A DNA stretch of 63,025 nt, counting the filler, from Rhabdomonas costata (lineage: Eukaryota), in assembly GCA_019059605.1 (NCBI GenBank). It is 26 parts of 26 records of this genome, joined end to end, with 100 filler letters (N's around TTAATTAATTAA, not from the genome) between each part and the next. Parts side by side here need not be neighbours in the genome. Positions count along the whole stretch, not along the records: positions 24,290 to 26,618 come from JAHMHO010004003.1; 25 more parts are not named here. One strand, given 5' to 3'. The notes beneath the pieces are model-generated. The model made no database searches. It had not been told where the DNA came from and saw only the letters and a list, made by a program, of their open reading frames with translations. Numbering within the stretch: position 1 is the stretch's first letter; every line of letters begins with the position of its first letter. This document shows, piece after piece, positions 1 through 63,025 of the stretch. A program made the position numbers and the translations under genes.

Positions 1-1927
1 TTGTTGTTGGTACAGAGTGCCTGCAAAGTGAGGGGAAAAGCATGGGGCAGTAACGTGGGGCAGTAACAGGCGGCGGGGTCAACTTCAAACACTTCCATGA
101 CTTTCAGTTCTTTTCCGAAAACATTCGAAGTTTGTGAACGTAAAACTGAAAATGGCCCGTGTCATAGCAGTGGCAGTCATATTGTCGGGGTCACCAAAAA
201 TTCACAGCCGAAAAAAGTGCACTTTCTACGGCCACTGTCACGGTCAACTGCATGCGCACGGTCCAAAAAAAAGTATACGCAGTACGCAGTACGTCGCAGT
301 AGTTTTCGAGCCCACGGAAACCAACCCACAATACTTCAAAACCACAACCTCACAGAAAAGAATACGGGCTCTACTGAGACTGAGACTGTGATCTGAAACG
401 GGAAGCGACAGACAAAAAAAGAAAAAGGTGGAATACCACGGCAATGTTCCTAACGGGCTACTGGGTCACGTTATGAAGCAACAAGGGACCAAAAAGATTG
501 GCGGTATACCTTGAAGGGGCAGTGTGGTGATCACGCAGTACAGGACGTCCCCGTCCACGTCTGTATGGGGAAGTTCTATGACAAAAAGCTTGAGCGAGGG
601 AATGGTAAGGCTGAGGCTCTTTGCCGTCTTCGGGGAATGGTTCATCCGGAAAAACACATGACCCTGCAGATAAGCATGCAAACTTAAAAAAACTTACGTC
701 TTTGGAAAAAAAAAAGACGCAAAAGAAGCCGTTCCCTTGCCCATACCCACAAAAGCGTGAAGGCACGCTGGTGCCGAGCAGTTCCTAACAAACCGAATTT
801 CTGGAAGGTCCCGACGCACGACGCATCAGGAGACAACAAGCAGAGGGTAAGCAGCAGTGCACGGCTCGGGGGAAAGAAATTACCGTCGCTATGCTGCCGT
901 CATCCAGAACGGCCGTGTACTTGAAGCCGTCAGAAGTGAAGTTCTGTGAGTGGCTTTGATACAGTATAGTCGCGTTCGCAGGGACAATAGTCCCGATGGA
1001 ACTCACTACGACACCCCGGGCATTGAGGGTGCCTTCAGTCGGCAGCACGGTGACATTCATGTCGAAAGCCATCGTGACATCCACCGCACTGCTCGGGATG
1101 TAGCTAACCACAATATAGGGCTGCTCCGTGTGGAAGATCGGCGCGGCGTTGGCAGCGTGGAGGGGGCGAGTGGTGCCCCCGCAGGAGATGTCCTGCAGGT
1201 TGGTGGAATCCACCAAGGACAGCGATATGTTTTGCGCGGAGAGGGCCAGCAGGCCATCGGGGCTGTCCATCAGGTCATCGAAGTGCCACTGCACCACCAG
1301 GTTGGGGGTGTCCTCAGGCAGGCTGCAAAACACCGGCCGATCGACAGTGCGTTACAGCAGAAAACGCCGACGTTTGCGGTTAGTGTTATTATACAACAAC
1401 TTATCCGATTGTAAACCGACACTCACCATGGCAACATGATGCCTTCACTACCGGAAAAAGGATGGAATGACAACAACAAAAACAAATGATACCGAAGTTT
1501 CATGTTGTCCACGATGTTCTTCTCGGCCAGCGTTGTATTCCAAATCCTCACTTCGTCGACAAACCTGGAAGCACAACAAAACGTGCATCGAGGAAGGGGA
1601 GGTGAAGCAACTTGTAACCGCCCAGCAAAGTCACCAAAGTGTCCCATTCCCGAGAGAGGAGCGGAAATTGCTGCAGTGTTTGGAAAATTCTCCTCTACAG
1701 GAACTCAGCAGTGTATGAGAGTGTGTGAGTTTGAGTGACGCAGTGATGGGATATGGAATGCGAAATATGGAAAAGAAAAAGAGCACCCGTGCAGGTTGAG
1801 GCTGGACTCACTGGTCATGGTGTCGTTGTCAATGCTCAAGACATACTTTGACACCACAAACAATGCACTGCTGGCAAAGGGTGGGGCGGCCCAGTTGAAG
1901 TGCGCGATCTTCCTCCCGTTGACATAC
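1..1927 (-). CDS. Partial multi-exon LamG/concanavalin-A-like plus cadherin/Ig-like repeat protein (probably extracellular)
   Basis: Exons join through GT-AG introns: YVNGRKIAHF...NLHG|FVDEVRIWNTTL (LamG_3-type motif), ...LVVQWHFDD..., HTDVDGDVLYCVITTLPLQG|TLYQ (intron 509-21, phase consistent). Confidence 0.75.
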
Positions 1928-2330
1928 CTGCAGGATTTGACAAGGAGAAAAAAAGGGAGACAGAAGGGAGACAGCTGATGGACAACAATCCTCATCAGGA
2001 AAAATTCACATTTCACACAAGAAAGCCCCTGTGAAGAACCTGCACACCATTCATTTCCTTTCTGCTCTTCATAACGGCAAAACAAGCCATTCGCCATTAC
2101 AAGGGGCAGACAGAATCGATCAGGTGAGATTCCTCCGGGAAGGAGATTCGGCAGAGTGAAAAATCTCGGCACAGGAATCAAAGTGATGCACAACCGGAAA
2201 TGTTCCTTTGCATCTTTGGACCTTCTGCGGCCCAGATGAATACGTGTCTCAACGGCATAGCACTCCAAATTCTTCCCCCCTTTCACCACTTCAGCACAAA
2301 CTCACTACCGAGCGCCCTCCCCCCACACAC

Positions 2331-2430
2331 NNNNNNNNNNNNNNNNNNNNNNNNNNNNNNNNNNNNNNNNNNNNTTAATTAATTAANNNNNNNNNNNNNN
2401 NNNNNNNNNNNNNNNNNNNNNNNNNNNNNN
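2331..2430. other. Artificial contig-joining spacer (N44-TTAATTAATTAA-N44), first of 25
   Basis: An identical 100-nt spacer with a six-frame stop linker recurs about every 2.43 kb (e.g. 4760, 7189, 9607, 12036 ... 58172, 60600). The intervening contigs are 2318-2340 nt, consistent with a length-sorted concatenation. Confidence 0.99.
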
Positions 2431-2846
2431 GTGTTGGTGTGTTTGGTGGGGTGTGGTGATGGGATTGCATTCAGGGATGAAGTTTGCAACACGTTGCGAC
2501 CACTGGGGTTCTGCGACCAATTTGCAATTGAAAAATCATACGTGCAACGCCATGCCCTCCTCCGTTTCCCGTGCAATCCATCCACCAATCGTTTCGCCTA
2601 TCATCGTTCGGAAAGTGAAAGATGGAATGAGCGAGCCTTCATCACTGTCACAACCGCATCTATCGCCACACAATCTGTCTTCATTTCGCCATTTCGTCAT
2701 GCCCACTCTCCAACTTTTTTTCGGATGGTCCTTGCATCACCGGTAGCATTACCGTGTTTCAATACGTGCCTTTTACTTCGACATGCGGAAAATAAGCACC
2801 TTTGCACTTTACTTCTCCGTTTTCCTCTGCTTTGAAAACACTTTAG

Positions 2847-3073
2847 GTGGCATCTCGGTTGCGCGGAAGAAGGCTGAGATGCAGAGGGCCGCGAAGAGTG
2901 CCACCGATCGCAGGAAGTGGGTGCGGCGGGTGCTGAACCAGCCCTCTGCGGATGAAGAGGAGGCCCGTGTCCGAGTGGGGCGCAAGCGCACGCGCTCGAG
3001 TGGGAAGGCCTCGAGGAGGGCCGCGGATGGAGTGGCGGAGCCTGGAGTGAAGAGGGCAAAGCGGCCTCCGTAG
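2847..3073 (+). CDS. Terminal exon of an unknown protein with a Lys/Arg-rich C-terminus
   Basis: Acceptor ctttag precedes a GC-rich frame GISVARKKAEMQRAAKS...KRAKRPP that ends in TAG. Confidence 0.5.
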
Positions 3074-4099
3074 AAGGAGGCCCATTATGGAGGGAGAGGA
3101 GAGACCTCCCCCTGTACCGGTGACATGGCACAACAGCTGAGTGGAATTGCGGTTCTCTGTCCAATAGCGCCTCCAATAGCGAAATGTTGTTATGGGGGAA
3201 AGCGCGGTCCTCTGAGCCACATCTTTAGATCTCAATGTGTGTGATGTAGGGAAGTGGTCTGTGATGGCCGCAGACGGTAGTTAGCGTGTGGCCTTAAGAG
3301 CTCATGTGTACCCCAGTGATTTCTCGTGCGTATGCCTTTAATTAGAGCTCAAGGGTTGGGAACTCTAGAGGGATGTTCTTCAGTTCCGGGCGATTGAGCC
3401 TGAGCATCAATCGGTGTTCGTGTTTGCCCACTACCTTGTGATTCCACATTTTCACATTGTCTTTCCACTGTACACATATGCCGTCATTTCTTCAGCTGGC
3501 ACATTGGCTTCTAAAATTCTTTTTTTGGGGGGTGGGGTGGAAGCGCGTCGCTTTGGTTTCCCATCGGCTGTCACGGTCAGATCAACCTGTTCTCCACTTG
3601 TCTGTTGTGTTTTTATCCATACTGTGTGCGGGGTTTCGATGCGATGCTGTGAGTGAATTGTCCCCCGCGAGATAAACTACTCTCCAAGCCGGAAGGATGA
3701 TTGGGAGGATCCGGACCAGGGGGGATTCCCTGCCCCCTGTGGAGGTCATGACGATGGCCATCCCAGAGCTGACTTCGTTCTCGCTGGCTATGACGTCCAA
3801 GGAGCCTACTGTGAGGACAGCGTCAGCGTGGTTGCTTTTGTTTCCATTGCCTTTCGTGATTGTGTGGGAAATGAGATGCTGCATTTCAGGATAGGATTAT
3901 TGCACTTGCCCTCGGTGTGTTTGGAGTTGCATATATATTGGTTGTCATCTGAATTTTGATGTGCCTGTTCCACCGGAGACGTGACATCACATATTAAAGC
4001 AAAAAAGACAGAATGTGGATTGCCAGCAAACCCTTACATTGAAGTTGTTGTGGTCGAAGGATCTATCTTTTCGGCTTGATGGACTTGAGAACGCCGCAG

Positions 4100-4223
4100 A
4101 AGCGCGCCGCGGTACCTTGCGGTAACTGACAGGAACCCTCCGCAGCGGGTGCTGCCCCTGCTGGCCAAGGAGCTGGCGACCCGCTCGGCGCCCTACCAGC
4201 GCCTCAACCTAACCACCTTCGAG
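4100..4223 (+). CDS. Internal exon of a hypothetical protein
   Basis: GC3-rich frame RVLPLLAKELATRSAPYQRLNLTTFE ending at a strong donor gag|gtaagc. Confidence 0.4.
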
Positions 4224-5058
4224 GTAAGCTTACTTTTGCTGCTGCCCATTCTTCTCGATCTGTAACAAAATGGAACCCGACCGAAGGGGGGCGGATGCAT
4301 TGAGTAAAGAGTATGTGACCTGATGTGCGTAAATTGGGCTGGATAGATGATGTGAGCCATGCGGTCATGGTTGGCCACCCGCTATGCCTGAACAAGAAAT
4401 TTGGGCCCAAGTTCTGTTGGGTGGTGCCAATGTTAACCGCCCTCAGTAATCTCAGAGGATCAGGGGTCGACCCCTTTGGACTGGATCAAGGTCTCGCTGG
4501 GTTTTGTGGGTCGACCTCCGGATCGACGTGCTGGGTTGATCCGTGGTGATTACCTTCAGCCCCACCCCCAATTGGAGCGAAGGTAGCCCCAAAACTTCAG
4601 ACAGTTCCAGAACTTAAGAAAAGTCCACAAAGGATTCTGCAGGCGCTCCTTCGGCTGCAGCCCAGGTGGAATGAGCGATTAGCGGGAGGGAAAGCGGAAA
4701 GCGCAACATTTTTCGAATTCAGAAATTGATAAAAACAACAAGAAAGCCTACCAACCACCNNNNNNNNNNNNNNNNNNNNNNNNNNNNNNNNNNNNNNNNN
4801 NNNTTAATTAATTAANNNNNNNNNNNNNNNNNNNNNNNNNNNNNNNNNNNNNNNNNNNNGTTGTGGAAGCGGTAACTGGGTGGAGGAGGGATTGGGGGAT
4901 GAAATCGCCTCGCACTCTGGTGCCACGAGAAAGCCCCAGATACCCTTTTCCGGCAACAGGGCTTTCGTGCTCAATGAATATGGCACAAAAATTATCATAC
5001 ACGTTACAAAATGGCACACTCATTCCAGCGGAGAGAAGGGACTGGTGGTGGGCGGACA

Positions 5059-7188
5059 CTACCCTATGCGGTGCCCACCGCACACCCACCGCAGGTTGGA
5101 GTCCCGATCTGCACCCACGCCACGCCACGACTCGCCACACCACACCACCCGACAACAAACAAGGCGCTGCGCATCAAGAAAGACCGCGTGATGAGCATGG
5201 CTGCGCGGTTGTGGGGCAGGAAACTGATACGGACGGATCACCATGTGTTTGTTCGAGCGGATCCTTCTGTGTCCGTTGGCAAGGACAAACAGGTGCGATG
5301 AGTTGCCAGTGCCAAGAGATATTTTTCGTTCTTGCTGCGGAAAATGTGGTTCTGCACGTGCGTGTTTGAGCGATTCGCAACGGAAGAGGAGATAGGATGT
5401 GCCTGACGTCAACGATGAAAATACAAGCACAACTAAACATTACGGTTGCTGCCGTTCAGAAGTTCCGGGTTCGACCGCCCCCCCCCCCAACCCGTCGATC
5501 CGCAGTCCAACATCCAACAATGCCCAGGAAAGATGTGCAATCAACAGACAGCAAAATACAGCACAGGGTGCCATACACAGATTCAAGAGTGCTAGAGAAG
5601 AACCGCTGAAAGCGAGAAGAGAAGGACCGCTGAAAGTGGGGAGGGGGCGTCCCGGAAAAAAAAAGGGAAAATTTGACAGAGAACGGGACATTCACCTGCA
5701 TCGCGGCAGGTTCGGTTGACAGGAATCAGCTCCTCAAAGATGTTATACGCCGGAAGGGACCATGCAAAAAACTCCTATGGCAAGAAAGTGCGGAGCACTG
5801 CCACACGACAAAAATGCACTACACGCACCTCCGCACCCATGTTATCAGATTGCTTGGATGAAGGAACAGGCTTAAAGCAAGCGCATTTTTAACGAAGGTT
5901 CGATTTTGGGTAATTTTTTGGGATGATGAAACATAACAGAACAAAGCACGCGATGTGAGGCGCAGGGTACGAGAACTTTCTTTATGTCGAAGCCGAAGTC
6001 TTGTCCCAGGACCGTCCTGGGAAGACTGAGCATGCTGTAGTAGAAATCCCACTTGGTGATCAACCTTTGCGTGTTGTGCTCCAGAGCTCTGAGCACCTGA
6101 GAAAGGAAGGCAGAAACACGCCAAAACCATCTCTTCCTCAATTGGAACATGCTTCAGTGGCCAAGAGTTCGCCCATAACAGAAGAAGGATTTTGATTAAG
6201 GGTTCTGAAAAAGGAAGGGGGAAGTAAGTTCTCACATACCCATCCGCATTTGCATCGCCTTATTGGTTGCCCTGTGTCGAAGCAAAGTGTCATTACAAAT
6301 CCTGACTTCACCACCTCAAGCAAACAAACAAGCACGAAAGCAAGGAGTGGGTCGAGAGACAGTGGGTGTGGCGGAGAAGGGAGCTTGCACCTGAGGAGTG
6401 GCGTGGGGCAGGCCCACAAGCAGAGGAGGGTTCTTCCACTCCACCCGCCCGTGCACTGTCTCTGCGTAAGGGGAGTAGGTCAGCCCGTGGTCCGAGGTCA
6501 CCACAAAAACTCCACCCTTTGCGAGCAAAAGAAAAAAGAAAACACAGAACCAGCAAAAAAAATTCAGCAGGAAAGCAAATCCGCAGTTCCCTTTTTTGAC
6601 TTTATTTTCCTCTTCCTATTTCGCCCAGATATCCTGCCTTCCTCTGTCTTCAACTGAACTTGATACTGTTGACATTGTTTTGAATTAAACTCTGAGGTCG
6701 GTGCAACCCTGTTTGACGACGGTGAGTGAGTTCCTGTGGTGGGCGAGCCGCACGCTGAGGCTAGGTATGGATAGGTTACATTCGCTGAGACTGATAAACT
6801 GCCCCAGTGGCACCTGCTGGCATCTGCAGCCCTCGCTCCATGATCAAATCTTCAAAACATTCCCGGACAAACTCACGCAAAATGAGAGGTCTGCATACCA
6901 TCTCCATGACTAGCCGCAAGACCTCTGCCACAGGTTCGTCCAACGCTCTCAAGTTGTGCACGCGGACGTTGTGCCCGGTCTGTAGATGAACGTACAGGTA
7001 GTGCCCCCGCGCGGCTCCACTTCGGTCAGGCCTAGACCTGGATAGGAACTCACGGGCGTAACCCAAAACATAATCAAATGCCGGTCTCTCGCCCAGGCAG
7101 AGGTGCGAGAAGCCATCCCAGAACGGGCAGAAGGCCACTCCCTGCTCGTTGCGCAGGGCAGGGCTGCACTCCGGCAGCCCCCACACAC
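5059..7188 (-). CDS. Partial DUF229-like protein (alkaline phosphatase/sulfatase superfamily), multi-exon
   Basis: Spliced exons give NLRALDEPVAEVLRLVMEM|GGVFVVTSDHGLTY...GRVEWKNPPLLVGLP, then ALEHNTQRLITKWDFYYSML, then FEELIPVNRTCRDAG. These are the characteristic DUF229 C-terminal motifs in the right order. The 3' end is uncertain. Confidence 0.75.
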
Positions 7189-7569
7189 NNNNNNNNNNNN
7201 NNNNNNNNNNNNNNNNNNNNNNNNNNNNNNNNTTAATTAATTAANNNNNNNNNNNNNNNNNNNNNNNNNNNNNNNNNNNNNNNNNNNNTGTGGGGGTGCT
7301 CAAAAATCAATTCAATTCAATGTCACAGCTTAAACTTCCATGTGACCAGTTCAAAGCTCAATTCAAATTTTCAAGTTACAACCACAGCAAAAGTTCAAGA
7401 ATTTTTTTGAAAACACGGCCAAAAGTTAGGGGGGGGGGGTGGCGGGCCGCCGAGCGCCTTTCTGCCCTTCCGGGCCGTGCATATGCTCTCCAATGTGAGG
7501 TTCAAGTAACAAAGGCAAGTGATGCGCGCGGCATTTTTTTCTCACTGCCACGACACTACAAGGCCGCAC

Positions 7570-9606
7570 CTGAAGCAGCACCGGAAGCATGGCGTCCTTG
7601 CGACAGGCCTCGAAGAAGGATAGCGGGGGGACGTCGAAGTAGTCGTCCACGAGCAGCGCCCCCACAACCTGAGGAGGCCCCACACACATACACGCACATA
7701 GGACAGGCTAGGATGAGTTGGTGCGGCACTGGTGAGGGGGAAGGGCAAAGAAAGCATCCAGAGGAGCAAAGCCACAAGACGAGATGAAGGGCGTCCAGCC
7801 ACGAAAGGACACCTCAATTGGTTGCGATGCGAGGAACCCGTGAGAGTAACCATTATTAATAACGCCCGAACACTAACCACCAGCCTGCTGCTGAAAATAA
7901 TAAAAAAAACTTCCTGGACAGACCAATAAAGCACGGTACGACCACCAAACCTCAAATGAAAACAATAGAATCTAAGAAATTTTTAAGTCTGCGAATGAAA
8001 GGAAAAGGCGGGGGAAATTCTGCAGGACCCCCCCCAAACAAAAAGAAAAACTCAGGGCAAAACAAAATGAAATGGGTAAAGTCCTCGGGCTTTTTTCCAC
8101 AACCTTTTCTCAATCTCAAAAGTGTTGCAGCTGGGAGTCCAAAAACGGTGGTGTCCCATCGGAGTGCGCACATGACGTTATGGAGTGTATCCAGAATCTT
8201 AAGCAATACTGGCTGCTTGTCGAAATGGAGTAAAAAAAGAAGTTAAAGCTGCCCCATAATCAGAGGGTCAAGGGGGTGGGTCCTGGCTTTTCATTTTTCT
8301 GCGGGGCGTGGGATGGCCAAGAGGACAGAAACCTTTGACGTGGAGGCGTCTGTGTAGACCACTGAGAGGCCGTCCTCCAGAGTTTTCTCCATCACCTCCA
8401 GCAGAGCGGTGCGCAGAGCCTGCGATGGGCGACACCGACCGCGGTTTGCGAGGGACGACCAAAGAATCCTGAACCGGGGGGTTGCACAGCCAACTAGTCG
8501 ACCATCCAGAGATACCGGCAATCGGGGGGGGTGCGGTGATTTTGCGTTTTGATCGTAATCGGTAATTGAAACAAGCGACACCACACAGCCTGGTAACCGA
8601 TTTATTGCCTGATTTTCTGCAAGCAGGAATTCAGTAACAAGAAAATTGAAAACCAAAACAAAAGTTCTCGGTAACCGAAACCAGATTCGGCTGTCATACA
8701 TTAGACTCCTGGCATCCCCTCCCGTTATTCACTTTTGCGTAGTGGCGTTGCTCATTGTTGTGAAAACCAATCGCGGCGCAACTTCTGCCGCAGGAATGAG
8801 GGCGATGCACATGTACTGAGACTTTGCAGAGGGTTAGGAAGAGATGCACGTGTCCCCTATATTCACACTGGCAGCGTTTTCCATGAGATTTGAGCCGCTC
8901 CGCTGCCCAAGGAACACATGAAACACGAGTTGAGATTGAGCCCGCCATAGAAACTATTGTAAATGGCATGTATACCACTGTTAGCGGTCCCACGCCCCTC
9001 TCGGCGCACACTCCCACTTTCGTTCTCGTGCTAGGTGGTGTGGTGCCTTCCATACTACACTACACTGCACCTATGACTGAGGCCTCTGACCAGGCTCAAA
9101 AGACCTGCTGAAAAGACCCGCTCAAAAGATGCTTTTGCTCCCAGGTGCTTTTGTGTCGAACTTCCGGAATCGGCATCGGCATCATGCAGCGACAGTTCGG
9201 GTCTGCGTAACGGGGGGGGGGTATCTCATGTACTACGCCCCCGGATTTCGAGGGCATTATTACCCTATCATTCAGAAGAAAAACATCAGAATGGGTTACG
9301 TAGTTTGATCCACTGTTCCAGGAGATTGTGGCTCACAAGAGTTCTTTTCTCGCCTTCCCGTCTGGAATCATCCAAAGATCGTTCCGATCAGCTTCAAACA
9401 GCCAGGAAACCACCATCACCAGAATGTGTTAACCCCCATGAAAATGAACCACCAGAAAGATGCTGCAACAAACCGCAGGGTTCACTCTCCCTGCCAGCAG
9501 TGGGGCGTCGTTGCAGCAGGAGAGAGTCAGCAGTCGAACCACCTCAGGAACCTGCGCCGCGGAAAGCACAGTGATCGGAAACCCCGCCTCCTCCGCCGAA
9601 CCACCC
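7570..9606 (-). CDS. Partial GNAT acetyltransferase, arylalkylamine N-acetyltransferase-like
   Basis: Exons ITVLSAAQVPEVVRLLTLSCCNDAPLL (about 9600-9480), LLEVMEKTLEDGLSVVYTDASTSK (about 8420-8333) and VVGALLVDDYFD (7668-7570) resemble the AANAT-like N-terminal half. Confidence 0.55.
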
Positions 9607-9815
9607 NNNNNNNNNNNNNNNNNNNNNNNNNNNNNNNNNNNNNNNNNNNNTTAATTAATTAANNNNNNNNNNNNNNNNNNNNNNNNNNNNNNNNNNNNNN
9701 NNNNNNTTGTTGGTGTTCTGCCTCGGGTTTTGGTCTTCGGCTTCTCTCTGGGGGGGGGGCTCTGTGTGAGATACTTCTTCTCTACGGTCGTCCACCGCGG
9801 CATGGCTTGATGCAG

Positions 9816-11823
9816 GGGCGGCTGAGCGTTGTGGTGGAGAAGCGACCCAACGAGAGCTACCCAGAGCTCACTGTGTGGTGCTTATGCCGCACGTGCCAGG
9901 CCGTCGTCACCCCCCGGAAGCCCGTCTCGGAGTACACCCTGCAGTACTCCTTTGGGAAGTTCCTAGAGGTGTTTTGTTCGCTGCCAGTTTTTTTTTCGCT
10001 GTCGGCTGTTCACTTGATATAGCGGTGGATAAGGGCGCAAAAGAGGATGCAACCTGGAATGAGAGATTTATCGAGATTGCGTTGTTACCGAAACTGTAAC
10101 TATTTTATCTCTGCCCATGATACTGTGGTGATACACAAAAAAGACATAACAAAGACATGGGTCACTCATACAGTGGCTCAAAACTGTTGTATACCTACGT
10201 CATGGGGAACCGCCCAAAACCCCGCAGCGCACCCCAGTAGCCTTACTTTGTCTTAAATTCAGTGTTACTTTTTTACCTTTTTATTTTTCATACCATAATG
10301 AGCTTTGGAATGTGTTAAGAGGTCGCTGATTAATTTCGGTTTGCACGCGTCTTGTTCCCTATTCTACCACTCGGCTTTGTGGTGTGGGATCGTGTCTGTT
10401 TTAGGTTTCGATGTACAGCTCTGCGGTAATCAGCCGGGGATGCGGGCACAGTGTGCACCGCGACATGGTGAGGTGCTTTGGCCTCCAGGTATTGTGCTCC
10501 CCTTCTCCTTTGCCCTATAGCAGGGTGGCACAGCTGCGGGGCCTTCCCGTTTCGTTTCGCCTTGTGAAGTGCTGCTCTTCTGTTGTTCTGCTGGCTGTAT
10601 TGCAACAATTACGCAACCGCGCAACTCACACTACTCGCCATGCTCACTTTGCTTCGCAATTTATTGTTGTTGTTAGCATTTCTCATTCGTGCAGACTCAC
10701 ACCACTCCTATCGGTCACTTTCCAGAACCTTGTGGCGATGGTGGAGTACTCTGACGTCCCGGTCTTTGAGATCAAGCGCCCCACGGTGAGTATTGCGTAC
10801 AACTCCGAGCTGGCGACCTCCTTCCTGGACACCGAGCACGACCAGCTGCATGGCGTGGCAACGCAGTGCTTCGCTCAGATGGCGGAGATCCTCGCCGCCG
10901 CGGTGGCGGATCGGAAGCTGGTTGTGGCGCACCTGCTCACGTGGAGGATCCCTTTAGTCTTTGAAGTGCTGCAGCTATCATCGGATATTAATCGGAAATG
11001 GTTCAGTTGGCCTATTGACTTAAAGACTGCTGGATGGAAACTGTTGCAAGGAGGATACATTGCGCACTGAACCTCTCCGCACGTTGCTCTCCTCTGTCCT
11101 CACCAGATGAGCGTTTTGGACGAGTTGCTTGTTGCTGGGTTGTTCAAGTTATGACACTCACAATTCACCCACGCACATACGCAAACCCGCAACAAGCCGT
11201 GACAGCTGGTCGGTTCACGGCCAGTCCACGGAATGTAGTTCGTAGTCCGTAACCTCTCTCTATCTCTCTGAAGTTGACTACACGAACAAGCGGATGGGTT
11301 GCGTATCATCCTCTCACCGATGCAGGATGCAGGAAGTTTGAGCCAAATGAAAAGGCCATCTATTCCGCTGAGAACCGCTCTGAGCTGGCCAGCCAACAGG
11401 TTCTGTACGAAGTCAACAAGCCTGCGGCGGGGGACGTCATAAAATACTTCCAGAGGACCGACGGCGTGTAATTGAGCAACCATATGCACACACTCAACGG
11501 TCAACAGGCCTGTGTCTGTTGTCCCGGACGTGGTGAAGAACTGCCAAGGACAGAGAGCCTAGTTTGCAATCGATCACGTGGAGTACTCCCACTCCCTCTC
11601 CCTCCCTCCTCTCTCTCTCTCTCTTGAATATGCGGCAACTGCACCTGTGCAGGAGGGTGCCGCGGTGCAGGCCGCAGAGCTGCAGCTTCGGGACCGCCAG
11701 GTGGCATTTTTCCGCGAGCTCACCGCGGCGCACTCCACGGGCAACCTCTTTGGAATGAACGCCCTACGGGTGGCCCTACTGCGGCTGCTGTGGGACGCCC
11801 TGCAGGCCCCCGCCTCTATTCCG
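9816..11823 (+). CDS. FAB1: Partial 1-phosphatidylinositol-3-phosphate 5-kinase (PIKfyve/Fab1), internal exons
   Basis: Exons 9816-9968 (WCLCRTC...TPRKPVSEYTLQYSFGKFLE), 10405-10488 (CGHSVHRDMVRCFG), 10726-10920 (NLVAMVEYS) and 11653-11823. These match the conserved Cys-rich region of Fab1/PIKfyve. All introns are GT-AG. Confidence 0.88.
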
Positions 11824-12244
11824 GTGAGTGTGCCCCCGAGTTGGCGTTGCATCGGTTCAAGACTCCGCGGTTGCGATGTGTCCCATAAAGATCTTGGGCA
11901 CCCGTGCCTTTCCCCCGAACTCGGGTTCGGGGTATTCACAGACCAGGCTACCGTTCTTGAAAATATCCAGCCAGTTCCAAGAAAAAAAGTATGGGCGTTT
12001 TAGCATCGCGATGCCTGGATTCGAGACCACACCCCNNNNNNNNNNNNNNNNNNNNNNNNNNNNNNNNNNNNNNNNNNNNTTAATTAATTAANNNNNNNNN
12101 NNNNNNNNNNNNNNNNNNNNNNNNNNNNNNNNNNNGATTCTTGGTCCCACTCGACAATTTTTTCATTATTCCCTAAACCTTCAACTGTTAAAAACCTTTA
12201 ACTGTGAAAAACCCGTGCTGTATCCAGGGGAGCATGCTCAGCAG

Positions 12245-12496
12245 GCGGTAGTGAAGCCCCACGCCGTGCTTCCGGGTGTCCTGCCGGCGCTTCCCGTGAA
12301 GGGCGACGAGGATGAGGCCAAGCTGGTGCACCGCAAGGTGGTGGGCCTTCTGCAGAGCCAGCCGGCGGTGCTCCTGGGCAGCTCCGCCGACCCAGGGGCC
12401 TCGGCAGCGCTGTCTCTGTTGCAGGCCATTGCGAGGGTCCCGGAGTGTGTCGACGAGGACACCAGCGTGAAGCTGCGGGAAATTCTGAGCCACTAA
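12245..12496 (+). CDS. Terminal exon of an importin-beta family protein (importin-5/importin-4-like)
   Basis: LPALPVKGDEDEAKLVHRKVVGLLQSQPAVLLG resembles the IPO5/Kap121 C-terminal LPxxxDxxEA motif. Preceded by a cag acceptor and ends in TAA. Confidence 0.7.
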   Translation, partial: AVVKPHAVLPGVLPALPVKGDEDEAKLVHRKVVGLLQSQPAVLLGSSADPGASAALSLLQAIARVPECVDEDTSVKLREILSH

Positions 12497-12624
12497 GGAA
12501 TTGAAGAGCTTTGCCTTGCTGTGTGATCGAGGACCATTTCCGCTGGTGCGCGGTTCTTTTTGCTGTGTGCTGTTGTGCAATGAAAGGAAGTGGTGGAAAG
12601 GTGTTGTAATGTGTCTGTTTCCGA

Positions 12625-12627
12625 GTG

Positions 12628-12659
<32 letters not shown>

Positions 12660-12662
12660 TGT
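12625..12662. repeat. (GT)n/(GCGT)n microsatellite
   Basis: Read directly from the sequence. Confidence 0.9.
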
Positions 12663-13743
12663 GCCTTAGAGGAGAGATAGAGAAAAAGTGCTGTTCGTGC
12701 TCGTCAGCGCGGACGGCTACACCCCCCCAGTTTTTCGGCTTTTGTGCTGTGTGTTCTTCTTTTTGGTTTGTTTGGAAGGAAGTTATCCCGCGACAAATCT
12801 GGTCACAATTATACTTTTTTTGTTGAGGTGTATTTCTGTTCTGAACGAACTTTTTAGGCACCTGAGAAGTGGTTTGCTTTCTCTAAATGATGTGATATTT
12901 TCTTAAAATCTTAAGCCGAGCCAGGTCATTCCTGCAGTGCAAATGCATTTTTTATTGGACAGAAAGTGATCTCATCGTTCATTATTTAGATACGGGTTGT
13001 ACGCACATGCGTCTCATGCAAGGACGTTGCGGACATCCCCTGTGCGTCCTCTTCCGTCCAATGCGGCATCACCACCAACTTGTAAAATCAACTACTACTT
13101 CCTTGTGGAATCATCACGTTCCCGGTTTTCGGTTTAAAGGTTGGGACGATGGCGCTGGGACTTCTTTGGCAGGACACTTTCCGCAAGGAACCCGCCGCCG
13201 AATCATAAAAAAAACACGGCATTGCTCATTGCTTTTCGCTGCAACTGACTTACCTGCTGCCAGCGGCACCGGCTAACGGATTCATTCGGCCAAATCCCAG
13301 CACACAGTTGTGCTGGGTCGGAAAGTGCCACGGGTTACCTATTGTCGGAAATAGGTTCACCCCTTGGGCCCCGGTTCATTCTTTTAAAATGCCTCCCTCC
13401 CAACGCCAGTCCGCGCAACCAAATGCACTTTTGGCCTTTTCGGGCTCCCCCCCTCAATGTCCGTTGTCAATTTCGTGCTTGTGTTCCTTCTTTTGGTTTC
13501 CATGTATTGAACAGCATAATAAAAACAAAGGGATTCTGAATTGAAACCCCCCTTTACTAGACCAAATTTCTCCTAATAAAAACGGCAAAGAGTTGTTTAC
13601 ACAGTTTTTCATGCAGGAGTTTTGAACGTAAAGGGACAGCTCAAATTTCGAATCCGAGCCCTGTTAAGGAAGGGTTCTCCGCGCCACGTCGGCTGACTTT
13701 GATGTGGCAAACTTTCGGCACGGAACGACCCAAACTACGAAAA

Positions 13744-13782
<39 letters not shown>

Positions 13783-13789
13783 TTGTGTG
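13744..13789. repeat. (GT)n microsatellite
   Basis: Read directly from the sequence. Confidence 0.9.
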
Positions 13790-15440
13790 GGGCGCGGTGC
13801 GTGTCGGAGATTTTTGGCTTCCCCTCCTTTTGCATTGGATGTAGGACGTGTCCTAAAAACGATGACATTTTGGAATGCCTTTGAAAAGACAACAACTAAT
13901 CCTTATAACCTTGACCGTGAAAGAAGCAAAGCGGCCTTATTTCCCCTAAATTTCCACCATGACGGCCGATAATCTCGAAGCAGCATGACGACGACGTTTT
14001 TTTTTTTTGGGATTACCGGTATTGTGGGCGAAAGCCCGCAGCAACGCACGGGCTGAAGAGCACACACCGAAGCAGGGAAGACGAACCACAAAAAAACAGG
14101 CACGCCAAAAGAGTGCACCAGCTTTTACAAGGGGGGCGCAAGGTGGGTTGGCATGAAAACGCAGGTGCAACAGAAAAGCGTGCCACCCACCAGGAAAGCG
14201 TGGTCAGCGCGATTCGACGCGATCGCCTTGCAAATTCTGCGCATCTCTGTCGGAACATTGGCGCCCCAAATGCAACAGCATGTGCCAAAGGTCCACCCTC
14301 GCAATGCCGATGAAATCTGCGTCAAATCCGTGAAAACCACAGTTCCACACTACCACCACAACTTCGTGGCAATCGTTGATGGCGATGGCAACCTTCATTT
14401 CGCAAACGGTTTTAGGTGGACAACCAGTTTTCCCAGCAACCGCAGGTGTCTCGCCCAACCGATCCCCCACACAAANNNNNNNNNNNNNNNNNNNNNNNNN
14501 NNNNNNNNNNNNNNNNNNNTTAATTAATTAANNNNNNNNNNNNNNNNNNNNNNNNNNNNNNNNNNNNNNNNNNNNGTGTTGTTGGGCTCCAGGACGGAAA
14601 CGGAAAGCCTGACCCCAGGAGCCCAACGACATATCATCACGGTGTCACGGTAACCGATGAGAACTGGAGAGGACAGGAACAAGAATGCGAAGGCTGATAG
14701 AAGATCTGGCGTACCAGAGGTCTGGGCATCACAATCAACGCGATTTCATTAGAATTGATTCTGGGATTCTCCTAAAACCTCATTACCTTCTGAGTCAAAT
14801 CAGATCCACGTATGCAACCCCAAGCGGCCCATAAACGTGCCCTCACTTGGTTTGTGCCTCATCAGCAGCCCCCACTCGGAAAATCAGAATTCCGGGGGGG
14901 GGGAAACAGCAGGAATAACGCAGCTCGTGCGAATGAAAGCAAAGGGGACCCACGCCGGCAGCGTAAAAAATAAAATACCGCGTAATCATGAGATTCCGTC
15001 GATACGGCGAAAAGAAAACGCAAGCTAGGCCCCACGCCAGCACATCGGCTGCACCGCGTACACGCACCCGCCATGTACGGAGCAAATCCCATCCAGGCAG
15101 GGAACCAAAACTGCCCACCATCACCCTTGCCTTTGCAAGCGGAGTGAGAGAGAGAGAGTGAGGAAACCGCACTTTCACTGCCCTCCATGAGGGGCAAAGG
15201 GTGAAGCCCAAGGCGAAGCGCAGAGGCAAAGTTCAGCCACAAAGGAGGGGAAAACACTAAAGCTTCACCCTCCTACCCTTCGTGCGGCAGCTGTGCTCTG
15301 CACCGCACAGTCATTCCGTACATTTACAGGGAGGATACCAGTGGACTGAGGAAGGGCACAAACCAAACAGGAAGGAGGAAGAGTAGGCCAACAATCATCT
15401 CGCCAACTAACTTTGCAAGGAGGGAAAGGGTTGCATCGGG

Positions 15441-16499
15441 CTATATGTCGTGATCCAGGTGATCCAGCACGACTTCCTGCCCCGCATCCGAGAGCTTGGT
15501 CAAAAGGTCTCGGTAGAGTTGGTGGAAGTTCAGAGAGGACCCCCTAGTCCTGCAGTTGGTTCCCCACAGAAGCATTAGAAGTGGGAAAGCCAGTGAAGAG
15601 GGACGGTTTGACAACAACATTTCGCAGAATACAGTTCGGCGCTGTTCCGGAAGTTAGGATGTGGGTGGCACCGCATCATTGTTTCCCTAAAATCCGGTCG
15701 TGGTCCACATAACATTTCGAACGAAAGTTTCTTTTTTGCTTATATCTCTGCAGCTGATCGTTAGCGTGTGGTCAATTATTGTGCCATGGTGAAACTCCCA
15801 GTTTACGGTGTATGCTATTGTCAGAAATCAAGGTTACGGTGGGGTATGGGGGTGGGGCGTCCCAGAACTCCGGGAACCACATCCCCTGTAACACGTCCTG
15901 ATAAGTTCCATGCAGACAGTTCCAACGTTACAATGCAGACTCACTGGAACAGCGGTCAGATGGCCGATGCAAAAAAAAAAAAGAGAACGACATCGAGACA
16001 AATTTAACCTTCAGCTATTGGCGCACTTGGGGCGCTGCCGTTGTGCCAGTAAATATATGCATGTGCCAAATAACATCCTCCTTCTGCCAGATACACGAAA
16101 CCGAAACACCCCCTAAAAACCCAAAATGCCCTTGACCAGCTGCGGTTTCGGCAGGGGAAAAGGGGCTAGGATCCGCACAAAAAAATTGAACCAAGCAATA
16201 GGAAAGCCGAAGCAAACTCAGTGAGTGACGGCAAAGCTGACGCCGCCACACTGGCGATCGTGGCGCGGCGCCAGCCTGCAGTACTCGACCAATATCCATC
16301 ATTCCCGATGCATCATATCAGAAGGTGACATGCATCGCAGCAGCTGAAGCTGAACCACAAGAGCCCCGTCAGATAAACAGACTTTGCGCTGTTCCGCGCT
16401 TTTCTGTTGGTGGGAAGAGGAGGAAACGTACCTGCGAACTTCGAGCACGCTGTTCTCACCCTTACTCTTGACGGTGATGTTGAAGCAAACCAACTCGCC
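15441..16499 (-). CDS. C-terminal KA1/CIPK_C-like domain of a CAMK/SnRK-type kinase, last two exons
   Basis: Exons 16499-16432 and 15549-15441 splice in phase to GELVCFNITVKSKGENSVLEVRR|TRGSSLNFHQLYRDLLTKL...stop. Compare the motif ELRKxxGDTLEFHKFY. Confidence 0.7.
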
Positions 16500-17064
16500 C
16501 TAAAAGCGCATGTTTTGTGACAGCGTGCAAGACCTGCCGTATAAAGCAATTTTGTCAAAGCGGAAGCGGAAGTCATTCCATCGCCTACATATGAGTAGTG
16601 CATCTCTTGTGTTGGTGCTGGTGAACTGGAGAAAAACTGATGAGTCCGCAGCCTTGCGCCCTGTCCAACAACAAATCACCAATCCACCCGTGTAAAAGGT
16701 TTCCTGCTCTTGTTCCGTCCGACCCCTCCCACTCCCCCTCTCGTAGTTTCGGTTCATTGCCACAGAACATGCACAACATGCTGAACAACTCCAACTTCAT
16801 TCCAAAATGTATGCACTTTGCGCATTGGCCTTCCATTCCATTTGGCAAACAACAGCAGCCAATCACTCAGCAAATGTTGGAAAACATCTATAGTAGGTTC
16901 CACCNNNNNNNNNNNNNNNNNNNNNNNNNNNNNNNNNNNNNNNNNNNNTTAATTAATTAANNNNNNNNNNNNNNNNNNNNNNNNNNNNNNNNNNNNNNNN
17001 NNNNTTTTGTTGGGCCCTGTTTTCCTTCGAATGACTTGTGGTCCTCCCCCTGCGTTTGTTTCAG

Positions 17065-17163
17065 GAGCGGGACGAGCTCCCCCGTGACTTCACGACAATG
17101 TTTGACCACACCATGTTCAAGTTCGACACCAACCTGATTCCAGAGGCCATCGACTTGTACAAG
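17065..17163 (+). CDS. IFT52: Intraflagellar transport protein 52, exon ERDELPRDF...
   Basis: ERDELPRDFTTMFDHTMFKFDTNLIPEAIDLYK, flanked by tttcag and gtgcca. Confidence 0.88.
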
Positions 17164-17411
17164 GTGCCACATACCTATCAGTAGCAGCTGTTGTGGTGCT
17201 CTTTCTTCGCGGAGCTCCGCAGCATTTTGTTCGACCACTTTGAATGTTTCGCAGCTCGCTATTTTTCCTTCCCAGTATTTTCCCCTGGTTTCTTCGACTG
17301 CTTGCGGCTGACTTCTCGGAAAGCCAGTTCAACTTTGCAGACCTGCTGGACCACAATCATTTTTTTAGCGGAGCAGATGACCATCCCTCGCTGCAGCGGT
17401 TTCCCCTTTTG

Positions 17412-17513
17412 GTCAAGCTCAACCAGATTGACAGCGAGGACCCCGAGGTCAGCGACTACCACTTCCTCCCGGACACTCAGGCTCTTGCGGAGCGGCTGCG
17501 TGTCTGTCTTGAG
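17412..17513 (+). CDS. IFT52: IFT52 exon VKLNQID... (normally upstream of the previous exon; out of order here)
   Basis: VKLNQIDSEDPEVSDYHFLPDTQALAERLRVCLE, with donor gttgtc. The position where an acceptor is expected reads TG, not AG. Confidence 0.85.
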
Positions 17514-17876
17514 GTTGTCTGTGCAGCTTTTGTGGCGCGGAAAGATGGGGAAGTGAGCGGAAAGATTTACAGTTAACAAATGTCGTCGTTGGGGACCTAA
17601 AATGGAGGTCAGAAGTCGTCTCGGTCCGGCCTCTCAAAACGTTGTGCACCTCAAATTGTGAAGATTGGGGTTTGAGTTTTCAGTTTGGGGTTGTAATCTT
17701 GACATCTTTTTTTTTGCCTTTGAATGATTGGTCACCTGTGCTCTGTGCTTCGAATGTTTTGCGTTTTTTTTTTTCGGCGGCTTTGCGACATGTATTAAGT
17801 ATTTTGTGGGCGGGGGGGGGGGGGCGTTCATCTCCCTCTGTCGTCCTTGTGTCACTGGGGTCCGGTTCTGCTGAAG

Positions 17877-19137
17877 CCTCGGTTGTGGTACAACTCTTCG
17901 AGTGGGCCGACCACAGCTATGGGGTGCCGGTGTGGGTCACTGTGCTGGGGTGTGCTGTGGCGATGCGTTTCGCGCTGTTCCCGGTCTTCCTGTACACCCG
18001 CAAGACCGCCCTGCTGATCACGCTGTCCCGGCCGCTGCTCGAGCGGCGCGGCGTTCTTGTGCAGCGGCTAAAGGACTCCGGGGAGCCCCTCAGCGGCGAT
18101 AAGGTCGATTTGAAAGGTGGGGGAGTATCGTGGGATATTTCAGTTCCGCATCAGCCGGCGCATCGTTCACTCAACGTACATCAGAATTGAACAGAGATGC
18201 ATTATGTTCTGGAATGAACGTTTCTTTCCTTTGTTTCCGTCCTCAAGACTATGGTTTGCCTTCTCGTCCGTGCCAGGGACAACACGCAGAGAGATTACCG
18301 TGCAAATGAAGCAGCATCGCTGCATTCAAGGTTGTGTTTGAATTCGGGCTCACCCTTTTCAAATGTGCTTTAGAGGGTTAGATGAAATCCCGAGGGTTGA
18401 CGTGCTGCACAACTGTACCCCTCTTTTCACGTCGAGGGACAACTGAGGGGAGTTAAACGTTTAGCACCGCTAACCGTTTATGGCTTTTGCGGATTTTTGG
18501 AATTGGGCTGTGGCAGACAAATGGAATAATTTGTTTTAGGTGCGAAGGCCAGTCCGCGGCTCGGCCGCAGCGGGCGTATGGTTGGGTCGTTTCATGGGGT
18601 GGGCGATGCTCCATTTTAACACCGCTAAACGTTTAGCGGTGCTAAACGTCCGAAACGTCCAAAAATGGTATATTTATGTCACAGGGAACTGTGTCAACAA
18701 CCTCTGAAAGCCTTTGTGTGTGTGCCAGGTATATTTGTTTTTCTGCCCCGTAGACAGACATACTTAAATTGAGGGTGGTTCGGAAATTTATGACCGTTCA
18801 GCAGTGCTGAATGTTTAACGCACACCTTCCCCCGCCGAAAAAGATTCGAGAGGGCCTGACGAGGTGGAGGACTCTCGTCCGCACCAGGGGGTGAGCATCC
18901 TTATATGCAAGCGACAATTCCCGTTTTCAGCTTTCTGAGGTCAACGGGGCCTTCAGTGCGGCAATGGACCGCGTGCGTCCGGGGCTGCGGGTGTGGAAGG
19001 CTATGCCTGTGCCCTTGGCCACGGCTGGGATTCAGCTGGTGGCGTTCGCTGCAATGCGCCGGGCCTTCGTCCATCCCAATATGGGGCCTCCTGCACCAAT
19101 GGAGTGGCTGTGGGTGAAGGACTTGTACACCCCCCAG
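17877..19137 (+). CDS. Partial YidC/Oxa1/Cox18 family mitochondrial membrane insertase
   Basis: Exon about 17877-18103 (HSYGVPVWVTVLGCAVAMRFALFPVFLY) and exon 18931-19137 (IQLVAFAAMRR...WLWVKDL). Both carry hallmark Oxa1/YidC motifs. Confidence 0.8.
18452..18819. mobile_element. Putative MITE in the Oxa1 intron
   Basis: Imperfect ~28-bp inverted termini (gttaaacgtttagcaccgctaaccgtt / gaccgttcagcagtgctgaatgtttaac) and an internal perfect 22-bp palindrome of the same motif at 18620-18641. Confidence 0.5.
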
Positions 19138-19432
19138 GTGAGCGTGCCATGCTTAGTGCACCACTTTACCTGCCCCAACTTGCGGGGGGGGGGGGGGGAA
19201 TGGAAGGGTTGAACATTCATACTGTCTGCACATGGTCCATGGGGTCAACAAAGCACTTCCAAAGTTTCTTGTGAACCCGACTTTGTATACGTAACTACCC
19301 TGATGGGGGCGGGGAGTGGGAACCACCAAAAANNNNNNNNNNNNNNNNNNNNNNNNNNNNNNNNNNNNNNNNNNNNTTAATTAATTAANNNNNNNNNNNN
19401 NNNNNNNNNNNNNNNNNNNNNNNNNNNNNNNN

Positions 19433-21620
19433 GTGGTTGTGGATCGCCGCCAGCATCAGAGCGGTGACGCCCTCCCCCGTGGCGGAGTTGGGGTCCGCGG
19501 GCACCATCTGTCGCAGGGCTGTGAAGGAAGGAGAAGGGAAGTGTGGCCAAGGGATCGCCTGATATAGCCAGCTTCGAATACTGGAAGACTTACTGGGACG
19601 CAAGAAATCGTTACTGCTCTTCAAACCGAAAGTGTCAGCACTGCCCGGGACAACAGTGTACCAGTGCTGGTGTTCAATGGGGAAAATCCCGTTCAACAAA
19701 GCCTGGCTTTGACACTGGCAAGGGAAGCAATGCATGCTTTTGGGGGTTGTTTTCGTGATCTTTTTGGTGCCACTATACTTACCAGAGGACCAAGGGTTGG
19801 ACCAGGTAGTAAAACATGGTATGCTCCGTCTTATATTCCCACCTCATCCCGACCGCTACCAAAGCAGTCCAACGCTTCACACCGCTCCTAAAACTCAGTG
19901 CCATCGCAGCGCCATTGAAACCGAAAGACTGTTACCTCCATCTACAGTCCGCTGACTGAAACGAAATGAAAATACGAAAAGTGGCTGACCCCAAACCACT
20001 GCAATGAAACCAGGGGTCCGAAAGAAGCCTCCCAGAGATCACTTTCATGACCTTGGGGACTCAGTTGCCTAAGCGTGATGCCTCGAATGCCCTTCCGAGC
20101 AGGATCCGTAGTCTCCCACACAGCACCCGCTGAGATTTTGTCCGGAAAAGGTGTAAGCTGTGCTGACCTCTTTTGGTGGCCTCTGGAGTTGGGTTCCTTA
20201 GGGAGCGACAGCCGGACCGGACACCAAGAAAACAAGAAAACGTGAGAACTGACGGCATCATGCGTACGAACATGTGCGAACACATGCTGTCTTCATACGT
20301 GCAGTTGCCAGGGCCAAATCGCCTTTGAGCTGCCTGTCTATCAGCGGCCTAGCTCCGTCGATTGGTGCCATTTTCATCGGGTGCTTCCATATTCCAACAG
20401 CAATCCAACCAATCTCAAACCTCCCGAGACTTCAGCACGGGTACAGATAACTGTAACCCTCCCCCACCGAATAGAAATTTAAGCTTTCCGCCATTCACAC
20501 AGCAGCAAATCCAAAAAAGATATGGGTCTGACACAACGCCCCTGGTCCTTCAGTGTCGAATAATCGTCAGGGCATCAGACAGAGAAAACTTACTTCCAAT
20601 CCAAACTCAACCCCTCCCACACATCAAAAAGACTTCTTGAAAACAGTGACGAAGAAGCGAAGTGATGCACAAGGAGAGCGCGTACTCTGGGTTGGGTTGT
20701 GGCGGCGGAAGGGCGCCAGTAGGGCTCCGGTGAGGGCCCGGTACCGCGCCCCCTCGCGAAGCCCCTCACGCAGCAGCTGCTCCACGTACTCCAGGGGGCG
20801 GAAGCATACCCCGTCCAGCAGCCGCCAGTTCGCCTCGGGCTGCAGCTCCAGCTGCACGTCTTCATTGCCATAGGCCAGGGGGAGCTGGCCCTGCGCGTCC
20901 CTCACATCTGAGAAAAGGTATAAAAAGAAAACGAGGCAGACGTAGAGGCAAACGTAAACAAAATTGTCTTGGTGGATTGTCGTCGGCTAGGCCTTCCCGC
21001 ACTACAGCAATGCGGAGAAAGCCATGACAATATGAACACCACAGCGAGAGTTTACCCCGCCCCCATTCCCGAACCTTCTTCTTCCACAGGAACGACATGC
21101 ATAAGAATCAGGTTCGGGAAATGAGTTCACTGGTGGATCCCAACATTTAGACCACTGTGTCATGGACTGTGGAAAACAAAGTATAACGCAAAGAAGGAAG
21201 GTAGCTTAGTGCCTCGCATTACCATATATTACCATTGCGGAAGGGATCATTCCCCCAGATTTGGAAAAAATTCTCGCGTGCCGGCAGACAAAAAGGGTCC
21301 GGGCGTTAGCGGGGGATGACAGATGGTGGGTTAGTCGAAACCGCACAGCCATAAAATTCACACACAGCACAAAGTGCAGGCCTGGTTGGGCGTGCCCGCG
21401 GCGAATCAGCATTCGCACTATCAGTGGCCGCAGCATTTGAGCTGCGACGTGCAGTGCGGTGCGGCCCTTGGCGTCGGTGAGGTCCACGGAAGCCTTCCAC
21501 TGCAGTAGACGAACCATCACCGCAAACTTCCCGGTCATCGCCGCGCCGTGCAGGGCGGTCGCTCCCGCGTGGTTGTGGGAGAATTTGAATCCGTTCTGGC
21601 CGTCGATCTTAGCCCCTAAA
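19433..21620 (-). CDS. Partial ankyrin-repeat protein, multi-exon
   Basis: GATALHGAA, DAKGRTALHVAA, DVRDAQGQLPL and ADPNSATGEGVTALMLAA. Includes a GC-AG intron at 21381-20908. Confidence 0.9.
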
Positions 21621-21901
21621 CAAACCCCAGAGGGCCGAAGCAGTATTCAAAATGAGCAAGAAAGTCCCCAGCAATTGGACAAAGCAGTTGAAGTAAGCAG
21701 CCCGTCTGAAACAACTGAGAAGAGGGACATGGCTACCCCAAAAACCACACACACCCAACACNNNNNNNNNNNNNNNNNNNNNNNNNNNNNNNNNNNNNNN
21801 NNNNNTTAATTAATTAANNNNNNNNNNNNNNNNNNNNNNNNNNNNNNNNNNNNNNNNNNNNGGGTTGGTTGTAGGGATACAAGGTGTCATCCAAATCGAA
21901 G

Positions 21902-23100
21902 GTGAACCTGCCGTCCCCACGGTCTTCTTCGATTTGGATGACACCTTGTATCCCTATAACCAACCGCTTCTGCAGAGAACCTCGGAGCTCATCTTGGGCC
22001 ACGTCTCGGAAAAGCTGGGGATTTCCACAGCTGAGGCTGGCGCACTTCGCCAAAGATTACTGGGGAAGTACCCGATGACCATCTGTGGGCTCCTTGCCGA
22101 GGGGTACTTTCAGCCGGAAGACCTGGAGGGTTACCTGAGCGCCTCGATGGACCCACTTCCGATCGAGGAGGAAGTGCAGCCCAACCCTGGAGTGGCAGAG
22201 ATGCTGCGGGCGATGCGCCCCGAGGTGGCGAAGTGGATCCTGACCAATTCGTACATGCCCCACGCTCGACGGTATGTTGGATGCACAGTAATGTGCCCCT
22301 CTTGCACTCGCCCGGCACCCTCGAAAGAGTATTTTCCGCAGTGGTTGAAGGGTTGAGTTGATGGGCACATGTGGAGTGTGGAGTGTGGATTGTTCACCCC
22401 TCTCCTGGGGTCAGGCCATGATACCCAGTGCATATTGTCTTTAAACTTTGCACAACGGCGGTGCCTCTCTTCGTTTGTCGCCAGCAAAAGAGCGATTTCC
22501 CGAGCGGCATTTAGGGGTGAGCCTAGAACGCCGAAACTTCGAGCCCGCAAATCGTTCTGCTGGCGGAACTGGGGCCAGAGTTGACCGTTATTGGACTGCC
22601 CCTACGCTGAAGTCCAGTCACGGTGCAAGGCGAGCAATCTCACAATGCCTATCACACTTTCTCGTTTAAACAGTTGTACATGTTGAACAGATCTATGACA
22701 TTGTAATTGTTCCAACTCGTCAGTACTGTTCTTTTCAATAGAGTTTTGCGAATCTTCGAATGCGAGGAGATGTTCGACGGTCTTATAGACGTCTTTACCA
22801 TGGGGATCCATCAGTGCAAGCCCAATCCCCAGGCCTACCACACTGCCATGAGGCTTGCCGGGGTTGAACAACCCTGCCCTGTGCATTCTGGTTGATGACT
22901 CCCTGAAGAACCTCAGAGGGGCTCGCGCGGTTGGCTGGCGGACCGTGCATGTCGGCAGCCCCGCCGTGACAGACCCCGCGGTGTGCGAATTTTCGATCCC
23001 TGCCGTCACGGACCTGCCCTTGGTAATGCCGGAGCTCTTTCGCACAGCCTGCGCTGAACAGAGCACGGAGATATTTGTTGGTGTGTGCCCGGACAACTGA
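21902..23100 (+). CDS. Pyrimidine 5'-nucleotidase, SDT1/PHM8-like HAD hydrolase (5' partial; 1-nt frameshift near 22860-22877)
   Basis: HAD motifs FFDLDDTLYP, WILTNS, CKPNPQAY and ILVDDSLKNL. Intron 22272-22741. Confidence 0.9.
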
Positions 23101-24510
23101 CACTCTTTCCAGGCTTCTCGATGCCTCCGTCACAGTCCGGCATCGGACGGAGCGCGAGGCGCTGATTGCGGTAGACTGCCCTGCTCGATGAACCGTCCTT
23201 CGCAGATCATACGTGGTCCCAACTGAGGTTGTTGGCCAGCGGTTACAATTCCTGTTCAAAGGGAGCTGCACATGCGGATGGGCTCCGGAGTGGATGGGGA
23301 TGTCCTCTCTGTTTTTTTGACTTTTCCTCGGCATCGCTTGTTCTTGGACTTGCTCTGACAACGTGACAACGCGTTTTCCCTTTGGGATACAGTAATGAAT
23401 CAATGTCCCTGAGAATGCGGGGGCAGATATCCTCTCTTTGCGGTATCGAAACCGTCATCGCCGCAGCCGCTCAAACCAAGGAGCCCGTTTGCCTGAAAGC
23501 ATCAGGTATTAGAGGTTTGGTTCTATGGTATTGGACGGAGCGAGTGTCCTTGTCCTCAGAATTGCATCCAATTTGTACGGACGTCTGACCAGCAGAATTT
23601 GTTAAGAAATGGCTTGGTTTTTCGAGCACAAGGTCAAATATAGGACAAAATAATTTATTTATATTTTTCTCTTCTCGGTCGCCAGAACAGCGCTTTCCCT
23701 CCAAAGAAGTCGGTGGCATCCCCACCGTGCTTATCAGAGTATTACTTGCAGTTTGCTTGCACTTCACATTTATCACGCTCTCGTTTCCCACGAGTACGCG
23801 ATTGGGGTCTTTGCTGTGCAAAGCTTCACTTTCTCGGAGTTCATTTTTTGCTTCTTCTCGGTGTGCTTTCGAAGCTGTGTGAGAGAATGTCCCGCAACAT
23901 TCATGCTTCACCCTTGGGCTTTCGTCACCGCACGGTTGACGTGCAGGCGCCGGTGTGCGAAAGTGGGTGGTGGCTTGGATGTTCGTGCATGTATTGTGTC
24001 CCCGCAGCCTGCAACCTGCTGTTTTGATACCGCCATGATAAAAAAATCAAAGTATTCTATGTCCAATAGCTGTACTGTTAGGGTTCAGACTCACAGCACG
24101 TATTCCACTGCACACAGCGTGGCACCGTCCAAGAAAATGCTCACACATCCACAGCGCTATTATGAAGAAAGTGTTCGCGGCTTCTGGCANNNNNNNNNNN
24201 NNNNNNNNNNNNNNNNNNNNNNNNNNNNNNNNNTTAATTAATTAANNNNNNNNNNNNNNNNNNNNNNNNNNNNNNNNNNNNNNNNNNNNGATAAAGGTCT
24301 GGAATCCGACGTCTGACGTCGGATGTTTTTGTGTTGAGTTTGATTTGGGTATACTTTGGTTTTCGTGGTGTTTTTGGGTTGTGATAAGAAAGCTGTTTAC
24401 CTATTTTACAGGTTGCCGCTAAAAGCCCAGCGGAGCGGGGCTAAAGCGAGGTAGAGGCGAGTCAGGGCTAAAAAGGTCCCACTTAGTGCAAGCTAAGTCG
24501 GGATACAGGC

Positions 24511-25790
24511 TGTCAGAAGCGGAGCCCAGAGCCACGACCACCCGCAAGAGGTAGGAGGCACGTAAGAGGCTCGGTGGATAGACGGCGTGTGACGGGTGGT
24601 AGCAGAGGATTGCTGAATATCCAGAGCGCAGTGTGCAAGAAAACTACCACCTTGACAGGTGGTAGCAGAGGATTGCTAAAGATCCAGAGCGCAGTGTGCA
24701 AGAAAACTACCACCTTGACAGGTGGTAGCAGAGGATTGCTAAAGATCCAGAGCGCAGTGTGCAAGAAAACTACCAACTTGACAGGTGGTAGCAGTCGGTT
24801 GTTTTCCAGATGGGGAAGATCCTACAGCATCAGAGGAGCCCGGCTAAATACCCGCCCAGAGCAGGCGCGCAGAGCCCCAAGGTGGAGAGTAAACGCCAGC
24901 TAGCGAGGAGATAAAGCCAGAGGCGTCGCGACAGAGGTCGCGTGGTAGCAGAGCAAGCGAGATATAGCAGGGGAGGGAGACAGGCTAAAGTTATCCACCT
25001 CCGGCGGTGGTGCTAAGCCTTCAAAAGAGCTTGTAGCGCCCCCCAGCTAAATCTCTGTGTGAGTGTGTGCGTCCCCTGAACCGGGTGGTTTTCCACCAGG
25101 TCAGCGCAAAACTTCTCTTTTTTTGATCGAGATATATTGGACTTGTGATTCCTTTTCGGTTAAAGATGTCAGGCGAAACACCTCCACCCCCGCCAGCTAA
25201 ACCAGCAGCTGCTCAGCCATTGGAGGCCACGTTTTTGGCACAGATGGTTTCTTTCTTCCAGCTGATTGACGCAAGAGTTACTGCAGAGGGTGACTGGAGG
25301 ATTGCCGAGCAGTTTCTTTGCACCAGCACCAGCAGCGGCAGCCGGACAGACAGACCCAATTGGAGGCGTGTTGCGGAAGCTTTAAGAAAAAGACCCGGAG
25401 TTCACGAAATACGACGGGAACGCAGCCAATTTCTTGCCTTGGTTGGTTAGCGTCGAAGAGCTAAAAGATGTCCGGAGGTTGCCAGGTCAAGATTCCTCTG
25501 TCCACCCTCTCCTCCAAACCGTTCTCTTGATTCCTTCGTTTTCTAGCGCGTTTCTCCCTGAAGATTTCCGGGTAGTAAGAATCAGGCCCCGGGGATGCGC
25601 ACAAGGGAAGGCAGCGGCGAAGAGGGGGAGCGTCAGGGAGGACCCCGTTCGGCAGCGCATGGGCATGGGAGCGGGGCGCGTAGTGTCCCGATACCATTTG
25701 GTCAGGTGTGCCCCTCTCTGTGGGAAAGGGCACACAGAAACAGTAATAGACGGTGCGCGCAGACGCGTGGAGAGGAAAACGGCTTTACAA
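24511..25790 (+). mobile_element. 5' part of a degenerate LTR retrotransposon (LTR end, PBS array, gag-like relic)
   Basis: TGTCA at 24511 and TGAC(A/G) immediately before each PBS. ATG at 25166 opens a gag-like frame (WRRVAEALRKRPG) with a stop and frameshift, followed by a degenerate zinc-knuckle-like CAPLCGKGHTETV. Confidence 0.55.
24590..24795 (+). repeat. 63-bp tandem repeat (about 3.2 copies), each unit carrying a hairpin and a tRNA-iMet PBS-like motif
   Basis: TGGTAGCAG(AGGAT) starts at 24597, 24660, 24723 and 24786. Unit junctions read ctaccacct-tgac-aggtggtag. Confidence 0.9.
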
Positions 25791-26718
25791 CCGGTGGTGG
25801 CCGACAAGCAGACCGACGACTAAGGCGCCGGTCGGGTTAAGGGGTTGGAAACGTGGGGGGTGGCGGGGTAATGACGGAAAAGCGGCGCCCATGACAGGAA
25901 AATGACAGGAAAACTGCGTGGTCAGGAAAAAACTCTCAAATACGCACACCTAATCACCTAATCGTGCATAACTCGACCTGGAAAGGGAAAAAGAAGAAGA
26001 AAACATGAAAAATGCAGCGGCGGAAAAGGACTTCTGTGAACCCAAAATTTCGACGTTGCGTACGTCCGGATGTGGTCCGGCATACGCTCCAACTAGCGGC
26101 CACAGGAACACATGGACAAATGCGCCCTCAACAAGCACGGCCGCCATCACAGCCCTCACCATCACGTGCAATTCGCAGGAAACCGCCCCATGTCACCCAG
26201 AAGCGCCACATACGGATTTCCGACGACAGCCAACCACAGCAAAGCTCAACAGAGAGCTAGGAAAAAGACAAGCGAAACCTTCAGAAACTAGCGCACAACA
26301 TTCAGGAATCATAACCTAGGGCAAAATTTGGACCTCTTCAAGCGTTAGGTTGACGATCATGGAACATACACGCAGAGAGACACCCAGCTTTGATGCCGCT
26401 CTCTGTTAAGCGAAACATCTCTATGATCTGCAGCCTCACCAAAGGAGCCACAACGAAGGAATGGCCATTTTCATGTACCTCGATGCCATTTACATCAGAG
26501 CGAGTAAATGGAAGCAGATGAAAATCTACAAACCAACAAAAGCAAAAGAAAATCTACAAACCACCAAATCACCCACCCCGACCACGCGCAAACCGCCGCC
26601 TTTCTCTTCACCCCAACANNNNNNNNNNNNNNNNNNNNNNNNNNNNNNNNNNNNNNNNNNNNTTAATTAATTAANNNNNNNNNNNNNNNNNNNNNNNNNN
26701 NNNNNNNNNNNNNNNNNN

Positions 26719-28868
26719 GTGGGTGGGTTAAAGGTCCTAATCGCCACCGACTTGGCATCCCGTGGCCTGGACATTCCCCGTGTCGATGTGGTTTGCTTTC
26801 TACGTGCTTTAACTTAGCAGCATCTGACCTTACTTTTTACTGTTCTTTTAAATGACAATGCACCTCCTTTTACCCAACTTCGCGAATTGTGCACGTCCAC
26901 GCGATTTTTTGTATCTCGTACTTTCCAGTCCATGTCCAAGAGTTGTTGCCCGTCTTGTTTGTTGTGTAATCAGATAGAACCGGCCCTCGGCCAGCGGGTT
27001 CTATGACCCATGCGAAAGACCAGGAACAGAAACGAGTCAGCTTTTGTTTTCCAGTTGCGGTTCTGCAGGAATAAGCTAATGCAATTCTGAAGCTTTATTC
27101 AGGTGAGCCCTTGTTTTCCTCAAGGTTGATATTGTGAGGACGGGTTGGCTCGCTCCCTTTTTCCTTTCATTATAAGCCCTCCACTTACTGGAGATCTTCA
27201 ATTTACGACCGCTTCGTATTCCGAACATCTTTTCTCTCTTCCCCTCTCTTTAATTGCCGTTTCGGACGCATGCTGAAGGGAAGAGGAAAGGTGGGGTGGC
27301 GGGTGGAGAGTATACACCTTGGAAAACTCAGTCGTTAGTTCACTGTGCGTGCCATCATTGTATTGCGATGGTTGCGGTTCCAGTCTTTCACGTTCTCTCC
27401 AGCAAAGGCCTCACACACAAAAACGAAACATCATCAGTGGAACCTCAAACCTACACATGAAGCAAACTAACGACATCACCGGGCGATTTCTGTTTCTTGG
27501 TCCACGCGCGAAAAGAAACCTAATTACACTCGTGCGTGGCAGGTCAACGAAAATCCCAACCGCACACGTTCCATGTCACCTGAAGTCTCACTTGCTCACG
27601 CCGATGGGATGCAGTTCACTATTAATTCAGGTTTTTTTTCGCTTGCTCAATTACCTGCTCGCTGTGATGTTCTTGTGGTGGTACTCGTTCCAATCCGGAT
27701 TTCTCACCGCTTCGCAGGTTATCAACTACGACTTCCCCTTCCGGAAGGGCTCGTACATCCACCGTGTGGGGCGCACTGCGCGGGCAGGGGAGTCCGGGCT
27801 GGCCGTGAGCTTTGTCACCCCAAAGGATATTAACCGCGTGCACAAAGTGGAGGCCGATATCGGCCTTCAGCTCGGTCTGCGCGCTCGCGGGTGGCCATGA
27901 ATACTTAAGCACGTCACACCGTAATTTAGCGCTTATCCACTGATTTTTCGGTCCTTTGTGTGGCAAAAACTTCCGTTTCCTTTCACCTTGGTTATGCATA
28001 GAGTATTGTGACCGAAAGTTGGGTTGGAGTCTGAATGTCCTGAGTATGAGGAAAGTGAGTTCATAACTGAGTGGGTAAGCAAGTGAGTAACAAGCAGAGA
28101 TGGGAATATTAACCCCCGATACTGCAATCCTTACATCCGAAACACGGCAAATCGCTCCCTCATCGACCTCTATGAAAATGTTGAGGGAGATTGAGGGCAA
28201 GTTTACCTTATCACGTAACAGATCAAGGTTTTCTTCCATGAATGGAATCGAACCGAAAATAAGCGTTGAGCTTTTCCCGCATATTCTTGATATTTTTCCA
28301 TGAACCATTCCTTTGGCGTGATATTTCATGAGATGCAAAGGCTTCTCGGATGGTTGTTCTGTCCTGGTGAATGCCCGCATGTTCTCCACCAAAGCTGGCA
28401 GCTATGGACCGCGGGTTTTTGTTTGGTGGCCTACTCAGAATAACCTATGCAATGCTTTGCATTACCGTTAATTGTCGCGGGTGTCAGGAAAGGCGTCGTA
28501 CAAGATATAAACATAGCAGAATAAACACAGGGGTGCATAGTGAATACTGTGAATTTTAGCTCCCTCCGGTGAGAGTCATCGAGTCCTAACAAAGGAACCA
28601 GCTGATCAGAAGCACAAAGAAGGAGTTCGCAGACGAGTGGGAAGGTAAAAGGTAATATGATTTTCGCTTACAGTAGCAGGTGGCGTTCAGTGTTTGTTCT
28701 TTCCTCACAGTGAAGTTTTCGGTGCAGGAGACTAATGCCCTGCGGTGGTCGCAGTTTGTGCTGGAAGCTCATATGATGGCCAGCAAGCGGCTGATGGACG
28801 AGCACCCCGAGCTCTTCGAGGACCAGCTGCGAATCACCCAGGACCCGATGGTCAAAGAAGCGTTGGAG
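26719..28868 (+). CDS. Partial DEAD-box RNA helicase, C-terminal domain (DDX49/Dbp8- or DDX47-like)
   Basis: Exons 26719-26790 ([15 protein letters not shown]), 27718-27874 (VINYDFP...[12 protein letters not shown]) and 28711-28868. Phases are consistent. Confidence 0.92.
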
Positions 28869-29744
28869 GTCCATAGCCTTGTTTGCCCTCGCCTGTCATC
28901 TCGAATGCCCGCACTACTCCTGGGCGAATCCCTGGATACTATCGTGATGTCGCTTGTTATTGGCCGTTTTACACGATTCGGCTGCAGTCTTTCGGCGACG
29001 GACCTTCTACTGCAACACAGACAATTGCGACCCCCACCCCCCCACANNNNNNNNNNNNNNNNNNNNNNNNNNNNNNNNNNNNNNNNNNNNTTAATTAATT
29101 AANNNNNNNNNNNNNNNNNNNNNNNNNNNNNNNNNNNNNNNNNNNNTTTTTGTTGTTATGCTATGTTTTGTGACCAGTTCAATTTATTTATGCTGCTTTC
29201 GGCTTAATGCTTTCCTGTGTTCTTTATCAGCTTTAACTGAGTTTTGGCCAAGAAAGGAATTTAACTTGTCATAAATAGTCTTAAGAAGCTCACAAACTAT
29301 ATGTGCGAGCACAAAAGCAACCTTTTGGACCGCGTCAATTCGCCTCAGCTTTGTTTATATGCAGCGCGTCATTTGGGGTTTTTTGGTCTCAAAAGTTCTT
29401 TTTTCTCTAAAATGACAGGTGACAGGTACCCACAGGGCTTTCACAGAGAGCTGCAAGTAAAAAGGTCGCTCACAGAAGGTCATGCAAAGAAGAGCCGCAC
29501 TGTTTGGCGGCGAAGCAGCGCAGGAAGTTAAGACTTTCAGATCAGTACAGGAGTTACACGGGCAAAAGGAAGAAAGACTCTTTTTTTGTACGAAAAAGGC
29601 ACACTCAGAGTAAAGAGAGGGACGACGCGAACAGAAAAAAAGCACCGAAAACTGAAGAACTGAAGAAAAAAGGTACCGAAAATGGGGAAGGAAATCCAAC
29701 ACCGTGGATACATAGAGGCTCTGTACACTTAGGTTACTCGAAAC

Positions 29745-31307
29745 TCAGTGTGTGTGTGTGGCGGTCTTCCACTTCCCATGACAAAGGCGGCAGAGGAAGT
29801 AGCCGTGCCCCTGCGAGCAAGCCATAATCAGTAGGGCGGTGTGGGCGCTAAGACCATTGAAGGACATAAATGCACTTGACAGGGAGGGGGGCATAAACGC
29901 ACTTATGCCGTGATGTTCTCCTGACCCGGGGGACAGGCGGGAGACCAAAAACGTCGCGGAGAAGTACTTTTTTTGGTCGACTATTCTTTCCTGAGCTACA
30001 GAGCGCTGAAAGCCGATGGTACCACTCATTTCGGAAGTCACTTTGGTCTTCAGACAGGGAAAGGGATGTTGCTACAACTACTCTAAGAGATTAAGTACAA
30101 ACAGAAGATCTTCTCTACATCCACCGAAAGCGGACGCGCATGAGGACAGCATCACTTAGGCAAGAGTCCAGGCGATCGTGAGTGCGTTCGATCGGTGCCT
30201 TGTTGAATGGTGGCCAAGGGCAGCGTTACTGACCATGGGCGGACAACTCGCGGGAAGGTGTGATGACACAGGAAGAACAAAAACGCCACCAGGAGGTAAC
30301 CATAGCTTCGGTAATGAGCTTTCCTGCGGTGCGTTTCCGGCGGTTGGCCCTTCGGTGCTAGCAGCTTTGGCATTCCCATACTTTCTTTACACCACGCCGC
30401 ATAGACTGCTTTCACCATATCATGTTGCTGGGATACCAGGAAAGCAACTAGGTGCGTGGGTGGGTGGGTGAACAAACGGAAAAGGAGGAGCACGGATGCA
30501 CAGTGCGGCAGGCAACATGTGGAAGGAAACAAAGCATAAAAAAAGCTGTGGTAAGAGCTCAAGCCCACTTCACTCCTTGGCCCTTTGCAGCGCCGGCCGG
30601 CGCACGACTCGGCCTGGAGTGAACTCGCGGAGAGGCGGAAGCTCGGCCCTTCGCTTGCGGTCCCGCAGAAGGTGGCTCAGGTTGCGGCCCAAGTCAAGCG
30701 CCGCGGGAAGGGTATTGGCATTGGTCTTCTCCGCGAGCGCGGCGAGGGCGGCGACTTGTTCTCCTGCCGAATTTGTAATCCGAGAAATGTCTGAGAGGCC
30801 TTGCAACGCCTTCTTTTCGCGCGAAGAATCATGAAAGCTAGAAACCGCACACGCACACTGCCCTCACTTGCTCCCTCGTGCCACGGAGGTTGGATGCTGT
30901 TGAACAACTGCGAACACCATGATAAAAATGGTACATGCACCACCAAGCCTAACACAGGACATGCTTAGTAGCGAGCAAATAAGGTGAGAGCACATCACAG
31001 CTTTCTCAGGAATAAAGCAAACGATAGCACAAGTTCCGGGCTCGAGGCTTATGCCAGCCCTTAACGTTCAGGTCAGCTGCAAGTACTCGAGCAGCTAAAG
31101 AGGAAATTTAATGGCATCAGGGCACCTGTAATCCGTCAGACAGCTTGTAGTACGTCTCAGCGCCAACATTTCAAAAGAAAGACTGCCTGAAATTTCCGGG
31201 AATGGGCGGGGAGCACCGACCTCGCGCAAACTGCCGCACCGCAGCCGCAATGAACTCCATCCACTTGCTGCCGGCATCGCCGGGAGGAGCACCAAAATCG
31301 TACATCC
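29745..31307 (-). CDS. Multi-exon hypothetical protein
   Basis: Exon-like frames MYDFGAPPGDAGSKWMEF...FAR|DISRITNSAGEQVAALAALAEK... (phase-compatible) and QHDMVKAVYAAWCKES. No family recognised; boundaries are uncertain. Confidence 0.4.
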
Positions 31308-31573
31308 TAAAAGCGCGCACATCCAAAAACAATCTGGAAACAACATGCGGTAGGCCGCAACAAGCGTTTGAAGACGGAACTGGGCAGTCGCGCCACACCA
31401 CCATCGGCTGAGCGCGATAAATAATCTCTATGTTTCCACCTCAAGCTGAGCTCTTCTAATGTTGGGGGGTTCANNNNNNNNNNNNNNNNNNNNNNNNNNN
31501 NNNNNNNNNNNNNNNNNTTAATTAATTAANNNNNNNNNNNNNNNNNNNNNNNNNNNNNNNNNNNNNNNNNNNN

Positions 31574-33902
31574 GTTGTTGTGTGTTGGAGCTACGTGTCA
31601 GGATCTTGGGGTTTACGTCTTCGTGTCATGCGTAGTACTTGGGCTTATGGTGTGTTTATGCGCTTCTTGTGTGGTTGTAGGGCTGATGTTGTGTGTTGGA
31701 GCTACGTGTCAGGATCTTGGGGTTTACGTCTTCGTGTTTTCGGGTTCTTGGGGTTCGTGTTGTTGGGTTCTGGGGTGGTTTGTGTCTTTCTGTGTCCATG
31801 GCTGTATCCTGGTGTCATGTTGTTGGTGTCTTGGCGTAGGGTTCAGGGCTTCTTGCGTTTCTGTGGGTCATGGTGGTTGGGGTGTTGGGTTGAGAGGCTA
31901 GGGTGTATGGTGTAAGGTAACCACTACTACCAGCTTTGAAAGAATGCCTACGTAACCTGAGGCCTTCAACCCCTAGATGCATTCCTACCTGCGGTGCCTT
32001 GAGTGATGATGCCTTCTACTACGCATGCGCCACTGCGTGACTGCATGCTTCGTGCCTTCTATGCTGATGCGTTACTCCGATACCAGATGCATCCTCGACT
32101 TGGGAGCACTCTAGGGGCATTTCTACCGCAGGTGCCTTGATTGATGATGCCTACTACGCATGCGCCACTCCGTGACTGCATGCTTCGTGCCTTTATGCTG
32201 ATTCTATGCTAAGGGTAAATGCCGATACCTTGACATAGGTGTGGTGTACGAGGTACACACGAGGTACGAGCATCGACCAGCAAGATATTCCACTCTGTCG
32301 GGATTCTCACGTCCTCTCGAATCCCTCCCACTCTCTTTAACCCCGCCATAAGGCGGTACGTGGAGCTCCGACCGGGCGTAGCCACAGGAGAATACCAAGA
32401 GGGTATCGGAGGGCATGTCAAGGGTACCGAGGCATGCCCGTAGAAGCATAAACCCCGCTCAAGCACCTTAGACCCAGCGCATAGCGGTGGAGTGACGAAC
32501 CACGCATTTAGGAGGAACGAACGCAGTGAGTGACGACCGACATCAAGAACTCATCTTTTTAGCCCCTTGGGGTTGGTGAGGGCATGGAGGCACCTTACGG
32601 TGGTGGAATGCACGAACCATCATTCATAGGGAGGAACGAACGCAGTGAGTGACGACCGGCAAAGAACACAAATTACCCTTAGCCCCTTGAACACGAAGGC
32701 ATGGTCGGTACGGGCATGCCGTAGTAGAGTGTCTGCGAGTCGAGGAAGGGAATGCATCGGAGTAATGCATCAGGTCATCTCAGCATAGAAGGTACGGAGG
32801 GATGTCGAGGCATCGAGGCATCCCGGAGTCAGGAGGGCATCAGCGATAGAGGGTTCTTTACTACTCCCTACTCATAGACAACGCTGGTAGTAGTGGTTAC
32901 CTTTACGCACTAACGCACCCTTTCCTCAACATCCCGACACCCCAACCACCATGACCCTCAGAAACGCAAGAAGCCCTGAACCCTAAGACACAGCATGACA
33001 CCAACAAGCACTGTAGAAGCGTAGAACATGAACCCATTGACACACAGACCTTGAGACGTAAACCCGTGACGCCCTCCACACCCAAGACCTCCTCACCTCA
33101 AGACACGCTAACACACCATGACACCAACATACACTGTAGAAGCAATGACACAGAAGGCATGAACCCATGAACCCTGACACAGACCCTCCACGCAAAACAC
33201 CCTGACCCTGAAACCCACGCTCCAAGAAACACCAAGACACCTTACACGCATCCAACACACTGTAGCCATGAACACAGAACGCTGAGACCTTGAGACGTAA
33301 ACCCTGAGCCCCAAAAACACCACGCCACGAACCCCAGAAGCAACACAGAATGCCAACACACTACAGCCATTGAGACAGAGACACGAAGACGCATTGACCC
33401 TGAGACCGTAAAACCATGAAACCATGACACCGTAACATCCACACACTCTCCACACAAACAAGGCATGACTCAGCTTGACATCGCACAGAACCCCAGACTA
33501 CGCTCCAACTCCAAAGCATGAACCTAGAACCGTAAACCCAAGGCACCAACATCCAACACACTACAAGCAATGACACAGAGCATGACACAGAAGCACCAAC
33601 GCATAACCCTACGAACCCTCACACCAACCATGCCTCACACCAACCACCATCCGACACACAGACCCAAGACGTAGCACCGTAACACGCACTGACACTGACA
33701 CCGTAGCACCATCAACCCAACGCATAACACCACGAACCCTGAGACCACGACACGCTGAACCCCACGGACCTAACAGCAACGACGCGAACACCACACTCCT
33801 GACAACCATGACCCAACGCAGCATGAACCCCACGGACCTACAAGCAACGACACCACGACCCACAGCACCTGAGACCAACGCAACGATCACCACACCACAC
33901 CC
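31574..33902. repeat. Large non-coding foldback structure: GT-rich left arm, modular core, CA-rich right arm
   Basis: Perfect 21-bp inverted repeat at 31914-31934 / 32883-32903, with about 120 bp further inverted homology outward. The left arm has a 111-bp-period direct repeat and the core has duplicated modules. Confidence 0.85.
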
Positions 33903-34002
33903 NNNNNNNNNNNNNNNNNNNNNNNNNNNNNNNNNNNNNNNNNNNNTTAATTAATTAANNNNNNNNNNNNNNNNNNNNNNNNNNNNNNNNNNNNNNNNNN
34001 NN

Positions 34003-34925
34003 GGTGTTTGTGGGTCTTCAGGCGGGCATCCAGCTCGGCCACCGTGCTGCCGTGGAACACTAGTGTTGCTGCAGGTCGGCGAATAAAACCCCGGGGTCAT
34101 AACACGAACGTGTACGCTAACGCGAATTGAATGGAATGGAACTTTCGTGTTCCTAACGAATAAATGGAATGCGGCTTGAAAGCATCAATTTTCCCCCGAC
34201 GAGGAGAGAGGCTGTGGCGGTTAATGAAAAGTTCACCATACAGGGCGATGCACACGCAGGTTTTGAAAGATGCGAGATTCGGAGGTACACTTCGGGCGTT
34301 CTGGTGATTTCTTGGCTGTTGTTCTCACCATTCCCTCTCACGAAACACGCACCGCGCATCATCGGTTCAGCGGAATAGGGAACCACTCAACAATTTTTTA
34401 TTACTCATTACTCATTACATTTTTATTTTTCAGCGCACGGGGTCCATCTCTGAACGCCTATGACCTCAGGCACCCCTATGTGCACGGGCGCACCGATCAT
34501 CTGCTGCACGTCCTTGCGCAGGCTGGTGACGAGGGCGCGAGAGCTGCCCAGGGACTGCAGGACCTTGCTGAAAGTGCTGATGCTGTGGTTGAAGCCTCCG
34601 AAGCTACTCTCCACGAACTCGCTGCAGAGCGAGTCCAGCTCGCCTTCCAACTCCTCCAAAGCATCCACCTCCTGCACACCCACAGCCACACCTTTCACTT
34701 ACACTGATGTGCAAAGGGCACTCCGAATCATTTCTAGAAAAAACAATGCGCTCGCAAGATAAGCAAAAAAGAAAGAAAGAAGCCCCGGAACGGGACCTGT
34801 CGGGCGTTCGGGTCTCTGAGACACCGCGCGACGACCTTCGTGATCACAAACGCGGAGGGGTGGGCGTGGTACTCCTGCGGCACCTTCCCCAGCACCTCCT
34901 CACTGCGTTGCACCCAGCCACTCAT
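34003..34925 (-). CDS. SEC8: Exocyst complex component Sec8/EXOC4, 5' exons
   Basis: MSGWVQRSEEVLGKVPQEY...|EVDALEELEGELDSLCSEFVESSFGGFNHSISTFSKVL...|ATLVFHG. The xxGFNxSIxxFS motif is typical of the Sec8 N-terminus. Phases are consistent. Confidence 0.72.
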
Positions 34926-36428
34926 CTCGGCCTCTCGGCCTCACTTTTGGCTCAGGCTGCACACGCAAGGCTGTCCTCCACTTCACTTATTTGATCTTCA
35001 CCGCTTGCACTCGCACCGCGGTGAGTAGAATAAAAAAGCAAATCAGAGCACAAACGGGAGAAAACCTGACCTCCAACAGCGCAGAAAATAAAAACTGCAC
35101 AGGGAGTCAAGGAGACCAGGTAGTCGGACCCGTTAACATCGCTGCACCACATAAACCAACCAAGTTGTGCATGAGGTCTTCGCAGGTTGTGGGCATGGAT
35201 GAGAGAACAGTGCAAGTCTTCATCACCACCACCAATCCCAAAACAACCAAATCACAGGGGCTTCAACTGCAGGCGTTCTACAACTCCACCTTCTTAGGGC
35301 AGAAGCAACTATGGACGAGTATACCGAGTGGTATGCGACCAGAGAATGTAAGAGAGAGCGGTGTACCAGGCCGCTCGCTAGAAAAGCGCAACACTGTCAC
35401 AAAAACTGCAGCAGTATTAGAAACAACAACCACAAGTCCAGAACATGCTCTCTATGCTTCTTCCCCAATTGGTTTCCATAACATCATGTCCCTGCACCTT
35501 TCGCTTTTCATCGAGATTTGGTTTTCACCTGTTTTGCTTTGTAGTCGCAGTGCGTGTCCAATCCACCCAATTCACATTCTCAATCATGGCGACCTGTTCC
35601 CATCTTCTGCGCCCCTCCAATCGATAAGAAACGATGATAAGAAACGGGCACGTTCACACTACTGTGAAGCGTCTGGGCCATAACCTTTCACAGGCCCATA
35701 TTGCCTGGAGAGGAATCTCCTTCCGGGCTCAAGGGTTGGAGTCACCAGTACCGATCCACAAGCACATAAGCGCATAAAAAACATCCAGCCAAAGGGAAAA
35801 GGCAAATGAAAGCACTTCTGAATATCAGGTAGGGAAGAAGGCCCAAAACCACTGGAAGTCCAAGTGGGAGGGCACTTCCACTTTCTAATCCCCTACCATC
35901 ACGCAGTCACACACATTCCATTCCCTCAGCATTCCCTCTCACGCCAAACCATACAACAGCCACTGCCCCGCAGCAGCAGCAGAGCAACCACAAGAGCAAA
36001 GCGTACTCATCCCCTGTACAAAAAATCCCTCCAGGCATCCACGACGGGCGGAAGCTGGAAATTCGGGCACATCTGCCGACTTTCCTCAGGTTCTCACCGC
36101 TCCAAATGCCAAGACCGAGGTCCGCTTGAACGAACCTACAGCAAGGGCAGACCCTGACTTCGGGCCTTTTTCTCCTCTACAAGCCTACCAAACACGGCAC
36201 AGGGTGGGTCTAGCTCACCCCGCCATCATCTGCATCCAATCGTCCTCTTCTCAATAGACCACAGTCGTGGGGTGACGATCGAACTCACCGGGTGAGTTCG
36301 GGCCCACTACTACGCCCTCCACACAACANNNNNNNNNNNNNNNNNNNNNNNNNNNNNNNNNNNNNNNNNNNNTTAATTAATTAANNNNNNNNNNNNNNNN
36401 NNNNNNNNNNNNNNNNNNNNNNNNNNNN

Positions 36429-38350
36429 TTGTTCATGTAGCTCAATGCGGATTTGTACGTGCGCACTCTCACATAGGCACCTAACAAGTCGTACCTTCAC
36501 TTCTTGCGAGTATATACCAGGGATGGAATTTCCTTCTCGTAACAGCTAGTTTATCTCCAGTGTGGAGATCTTCCTAAACATGTAAGTTACCAGATTTATC
36601 TGCCTGTCATCTCCATCCTTGGATAACATCTGTGAGCAACACCATTGGTTTCCAAAAAAACATGAACCACAAGCTGTGTGCTTTTGCAGACTTTCTTTTA
36701 CGCTATAAAAAGAAGTTTCCTTCTTTTCTACACAAACACACTGCTTTTTTCTTCTTCGACAATTTGATAAGCTGTTCTGACACTTTAGCATAGTCTGGCA
36801 CAAACCGTGGGTAGAATCCCCGGAAACCCGGGCTCCGCAACTGTGGCCACTTGCGGATATATACCCTATTTCTGTGCTGTGGCCGTGTACCATTCGAACG
36901 CACAAGCCACAGTACTCTACCTTTAACTGAGCTAAAATACACTTTTGGGGGTTTCGAAAACAGCTTTTGTTTATCAAGTATTTGATACAATTTGCGCAAC
37001 GCTTACACCTGATGATTCATAGCGTCCGCGTATACCAGTATATCATCCACAAACACACCAGTATGGACTTCGAAATAATCAGGTATAAATACACCGTTCT
37101 ATAAAACGTGAACGGGGCGTTACAAAACACAACATTCATCACTACAACTCTATGCACTACACGTAATCCATGTGGATTCTGATCTGGTAAAAACCACAAT
37201 GCATGTCCAACTTCAAAAACCACTTTTGTTTGCCATCATTAACAGCCTTTAATCAACGCACAATCCCAATTTACAATTGTCATTGGACACAGACATAACT
37301 CATGTTACGTACGGCTATGTTTCTCGCTCGATAAAGCCTAGCTCCAAAAGTTCTTTAACTCCTTCTGCAGATCATTGTCATCTGATGGTGACATACGATA
37401 TAACATCTGGTATGATGTCTTACTATCTGTGTTCAAATATATTCTGTGGTAAGTAATCCTGGATGGAGTACTGACGACACAGCACCTTATTATGGAAAAC
37501 TCCTTGTTAAACGTTTTTAGACTTGGATAAAATGGTAAAACTTCACAGACGTGGAAACACATGGTGTGTTACACATCATTTATCAGTTTCTAGACTTCTT
37601 CTCTGCGATATTTGCGCAGCTTATCATTGTTTTCCACTGAAGCTGATGAGACTGCGCAATTTCTCTATGAAATTCTTGTATGCTTGCGATGCAACGCGAC
37701 ACAAAGCCTCATCAGAAAGTATCACATCGGCTTTGTAAATCTCCTCGTATACAAAACCTTTCGTTGTCAAATTGATCATATTCTAAGTTGCCGTCAACTG
37801 GTAAGGCTGGATCAAACGCTTCAACACTGGAAGAAATTGCTCCTGGCAGACGTCGCAAGTTGATGTGTTTCTGATTGGGAAAATTTGGATGCTTGTCCAC
37901 TGTTAGTTTTAAAGATTTCCTGTCCCATTTGTGGTTCTAATTGCGTGTGAGCATTATGGATGGTGTATGCTGCGGCGTTCGAGTATTATAAGAACTGCCG
38001 TCATCTTTGTCAGGAAACACAAGACTGACACTGGGACAAAATTGTCGACCACCAATGTGTCTCCGTCATAAATTCTGACTTACATCAACTGGTTTAAACG
38101 CTTGGTGTAACAACTCAGCATAGGTAGGAAGAACCTTTCGTAGTAAAAGATAAAGGAGACTTCATTGTGAGTCAGACGAATTTTCATAGTAGCTCAGAAG
38201 CTTTGTTAGTCGCAAAATGCTGTGAGAAGCTCAGAGGAGATTGCTTTAAAGAGCAGAGATCATTTGAGGCTTTGAAAGTGCTCAAAAAATTCAGGAACCC
38301 CACGAAAACTTCTAGAATTGGCGCGCTGTCAAACAAAGAAAAGAAAAGGC
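36429..38350 (-). mobile_element. Heavily decayed Ty3/gypsy pol (protease remnant, RT, RNase H)
   Basis: Across frameshifts and in the correct order: LYRMSP, KLGLCVD*RLL, KLDMHCGFYQIRI, FCNAPFTF, VFVDDILVY (about 37056-37030), KVEYCG, GFYPRFVPDYAKV, LVTYMFRKISTLEIN. Confidence 0.88.
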
Positions 38351-39299
38351 TGGATTGGAGATGTGGTTGGTACAAGTTCGGTGGCAAGGGATCTGAAAGA
38401 AGCGGCCGGAGGCAAGTGGTATGGCACAAAGATTGGGCGCGTGGCGCGAACAAAAAAGGGTGGGAAGCCTCACGTTTCGCTCCAAGGCACCAATCCACCC
38501 ATCACCCAAATCCCCTGAGGCGGTGTGCCGTTCACCCGCCGAGGTCCTAATCCGTCACACCTGGTAGAAGAGTAAACAGTTACGACCTAAGCCGGTTTCT
38601 ACATTTTCCAAGGCAAGGCGTCGATCGCCAATCCCAGGACGAAACCGAAGTCGCTGACAAGGCTTCGTGCGCAAGCTGTGGGAATATTTTCTCCCACCCC
38701 ACGTGTTTTTTTCTGTGAAACAGGACAGTGGTCATAGCCATAGTCCCACCACAACANNNNNNNNNNNNNNNNNNNNNNNNNNNNNNNNNNNNNNNNNNNN
38801 TTAATTAATTAANNNNNNNNNNNNNNNNNNNNNNNNNNNNNNNNNNNNNNNNNNNNGTTGGGGTGGTTCTGCGATTTGAGACCGTGATAAGCAGGGAGAC
38901 GGTCCGGTCTGCCTGCTGCGACTTGCAAAGGCCCCTAAGTTTTCTTGAAGAGTGGGGTTTGGGGGCATTCCTACTATCTCTTGCCCCGTTGTGGAACCCT
39001 CCGGTCCAACTTCGAGCACAACATCAAGCAACCATCAAGAACAGGTGTCCTAGCCTTCCACCCTGCACCCAGCGACAAAGCAGAAATTACCTCTGGAAAT
39101 GGTCCGCACTTCACTTCACGGTCGGTGGTCAAGGGTTCCAAAATCCACCAACATAAAAAAGAATCTGTCACTTCAAAAACCACTCAGCTCTCCCGACAAA
39201 AACGCCATTATCCATTAAAACCGACAATCATGCTGTGCATGCGGTTTACCACTGTCCGTCGACAAGGATGCAATCAATTGAATGCCCGTGAACCAGCGC

Positions 39300-41050
39300 A
39301 AAAGCCTTCAGGAAAAAAGAACAAAGTGGCAAACCTCTTCCGTTCGACACGTGATCATGTATTGCAGAAGAGCCGGCGGTACTCCAGCGAAAAGGGTGAG
39401 CTCGTCCGCAGTGAGCGAGCGCCTCATCTGCCGAACTACCGCACGCATCGCTGGGGGAACTCTGGCCTCAACCACGGCATGACTCTTCTTCGCAGCCTGG
39501 CAGACCACTCTGAGCTGCACCAATGTCAGCTCCAGATTCACACCTGCGGAGGAAAGAGACCACAAAACCAACGCTTTGCGCGAACCCCTTCTGTCGCGTC
39601 GGGAGCTTCACACAACAGCCAACCTCGAACCACTGGATATGTACAACATCCGGAATTTCATCACCGGGGGCTGACCACAACAGAATCAATGTGATGCCAG
39701 AAGCGCTAAAGGTAGGTGAAATGAGCGGAGGGCTGCTTCTGCATCTTCAGGAGCCTTCGGACCTTGGCAAGTCGCTCAAGGCGCGCTTGCTGTGAGGTGG
39801 AGGGAGGGGTGCTGCTATTCTCTCTTCCGCTTGGAGGAGGAACCGTACTCGCTGGGGTACGTTAGGGGCGAACACGCAACGCCGTCCCAGAGAAGGCATC
39901 ACTCTGGTGTCCTCCTGTAGCTGGGTCGCCGCCATCAGCGTTTCTCGCCGGCGTAGGACTTCAGGAATCGAGCCGTCATGCCCACCTCTCCTTGAGCAGG
40001 GCGGAAACCAATCACAAGCATTTCAAAACAGTAATTGTGCACTCTGGGGAATAAGCCCACTAGCCAGCAGGAAGAGGTGAGGTAGTAACCCACCCTTTGG
40101 GGAGTGCCACACTGACACTCCGCAAATCTGCGGCTTTGTTCCTGTCGTGGGCCTTCACCCTTTCCAGTACCGGGGTGGGGGTGACAGCATGACAGAAACT
40201 GACGCAACAGGGTGTGCTCCCAGCACGAAAGAGTGGAGCTGGTCGACCGGCCCCACGAAGAGATAAGCTGTAACACACTCCCGAGTCTGTGAGACTCCGA
40301 GGGGGCGGAGGCTAAAACCTCGCCACCGTACAGAGACCTACGAGCTTGCATTGCGTCGAATGGCGGGGATCCACCACGTGGCATTGGCGTCCAATTCAGG
40401 TCCGTCAAGACCGGGAGTAGGCTCCACCCACTGAGGTCCCAGACGGGTGGCCAGGAACCGGTGCAGAGTCCCGACCAGACTGGGCAAATTCGCCAGTGTA
40501 AACAGCCATTGCAGGCGGCGGGGGGGTCAGTCACCCAAACCAAAACGAGGGTCGTTGCTGTTGCTGTTTTTCTGCGGAAGCCTTCCTCCCAATAACAAAA
40601 AGATAACTCAGATCAGATCTTCGCCGGTGCTCTCCGCCGCGGGCTCACCGCGGAGGAGAGCACCGGCGAAGATCTCAGCCAGAGCCATTTGGGGAGAGCT
40701 AGGCCGGAAGCTTCAAAAATGGGAACTCATCGGTTGAGGAACAGAGCAAAAGATCTGGAGAGGTGAACGGCGGAACAGCAAGAGGTTCATGGTAACCAAA
40801 CACTGGAACCGAATTGAGGGAGGGAAATGTTTCTATCAGGGAGGAAGTCAAGGCCCCCTGATAATGTGCGAGGGATGGATGCGCCCTTCTCAGAGACTTC
40901 TTGGTCATGGGCTGGGAGACAATACCCCCTTACACGCTACAGTGTCATATTGGTTCATAGCCTATCACATAGTTCCAGCATAGCAAAGCCTGCCATACTT
41001 CGGAGGGAGTGGTCCGGAGGGGGTAACTGAACAGTCGAACAACGTTGTGG
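39300..41050 (-). mobile_element. Possible decayed non-LTR retrotransposon with an RNase H-like domain
   Basis: LPPKYGRLCY (about 41010-40980, resembling the post-RT LPxxxGGLG motif) and later RVKAHDRNKAAD (about 40163-40128, resembling the RNase H motif WVKAH..GNE.AD). Frames are broken by stops. Confidence 0.45.
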
Positions 41051-41136
41051 TGTAACTCTGTTGGACCGCTTAACAGTCCTCCACCCCAAGCGTCTCATAC
41101 CGTGGGATCGACGCTTGTGGGATCAGATCACCAAGA

Positions 41137-41160
41137 ACACACACACACACACACACACAC
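41137..41160. repeat. (AC)n microsatellite
   Basis: Read directly from the sequence. Confidence 0.85.
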
Positions 41161-41316
41161 AACACAACCAACCACACCCAACACNNNNNNNNNNNNNNNN
41201 NNNNNNNNNNNNNNNNNNNNNNNNNNNNTTAATTAATTAANNNNNNNNNNNNNNNNNNNNNNNNNNNNNNNNNNNNNNNNNNNNTTGTTGTTCTAGATTT
41301 TTTTCTTCGTGTTTTT

Positions 41317-43611
41317 GTGCTTTTTGTTGTCCCCGTAATGCCATGCTCGACCTCCGTCATTTTGGTCTTCTGCCTCTCCGCAGTGGTCACGTTGTGCGCC
41401 TCCAGCTTGATTGCATGGAAAATTGAAGCCTATCGATCAGAGAATGCTGACCTGACTTCCTCCTTGGCAGGGCAGAACAAGGTCTTGTACATATCGAATG
41501 CCGCTGTTCAGCTTCGCAGAATGCAGGATTTCCTCAGACGGGAGGTTTCGCGGATGCGGCTATCTTTGAATGAGACGCGGCGGCTTGTCTTCGCACTTGT
41601 GTCAGGGGACCCGAGCATTCGCACCTCCTCTGGGGCACTTGCGGTAGTAAATGCCACGTTGTTTGGGGAATGGGCGCACCGGGTGACCTTCCCTGAGGAG
41701 CAGTATGGGTTTGCAGTGAACTTTCTGTTCCCCCCTGACACTAGGGCTGTGACTTCGGTTCAGTCCCTCCAGACATACGCAGATCCGCTCATCGATGGAG
41801 GCCTGCAACCCATTCACGCATACACCAACCCAGCAACCTCGGTTACCTCTGCGTACCAGATTAACCTGGTGCCCGCTGCAAATGTTCAAGGTTCGGCCAC
41901 AGGAGATGTCCTGGTTCCCGTGCTGGACACCTCTGTCGTGCAATACAACTTTTCCTACTTCTCGTCTGCAGTTCTGGGTTTAGGGTACCCATCCAGGTTC
42001 GACATTCTTCCTTGGACGTCGAGCGATGGCAATCCGTGGTGGTTCGTGCAGCAGAGCAGCTGGGTGCAGATCTGGGGTGTCAATATCATCGCACAATCGT
42101 ACGCCTCTACGGTGTACTGGGGCCAAAATTTGGCATCCCTCATCACGTCGCCGAACACGTACTTCCTCCTATTTGGCGCAAGCCTTACCCCACTGGCGAC
42201 GTCATACCCTCCTGCTCTCACTCAACTCCGCTCGTGCATTGAGAGCCAGCTGCCTCTGTCGAATACTCTGTCATGCATCACGATTCCGCTGAACAGCACG
42301 GAGAGCCCACCGCTGTTCCAATTCATCGACAGCACAATAATCTCTCGGATTGGGGACCCAAGATACTTCACACCAAGCCCGAATGACCCCGGAGTAACCT
42401 TCACCTCTGCATCTTTTGGAGGTCAGGCCATTGACTTTGTCTGGGTCGACCCCATTCTGCTGGAAGGTCCAGCAAACGAAAAGTTTGCCTTGCTGTGGTT
42501 TCAGTTTGACTCTGGAGTCCTGACAAGCACATCCGCGACGAGCACCAGTGCTGGCACGGTTTCGGCGCTGGTCGCCTTCATTATCATTGTTGCAGTGTTC
42601 TCGACTGTGGGAGTCGGTCTGCTCATCCAGAAGTCGTTTCTTCATCCCTTAAGCGATATTACAGCCGACATGACTGCGGTAGCACACCTCGAGATGGACC
42701 TTGTGCGGGTCACCCACGCTGAGTCTCACGTCGAGTTCTCCGAGATGCGGAAGTTGCGTGGGGCCTTCCGAATGATGGCGCAGTCCATCCAGTGGTTTCT
42801 GCTGTACCTTCCGAGAGACGTAGTGAAGGATATTCTCGCAGCAGAGAGAACCTCGACATCTGTTCGCGAGCTTTCGGAGAAAAAGCTCGTCGTAATCTTC
42901 TGCGACATTCGAGGATTCACCTCCGCCACTTCCACCCTTCGCGACCACGTGGACACCTTCGTGGAACTTCTTCAGCTTTACTTCGAGCAGTGCTCCAACG
43001 CTTTGACCGCAGAGGGCTGCACGATCGACAAGTTCATCGGTGATGCCATCATGGGATTTTGGGGCGCCCCTCTCCCCTGCTCAGCGAAGAACACCTGCGG
43101 CTGCTTCGGAGCACTTGCGCTGCAGGCGGTTGTGCGGATGCTTTTGGATGAGTTTATGGAACACGGGTGGGCTCTTTCTGTGCGGGTGGGCCTGCACCAC
43201 GGGATGGCCATGGTTGGCAGCGTGGGCTCCAAACGCCGACTGAACTATACTGCGCTTGGTGAGACTGTGAACATCGCATCCCGGCTGGAGGGGCTTTGTA
43301 ACGTCAACGGGGCGGCGATTTCGGTGTCCGCCGACGTGGTGGCCGGGGTGCTGGAGGAGTTGGGCAGCAGCGACGTGTATTCTGGCGGCGCTGAAGTTGG
43401 CGACTTGATTTTCCGGCGAACGGGCTTGTATATCCTGAAGGGCCTCACTGAGCCTATAACGGTGTACGAGCTCGTGGGTACCATTTCCACGAAGCACGTT
43501 GGGGACGCATGGAGAGCCGTCGCCCTGCCCAAAACTGGGACGAGCAGGCACTCCTCGTTGGTCTCCGGGATTTCGCAAATGCTGGAGGTCACGCGGGTGT
43601 CCCCAACCAAC
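41317..43611 (+). CDS. Receptor-type class III adenylate cyclase (TM - extracellular domain - TM - HAMP-like - cyclase), 3' partial, no intron in view
   Basis: About 765 uninterrupted codons with two hydrophobic helices and the motifs FCDIRGFT, IDKFIGDAIMGFWGAP, RVGLHHG and NYTALGETVNIASRLEG. Confidence 0.95.
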
Positions 43612-43711
43612 NNNNNNNNNNNNNNNNNNNNNNNNNNNNNNNNNNNNNNNNNNNNTTAATTAATTAANNNNNNNNNNNNNNNNNNNNNNNNNNNNNNNNN
43701 NNNNNNNNNNN

Positions 43712-44075
43712 TGAGGAGTCTGCAAGCTGGAGAGCCTCACTTGACCTACCTCATTCAGTGAGGAAAACAACCTTTCTGCAGTCTGCGTATGGAGCACAGC
43801 TGTGAGTTGCTGCTGCAGGTCTTTCGTGTCTGGTGAGAAGGAAGGGAGAAGCTGGTTTGAGGCTCCGACCCGCTGAAGAAAACCTTGCCTAGCTGCTTCG
43901 AGAAGTCGACCATAGAAATTAGGGTCCGCACCCAGATCAGAAGAGAGTGTCTCTGCCCTGATCAATGCCGCGAGACGGGCGGACTCACGAATCGACCAGG
44001 GGTCCTGCAGCCCAAGACCACCGGATCGACTTGGAAGAGAAGCATGCGCCCATTGCACTGGTGACACGGCACAGC
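43712..44075 (-). mobile_element. Non-LTR retrotransposon fragment (CRE/R2-like, post-RT region)
   Basis: QWAHASLPSRSGGLGLQDP...ARLAAL...QQQLT...RLSSLQTP. Truncated at about 44075. Confidence 0.8.
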
Positions 44076-44140
44076 CGATCAGCTTCTCATGATCTCATTT
44101 GTTTTGATATATCTTCTTCTTTTTCATTGTCAATCTCTTG

Positions 44141-44220
44141 TTATCAAAGATCTATTATCAAAGATTTATTATCAAAGTTGTTTATTATCAAAGATCATCA
44201 AAGATTTATTATCAAAGATG
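44141..44220. repeat. AT-rich minisatellite, unit about TTATCAAAGATTTA, 6 copies
   Basis: Six ATCAAAG cores at 10-16 bp spacing. Confidence 0.9.
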
Positions 44221-45133
44221 TTTTATACATAAAACATCTGTATACCTGTAGGTTTCTCGGGATTATTGTTTAATGATAGAATATTATCACGTTTGTATTG
44301 TCTCCGACTGTAAAAGACTCCCTAGGTGCTGAACTCACCACTCACTCGCTCGCAATAAACAAGAGCAAGGGGAGGACTCTCATGAGACTGCACGAAAAGA
44401 TCAGCAGGGCGGCGAGCAGAGCCCTCCATCCCTGCGGCGAACCACAAAACTCAAACCCGACTCCGACAGGCCAGTGCCAAGTTCATTTCGGAATGAGTCC
44501 ATATGCCACATGAAAAGCAACACAGGCACTGGTCGCTGAAAGGATCCTGGGGGGCTTGGCACGAAAAACAGAGAAATGGGGAATTGGGAGTGAGCGAAAC
44601 ACTGAGTCACCAACGAAAAATGCACTTGCTCGCAACGGCGCCCACGCGGGCAGCATTAATCCTCTCAAATTGCGCGGTGCTCAAGGGTACGGACTGACAG
44701 CAACGGTGGGCGCACCTGTCGGGAAAAATGATTTGGTGACCTGGATGATAGGGAGGAAAACCATGCGCGAATCGGGGGGCTAAGGCCCAAAGAAGGCAGT
44801 GTAAAATTCAAACCAGGAACCCGAGAAGCAGGGGAGAGGGGAACAATATACAAACGGCAGCCCAAAAGAATTTCATTGCAAAAAAACTGCGAAAAAAATG
44901 CAAATGCAAAAGAGTGCAATTCAAATCAAAACTTTCTTCCGGGTCGATTTTTGGCTGCAGCATCGTAAGAACACCAAACCCTGTCACATTATTTGCCCAG
45001 GATGCTCACGCCGACCTCTCTTGGCCAGTCCACTACCCCTCAGCTGTCGCCTGCACTGCCGCAGCCCCCTCAGACAAGGTTCCTCCTTCTTCACGTCCTC
45101 TTTTTCCTTGAATGATAGTTTCTTGCCGTTCAA

Positions 45134-46030
45134 ATGGAGTTAATGGAGGACGCCACGCCCCAATACTCGACCCAAGCGTCTTCCTTAGCCACTCAGCTAC
45201 CACTATTGCAGATCCCCCCGCCGCGTTCTCTTGAAAATTGCTTTCTCTCCAGCGCGGCCCTGGTCGAAGCCTGTCTGAACACTGCGGAAGCCCCCTTGCC
45301 GAAACTTTACATCCACCAGCTGTCCACAAACTGCATGGGACCGTGGATGCTTCTTCGAGAGGCTGGAATTCCGTTTGAGCTGATCGAAGTGGACTTCACC
45401 AAGGGGGACACTCATACCCCAGAGTTCCTCTCAATGAACCCCATGGGGAAGGTGCGTGGACCCGGCCGCCCTTGGGCTCACGCGGGACTGATATTTTTTG
45501 GGGGAGGGGCAAGAGGGGTGCTTCGACTTTGCACAGTGGTTGGGTTACAGTGGCGCTCTTTTTTGCCTTGAGTGCAGGCACATTTTGACCAGGAGAAGGA
45601 GCAGTTACCTCCTCAACTCGCACATTTTTCACCTGACGTTACTCCCTTCCCCCTCCCTCCATTTTGTGTCCCAGACGCATTTGTTTCTTGTTTGACTGCC
45701 CCGTGGGCACAAAACCCTTTCACGGAAACACGAAGACGTTTATCCTTTGGTTTGGGATTTTTTTTTTGGAACAGGTGCCAACTTATGTTGAGTCCGACGG
45801 CTCTGTCATCTGGGAGAGCAACGCTATTATGCGCTACATCTGCGAGCGGCACGCAATTCCGGAGCACTTCTATCCTCGTGACGTATGGCATTTTTCTCCA
45901 CCGAACTAGTGCACTCGCATAACGTCTCCTACTATGTGGGTGAGGGTTTCGACCGCAGGTCAACCTTCGTGGGCGTATCGAGATGGCGCTGGACTGGCGG
46001 CAGAGTGTGCTCTATCCCAATCTTGCCAAG
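45134..46030 (+). CDS. Glutathione S-transferase (theta-like), 3' partial
   Basis: Exons up to 45451 (FLSMNPMGK), 45775-45882 (VPTYVESDGSVIWESNAIMRYI) and 45959-46030 (LRGRIEMALDW). The start codon is uncertain. Confidence 0.9.
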
Positions 46031-46138
46031 GTCAGCGCNNNNNNNNNNNNNNNNNNNNNNNNNNNNNNNNNNNNNNNNNNNNTTAATTAATTAANNNNNN
46101 NNNNNNNNNNNNNNNNNNNNNNNNNNNNNNNNNNNNNN

Positions 46139-46891
46139 GTTTTTTGTGTTCTACTGCAAGCGCGACATCCACCCTGTCGTTGATATTAAGCGGTACCTGA
46201 GGAAGGCGCATGTGCACAAAATGGAGAAAAGCCTTGATGCGTATCATGGGTTTAGCAGCAGATTTTGTGTTCGTGAGAAAAATTGCTTACCTCAGTCAAT
46301 GTCTGCATGTCAAACAATTTAATATTTCGTGCACGATTCTGTAACTGTGAAATCACCAGTCCAAGAACCAGCCTCCTTCAAGCTTTCAAGAGAGCCGGAA
46401 TGTTTTTGGAGGACGCCACCATTCAAGCACAGGCACTTCGCCAAGAAACGGGGCGTGCTAGGATCGATAAATACCCGTGTTTCAGGGTCTGGTTTTGGCA
46501 CGGACGTACTTTTGTCGTTTGAGTTTCGAGAGTGCTGGCATGTACCTGACCGTACCTGACCGGGTGTAAGTTAATTTAGCAGAAGTTAAGGCAGTTTTCT
46601 GTTACGCGGGTACCCCCCCCTCCCTTCAATTCCCTTGGGCCGTATGTAGAAATCGAGCAGCTCAACCTGGGCGGCGCTGGTGATAGCCTTCACCCTCTGC
46701 GCAACTTCCAGAAACGTCCTCGTGGGAGTGTCCTTTTCGCGAATCTGAATCATTGTGGCGCCGCCCTTAATCGCCGCTCGAACGACATCCTCGGTGCTGC
46801 GGGAACCTTGAAGCACGCGGTCCGTGAGCACACAAAGGGTGTAGTCCACGGGCCGCAGCGAAGTGGGCCGGAAAAAGTGCGCCAAGCGCAT
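46139..46891 (-). CDS. thiE: Thiamine-phosphate synthase (ThiE domain), 5' exons
   Basis: VDYTLCVLTDR...AAIKGGATMIQIREK...AQ|VPLNINDRVDVALAV, split by a GT-AG intron. Confidence 0.92.
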
Positions 46892-47757
46892 TATGGAAAA
46901 CAACGCGTGAACAGGACAAAACACTGGAACACCAATCAGCTGGATGAAGGAAGAGAGTCGAGAGTGGATGCGATATTCATCATCTGATGAAAAGTCAATG
47001 GATGCTAGGGGGACTTACTTCAACGTTTCGCTCCACGATACGACAGCCACGAACGTATTCAGGGTCACACGTTTGCCAACTGCTATGAACGGGGACCAAA
47101 CCTAAATCTAATATGCCTTAATAGCTGACATCAAATAGTAACAAACCGCTGTGGTCACGATGTTCGCCGAAGAACTGCAACTGTCCTTTACAACGGTGCA
47201 GAAATCACCCCATTTATCATCACTGGTCAACGCAGCTGTTTTCCTAATCGGCGATAGGGCTTGCGCTTCCTGACTGGCTTGACACATTTGAAGGTACAAA
47301 ACATTTTCGAGAGGTTATCTTTTGTCCTGGGAATTCAGCCAAACATCCAACGCGAATTCCTGAGACACTACCTTCATGAATACGGGTAATGTTGGTGGTG
47401 TGCAACTGCTAAACATAGTGCCAAGATAGATCCTGAGATGATGACGATGTGTCTGGAGTCCTTCATGCAACGCGTACTCCTCAACCCATAACAACCATAC
47501 ATTGATTCATGCTACCTGAGGCCTTGTGTGAGTAATGCGCACTACCAGATGATGGCCAAGTGAAAATGGGACTACCTACGCGTAGAATTGAGTAGAATGC
47601 TATGCGTAGATTGCTGAGATCTCATGCTCCTACCATCTGAGGCCTAAAGTGTGAAATCCGAAGCCTCCTCTCTGGGGTTGTTGTAAAAATAAAACCAAAA
47701 ACAGTGAAAAACTTGCCTTCAGAATGACAACGAGTGCAAGCATGATGGCATCGCTTG

Positions 47758-47779
47758 AGTGAGAGAGAGAGAGAGAGAG
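47758..47779. repeat. (GA)n microsatellite
   Basis: Read directly from the sequence. Confidence 0.8.
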
Positions 47780-49103
47780 TAAGAAATGTGCTTTGAATCC
47801 ACCACCCCATGACATGAGGCCCGGCACATCCAACCGTGGGCATGTTACCTGCTATATGATGACATCAAGAGGGGGGCTGCTACTCCGGCTCACCGCAATC
47901 AACATAATGCGAGAGACCACGGGGAGTAAGAATGCCTAAAGCCTTGAATGCAACTACGAGAAAGATGCATAACCCAATGGAGTAATACCCGCTAAGCCCT
48001 TCATGCGATGTCACCACCAACGCAGACGCCTCTATAATTTTAATGAGTGCTGATGATGCCTGATGCCTACCACTGTCCTGCCATGACCAACGGGGATTGA
48101 GAATGAAGATGCCAGGGCCCAACGCATGCTGATGCCAAGATCCCCAAAGAATAACCTCAATGCTAAGATTGCATGACGAAGCGTAATAGGCCGTAGGGTT
48201 GCATGGGGCCCCTGCAGGAGCAAATGACCGGGCTCCCAGGCTCACTTGCAGTCCGCATGGTCAGCGAAGATAGCCAACAGGGATACAGCATCACATAAAG
48301 CCAAGATCCATACCCGTAGAAAAGACCCTCAACAAAGGACCCTCACGAACCTAGTGAAGAGGAAGAAGGACCGAACACACTGTGAAAAAAACTGGAGACC
48401 ACACCGAATGAAGCAACAGGCCCATGTGGAACTTCAGTGTTTGGGATTTTGGCGATTCACCACACNNNNNNNNNNNNNNNNNNNNNNNNNNNNNNNNNNN
48501 NNNNNNNNNTTAATTAATTAANNNNNNNNNNNNNNNNNNNNNNNNNNNNNNNNNNNNNNNNNNNNTTTTGTTTGTATAGACTATTTTACAGCATCTGCCC
48601 TTTCTGTAGATTTTTGCTGCTTTTTTGTCTTTAGTTTCTTTGCCCGCTCTTGGTTTCCCTCCGCTGCACCTTGCTGAACAATAGCTATCGTGCATGAAAA
48701 AAAACGCACGTGGCTCCTACTTCAACTACGCATATCTACTACTGAGGCGCCAAGCCTCCAAGACTGCACATGCGGCAGCCGTCTTTCTGAAAAAAGCGAA
48801 TTTGAAACAGGAACAGGATTGTCGTGATGTATATCATCATAAATAACAAGTGCAAGGCTTTGCACACTTCTTCGTGTCACCAAGAGTTGGCGAGTCATTC
48901 GGACGTCGGATGTTGTAAACCTTGATCGCACGACCAAGCAGTTGCCAAAGTGCCCACAAAAAATTCCGCCGCAAACCCGATAAAGTATGACCACGAGCGA
49001 ACCCATCAGGGCAGCCCAGAATGCAGCATCAATGAACATGCACAGCGTACATCACAACAGACTCATGTCAGTACTCACCCAGTAACGGGGCCCTGGCCAG
49101 CAC

Positions 49104-50133
49104 TCAGCCCTCGCCCCATGGACACCGCATGAACTGCATCCGCGCCACCAGAGCCAGGTGGTCCGAGGGGTACCGCTTGCCAGGCAGCCGAGTCTCTTCC
49201 AGTTCCTCCGGAGGTTGCAAAAGCTCCACAGGCTGCAGCCCGCTAGAGTACCAGATGTAGTCTATCATGTGGCGCACCTCCAGAGGGCCGCGAATCTTCC
49301 ACGTCGAGTATGCGGGGTCACTCTCGTGCTGGGGTAAGGGGTAGGCGCTGTGCAACACGGGATTGCTCCACCGCTGCACCGCGGGGACGCAGGTCGCCGT
49401 GACCTTGGGAACGCTGAATGGGTCCGTGTTGAAGTCGCCCAGCACAAGCACGTACTCTAGAGTCCCTGCGCCGGTCAGAGCATAAGGGATGCATCCCACG
49501 GCAATGGAGTGAGGTCAGGAAACGGCTTTCAAGGAAGCAAAAAGAAAAGGCGCGTGAAAATGCGACTGTATCCGAAGTGAATTGCTGGTTATGCTGAACC
49601 ACAAACACATGTATTTGCTGGACAAACTGTTCGACCGATGCACATGATGACGCGACACTATGCAGAACAAAGACCTCCGCGATTGTACACACCTGAGTTC
49701 TCAAAAACGAATAAGGTATGCGAGTAAAAATAGAGACAATGCAAAGGAAAGAGTGGCGGTTGGAGACGTCATGGAAAGAAAGGAGGGGGAGGAGTTGAGG
49801 CCAACAGACCCAGCTCCGGAAGCTTGCCAAGCAGGTGCACTATGTCCGTCTCCCGGACCCGCTCGCTCTCTGGGCTGGCCTTGGCCTTGAGGTGGGTCGC
49901 CGCCACAACTACCTCCCGGCCTGAGGGCAGGTGGCTTAGGCGGACCACAACGTAGGGCCGATTGCCGCCAGGAGGGAAGTACTCCAGTTTCTGCCGAACC
50001 ACTCGAAATAATGAAGCCTTCCAGAACAGCGCCACCCCATCGGAGTACCAGCCTAGGGCCGTGGCCGGAGTATCCTTCTTGGGCAGGAACACTCCTTGGT
50101 ACCCCTCCGCGGCCAGCACGGGCTGGAAGAAGT
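49104..50133 (-). CDS. NOCT: Nocturnin (CCR4-like EEP family phosphatase), last two exons
   Basis: DFFQPVLAAEGYQGVFLPK..SDGVALFW, ATHLKAK, GDFN, YSTWKIR, IDYIWYS and RLP..YPSDHLAL. Confidence 0.88.
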
Positions 50134-50992
50134 CTAAAGAAGAGAGAATTTGTGACAGGTGCATCTTCTAAAGCTTCTGAGATGGATCCCAGGAGTTGAC
50201 GTTCACTCTCCCACTCCTAACCACTACCAGCTCACCTCTTATGGAATGTCTCAAGGCTTCATCCGCTTCATCGTTCCACACTGCTGGAAGTGAAACCGTA
50301 ATGCCGGCACCAAAGCTTCATAACTGGAGAAACATGACGTGCTCATGGGTCTTCCGACTGCAGTGCGTATACTGACGAGGAGTGCTCTCAAGCAGGCGTG
50401 CAATAGATGTTTTGGGCGGAGCCCTGCCTCCGCGGAGTCGTCACCATTCAAACCTCGCAAAGCAGATTCCAAGGATTCCAAGAATCTCCTTTGCGTTTTG
50501 TGCTAATAAACTTCCACCATAAACTGAGCGCTTCACACTTAGATAGGGATTCCCACTCGCACAAGTCAAGCTCCATGCAGGACTGTCGAAAAATACACCA
50601 GACGGGTGAAGCAGCTAACAAAACGAGATCAAAACGACCACAGAACGCCAACTTGTCTTTAACTATACAGGTCCCCCAACATTAGAGATGGCTGCTAAAG
50701 AAAACGCATCGAATTCCTTGAAAATAGACCTCGCATAAATTTACACCACAAGCTCCTCTTCAGAAATAACGAGCGATCTCGACGAAAAAAGAAATGTCAC
50801 CCCACCTCCTTCCTCATATGATCAAGCATCCCACTGCAGAGTACACTGCAAACCAAGGCCAGGGCTTACCACCACCCCACAAGCCCAACACANNNNNNNN
50901 NNNNNNNNNNNNNNNNNNNNNNNNNNNNNNNNNNNNTTAATTAATTAANNNNNNNNNNNNNNNNNNNNNNNNNNNNNNNNNNNNNNNNNNNN

Positions 50993-53319
50993 ATGGGCTC
51001 GCTTCTTTCTGCAACCAAACGACCTCCAGCCGTGTTGACGCCTGGGTCATTTGTGGTGTTGCTCCCCTCCTCCACTGCTATTCTGGAGCCATGGGGCACA
51101 ACCCCGACCCTTTCCGTACTTGAGAATTATGTGGAAGCTCTGGAACAACTTCTTCCGGTCTTCCAACATCCCGGTGGTTGGGCACGTAATTCTGAAAGAA
51201 TCCACTGCTGGAAGCGCCTGAATGTCGTAAATCATTCCGCCTCTCCAAACCTTTACACACCTACGCTTCCAATCAGTCTGTGGCTGAAGCCTCGTCAAAA
51301 TCGGATAGCTCAGTACCACTGGAATTGCCGTTTGAATCACTCCCAAGAACAACTTAATCGGCATGGTACCTAATTTCCCTAAAATTCGCACAAAATGTGT
51401 CACGGGGAGTCCTTCTCCATTCGCTACTCTCACTGTGAGCCTTTGATGCAACGGGTACTTCTGCAAACGGAATCTCTGCACCACTTCTTGACTTACAAAC
51501 GAATCTGAAGCTCCGGAATCTAACAGCGCTCTTACCTGCGTATTCCCAATCCACAACGGAAGGAACATCAATGGCTGAGTGAGTGGATGGTTTGGAAGAT
51601 CAGAAAGTAACCCCACCCCTTCCATTACGTTCCTCTGGAATGGCAAGACGAACAACGGTATTCCATGCTCCTCTCCGAATACTGCTGACATTTGTCTCTG
51701 CACACCCCTCTGACATCTCCTCTGAAAGGTCTTCCGCCACCACACTCCACTCACACAACTCTGTGGAACTTCCTGGCTCCACTGACCACTTCCAAATCTT
51801 AGGCGAATGTACCCCCATTACTCTTAAGGAGATTTCTCCTTCTGCACCCAACACCGTCAATTGGTGGTTTTCGACCTCTCTGGAAACCTCTGAAAGTGAA
51901 TGGTGGCTCACAACCGCTAACTCAGCATTAGTTAGTCGTTGTCCGCACAACATTTCCAGCAATTCTTGTCTGCTCCGTACCGATTCCGGCTCTTCATTAT
52001 AACTCCTCTGATATTTCTGAACCAGTCCGGAACCGCTCCGCTCTGCATCGGACTTGAACACCATTAATGAGCGCGCTCGTGCATTTCTGGCTTACGGAAA
52101 CTGGTATGAGTCTCTGCCACCTTCGTCACCCTCTTCTTCACGACTTGCTTCACGCTTGCCTCTGGAGTGTTACTCTGAATCTCCTCTGGGGCTGCCTCCG
52201 GTGTCACTCTGCGTGAGGGGGCTTCGGGGATGCTCAACCTGATCAACTCTGGTTAATCTGAGCACAGGCTCTGGTGGTCTCTGCAAAATTCATAGCGCGA
52301 ATTTTCCTGGAGCTCTCTGCACAACACTTGAGCTGGCTGGCGTCCTGACTGTGGACAAAGTGGTCCTCTTAGGTGGGGCGGGAGTGGCCCGGTCTCCTGC
52401 CCCTCTAGTTTGACTGATTTACACTCTTCTGAAGTTCTCCAACTGACCCCTTCGGCACACTACTCTGAACCAACTCCGTTTTAGGCAGTTCACAATCCCT
52501 ATAAAAGTGGCTCGTACTTCCACAATACGTACACACTCTGGAAGTCACCTGCGGCTTTGCGTTCTCCAAACTTGAACTCGGAAAAGGTGACTGCTGCCTG
52601 ATCCATGTGGAAGTCGGGCTTGGGGATGGAGGCGGATAGACATCTACACTCATTGGAAACGAGGGAATTCTGGGTCTACCGCTTCTAGGCGGTGAAGATG
52701 ATCTGTAACCTCGTCCTCCTCTTCCCACGTATCCTCGACCTCTAACGCCAACATTCCTCTGGATGGAGTCACCCTCCTCTCTGGAGAAGGCGTATGCGTC
52801 GCATTAAATTGTGGCTGTGGAGTGGCGGAAAACATTACAGAACTCTCCGGAACTGTGGCTGCTATTGTTGGCGGTGTCGCCATTTCGAACAAATTTGCAC
52901 TTCTCTGCACCGCACTTACGTTAACCATACCTCTGGAAACTTTGGAATGTGCACCGCTGACATTTCTCTCTGTAGAGGTTAGAAAGGCCGTAATCCCCGA
53001 GAAAGGAGTGTACCCATAACGTATGACACATAAATCCATTGCCGCACCCCCCGCCGCGATTCCTCTCTGAACAGTGCCCTATGGAACCGCCATAATTACC
53101 TGTGGAGTGGGTCTCGGCTTTCTGAAATACTCCCAGGACCTATCCATTGCCTCTGTAAGGGTCCGTGGATTCTTCGCCATCACTTTGGCCTGGATGTCCC
53201 CTTCCAAACCTCTGACAAACGGATACTGCAAAAGAGTTTCGTTGTCAAACTTTGTCCCCTTCAACAGATTCATCCAGTTCACAAACTTCTGATGGTAGAA
53301 TTGGAAATTCCCCACCACC
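50993..53319 (-). mobile_element. Degenerate Ty3/gypsy LTR retrotransposon, gag-protease region
   Basis: Gag capsid-like FVRGLEGDIQAKVMAKNPRTLTEAM, CCHC knuckle CTYCGSTSHFYRDC and aspartic protease ALLDSGASDSFVS. Interrupted by stops and frameshifts. Confidence 0.92.
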
Positions 53320-53949
53320 NNNNNNNNNNNNNNNNNNNNNNNNNNNNNNNNNNNNNNNNNNNNTTAATTAATTAANNNNNNNNNNNNNNNNNNNNNNNNN
53401 NNNNNNNNNNNNNNNNNNNGGTTGTGGTGTTTGTCGTTTTGCTTTCGGGCACAAAGTTCTAGGCAACCCGAAAAGGTCCCCGCCCGCCCATAGAGACTGC
53501 CGTGCGCGCGCGAAAGACCGCCAGCAGCAATGGCTTGTAATAAGAAAAATAAGATTGCGACTACCATTACGGAGATACGACGCACAATATTGTGCGATCC
53601 AGGGAATGCCCGCACATTCGGGGTGCCAACCCGCAACAGCAACAGTTCCACAAACAAGGTCACAGGAGAGACGCTCGCTTATTATGGAAAAAACGGAACC
53701 CTAAAACACTAGAAGACAGATGGAAGAAACGTGAAAGAAACGTGGGTTGCTTGCTTTTGGCCCCCTCCCCCGCCCCGAAACACACCCACACCCACACACA
53801 CGAGAGGCACGGAAGGATGCTCACCGCTGCATAACCATTGTAACCGTTACCACTCACCTCCTAAACCCACCCTCTCCAACCAACACCTGGCAGGGAAGTG
53901 CTGCTGAAGGAGACAAGCCAGACCAGAGGAAAAAACGAGGGAAGCAGCT

Positions 53950-54761
53950 CACCTCCTCGTCGCTTTCGCAATCATGGGACAAATTGGCAGCCGGCTGCGT
54001 TGTCTCCTGAGGAAGAAAGCAATGATAAGAAGTATAGAAAGAAAAGATAGGTACTCAAAAAACACCAGCTTGTGTGCTCCAGTGTATGGAATCCCCCCCC
54101 CTCGAGAAAAATAAGGCACCAAATGATGGGTCTACGTTGACAGCAAAAAGTGACGCAAACTCAGGACATATTGGTGGAGGAGTAAATGACGTCTACCACC
54201 CATTGTCGCCGCAACGGTACCTCATCCACAAGCAGCAAAAAAAAGCAGGTACGGCCATTTCACCGTGGGCTGTCGCCAAAGGATCAAAGGGAAAGTTGTA
54301 TGTCACGCAGAGTATGCATGTGTGTGTCTTCAGGGAGGGGGGCGGGGAGCAGAATGAGGTGGCTTTGCTCGGTGGCAAGGACACATGCCTTAATGCGGAT
54401 GGAGCGCCCGCCGAACACCAGCATCTTGTCACCCGACACGACGGCGGAGTGGAAGGCGCGAAAGTCACCCCCTGCGCAGCCCCACAGCCATAGCAAACGG
54501 GTGGTCGAGGTTGATCAATGCCACTAGGGATGAATATAGACGGATCGTGCGGGGCCCGTTCAGCACAACAGTTCAAGAGGTTCGCTGCCCTTGTGCCAGA
54601 AAAAGGTGGCAGCCATTGGGGGCAATCCGGGGCAAGCGTGGTAAAAAGGGCAAAACAGGGCTCGACCCCTTCCTCAACCCACAAAACACGTTACCAGACC
54701 TGAGCCAGAGGTGTTGGCCTCGGCCCACGAGCCCTGCTCGACGTCGTACAGCAGAACATCC
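53950..54761 (-). CDS. Partial Kelch-repeat protein
   Basis: DVLLYDVEQGSWAEANTSGS|GGDFRAFHSAVVSGDKMLVFGG. Downstream exons are uncertain. Confidence 0.75.
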
Positions 54762-55845
54762 TTTTGTCGCGAAGCAAACAGCCAAAGAGTTACGAAACAC
54801 AAACAACAGAGTAAATTCTCAAGAAAAAGCGGCCCGTTTCCGCTGCCACGAGGGCAAGAAATCGCAGTATCCATTACTCACCCTACTGTTTAGAATAAAA
54901 AGGCTGCTGTCACTTGAGCGCGTGTTGGTAGCACCGATATCGAGGCAACTGCATTTTTTTGAGGTTCATGTTTCGGGACTTTGTGGATCTATTGGGACAG
55001 CATAAATTCAGGGACCGAGGCCAGCCGCTGCGAGGTGCAATATATTGACTGTGAGTTAATGGTGTTCAGCCATTAACACAGTAAAACAACTTGACAAAAC
55101 TCAATTCAAAACAAAACCTCTTCACAGTAAAAAAATGGTAATTAACTCAGTATCTTTCTTGAACTCGCAGCCGAAGACCTGGATTGACGCTAACTCACAG
55201 TATCCCCCCCCCAATGTTCCGGCACCATAATCTCCCTTTGCTCACATGTGCAGTCTACACAATGCTTAAAATAAGATCGATTTTAGCATAAAGTATGAGC
55301 TCAAAATAGGCAAAAACAGGCATTAGAGACTGAAAATTAGAAGTGTCTCTTCAACCTCGCCCCCCGATCCCCAAAAAGTCAATGTTGAGATAGGTCTATG
55401 GTATGCGCGAAGTTTTTGTTCCAACAATGAACCTTGAGGGGAAGGGGAGACCATGCCATTTTTGGATCCTTTTTGTTTTGAGATTTGTCATTTCATTTCG
55501 TGTATTGAAGGGAGTCATTTTTCGGGCACGGGGATACGGTGAAGTGCTTGTACCCACCAGGTGATGTATAATGGCCGAAAGGGGATCTGTATACTGTGCC
55601 ACTTCCTCCAATTGTTAATTTTTAAAAAATATTCGACCGCCGAGCGATGTTAAACGTGTAACGGCCTGTCATCATCCTTTCTGATCCATGAATGCTGCAC
55701 ATCTGAATACAGCTACGAGCTCGCCGGAAGGAATTCAACACAAAANNNNNNNNNNNNNNNNNNNNNNNNNNNNNNNNNNNNNNNNNNNNTTAATTAATTA
55801 ANNNNNNNNNNNNNNNNNNNNNNNNNNNNNNNNNNNNNNNNNNNN

Positions 55846-56325
55846 TGTGTTGTTGGGGCATGCCGTAGTCTGCCAAAAGTCCGGCGCTATCGGCCGACCA
55901 CTCTTTCCTGCGCGAAGTCATGTTCGAGGTCTGTTCAATCGCTGGTCTCGCCACTGACAAGGAGCAACGCCTGCCACGACACCTTGAGCTGAGGCGCGCG
56001 GATCTGCTGATCCGCAACTGGTGACCCGGCAGCGACCTGGCTTTGGACCCCATAGTAGTCTCTCCAACGCTTCAATGCGACCCGGTGCACATTTCGGAGT
56101 CGAGCTGCTACCCTCGCCTCGATGCCGCTGCGGCCGCCAAAGACCGGCGCTATGCTTTGCTTTGCGAGGAGGCAGGGTGGGGGTACCGGGCATTTCCCGT
56201 CGACACCTTCGGCGCCCTTCACTCCGACAGCCGCCGCTTCGTGAGCAGGCTAATAACACGGGCTACTAAGGCTAATAATCCGTTTGCCGACCTCTCGCGG
56301 AGTGCCTCTGCCATCTGGCGGGCCG
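55846..56325 (+). mobile_element. Non-LTR retrotransposon 3' fragment with restriction-like endonuclease (CRE/R2 type), inactivated
   Basis: KEQ...RRADLLIRNW*PGSDLALD...AAAAKDRRY...GWGYRAFPVDTFGAL, with in-frame stops. Confidence 0.85.
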
Positions 56326-59300
56326 AGGCGTGGGAGAGGTTGAAGTGCCCTGTTCCTCTCCTCGTCGGCAGCGTCGGTGCCAACTCTCGCAGAGTCCTCC
56401 CCGCCGAGCGGCGGGCATGGGGAAAGATTGTCCAGAATGCGGACATTCATTCGCTCTCCTGTCCGCGGCAGCGCCCCCGTGAGGCTACCCCGGGCACTTC
56501 AGACAGGGGCAGCGTGCCGTGCGGCCTAGCCCCACGTGAGGGGAGCGACAGGGCGTTATGCTGCCCTTCTCCGGACTTCCCGTGGAACGCGGGGGCTCCG
56601 GAAACTCCGGAAACAGCGGAGCCCGTGTGCCACTAAAATGTTGTTAGACGTTTTCAAATGTGTTGACCCCGGATTCTCGCCGCGGTCCTTCGGCCTCTTT
56701 TCTGTCCTTTTCCTGTTTGCCATATGACGCCCGAAGAACCCCACTGCAGCATTTTGCCGCTCCCAAGGACTTCTTATACCCTCTTTGCCCAAGAGCCATG
56801 TTTTTTCAGCCCACATGACTTTGATCCCTGCGTGTGTCTCCTGCTACGCTGCTTTTTTCTGTTCTCCCCCACGTGCCCCTTGTAAATATGTTCTTTCCTT
56901 GGCTATATCAATGCCTCGTGCGCCGTGACCTTTCCACAAAAGCTAGGCGCATTCCTGGGATAGGGGGGGGGATCCAGAACTTTAATGATTCGGGTTTCGG
57001 TTTAAGTAATATGTTGTTCATAGCGAAGTGTGCCCAGCAAACTCCAGTCCTTACGGGAGCCTTCAAAACACCACACACAAAAAGAAGACCAATAGTGATG
57101 ATTCCCTGCAAGAAAGCATATCTGAGAGTGAGCGAGATGGCCCATCAGTGAGCGGTAACTGTAAGAAAGCGGAAATGGGATGACATTGAACTTCCAGTCA
57201 AAAAGGAGACTACTAAAAGTATGTTGAGCTAGAAGAGAGAGAGATCAATAGAAATCTGGCATTAATACTGCGCGAGAAACATGGGTTGGGCCTGGAGACA
57301 GAAATCTCCACTATGCCCGAGAATTTTGAGCTATTGCACCATCAAGCAAGCAGATCAGGGCTTCCGCGCCGCACTGCAAATTCTGTTGAGCTGGACAAGG
57401 CGCTCTCTCTTCCCTCCTTTTTGTGGTGGGATACTGGAATTACAGGGAAGGAGTTCAGAAGCAGCCCATCGGTCAACCCCATTTCAAGGGAAGAGAAATC
57501 CACACATCAAACCAAACAAAAGGTCCCGGCATCCGCGGCGCAGTCTTTCCCTCTCTGCCACTTCGTTCGTTCGACGGGAGTGACCCACACAAAGGTTGCG
57601 AGAGAGAGACTGAAAGATGGAGAAAGGGATGCTTCTCACAGGGCCGCCCAGCGGTGCCCAAGAGAGGAGGACGTGCATATATTACACAGCGCAGGCCATG
57701 CACAACACCCACGCCCACAAACAGAAGCCGCGAAGAAACACCCACATACTGGCACTCCAAAGACAGCCCCCCGTCTCTCCATCCAAAGCAAGTCCACAAC
57801 GCACGAAGACAAAAGCTATTCTTCGGTGGGAAGTGGGGTTGGTGGAGGGTTGGGGGACAGAGGTAGAGGCACATGCTGGTTTGTTTTTGAGGAGAGGGTC
57901 CCAACGGAAGAGCAATGCGATGACAAAAGGAAAGTCATCTGGGGCGATGGCCAGACCAACGGCAGCTGCAGCACACAGGGAAAAAATGCACATCAGAGGA
58001 CATCACGCAAAGAGGGGGTGAGGAGGAAAGATACCATAAAAAGCTCACCAGGAAAGGTACGGCGCAGTGGAAAAAAAGAATAAACAGAGAGAGTGGGGCA
58101 CCTACAACGGATGTGAGCAATGGTGGTGGCGATAGGTATGGGGAAGTGGATACGCGCCCTCCAAAACACACNNNNNNNNNNNNNNNNNNNNNNNNNNNNN
58201 NNNNNNNNNNNNNNNTTAATTAATTAANNNNNNNNNNNNNNNNNNNNNNNNNNNNNNNNNNNNNNNNNNNNGGGTGTGGGGTTGTAGTTCCGAAACCTAA
58301 CCAACTTTAGAAACTACAAACACACATTCACCTCGCTCACTCCACGGCAATTGTGGAAAAACTCGCACTGGTGGTTTCGCAGTGTACAACAAAAGCAATT
58401 GCGCCACCACTACAATTCGACTACAATTCGTGACGTGTCAGTCATTAAATAGGTCGTTAAGCAGCAAGATATTTACATTAAGTAGGTAGTCGGTATCAAT
58501 TACTCTTGCTACTCCAGAGTTTAGTGCTTCTAGTCCAAACCATTACGCGTGGAATACATGCCGGTTGGTAAGTCAAAGGCCACTTCTGTGTAAATAAGCG
58601 CAATCTCTCAAGCTCATTGATCACATATTCTGCACTTTTCAGGTCAAAACCTGAGACAAGTGCGGTGCATCGGCGCGGCAAAATAGCTCCGCTGCTGATG
58701 CATTTTAGCTGTATCCAAACGAGAAATGAAACGCAATATGCAATTTGACGAAACAACATTTGACACCAACGGATATGCAACAATGTCGACTGCGAAGGAT
58801 TAGGACCTCGGAGTGAAAACGGCGGACCGCCGGTGATTTTTGGTAGGTATGACTACCAAAAAAAGATAAGAAGAGAGAGGAGAGAACAATAAAATATACC
58901 ATTTGGTTTCAAGACAAAATAAGCCCACAAACACCTACATAGAGCGCACAAAAGCATATAAGAAAACCTTTCTTTTGGTTTTGTCCCGTTGTTACACTTA
59001 TCTCTCTCGCTCATTTGGGGCCTAAATAGACTTGCAAAAGACCAGGGCAAAGGCAAAAATCGCGGTGACCACCAAAGTGGTGCACAGCTTCCCACAAAGC
59101 ACGAAGCCAACCAACGGCACAGCCAAATATCAATGAGGAACAGCTTTGGCATTGAAATGGCGGCGTTTTGTGACGATCCATTTTTGAGTATTGGACCAGG
59201 TTCAAATCCCTATGTCTTGGTTTCCAAGAAGTTTTCGGCAGTTTCGGGCAAAAAACCAAACGGGGGGGGGAAGTGCGGCGCAACAACAGCGCAAGTGCGG

Positions 59301-59940
59301 GTGCTGCGGCATGTGTGGATGCGCGAAACAGTAAACATTACCAGCGGCACGCAAGATGACGTAAGAGGTCATTTCTCCGGTGAAAGGGCAAAAGACCCAG
59401 CCAAAACTCTGCATCGTTTCCCTGCGCGGGTGAAGGGCTTTAGGGTTAATTTAAAGACACCTTTTAGACTGAGAGTGGCAGAAAGTGTGCATTTTGAGAA
59501 AGAAATGACCCCCGCCCCGTTTTCGGCTAGGAGGCATGGCGGGAATTTTCTGCGCCGCAGGTAATCACGATCGACCTGATCTCAAACACCTCAAAGGGAT
59601 ATTTCTTCCGTGAAATTATTACAGGACATGGCTCTTTACGTTGCTTCGAACTAGGGTTTCGGACCGGTAGGAGTCATGAGGGGCAGGGGACGCAGATTCC
59701 AGCTGGCAGGGTATACCCTTCCCTAGCCCTGGCGGTGCTGAAGGACATTCTTAGTTCTGTATGGTGGAATTTAAGCGAACTGAACGCCTGCGTTGTGGCA
59801 GGTGTTGGGAGAGCGTTCGCGACAACCAGCAAGTCGAACGAGATCGAAATCAGCTATTGCCCGGAGTACATCCTGTTCGTTGAAGTAGGTTTAGCTTCAT
59901 CCTCAAAGTAAACTGTGAAAATATGTCTTTTGGTAGGCAG

Positions 59941-60590
59941 CGTAACGAACGTAGTGAGAGCGTCGCCGGAGGCGGTCTTCTCTTTAACCCCTCTCTACGT
60001 GCCCCCAAGTCGAGGATGCATCATGTATCGGGTATCTGGGTTAGGCATGAAGGCATGAGTGCGTAGCGGTCATGCCGTAATAGAGAGTAGAAGGCATCTT
60101 CTTCATCTTCTCTAGCACCGCAGGTTGGGTGAGTGGAAGCGGCCTATGCCGGTGGAACTAACAAGCATCAGAGGAAGGATTCGAAGACCTGAGAATCCTG
60201 ACGTCTGGAGCAAATGAGCTGATGCGAATGAGCGACCAAGGAACAAACGAGCGGGTAGCGAGTGAGAGACAGAATACCAATACCACTACAACAGGAGAGA
60301 ACATGAGCGCAGCGATTGTGACCGACAGAGTGAACAGGAGACATGAACGCAGTGAATGTCGAGTGTGAACCGTGATCAACAGAACGTATGCAGAGGAGAC
60401 ATGATTTCGAGCGCCAGCGAGAATGAATGTCGACGTCAGGAGGAACATGAGCGAGTGCTACGAGCTATTGTGACGAGGAGGGAAGGTAGCGACGACCGAG
60501 AGACAGAATACTGAATACTCCCTTGATGAGAGACACGAACAGGAGGCACGAACTGAGTGAGAGCCGAGTGTGAGAGTCGAACCAACCACC
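59941..60590 (+). repeat. Dispersed repeat related to the core of the 31574-33902 foldback element
   Basis: The 19-mer at 60004-60022 is the reverse complement of 32086-32104. Further collinear matches: agtagaaggcatc, gcaccgcaggt and the shared aacgaacgYagtgag motif. Confidence 0.75.
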
Positions 60591-60847
60591 CAAACCACAN
60601 NNNNNNNNNNNNNNNNNNNNNNNNNNNNNNNNNNNNNNNNNNNTTAATTAATTAANNNNNNNNNNNNNNNNNNNNNNNNNNNNNNNNNNNNNNNNNNNNG
60701 TGTGTTCGTAATTAGCTGTGGATGTGGATAACCTGGTTCGGCAGACGTGTGCAAGCAGCGGCTCTGAGTCTGTTTTCGACTCAGTGCTGGGCTGCAGCTG
60801 GTCTCACGGAAGCGGCTTTCCCCCGTTTTTTGTCTGACTTTCCTTAG

Positions 60848-61296
60848 ACGTGGGTCTGGTTCCCACGGATGGCGACTACCACTTCCACTTCCTCCCGGAG
60901 CCCATTGGGACTCAGACGGCGATGGTTTTCCAGGTAAAGGCTGCGAACGACGCCCACGTTCTGCTCAGCAGCAAACCCTCCGATGACAAGGCGGCTGACC
61001 TGTACGAGATTGTGCTTGGCGGGTGGAGTAATACCAAGTCAGCCATCCGGAAATCAAAGCAGGGCTCCAACTTGGCTTCTGCGGACACAACTGGCTTTTT
61101 GAACAAAGATGAGTTCCGGCTGTTCTGGGTGTGCTGGGCCCACGGAAGGATCTCTGTGGGCAAGGGTAACGTTGTCAAGCAGCAGGAGTTCATGAGCTAT
61201 GCGGATCCCTCTGCGACAGCGGTGCGACACGTCGCCTTTGCCACAGGCCTGGGGGCTAGCGGGTTGTGGAGAATGAAAGACAGCAAGACCATCTGA
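60848..61296 (+). CDS. Terminal exon encoding a farnesoic-acid O-methyltransferase-like (Methyltransf_FA) domain
   Basis: FQVKAANDAHVLLS, YEIVLGGWSNTKSAIRK, EFRLFWVCW, ISVGKG and FMSYADP...VAFATG. Preceded by acceptor ccttag. Confidence 0.9.
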
Positions 61297-63025
61297 GGGT
61301 ATGATGCTGACTTTGCTTTGTTTGCATTTTGCTTCATTGTGCTTTGCTTATTGTTATAGCTGGACGCGTAATTTATCTTTCTGCTGAAGCTGTTGTGAAC
61401 CGAATCTACTGTAGGAGTTGAAATTGAATCATTTGGGTGCTTACCGTTTGTCGAGTGCAACATCTTTTGTGATCGCGTTTTTCTCAGGTGGTGTGTGATC
61501 CTGGGTTCTCGCGGGGTAACCCCCTGTTCCGCTTTTTTCTTTCACTTGACCCCACTGGTTTCCTTGTGACCCCCCATCCTCTTCAGTAGTGTATGATACT
61601 TGCGGATTGGGCGTTCTCCAGCTCGAATGATTCGGCAGTGTTGGAGATGACCACGTCCCCAAGTTGTATAGTGTTATGTCGCGCTTGTCTCGCAGGGGGG
61701 TATCGACAGGGTTGGCGTCCCGTTGTATTTCTTCTTCTTCTTTCTTCTTCTTTTTGTTGCCTTTTCAAAGTGGTTTCATGGCTAACCGTGCCCTTTTCCG
61801 CGTTCGTCATCAGCTTTGCGCTTTTCTCTCTTTCTTTTTGCGTAGAACGCGGCTGTGTGTCCTTCTGCACCCGCCTCTGTTAGGGTGTGTAAATACGTTG
61901 TGGCCATATCCCCCAGTTGGTTTGCAGGCCTCTTCCATATCGCTTCGGTGAAACGGTCAGGCGGTGGGGTGGCAATACTATGATGGGATGCGGCTCTCAT
62001 GACATGCTCTCCGCGTGAATTTAAGATATGGTTAAAAATGGCAATTGCTTTGTTTTACCTGCCTTGTTTCTTCTCAAGGCCAATGATCCGTCTGTCAGGT
62101 CCCTTGATTTTTTTGGAAGCCATCTTAGAATTTCGCAGTTCGAGATTCCTCCATTTTATTTTTATTATAGGTGCGGTTCTGCTGCTGCTTTGCTTAGAAT
62201 CAGCGCATGAGCGAGAAGAGGAGGAAGTTGAGGATTTCCTTTGAGTTCAGGTTGCTTCTGCTATTGGCCTGTGAAGTGCTAGAGTGAGAAACTTGACTGG
62301 TGACATTCTGAGTTATCTTTATCTCAGCGTTGTTTCTTCTCTCATTTTTCTTTTCTTTTCCTTTGCTTTGGGCTTGTGCGCGTGGCTTCACCGCCACCAT
62401 GTCATGCGTGCAGCTGTGAATTCTTCAGTTCATCCTCAACCGGCATGCAGCCTTCCCTCCCTCTTTCCAGAACGAAATAGCACTTTTGATGGGGTGGGAG
62501 CTGTTTACGGAGGAGCTGCGTTCTCATCTGTAGAGAACACCGAGCTAAAATGTCCGATAGAACAGTGCGATGTTTTCTGCTACTGTTATTGTTCAGAAAA
62601 CAAGTGCTCGTCCGAGCCTCTTTAGTTTTTTTTTTGGGGGGGGGGACTTTAAATCTTGAGCACTGACAAGCGGTCAATACTTTCCCAACCCCTTGAAGTA
62701 AATGATGTCTTTCTAGGGGGCAGCGGAACAGCATGGCTAATCTCATTTTTCTAAAATAAATGCATTCAGAAGAACTAGACACAGTTTCCCTCACCCCCGT
62801 GCCCTAAAAATTACATCCCCCAAAATGTGTCTGATTCGGACGTTTAGGACCTCTAAACGGAGGTCGCCCACCCCATGGAACCTTCCAACCCATCCGCCCG
62901 CTCCGCGCTGCGAACTGGCCTCCGCGGCTTTGGCCTTCGCTCCGGAAGTAATCTGGTGCCATTTTCGTGCCAAAGCCCAGTAAAACGATTAGCAATGCAA
63001 AACTTTTAGCGCCCCCCCCACCACC

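Follow-up and report, generated by a model that had tools for sequence, protein, structure and literature searches.

Our analysis revealed that the leader of a Ty3/gypsy-type LTR retrotransposon family in Rhabdomonas costata carries, behind an open primer-binding site at the end of the LTR, a tandem series of further copies of that site, and that this multi-site leader is real and lineage-wide. Nearly every type of extra copy is disarmed for productive priming, being folded, mismatched near the tRNA 3′ end or devoid of the CA end of the LTR. It is customary to credit an LTR element with a single primer site. The disarming of spare sites across a group of related elements suggests that they are retained for a job other than starting DNA synthesis, and we put at about one half the probability that they are selected, non-priming leader modules serving packaging or tRNA loading.

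Results

The array was found in a window of 63,025 nt, the whole stretch of DNA analysed, in which 26 unrelated contigs, each about 2.3 kb long, are strung together by spacers of the form N-TTAATTAATTAA-N, with no true neighbours across a spacer. The context of the array is therefore limited to positions 24291–26619 (contig G000:C4003), in which no Rfam match was found. The motif TGGTAGCAG starts at 24597, 24660, 24723, 24786 and 24943, and every detail of the layout described in an earlier, sequence-only reading of this DNA is present. Tandem Repeats Finder reported a period of 63 with 3.3 copies and 97% matches at 24590–24794. On the plus strand, the 3′ part of the 5′ LTR (24291–24594), with limits taken from sister copies and an end set by the junctions at which 40 of 54 matches meet unrelated DNA, is followed by site 1 (24597–24610), the working primer-binding site, which stands 2 nt past the LTR end, within the 0–3 nt expected, and has no upstream arm. 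Cassette 2 (24644–24673, plus strand) comprises an arm, a TGAC loop, a copy of the LTR end and spacer, and a copy of the primer site masked in a 9-bp stem (24644–24665). Cassette 3 (24707–24736, plus strand; stem at 24707–24728) has the same sequence, and cassette 4 (24770–24794, plus strand) has a stem with one mismatch (24770–24791) and a 9-nt site. The 9-bp stems with a TGAC loop over copies 2–4 are thus as first described, and so is the different hairpin in front of site 5, which ends at 24942. Site 5 (24926–24953, plus strand) consists of this small hairpin and then an open 11-nt site without a CA integration end; 19 distinct copies of its type were found. The predicted costs of opening the 11-nt sites 1 to 5 are, in order, 4.9, 14.4, 14.8, 7.9 and 1.3 kcal/mol, so that site 5, the cheapest, is the most open site despite the hairpin just upstream.

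Downstream, the 5′ part of gag (25166–25491, plus strand) carries a frameshift and a stop in addition to a deletion near 25266, and ends abruptly at 25491; the DNA past this break (25492–26619) is unrelated, lies outside the element and matched no other locus compared. About 440 nt are absent from the window LTR between 24477 and 24478 by comparison with locus L172, and its terminal dinucleotide (24594) differs from that of sister copies. The window copy is dead: its LTR is deleted in part and altered at its end, and its gag is broken and truncated. Contigs X1–X3 stem from one sample, which may be the source, and do not count as independent, and X4 comprises two 151-nt pieces at a depth of 2; no piece spans the array, and the exact three-fold repeat of this copy rests on the assembly contig. 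Elsewhere in the window, we observed an ORF resembling membrane adenylate/guanylate cyclases (41233–43659, plus strand; PF00211; 99% identity to EukProt protein P0002) and, at 31500–33900, several imperfect direct repeats of 100–135 nt with strong AT and GC skew.

The array belongs to the 5′ leader of a Ty3/gypsy-type LTR retrotransposon, here in a broken copy. Its earlier assignment to a retroelement leader is borne out by the LTR end, primer site and Gag found here and by the protease and reverse transcriptase (RT) of sister copies, and the downstream ORF, described as gag-like in the same reading, is gag: Ty3_capsid (PF19259) was matched in the sister frame L086 with 30.7 bits against a cut-off of 29.1. 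A CCHC motif in Gag gave a weak match (E 0.035), and a word-index search with the partial Gag gave no match. Locus L388, 84% identical to the family gag tail, carries RVP_2 and then RVT_1, with the protease directly before the RT, and the best solved relative of this RT is the Ty3 RT 4ol8 (E 9e-33). The element is multi-copy, with at least 56 matches from the 40 scored of 312 candidates. In sister copies, the family LTR is about 1.6 kb long, begins with TGTAAC and finishes with GTGACA. The LTR-end pattern was matched 54 times, 14 times running into the spacer and primer site and 40 times into unrelated DNA; one repeated junction makes up six of the 40. The LTR start is preceded, at about half of 29 loci, by a shared internal sequence with a purine-run end, the polypurine tract. 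The contigs of the assembly are mostly shorter than 2 kb. Integrase gave 88 matches in G000, none on one contig with this family, and no chromodomain or Dam frame was found in the 200–500 nt before the 3′ LTR at eight loci. The copies at L014, L018, L020 and L504 are folded back or rearranged and may have arisen as chimeras during amplification. Two other classifications were weighed. A TRIM tandem array was rejected on the ground that the commonest units measure about 40–115 nt against an LTR of about 1.6 kb and that gag lies downstream, and the tandem mini-LTR/PBS units once suggested for the array are not supported, each unit repeating only about 6 nt of that LTR.

The primer site matches what we take to be the 3′ end of initiator tRNA-Met. 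From that sequence and its plant-type counterpart (PMC2829016), we infer that initiator tRNA-Met is the primer. Eleven families whose LTR ends are unlike have the same primer site, which speaks for a common tRNA rather than for self-priming of the Tf1/sushi type, in which the site pairs with the 5′ end of the RNA itself. A host initiator tRNA gene was not found by an Rfam search in which 63 of 2725 candidates were scored, and five sequence patterns returned nothing or chance matches; since the assembly is fragmentary, the missing gene is no evidence of absence. Two host tRNA-Met genes were found, neither of which matches the primer site. Host tRNA genes are clustered. At L026 (1060–1145), we observed a tRNA with the stop-reading anticodon TTA, a near copy of the tRNA-Leu(TAA) of L025 with the same tRNA-Phe neighbour, which is probably a decayed duplicate.

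Multi-site leaders are widespread in this genome. The 12-mer TGGTAGCAGAGG occurs 215 times in G000, compared with 15 times for the reversed control. When families were sorted by LTR end and loci were counted only where enough sequence was present, six related families had 2–7 sites in 52 of 56 loci (the remaining four being single-site) and five other families had a single site in 18 of 19 loci, with the proviso that many loci were gathered by motif search, which biases the sample toward multi-site copies, and that site and arm counts represent related copies rather than independent events. The family members are thus not all single-site, and the neutral slippage in one dead copy that the sequence-only reading had allowed for is rejected, given that 52 of 56 loci in six families share the trait. 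Variation in copy number, a check proposed in the same reading, was found, with 1 to 7 units among close relatives; contig C63120 is 100% identical to the window copy over 288 nt, yet has two units fewer. The Gag pieces of multi-site families have diverged to 29–82% identity to family A Gag, indicating that the trait is old. In a weak, unrooted Gag tree of 19 rows, from which 8 of 27 matches (<70 residues) were excluded, 15 of the 16 multi-site rows fell together at 86/94, the stray row covering a different part of Gag, and the clustering was not significant (equalled in 56 of 500 label shuffles). A tandem palindromic repeat built on the word CACTTCGTGACA was also seen at L432 (G000:C45311), where the flanks are unrelated to the element leaders.

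Masking is one of the ways in which the extra copies are disarmed. Of 154 inner sites, 112 have an upstream arm, compared with 3 of 72 first sites. Pairing between the spacer and the two letters that follow the arm core was seen in 62 of 87 cases, against an expectation of 24, in three arm:spacer combinations (CG:CG, CC:GG and GG:CC), and this pairing, with which a nine-cassette alignment agrees, demonstrates the compensatory stem changes whose presence had been put forward as a check. In that alignment of hand-picked cassettes, five core pairs are kept in 95.6% of cells, two pairs are changed on both sides, and the covariation score was reached by none of 500 shuffles. Had the arms originated as inverted copies, they would have been paired from the start, without selection. 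The cost of opening has a median of 5.6 kcal/mol at first sites; among inner sites the median is 8.0 where an arm is present and 5.0 where it is not, and in site-5 types it is 2.8. The true sites of single-site families, with a median of 7.3 kcal/mol, are as closed as inner sites overall (7.1 kcal/mol), so that masking is strong only in some types. Fifteen downstream cassette types with at least three copies each could be compared: four are perfect but masked, eight have fixed mismatches in positions 1–6, two have no CA end and one is a partial exception. The fixed mismatches of downstream types fall in positions 1–6 in 10 of 12 cases (p 0.04), and none is in positions 7–9.

Priming from an inner cassette would leave LTRs ending at the CA of that cassette. 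A first search for such inner ends gave 99 matches (control 75), of which 49 continue into a site; of the 50 that do not, 25 were examined, of which 23 are themselves unrelated DNA and two are rearranged leaders. Two further searches gave 124 matches (controls 47). In one of them 56 of 73 continue into a site, as judged by eye, and among the non-site matches of both, all of which were examined, the element-derived ones (L404, L449 and L457) are mutated or deleted leaders. No inner end adjoining host DNA was present among the checked matches, a test that is blind to site 5 because this site has no CA. In the matches checked, the LTR always ends at the first site and no LTR was found to end at an inner one, which takes away the support for the structurally gated priming sites of the sequence-only reading.

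Leaders of similar design were also found outside this genome. A metagenome scan for two tandem sites returned at least 115 stretches, among which simple repeats and plant-type tandem elements were frequent. Among 52 metagenome loci with CA just before the first site, five have a second site costing at least 11 kcal/mol to open, three of these strongly closed loci being inspected. Loci L355, L274 and L341, which have plant-type sites, combine the LTR-like end GGGCGTGACA with an open first site and a second site that a long stem covers, with opening costs for the first versus the second site of 5.3 versus 16.2, 1.9 versus 13.8 and 7.0 versus 11.7 kcal/mol, respectively, and their arm matches the T that they have at site position 6. 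L279 and L243 have comparable arms, and their second site is not more closed. No Gag domain was confirmed in L355, L274 or L341, and the family Gag had no tblastn match in the 115 metagenome loci listed and no likeness to the L279 protein P0148; the likeness to those elements is therefore one of leader design. A 25-nt word common to L355 and the G000 cassettes was considered as proof of common descent or transfer and rejected, as it is mostly dictated by the LTR end, the site and the pairing. Other arrangements were seen in the same scan. P0148 is an ORF with a zinc-knuckle-like motif and a protease and with no capsid match, lying behind a multi-site leader, and its element is possibly non-autonomous. 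In the irregular repeat at L255, TGGTAGCAGAG stands behind a hairpin at least five times, and no element was seen in the vicinity. At L249, L292, L328 and L350, short LTR elements form plant-type tandem arrays that hold several primer sites, some of which are doubled at 68–78 nt.

Discussion

In this group of families, the leader retains a single open and working primer site where the LTR ends and, behind it, one to six copies of the junction formed by LTR end, spacer and primer site. We propose that units come and go when template switching or strand transfer occurs out of register on the shared stretch of about 20 nt. The copies may persist as repeated hairpins that bind Gag/nucleocapsid through an exposed CAGAG or, alternatively, as extra tRNA-loading or dimer sites, and their disarming would keep them from mis-priming. 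More tentatively, and short of an even chance, an open site with disarmed copies for packaging or tRNA loading may constitute an undescribed leader module that is selected and recurs in Ty3/gypsy-type elements of distant hosts (this protist, and others whose initiator tRNA is of plant type), the arm being re-tuned to each tRNA.

The rival that survives best is that the copies are a tolerated by-product: misregistered template switches would duplicate the junction, selection would only disarm the duplicates, and these would have no positive role. The range of one to seven copies among close relatives, the decay of older cassette types and the frequency of unmasked tandem primer sites in plant-type metagenome loci are all consistent with it. 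However, the copies are kept in six families, down to about 40% Gag identity, while other families stay single, positions 7–9 are spared from fixed mismatches, and shared homology should favour the loss of units, and we regard a by-product as the less likely reading.

The non-priming modules that we favour would act as RNA. If the repeats acted instead on DNA, as protein-binding sites downstream of the promoter, or on translation, by tuning scanning toward gag, their location directly behind the LTR and the single ATG of the window leader would be accounted for; the covariation of arm and spacer nevertheless points to single-strand folding, not to a fixed DNA motif, which makes this explanation improbable. 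A role as decoys for 3′ tRNA fragments, suggested in the sequence-only reading, is very improbable too. Such fragments target primer sites in mammals (PMC7472051, in its accessible part) and site 5 is open, but masked or mismatched sites should make poor decoys, more sites on the same RNA should add silencing, and neither ‘decoy’ nor ‘sponge’ occurs in the accessible text of that review. Least likely of all is that an opened inner hairpin starts reverse transcription and yields a longer LTR: a perfect site, spacer and CA end are kept in four cassette types, but unrelated DNA follows 40 of the 54 first-site LTR ends and none of the inner ends checked.

Comparison with known systems, as described in the accessible parts of the papers cited, gives partial parallels for the proposed non-priming modules. 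By analogy, the system resembles a mirror image, at the 5′ end, of the situation in Sireviruses. These carry multiple polypurine tracts beside the LTR across the lineage, and the role of the extra tracts is unexplained, with selection suspected (PMC2829016). In both cases a priming signal adjoining the LTR is multiplied and only the terminal copy has a working context. The Sirevirus signal, however, primes the plus strand and lies at the 3′ end in Ty1/copia elements, whereas that described here is the primer site at the 5′ end of a Ty3/gypsy-type element; the extra Sirevirus tracts are without the attachment site, whereas many extra sites here retain the attachment end; and the Sirevirus inverted repeat flanks the working copy, whereas the hairpin here covers the extra ones (PMC2829016). 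MAL-type HIV-1 likewise has part of its PBS duplicated just downstream of the real site, with an altered leader structure, although this is a single 23-nt insertion in some isolates, and no array, repeated LTR end or masking arm is described in the part of PMC3185550 available to us. Ty1, Ty3 and Drosophila gypsy also have more than one tRNA-binding site per genome, of which one primes, and in Ty3 the tRNA can bridge dimers; their second site, often located at the 3′ end, binds another part of the tRNA (PMC5371799, PMC1635307), whereas all copies here match the same tRNA 3′ end and stand in tandem in the leader. The primer site of MMTV has been shown by experiment to bind Gag and to be required for packaging (PMC8096270), and it is thus a precedent for the non-priming use of primer-site sequence proposed here, although that is a single site in a retrovirus with experimental support, whereas the role of the multiplied site is proposed by analogy. 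Tandem arrays of TRIM and other non-autonomous elements also repeat LTR/primer-site junctions in a row (PMC13570524), but they repeat whole LTRs, whereas each unit here repeats about 6 nt of a 1.6-kb LTR in the leader of a gag-pol element. Primer sites are not treated in the accessible text of the Dam-LTR preprint. Masked tandem primer-site cassettes were not found described in the literature within reach of our search, outside which lay supplements (e.g., the element tables of PMC6317226 and PMC3605345) and most subscription papers.

In summary, a lineage that multiplies its primer site and then shuts the extra copies in three ways represents a natural experiment on the non-priming roles of the primer site. 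For the open question of the packaging signal of LTR retrotransposons, the leader offers a short RNA that can be tested. In addition, tools that locate the end of an LTR from its primer site can be misled by multi-site leaders.
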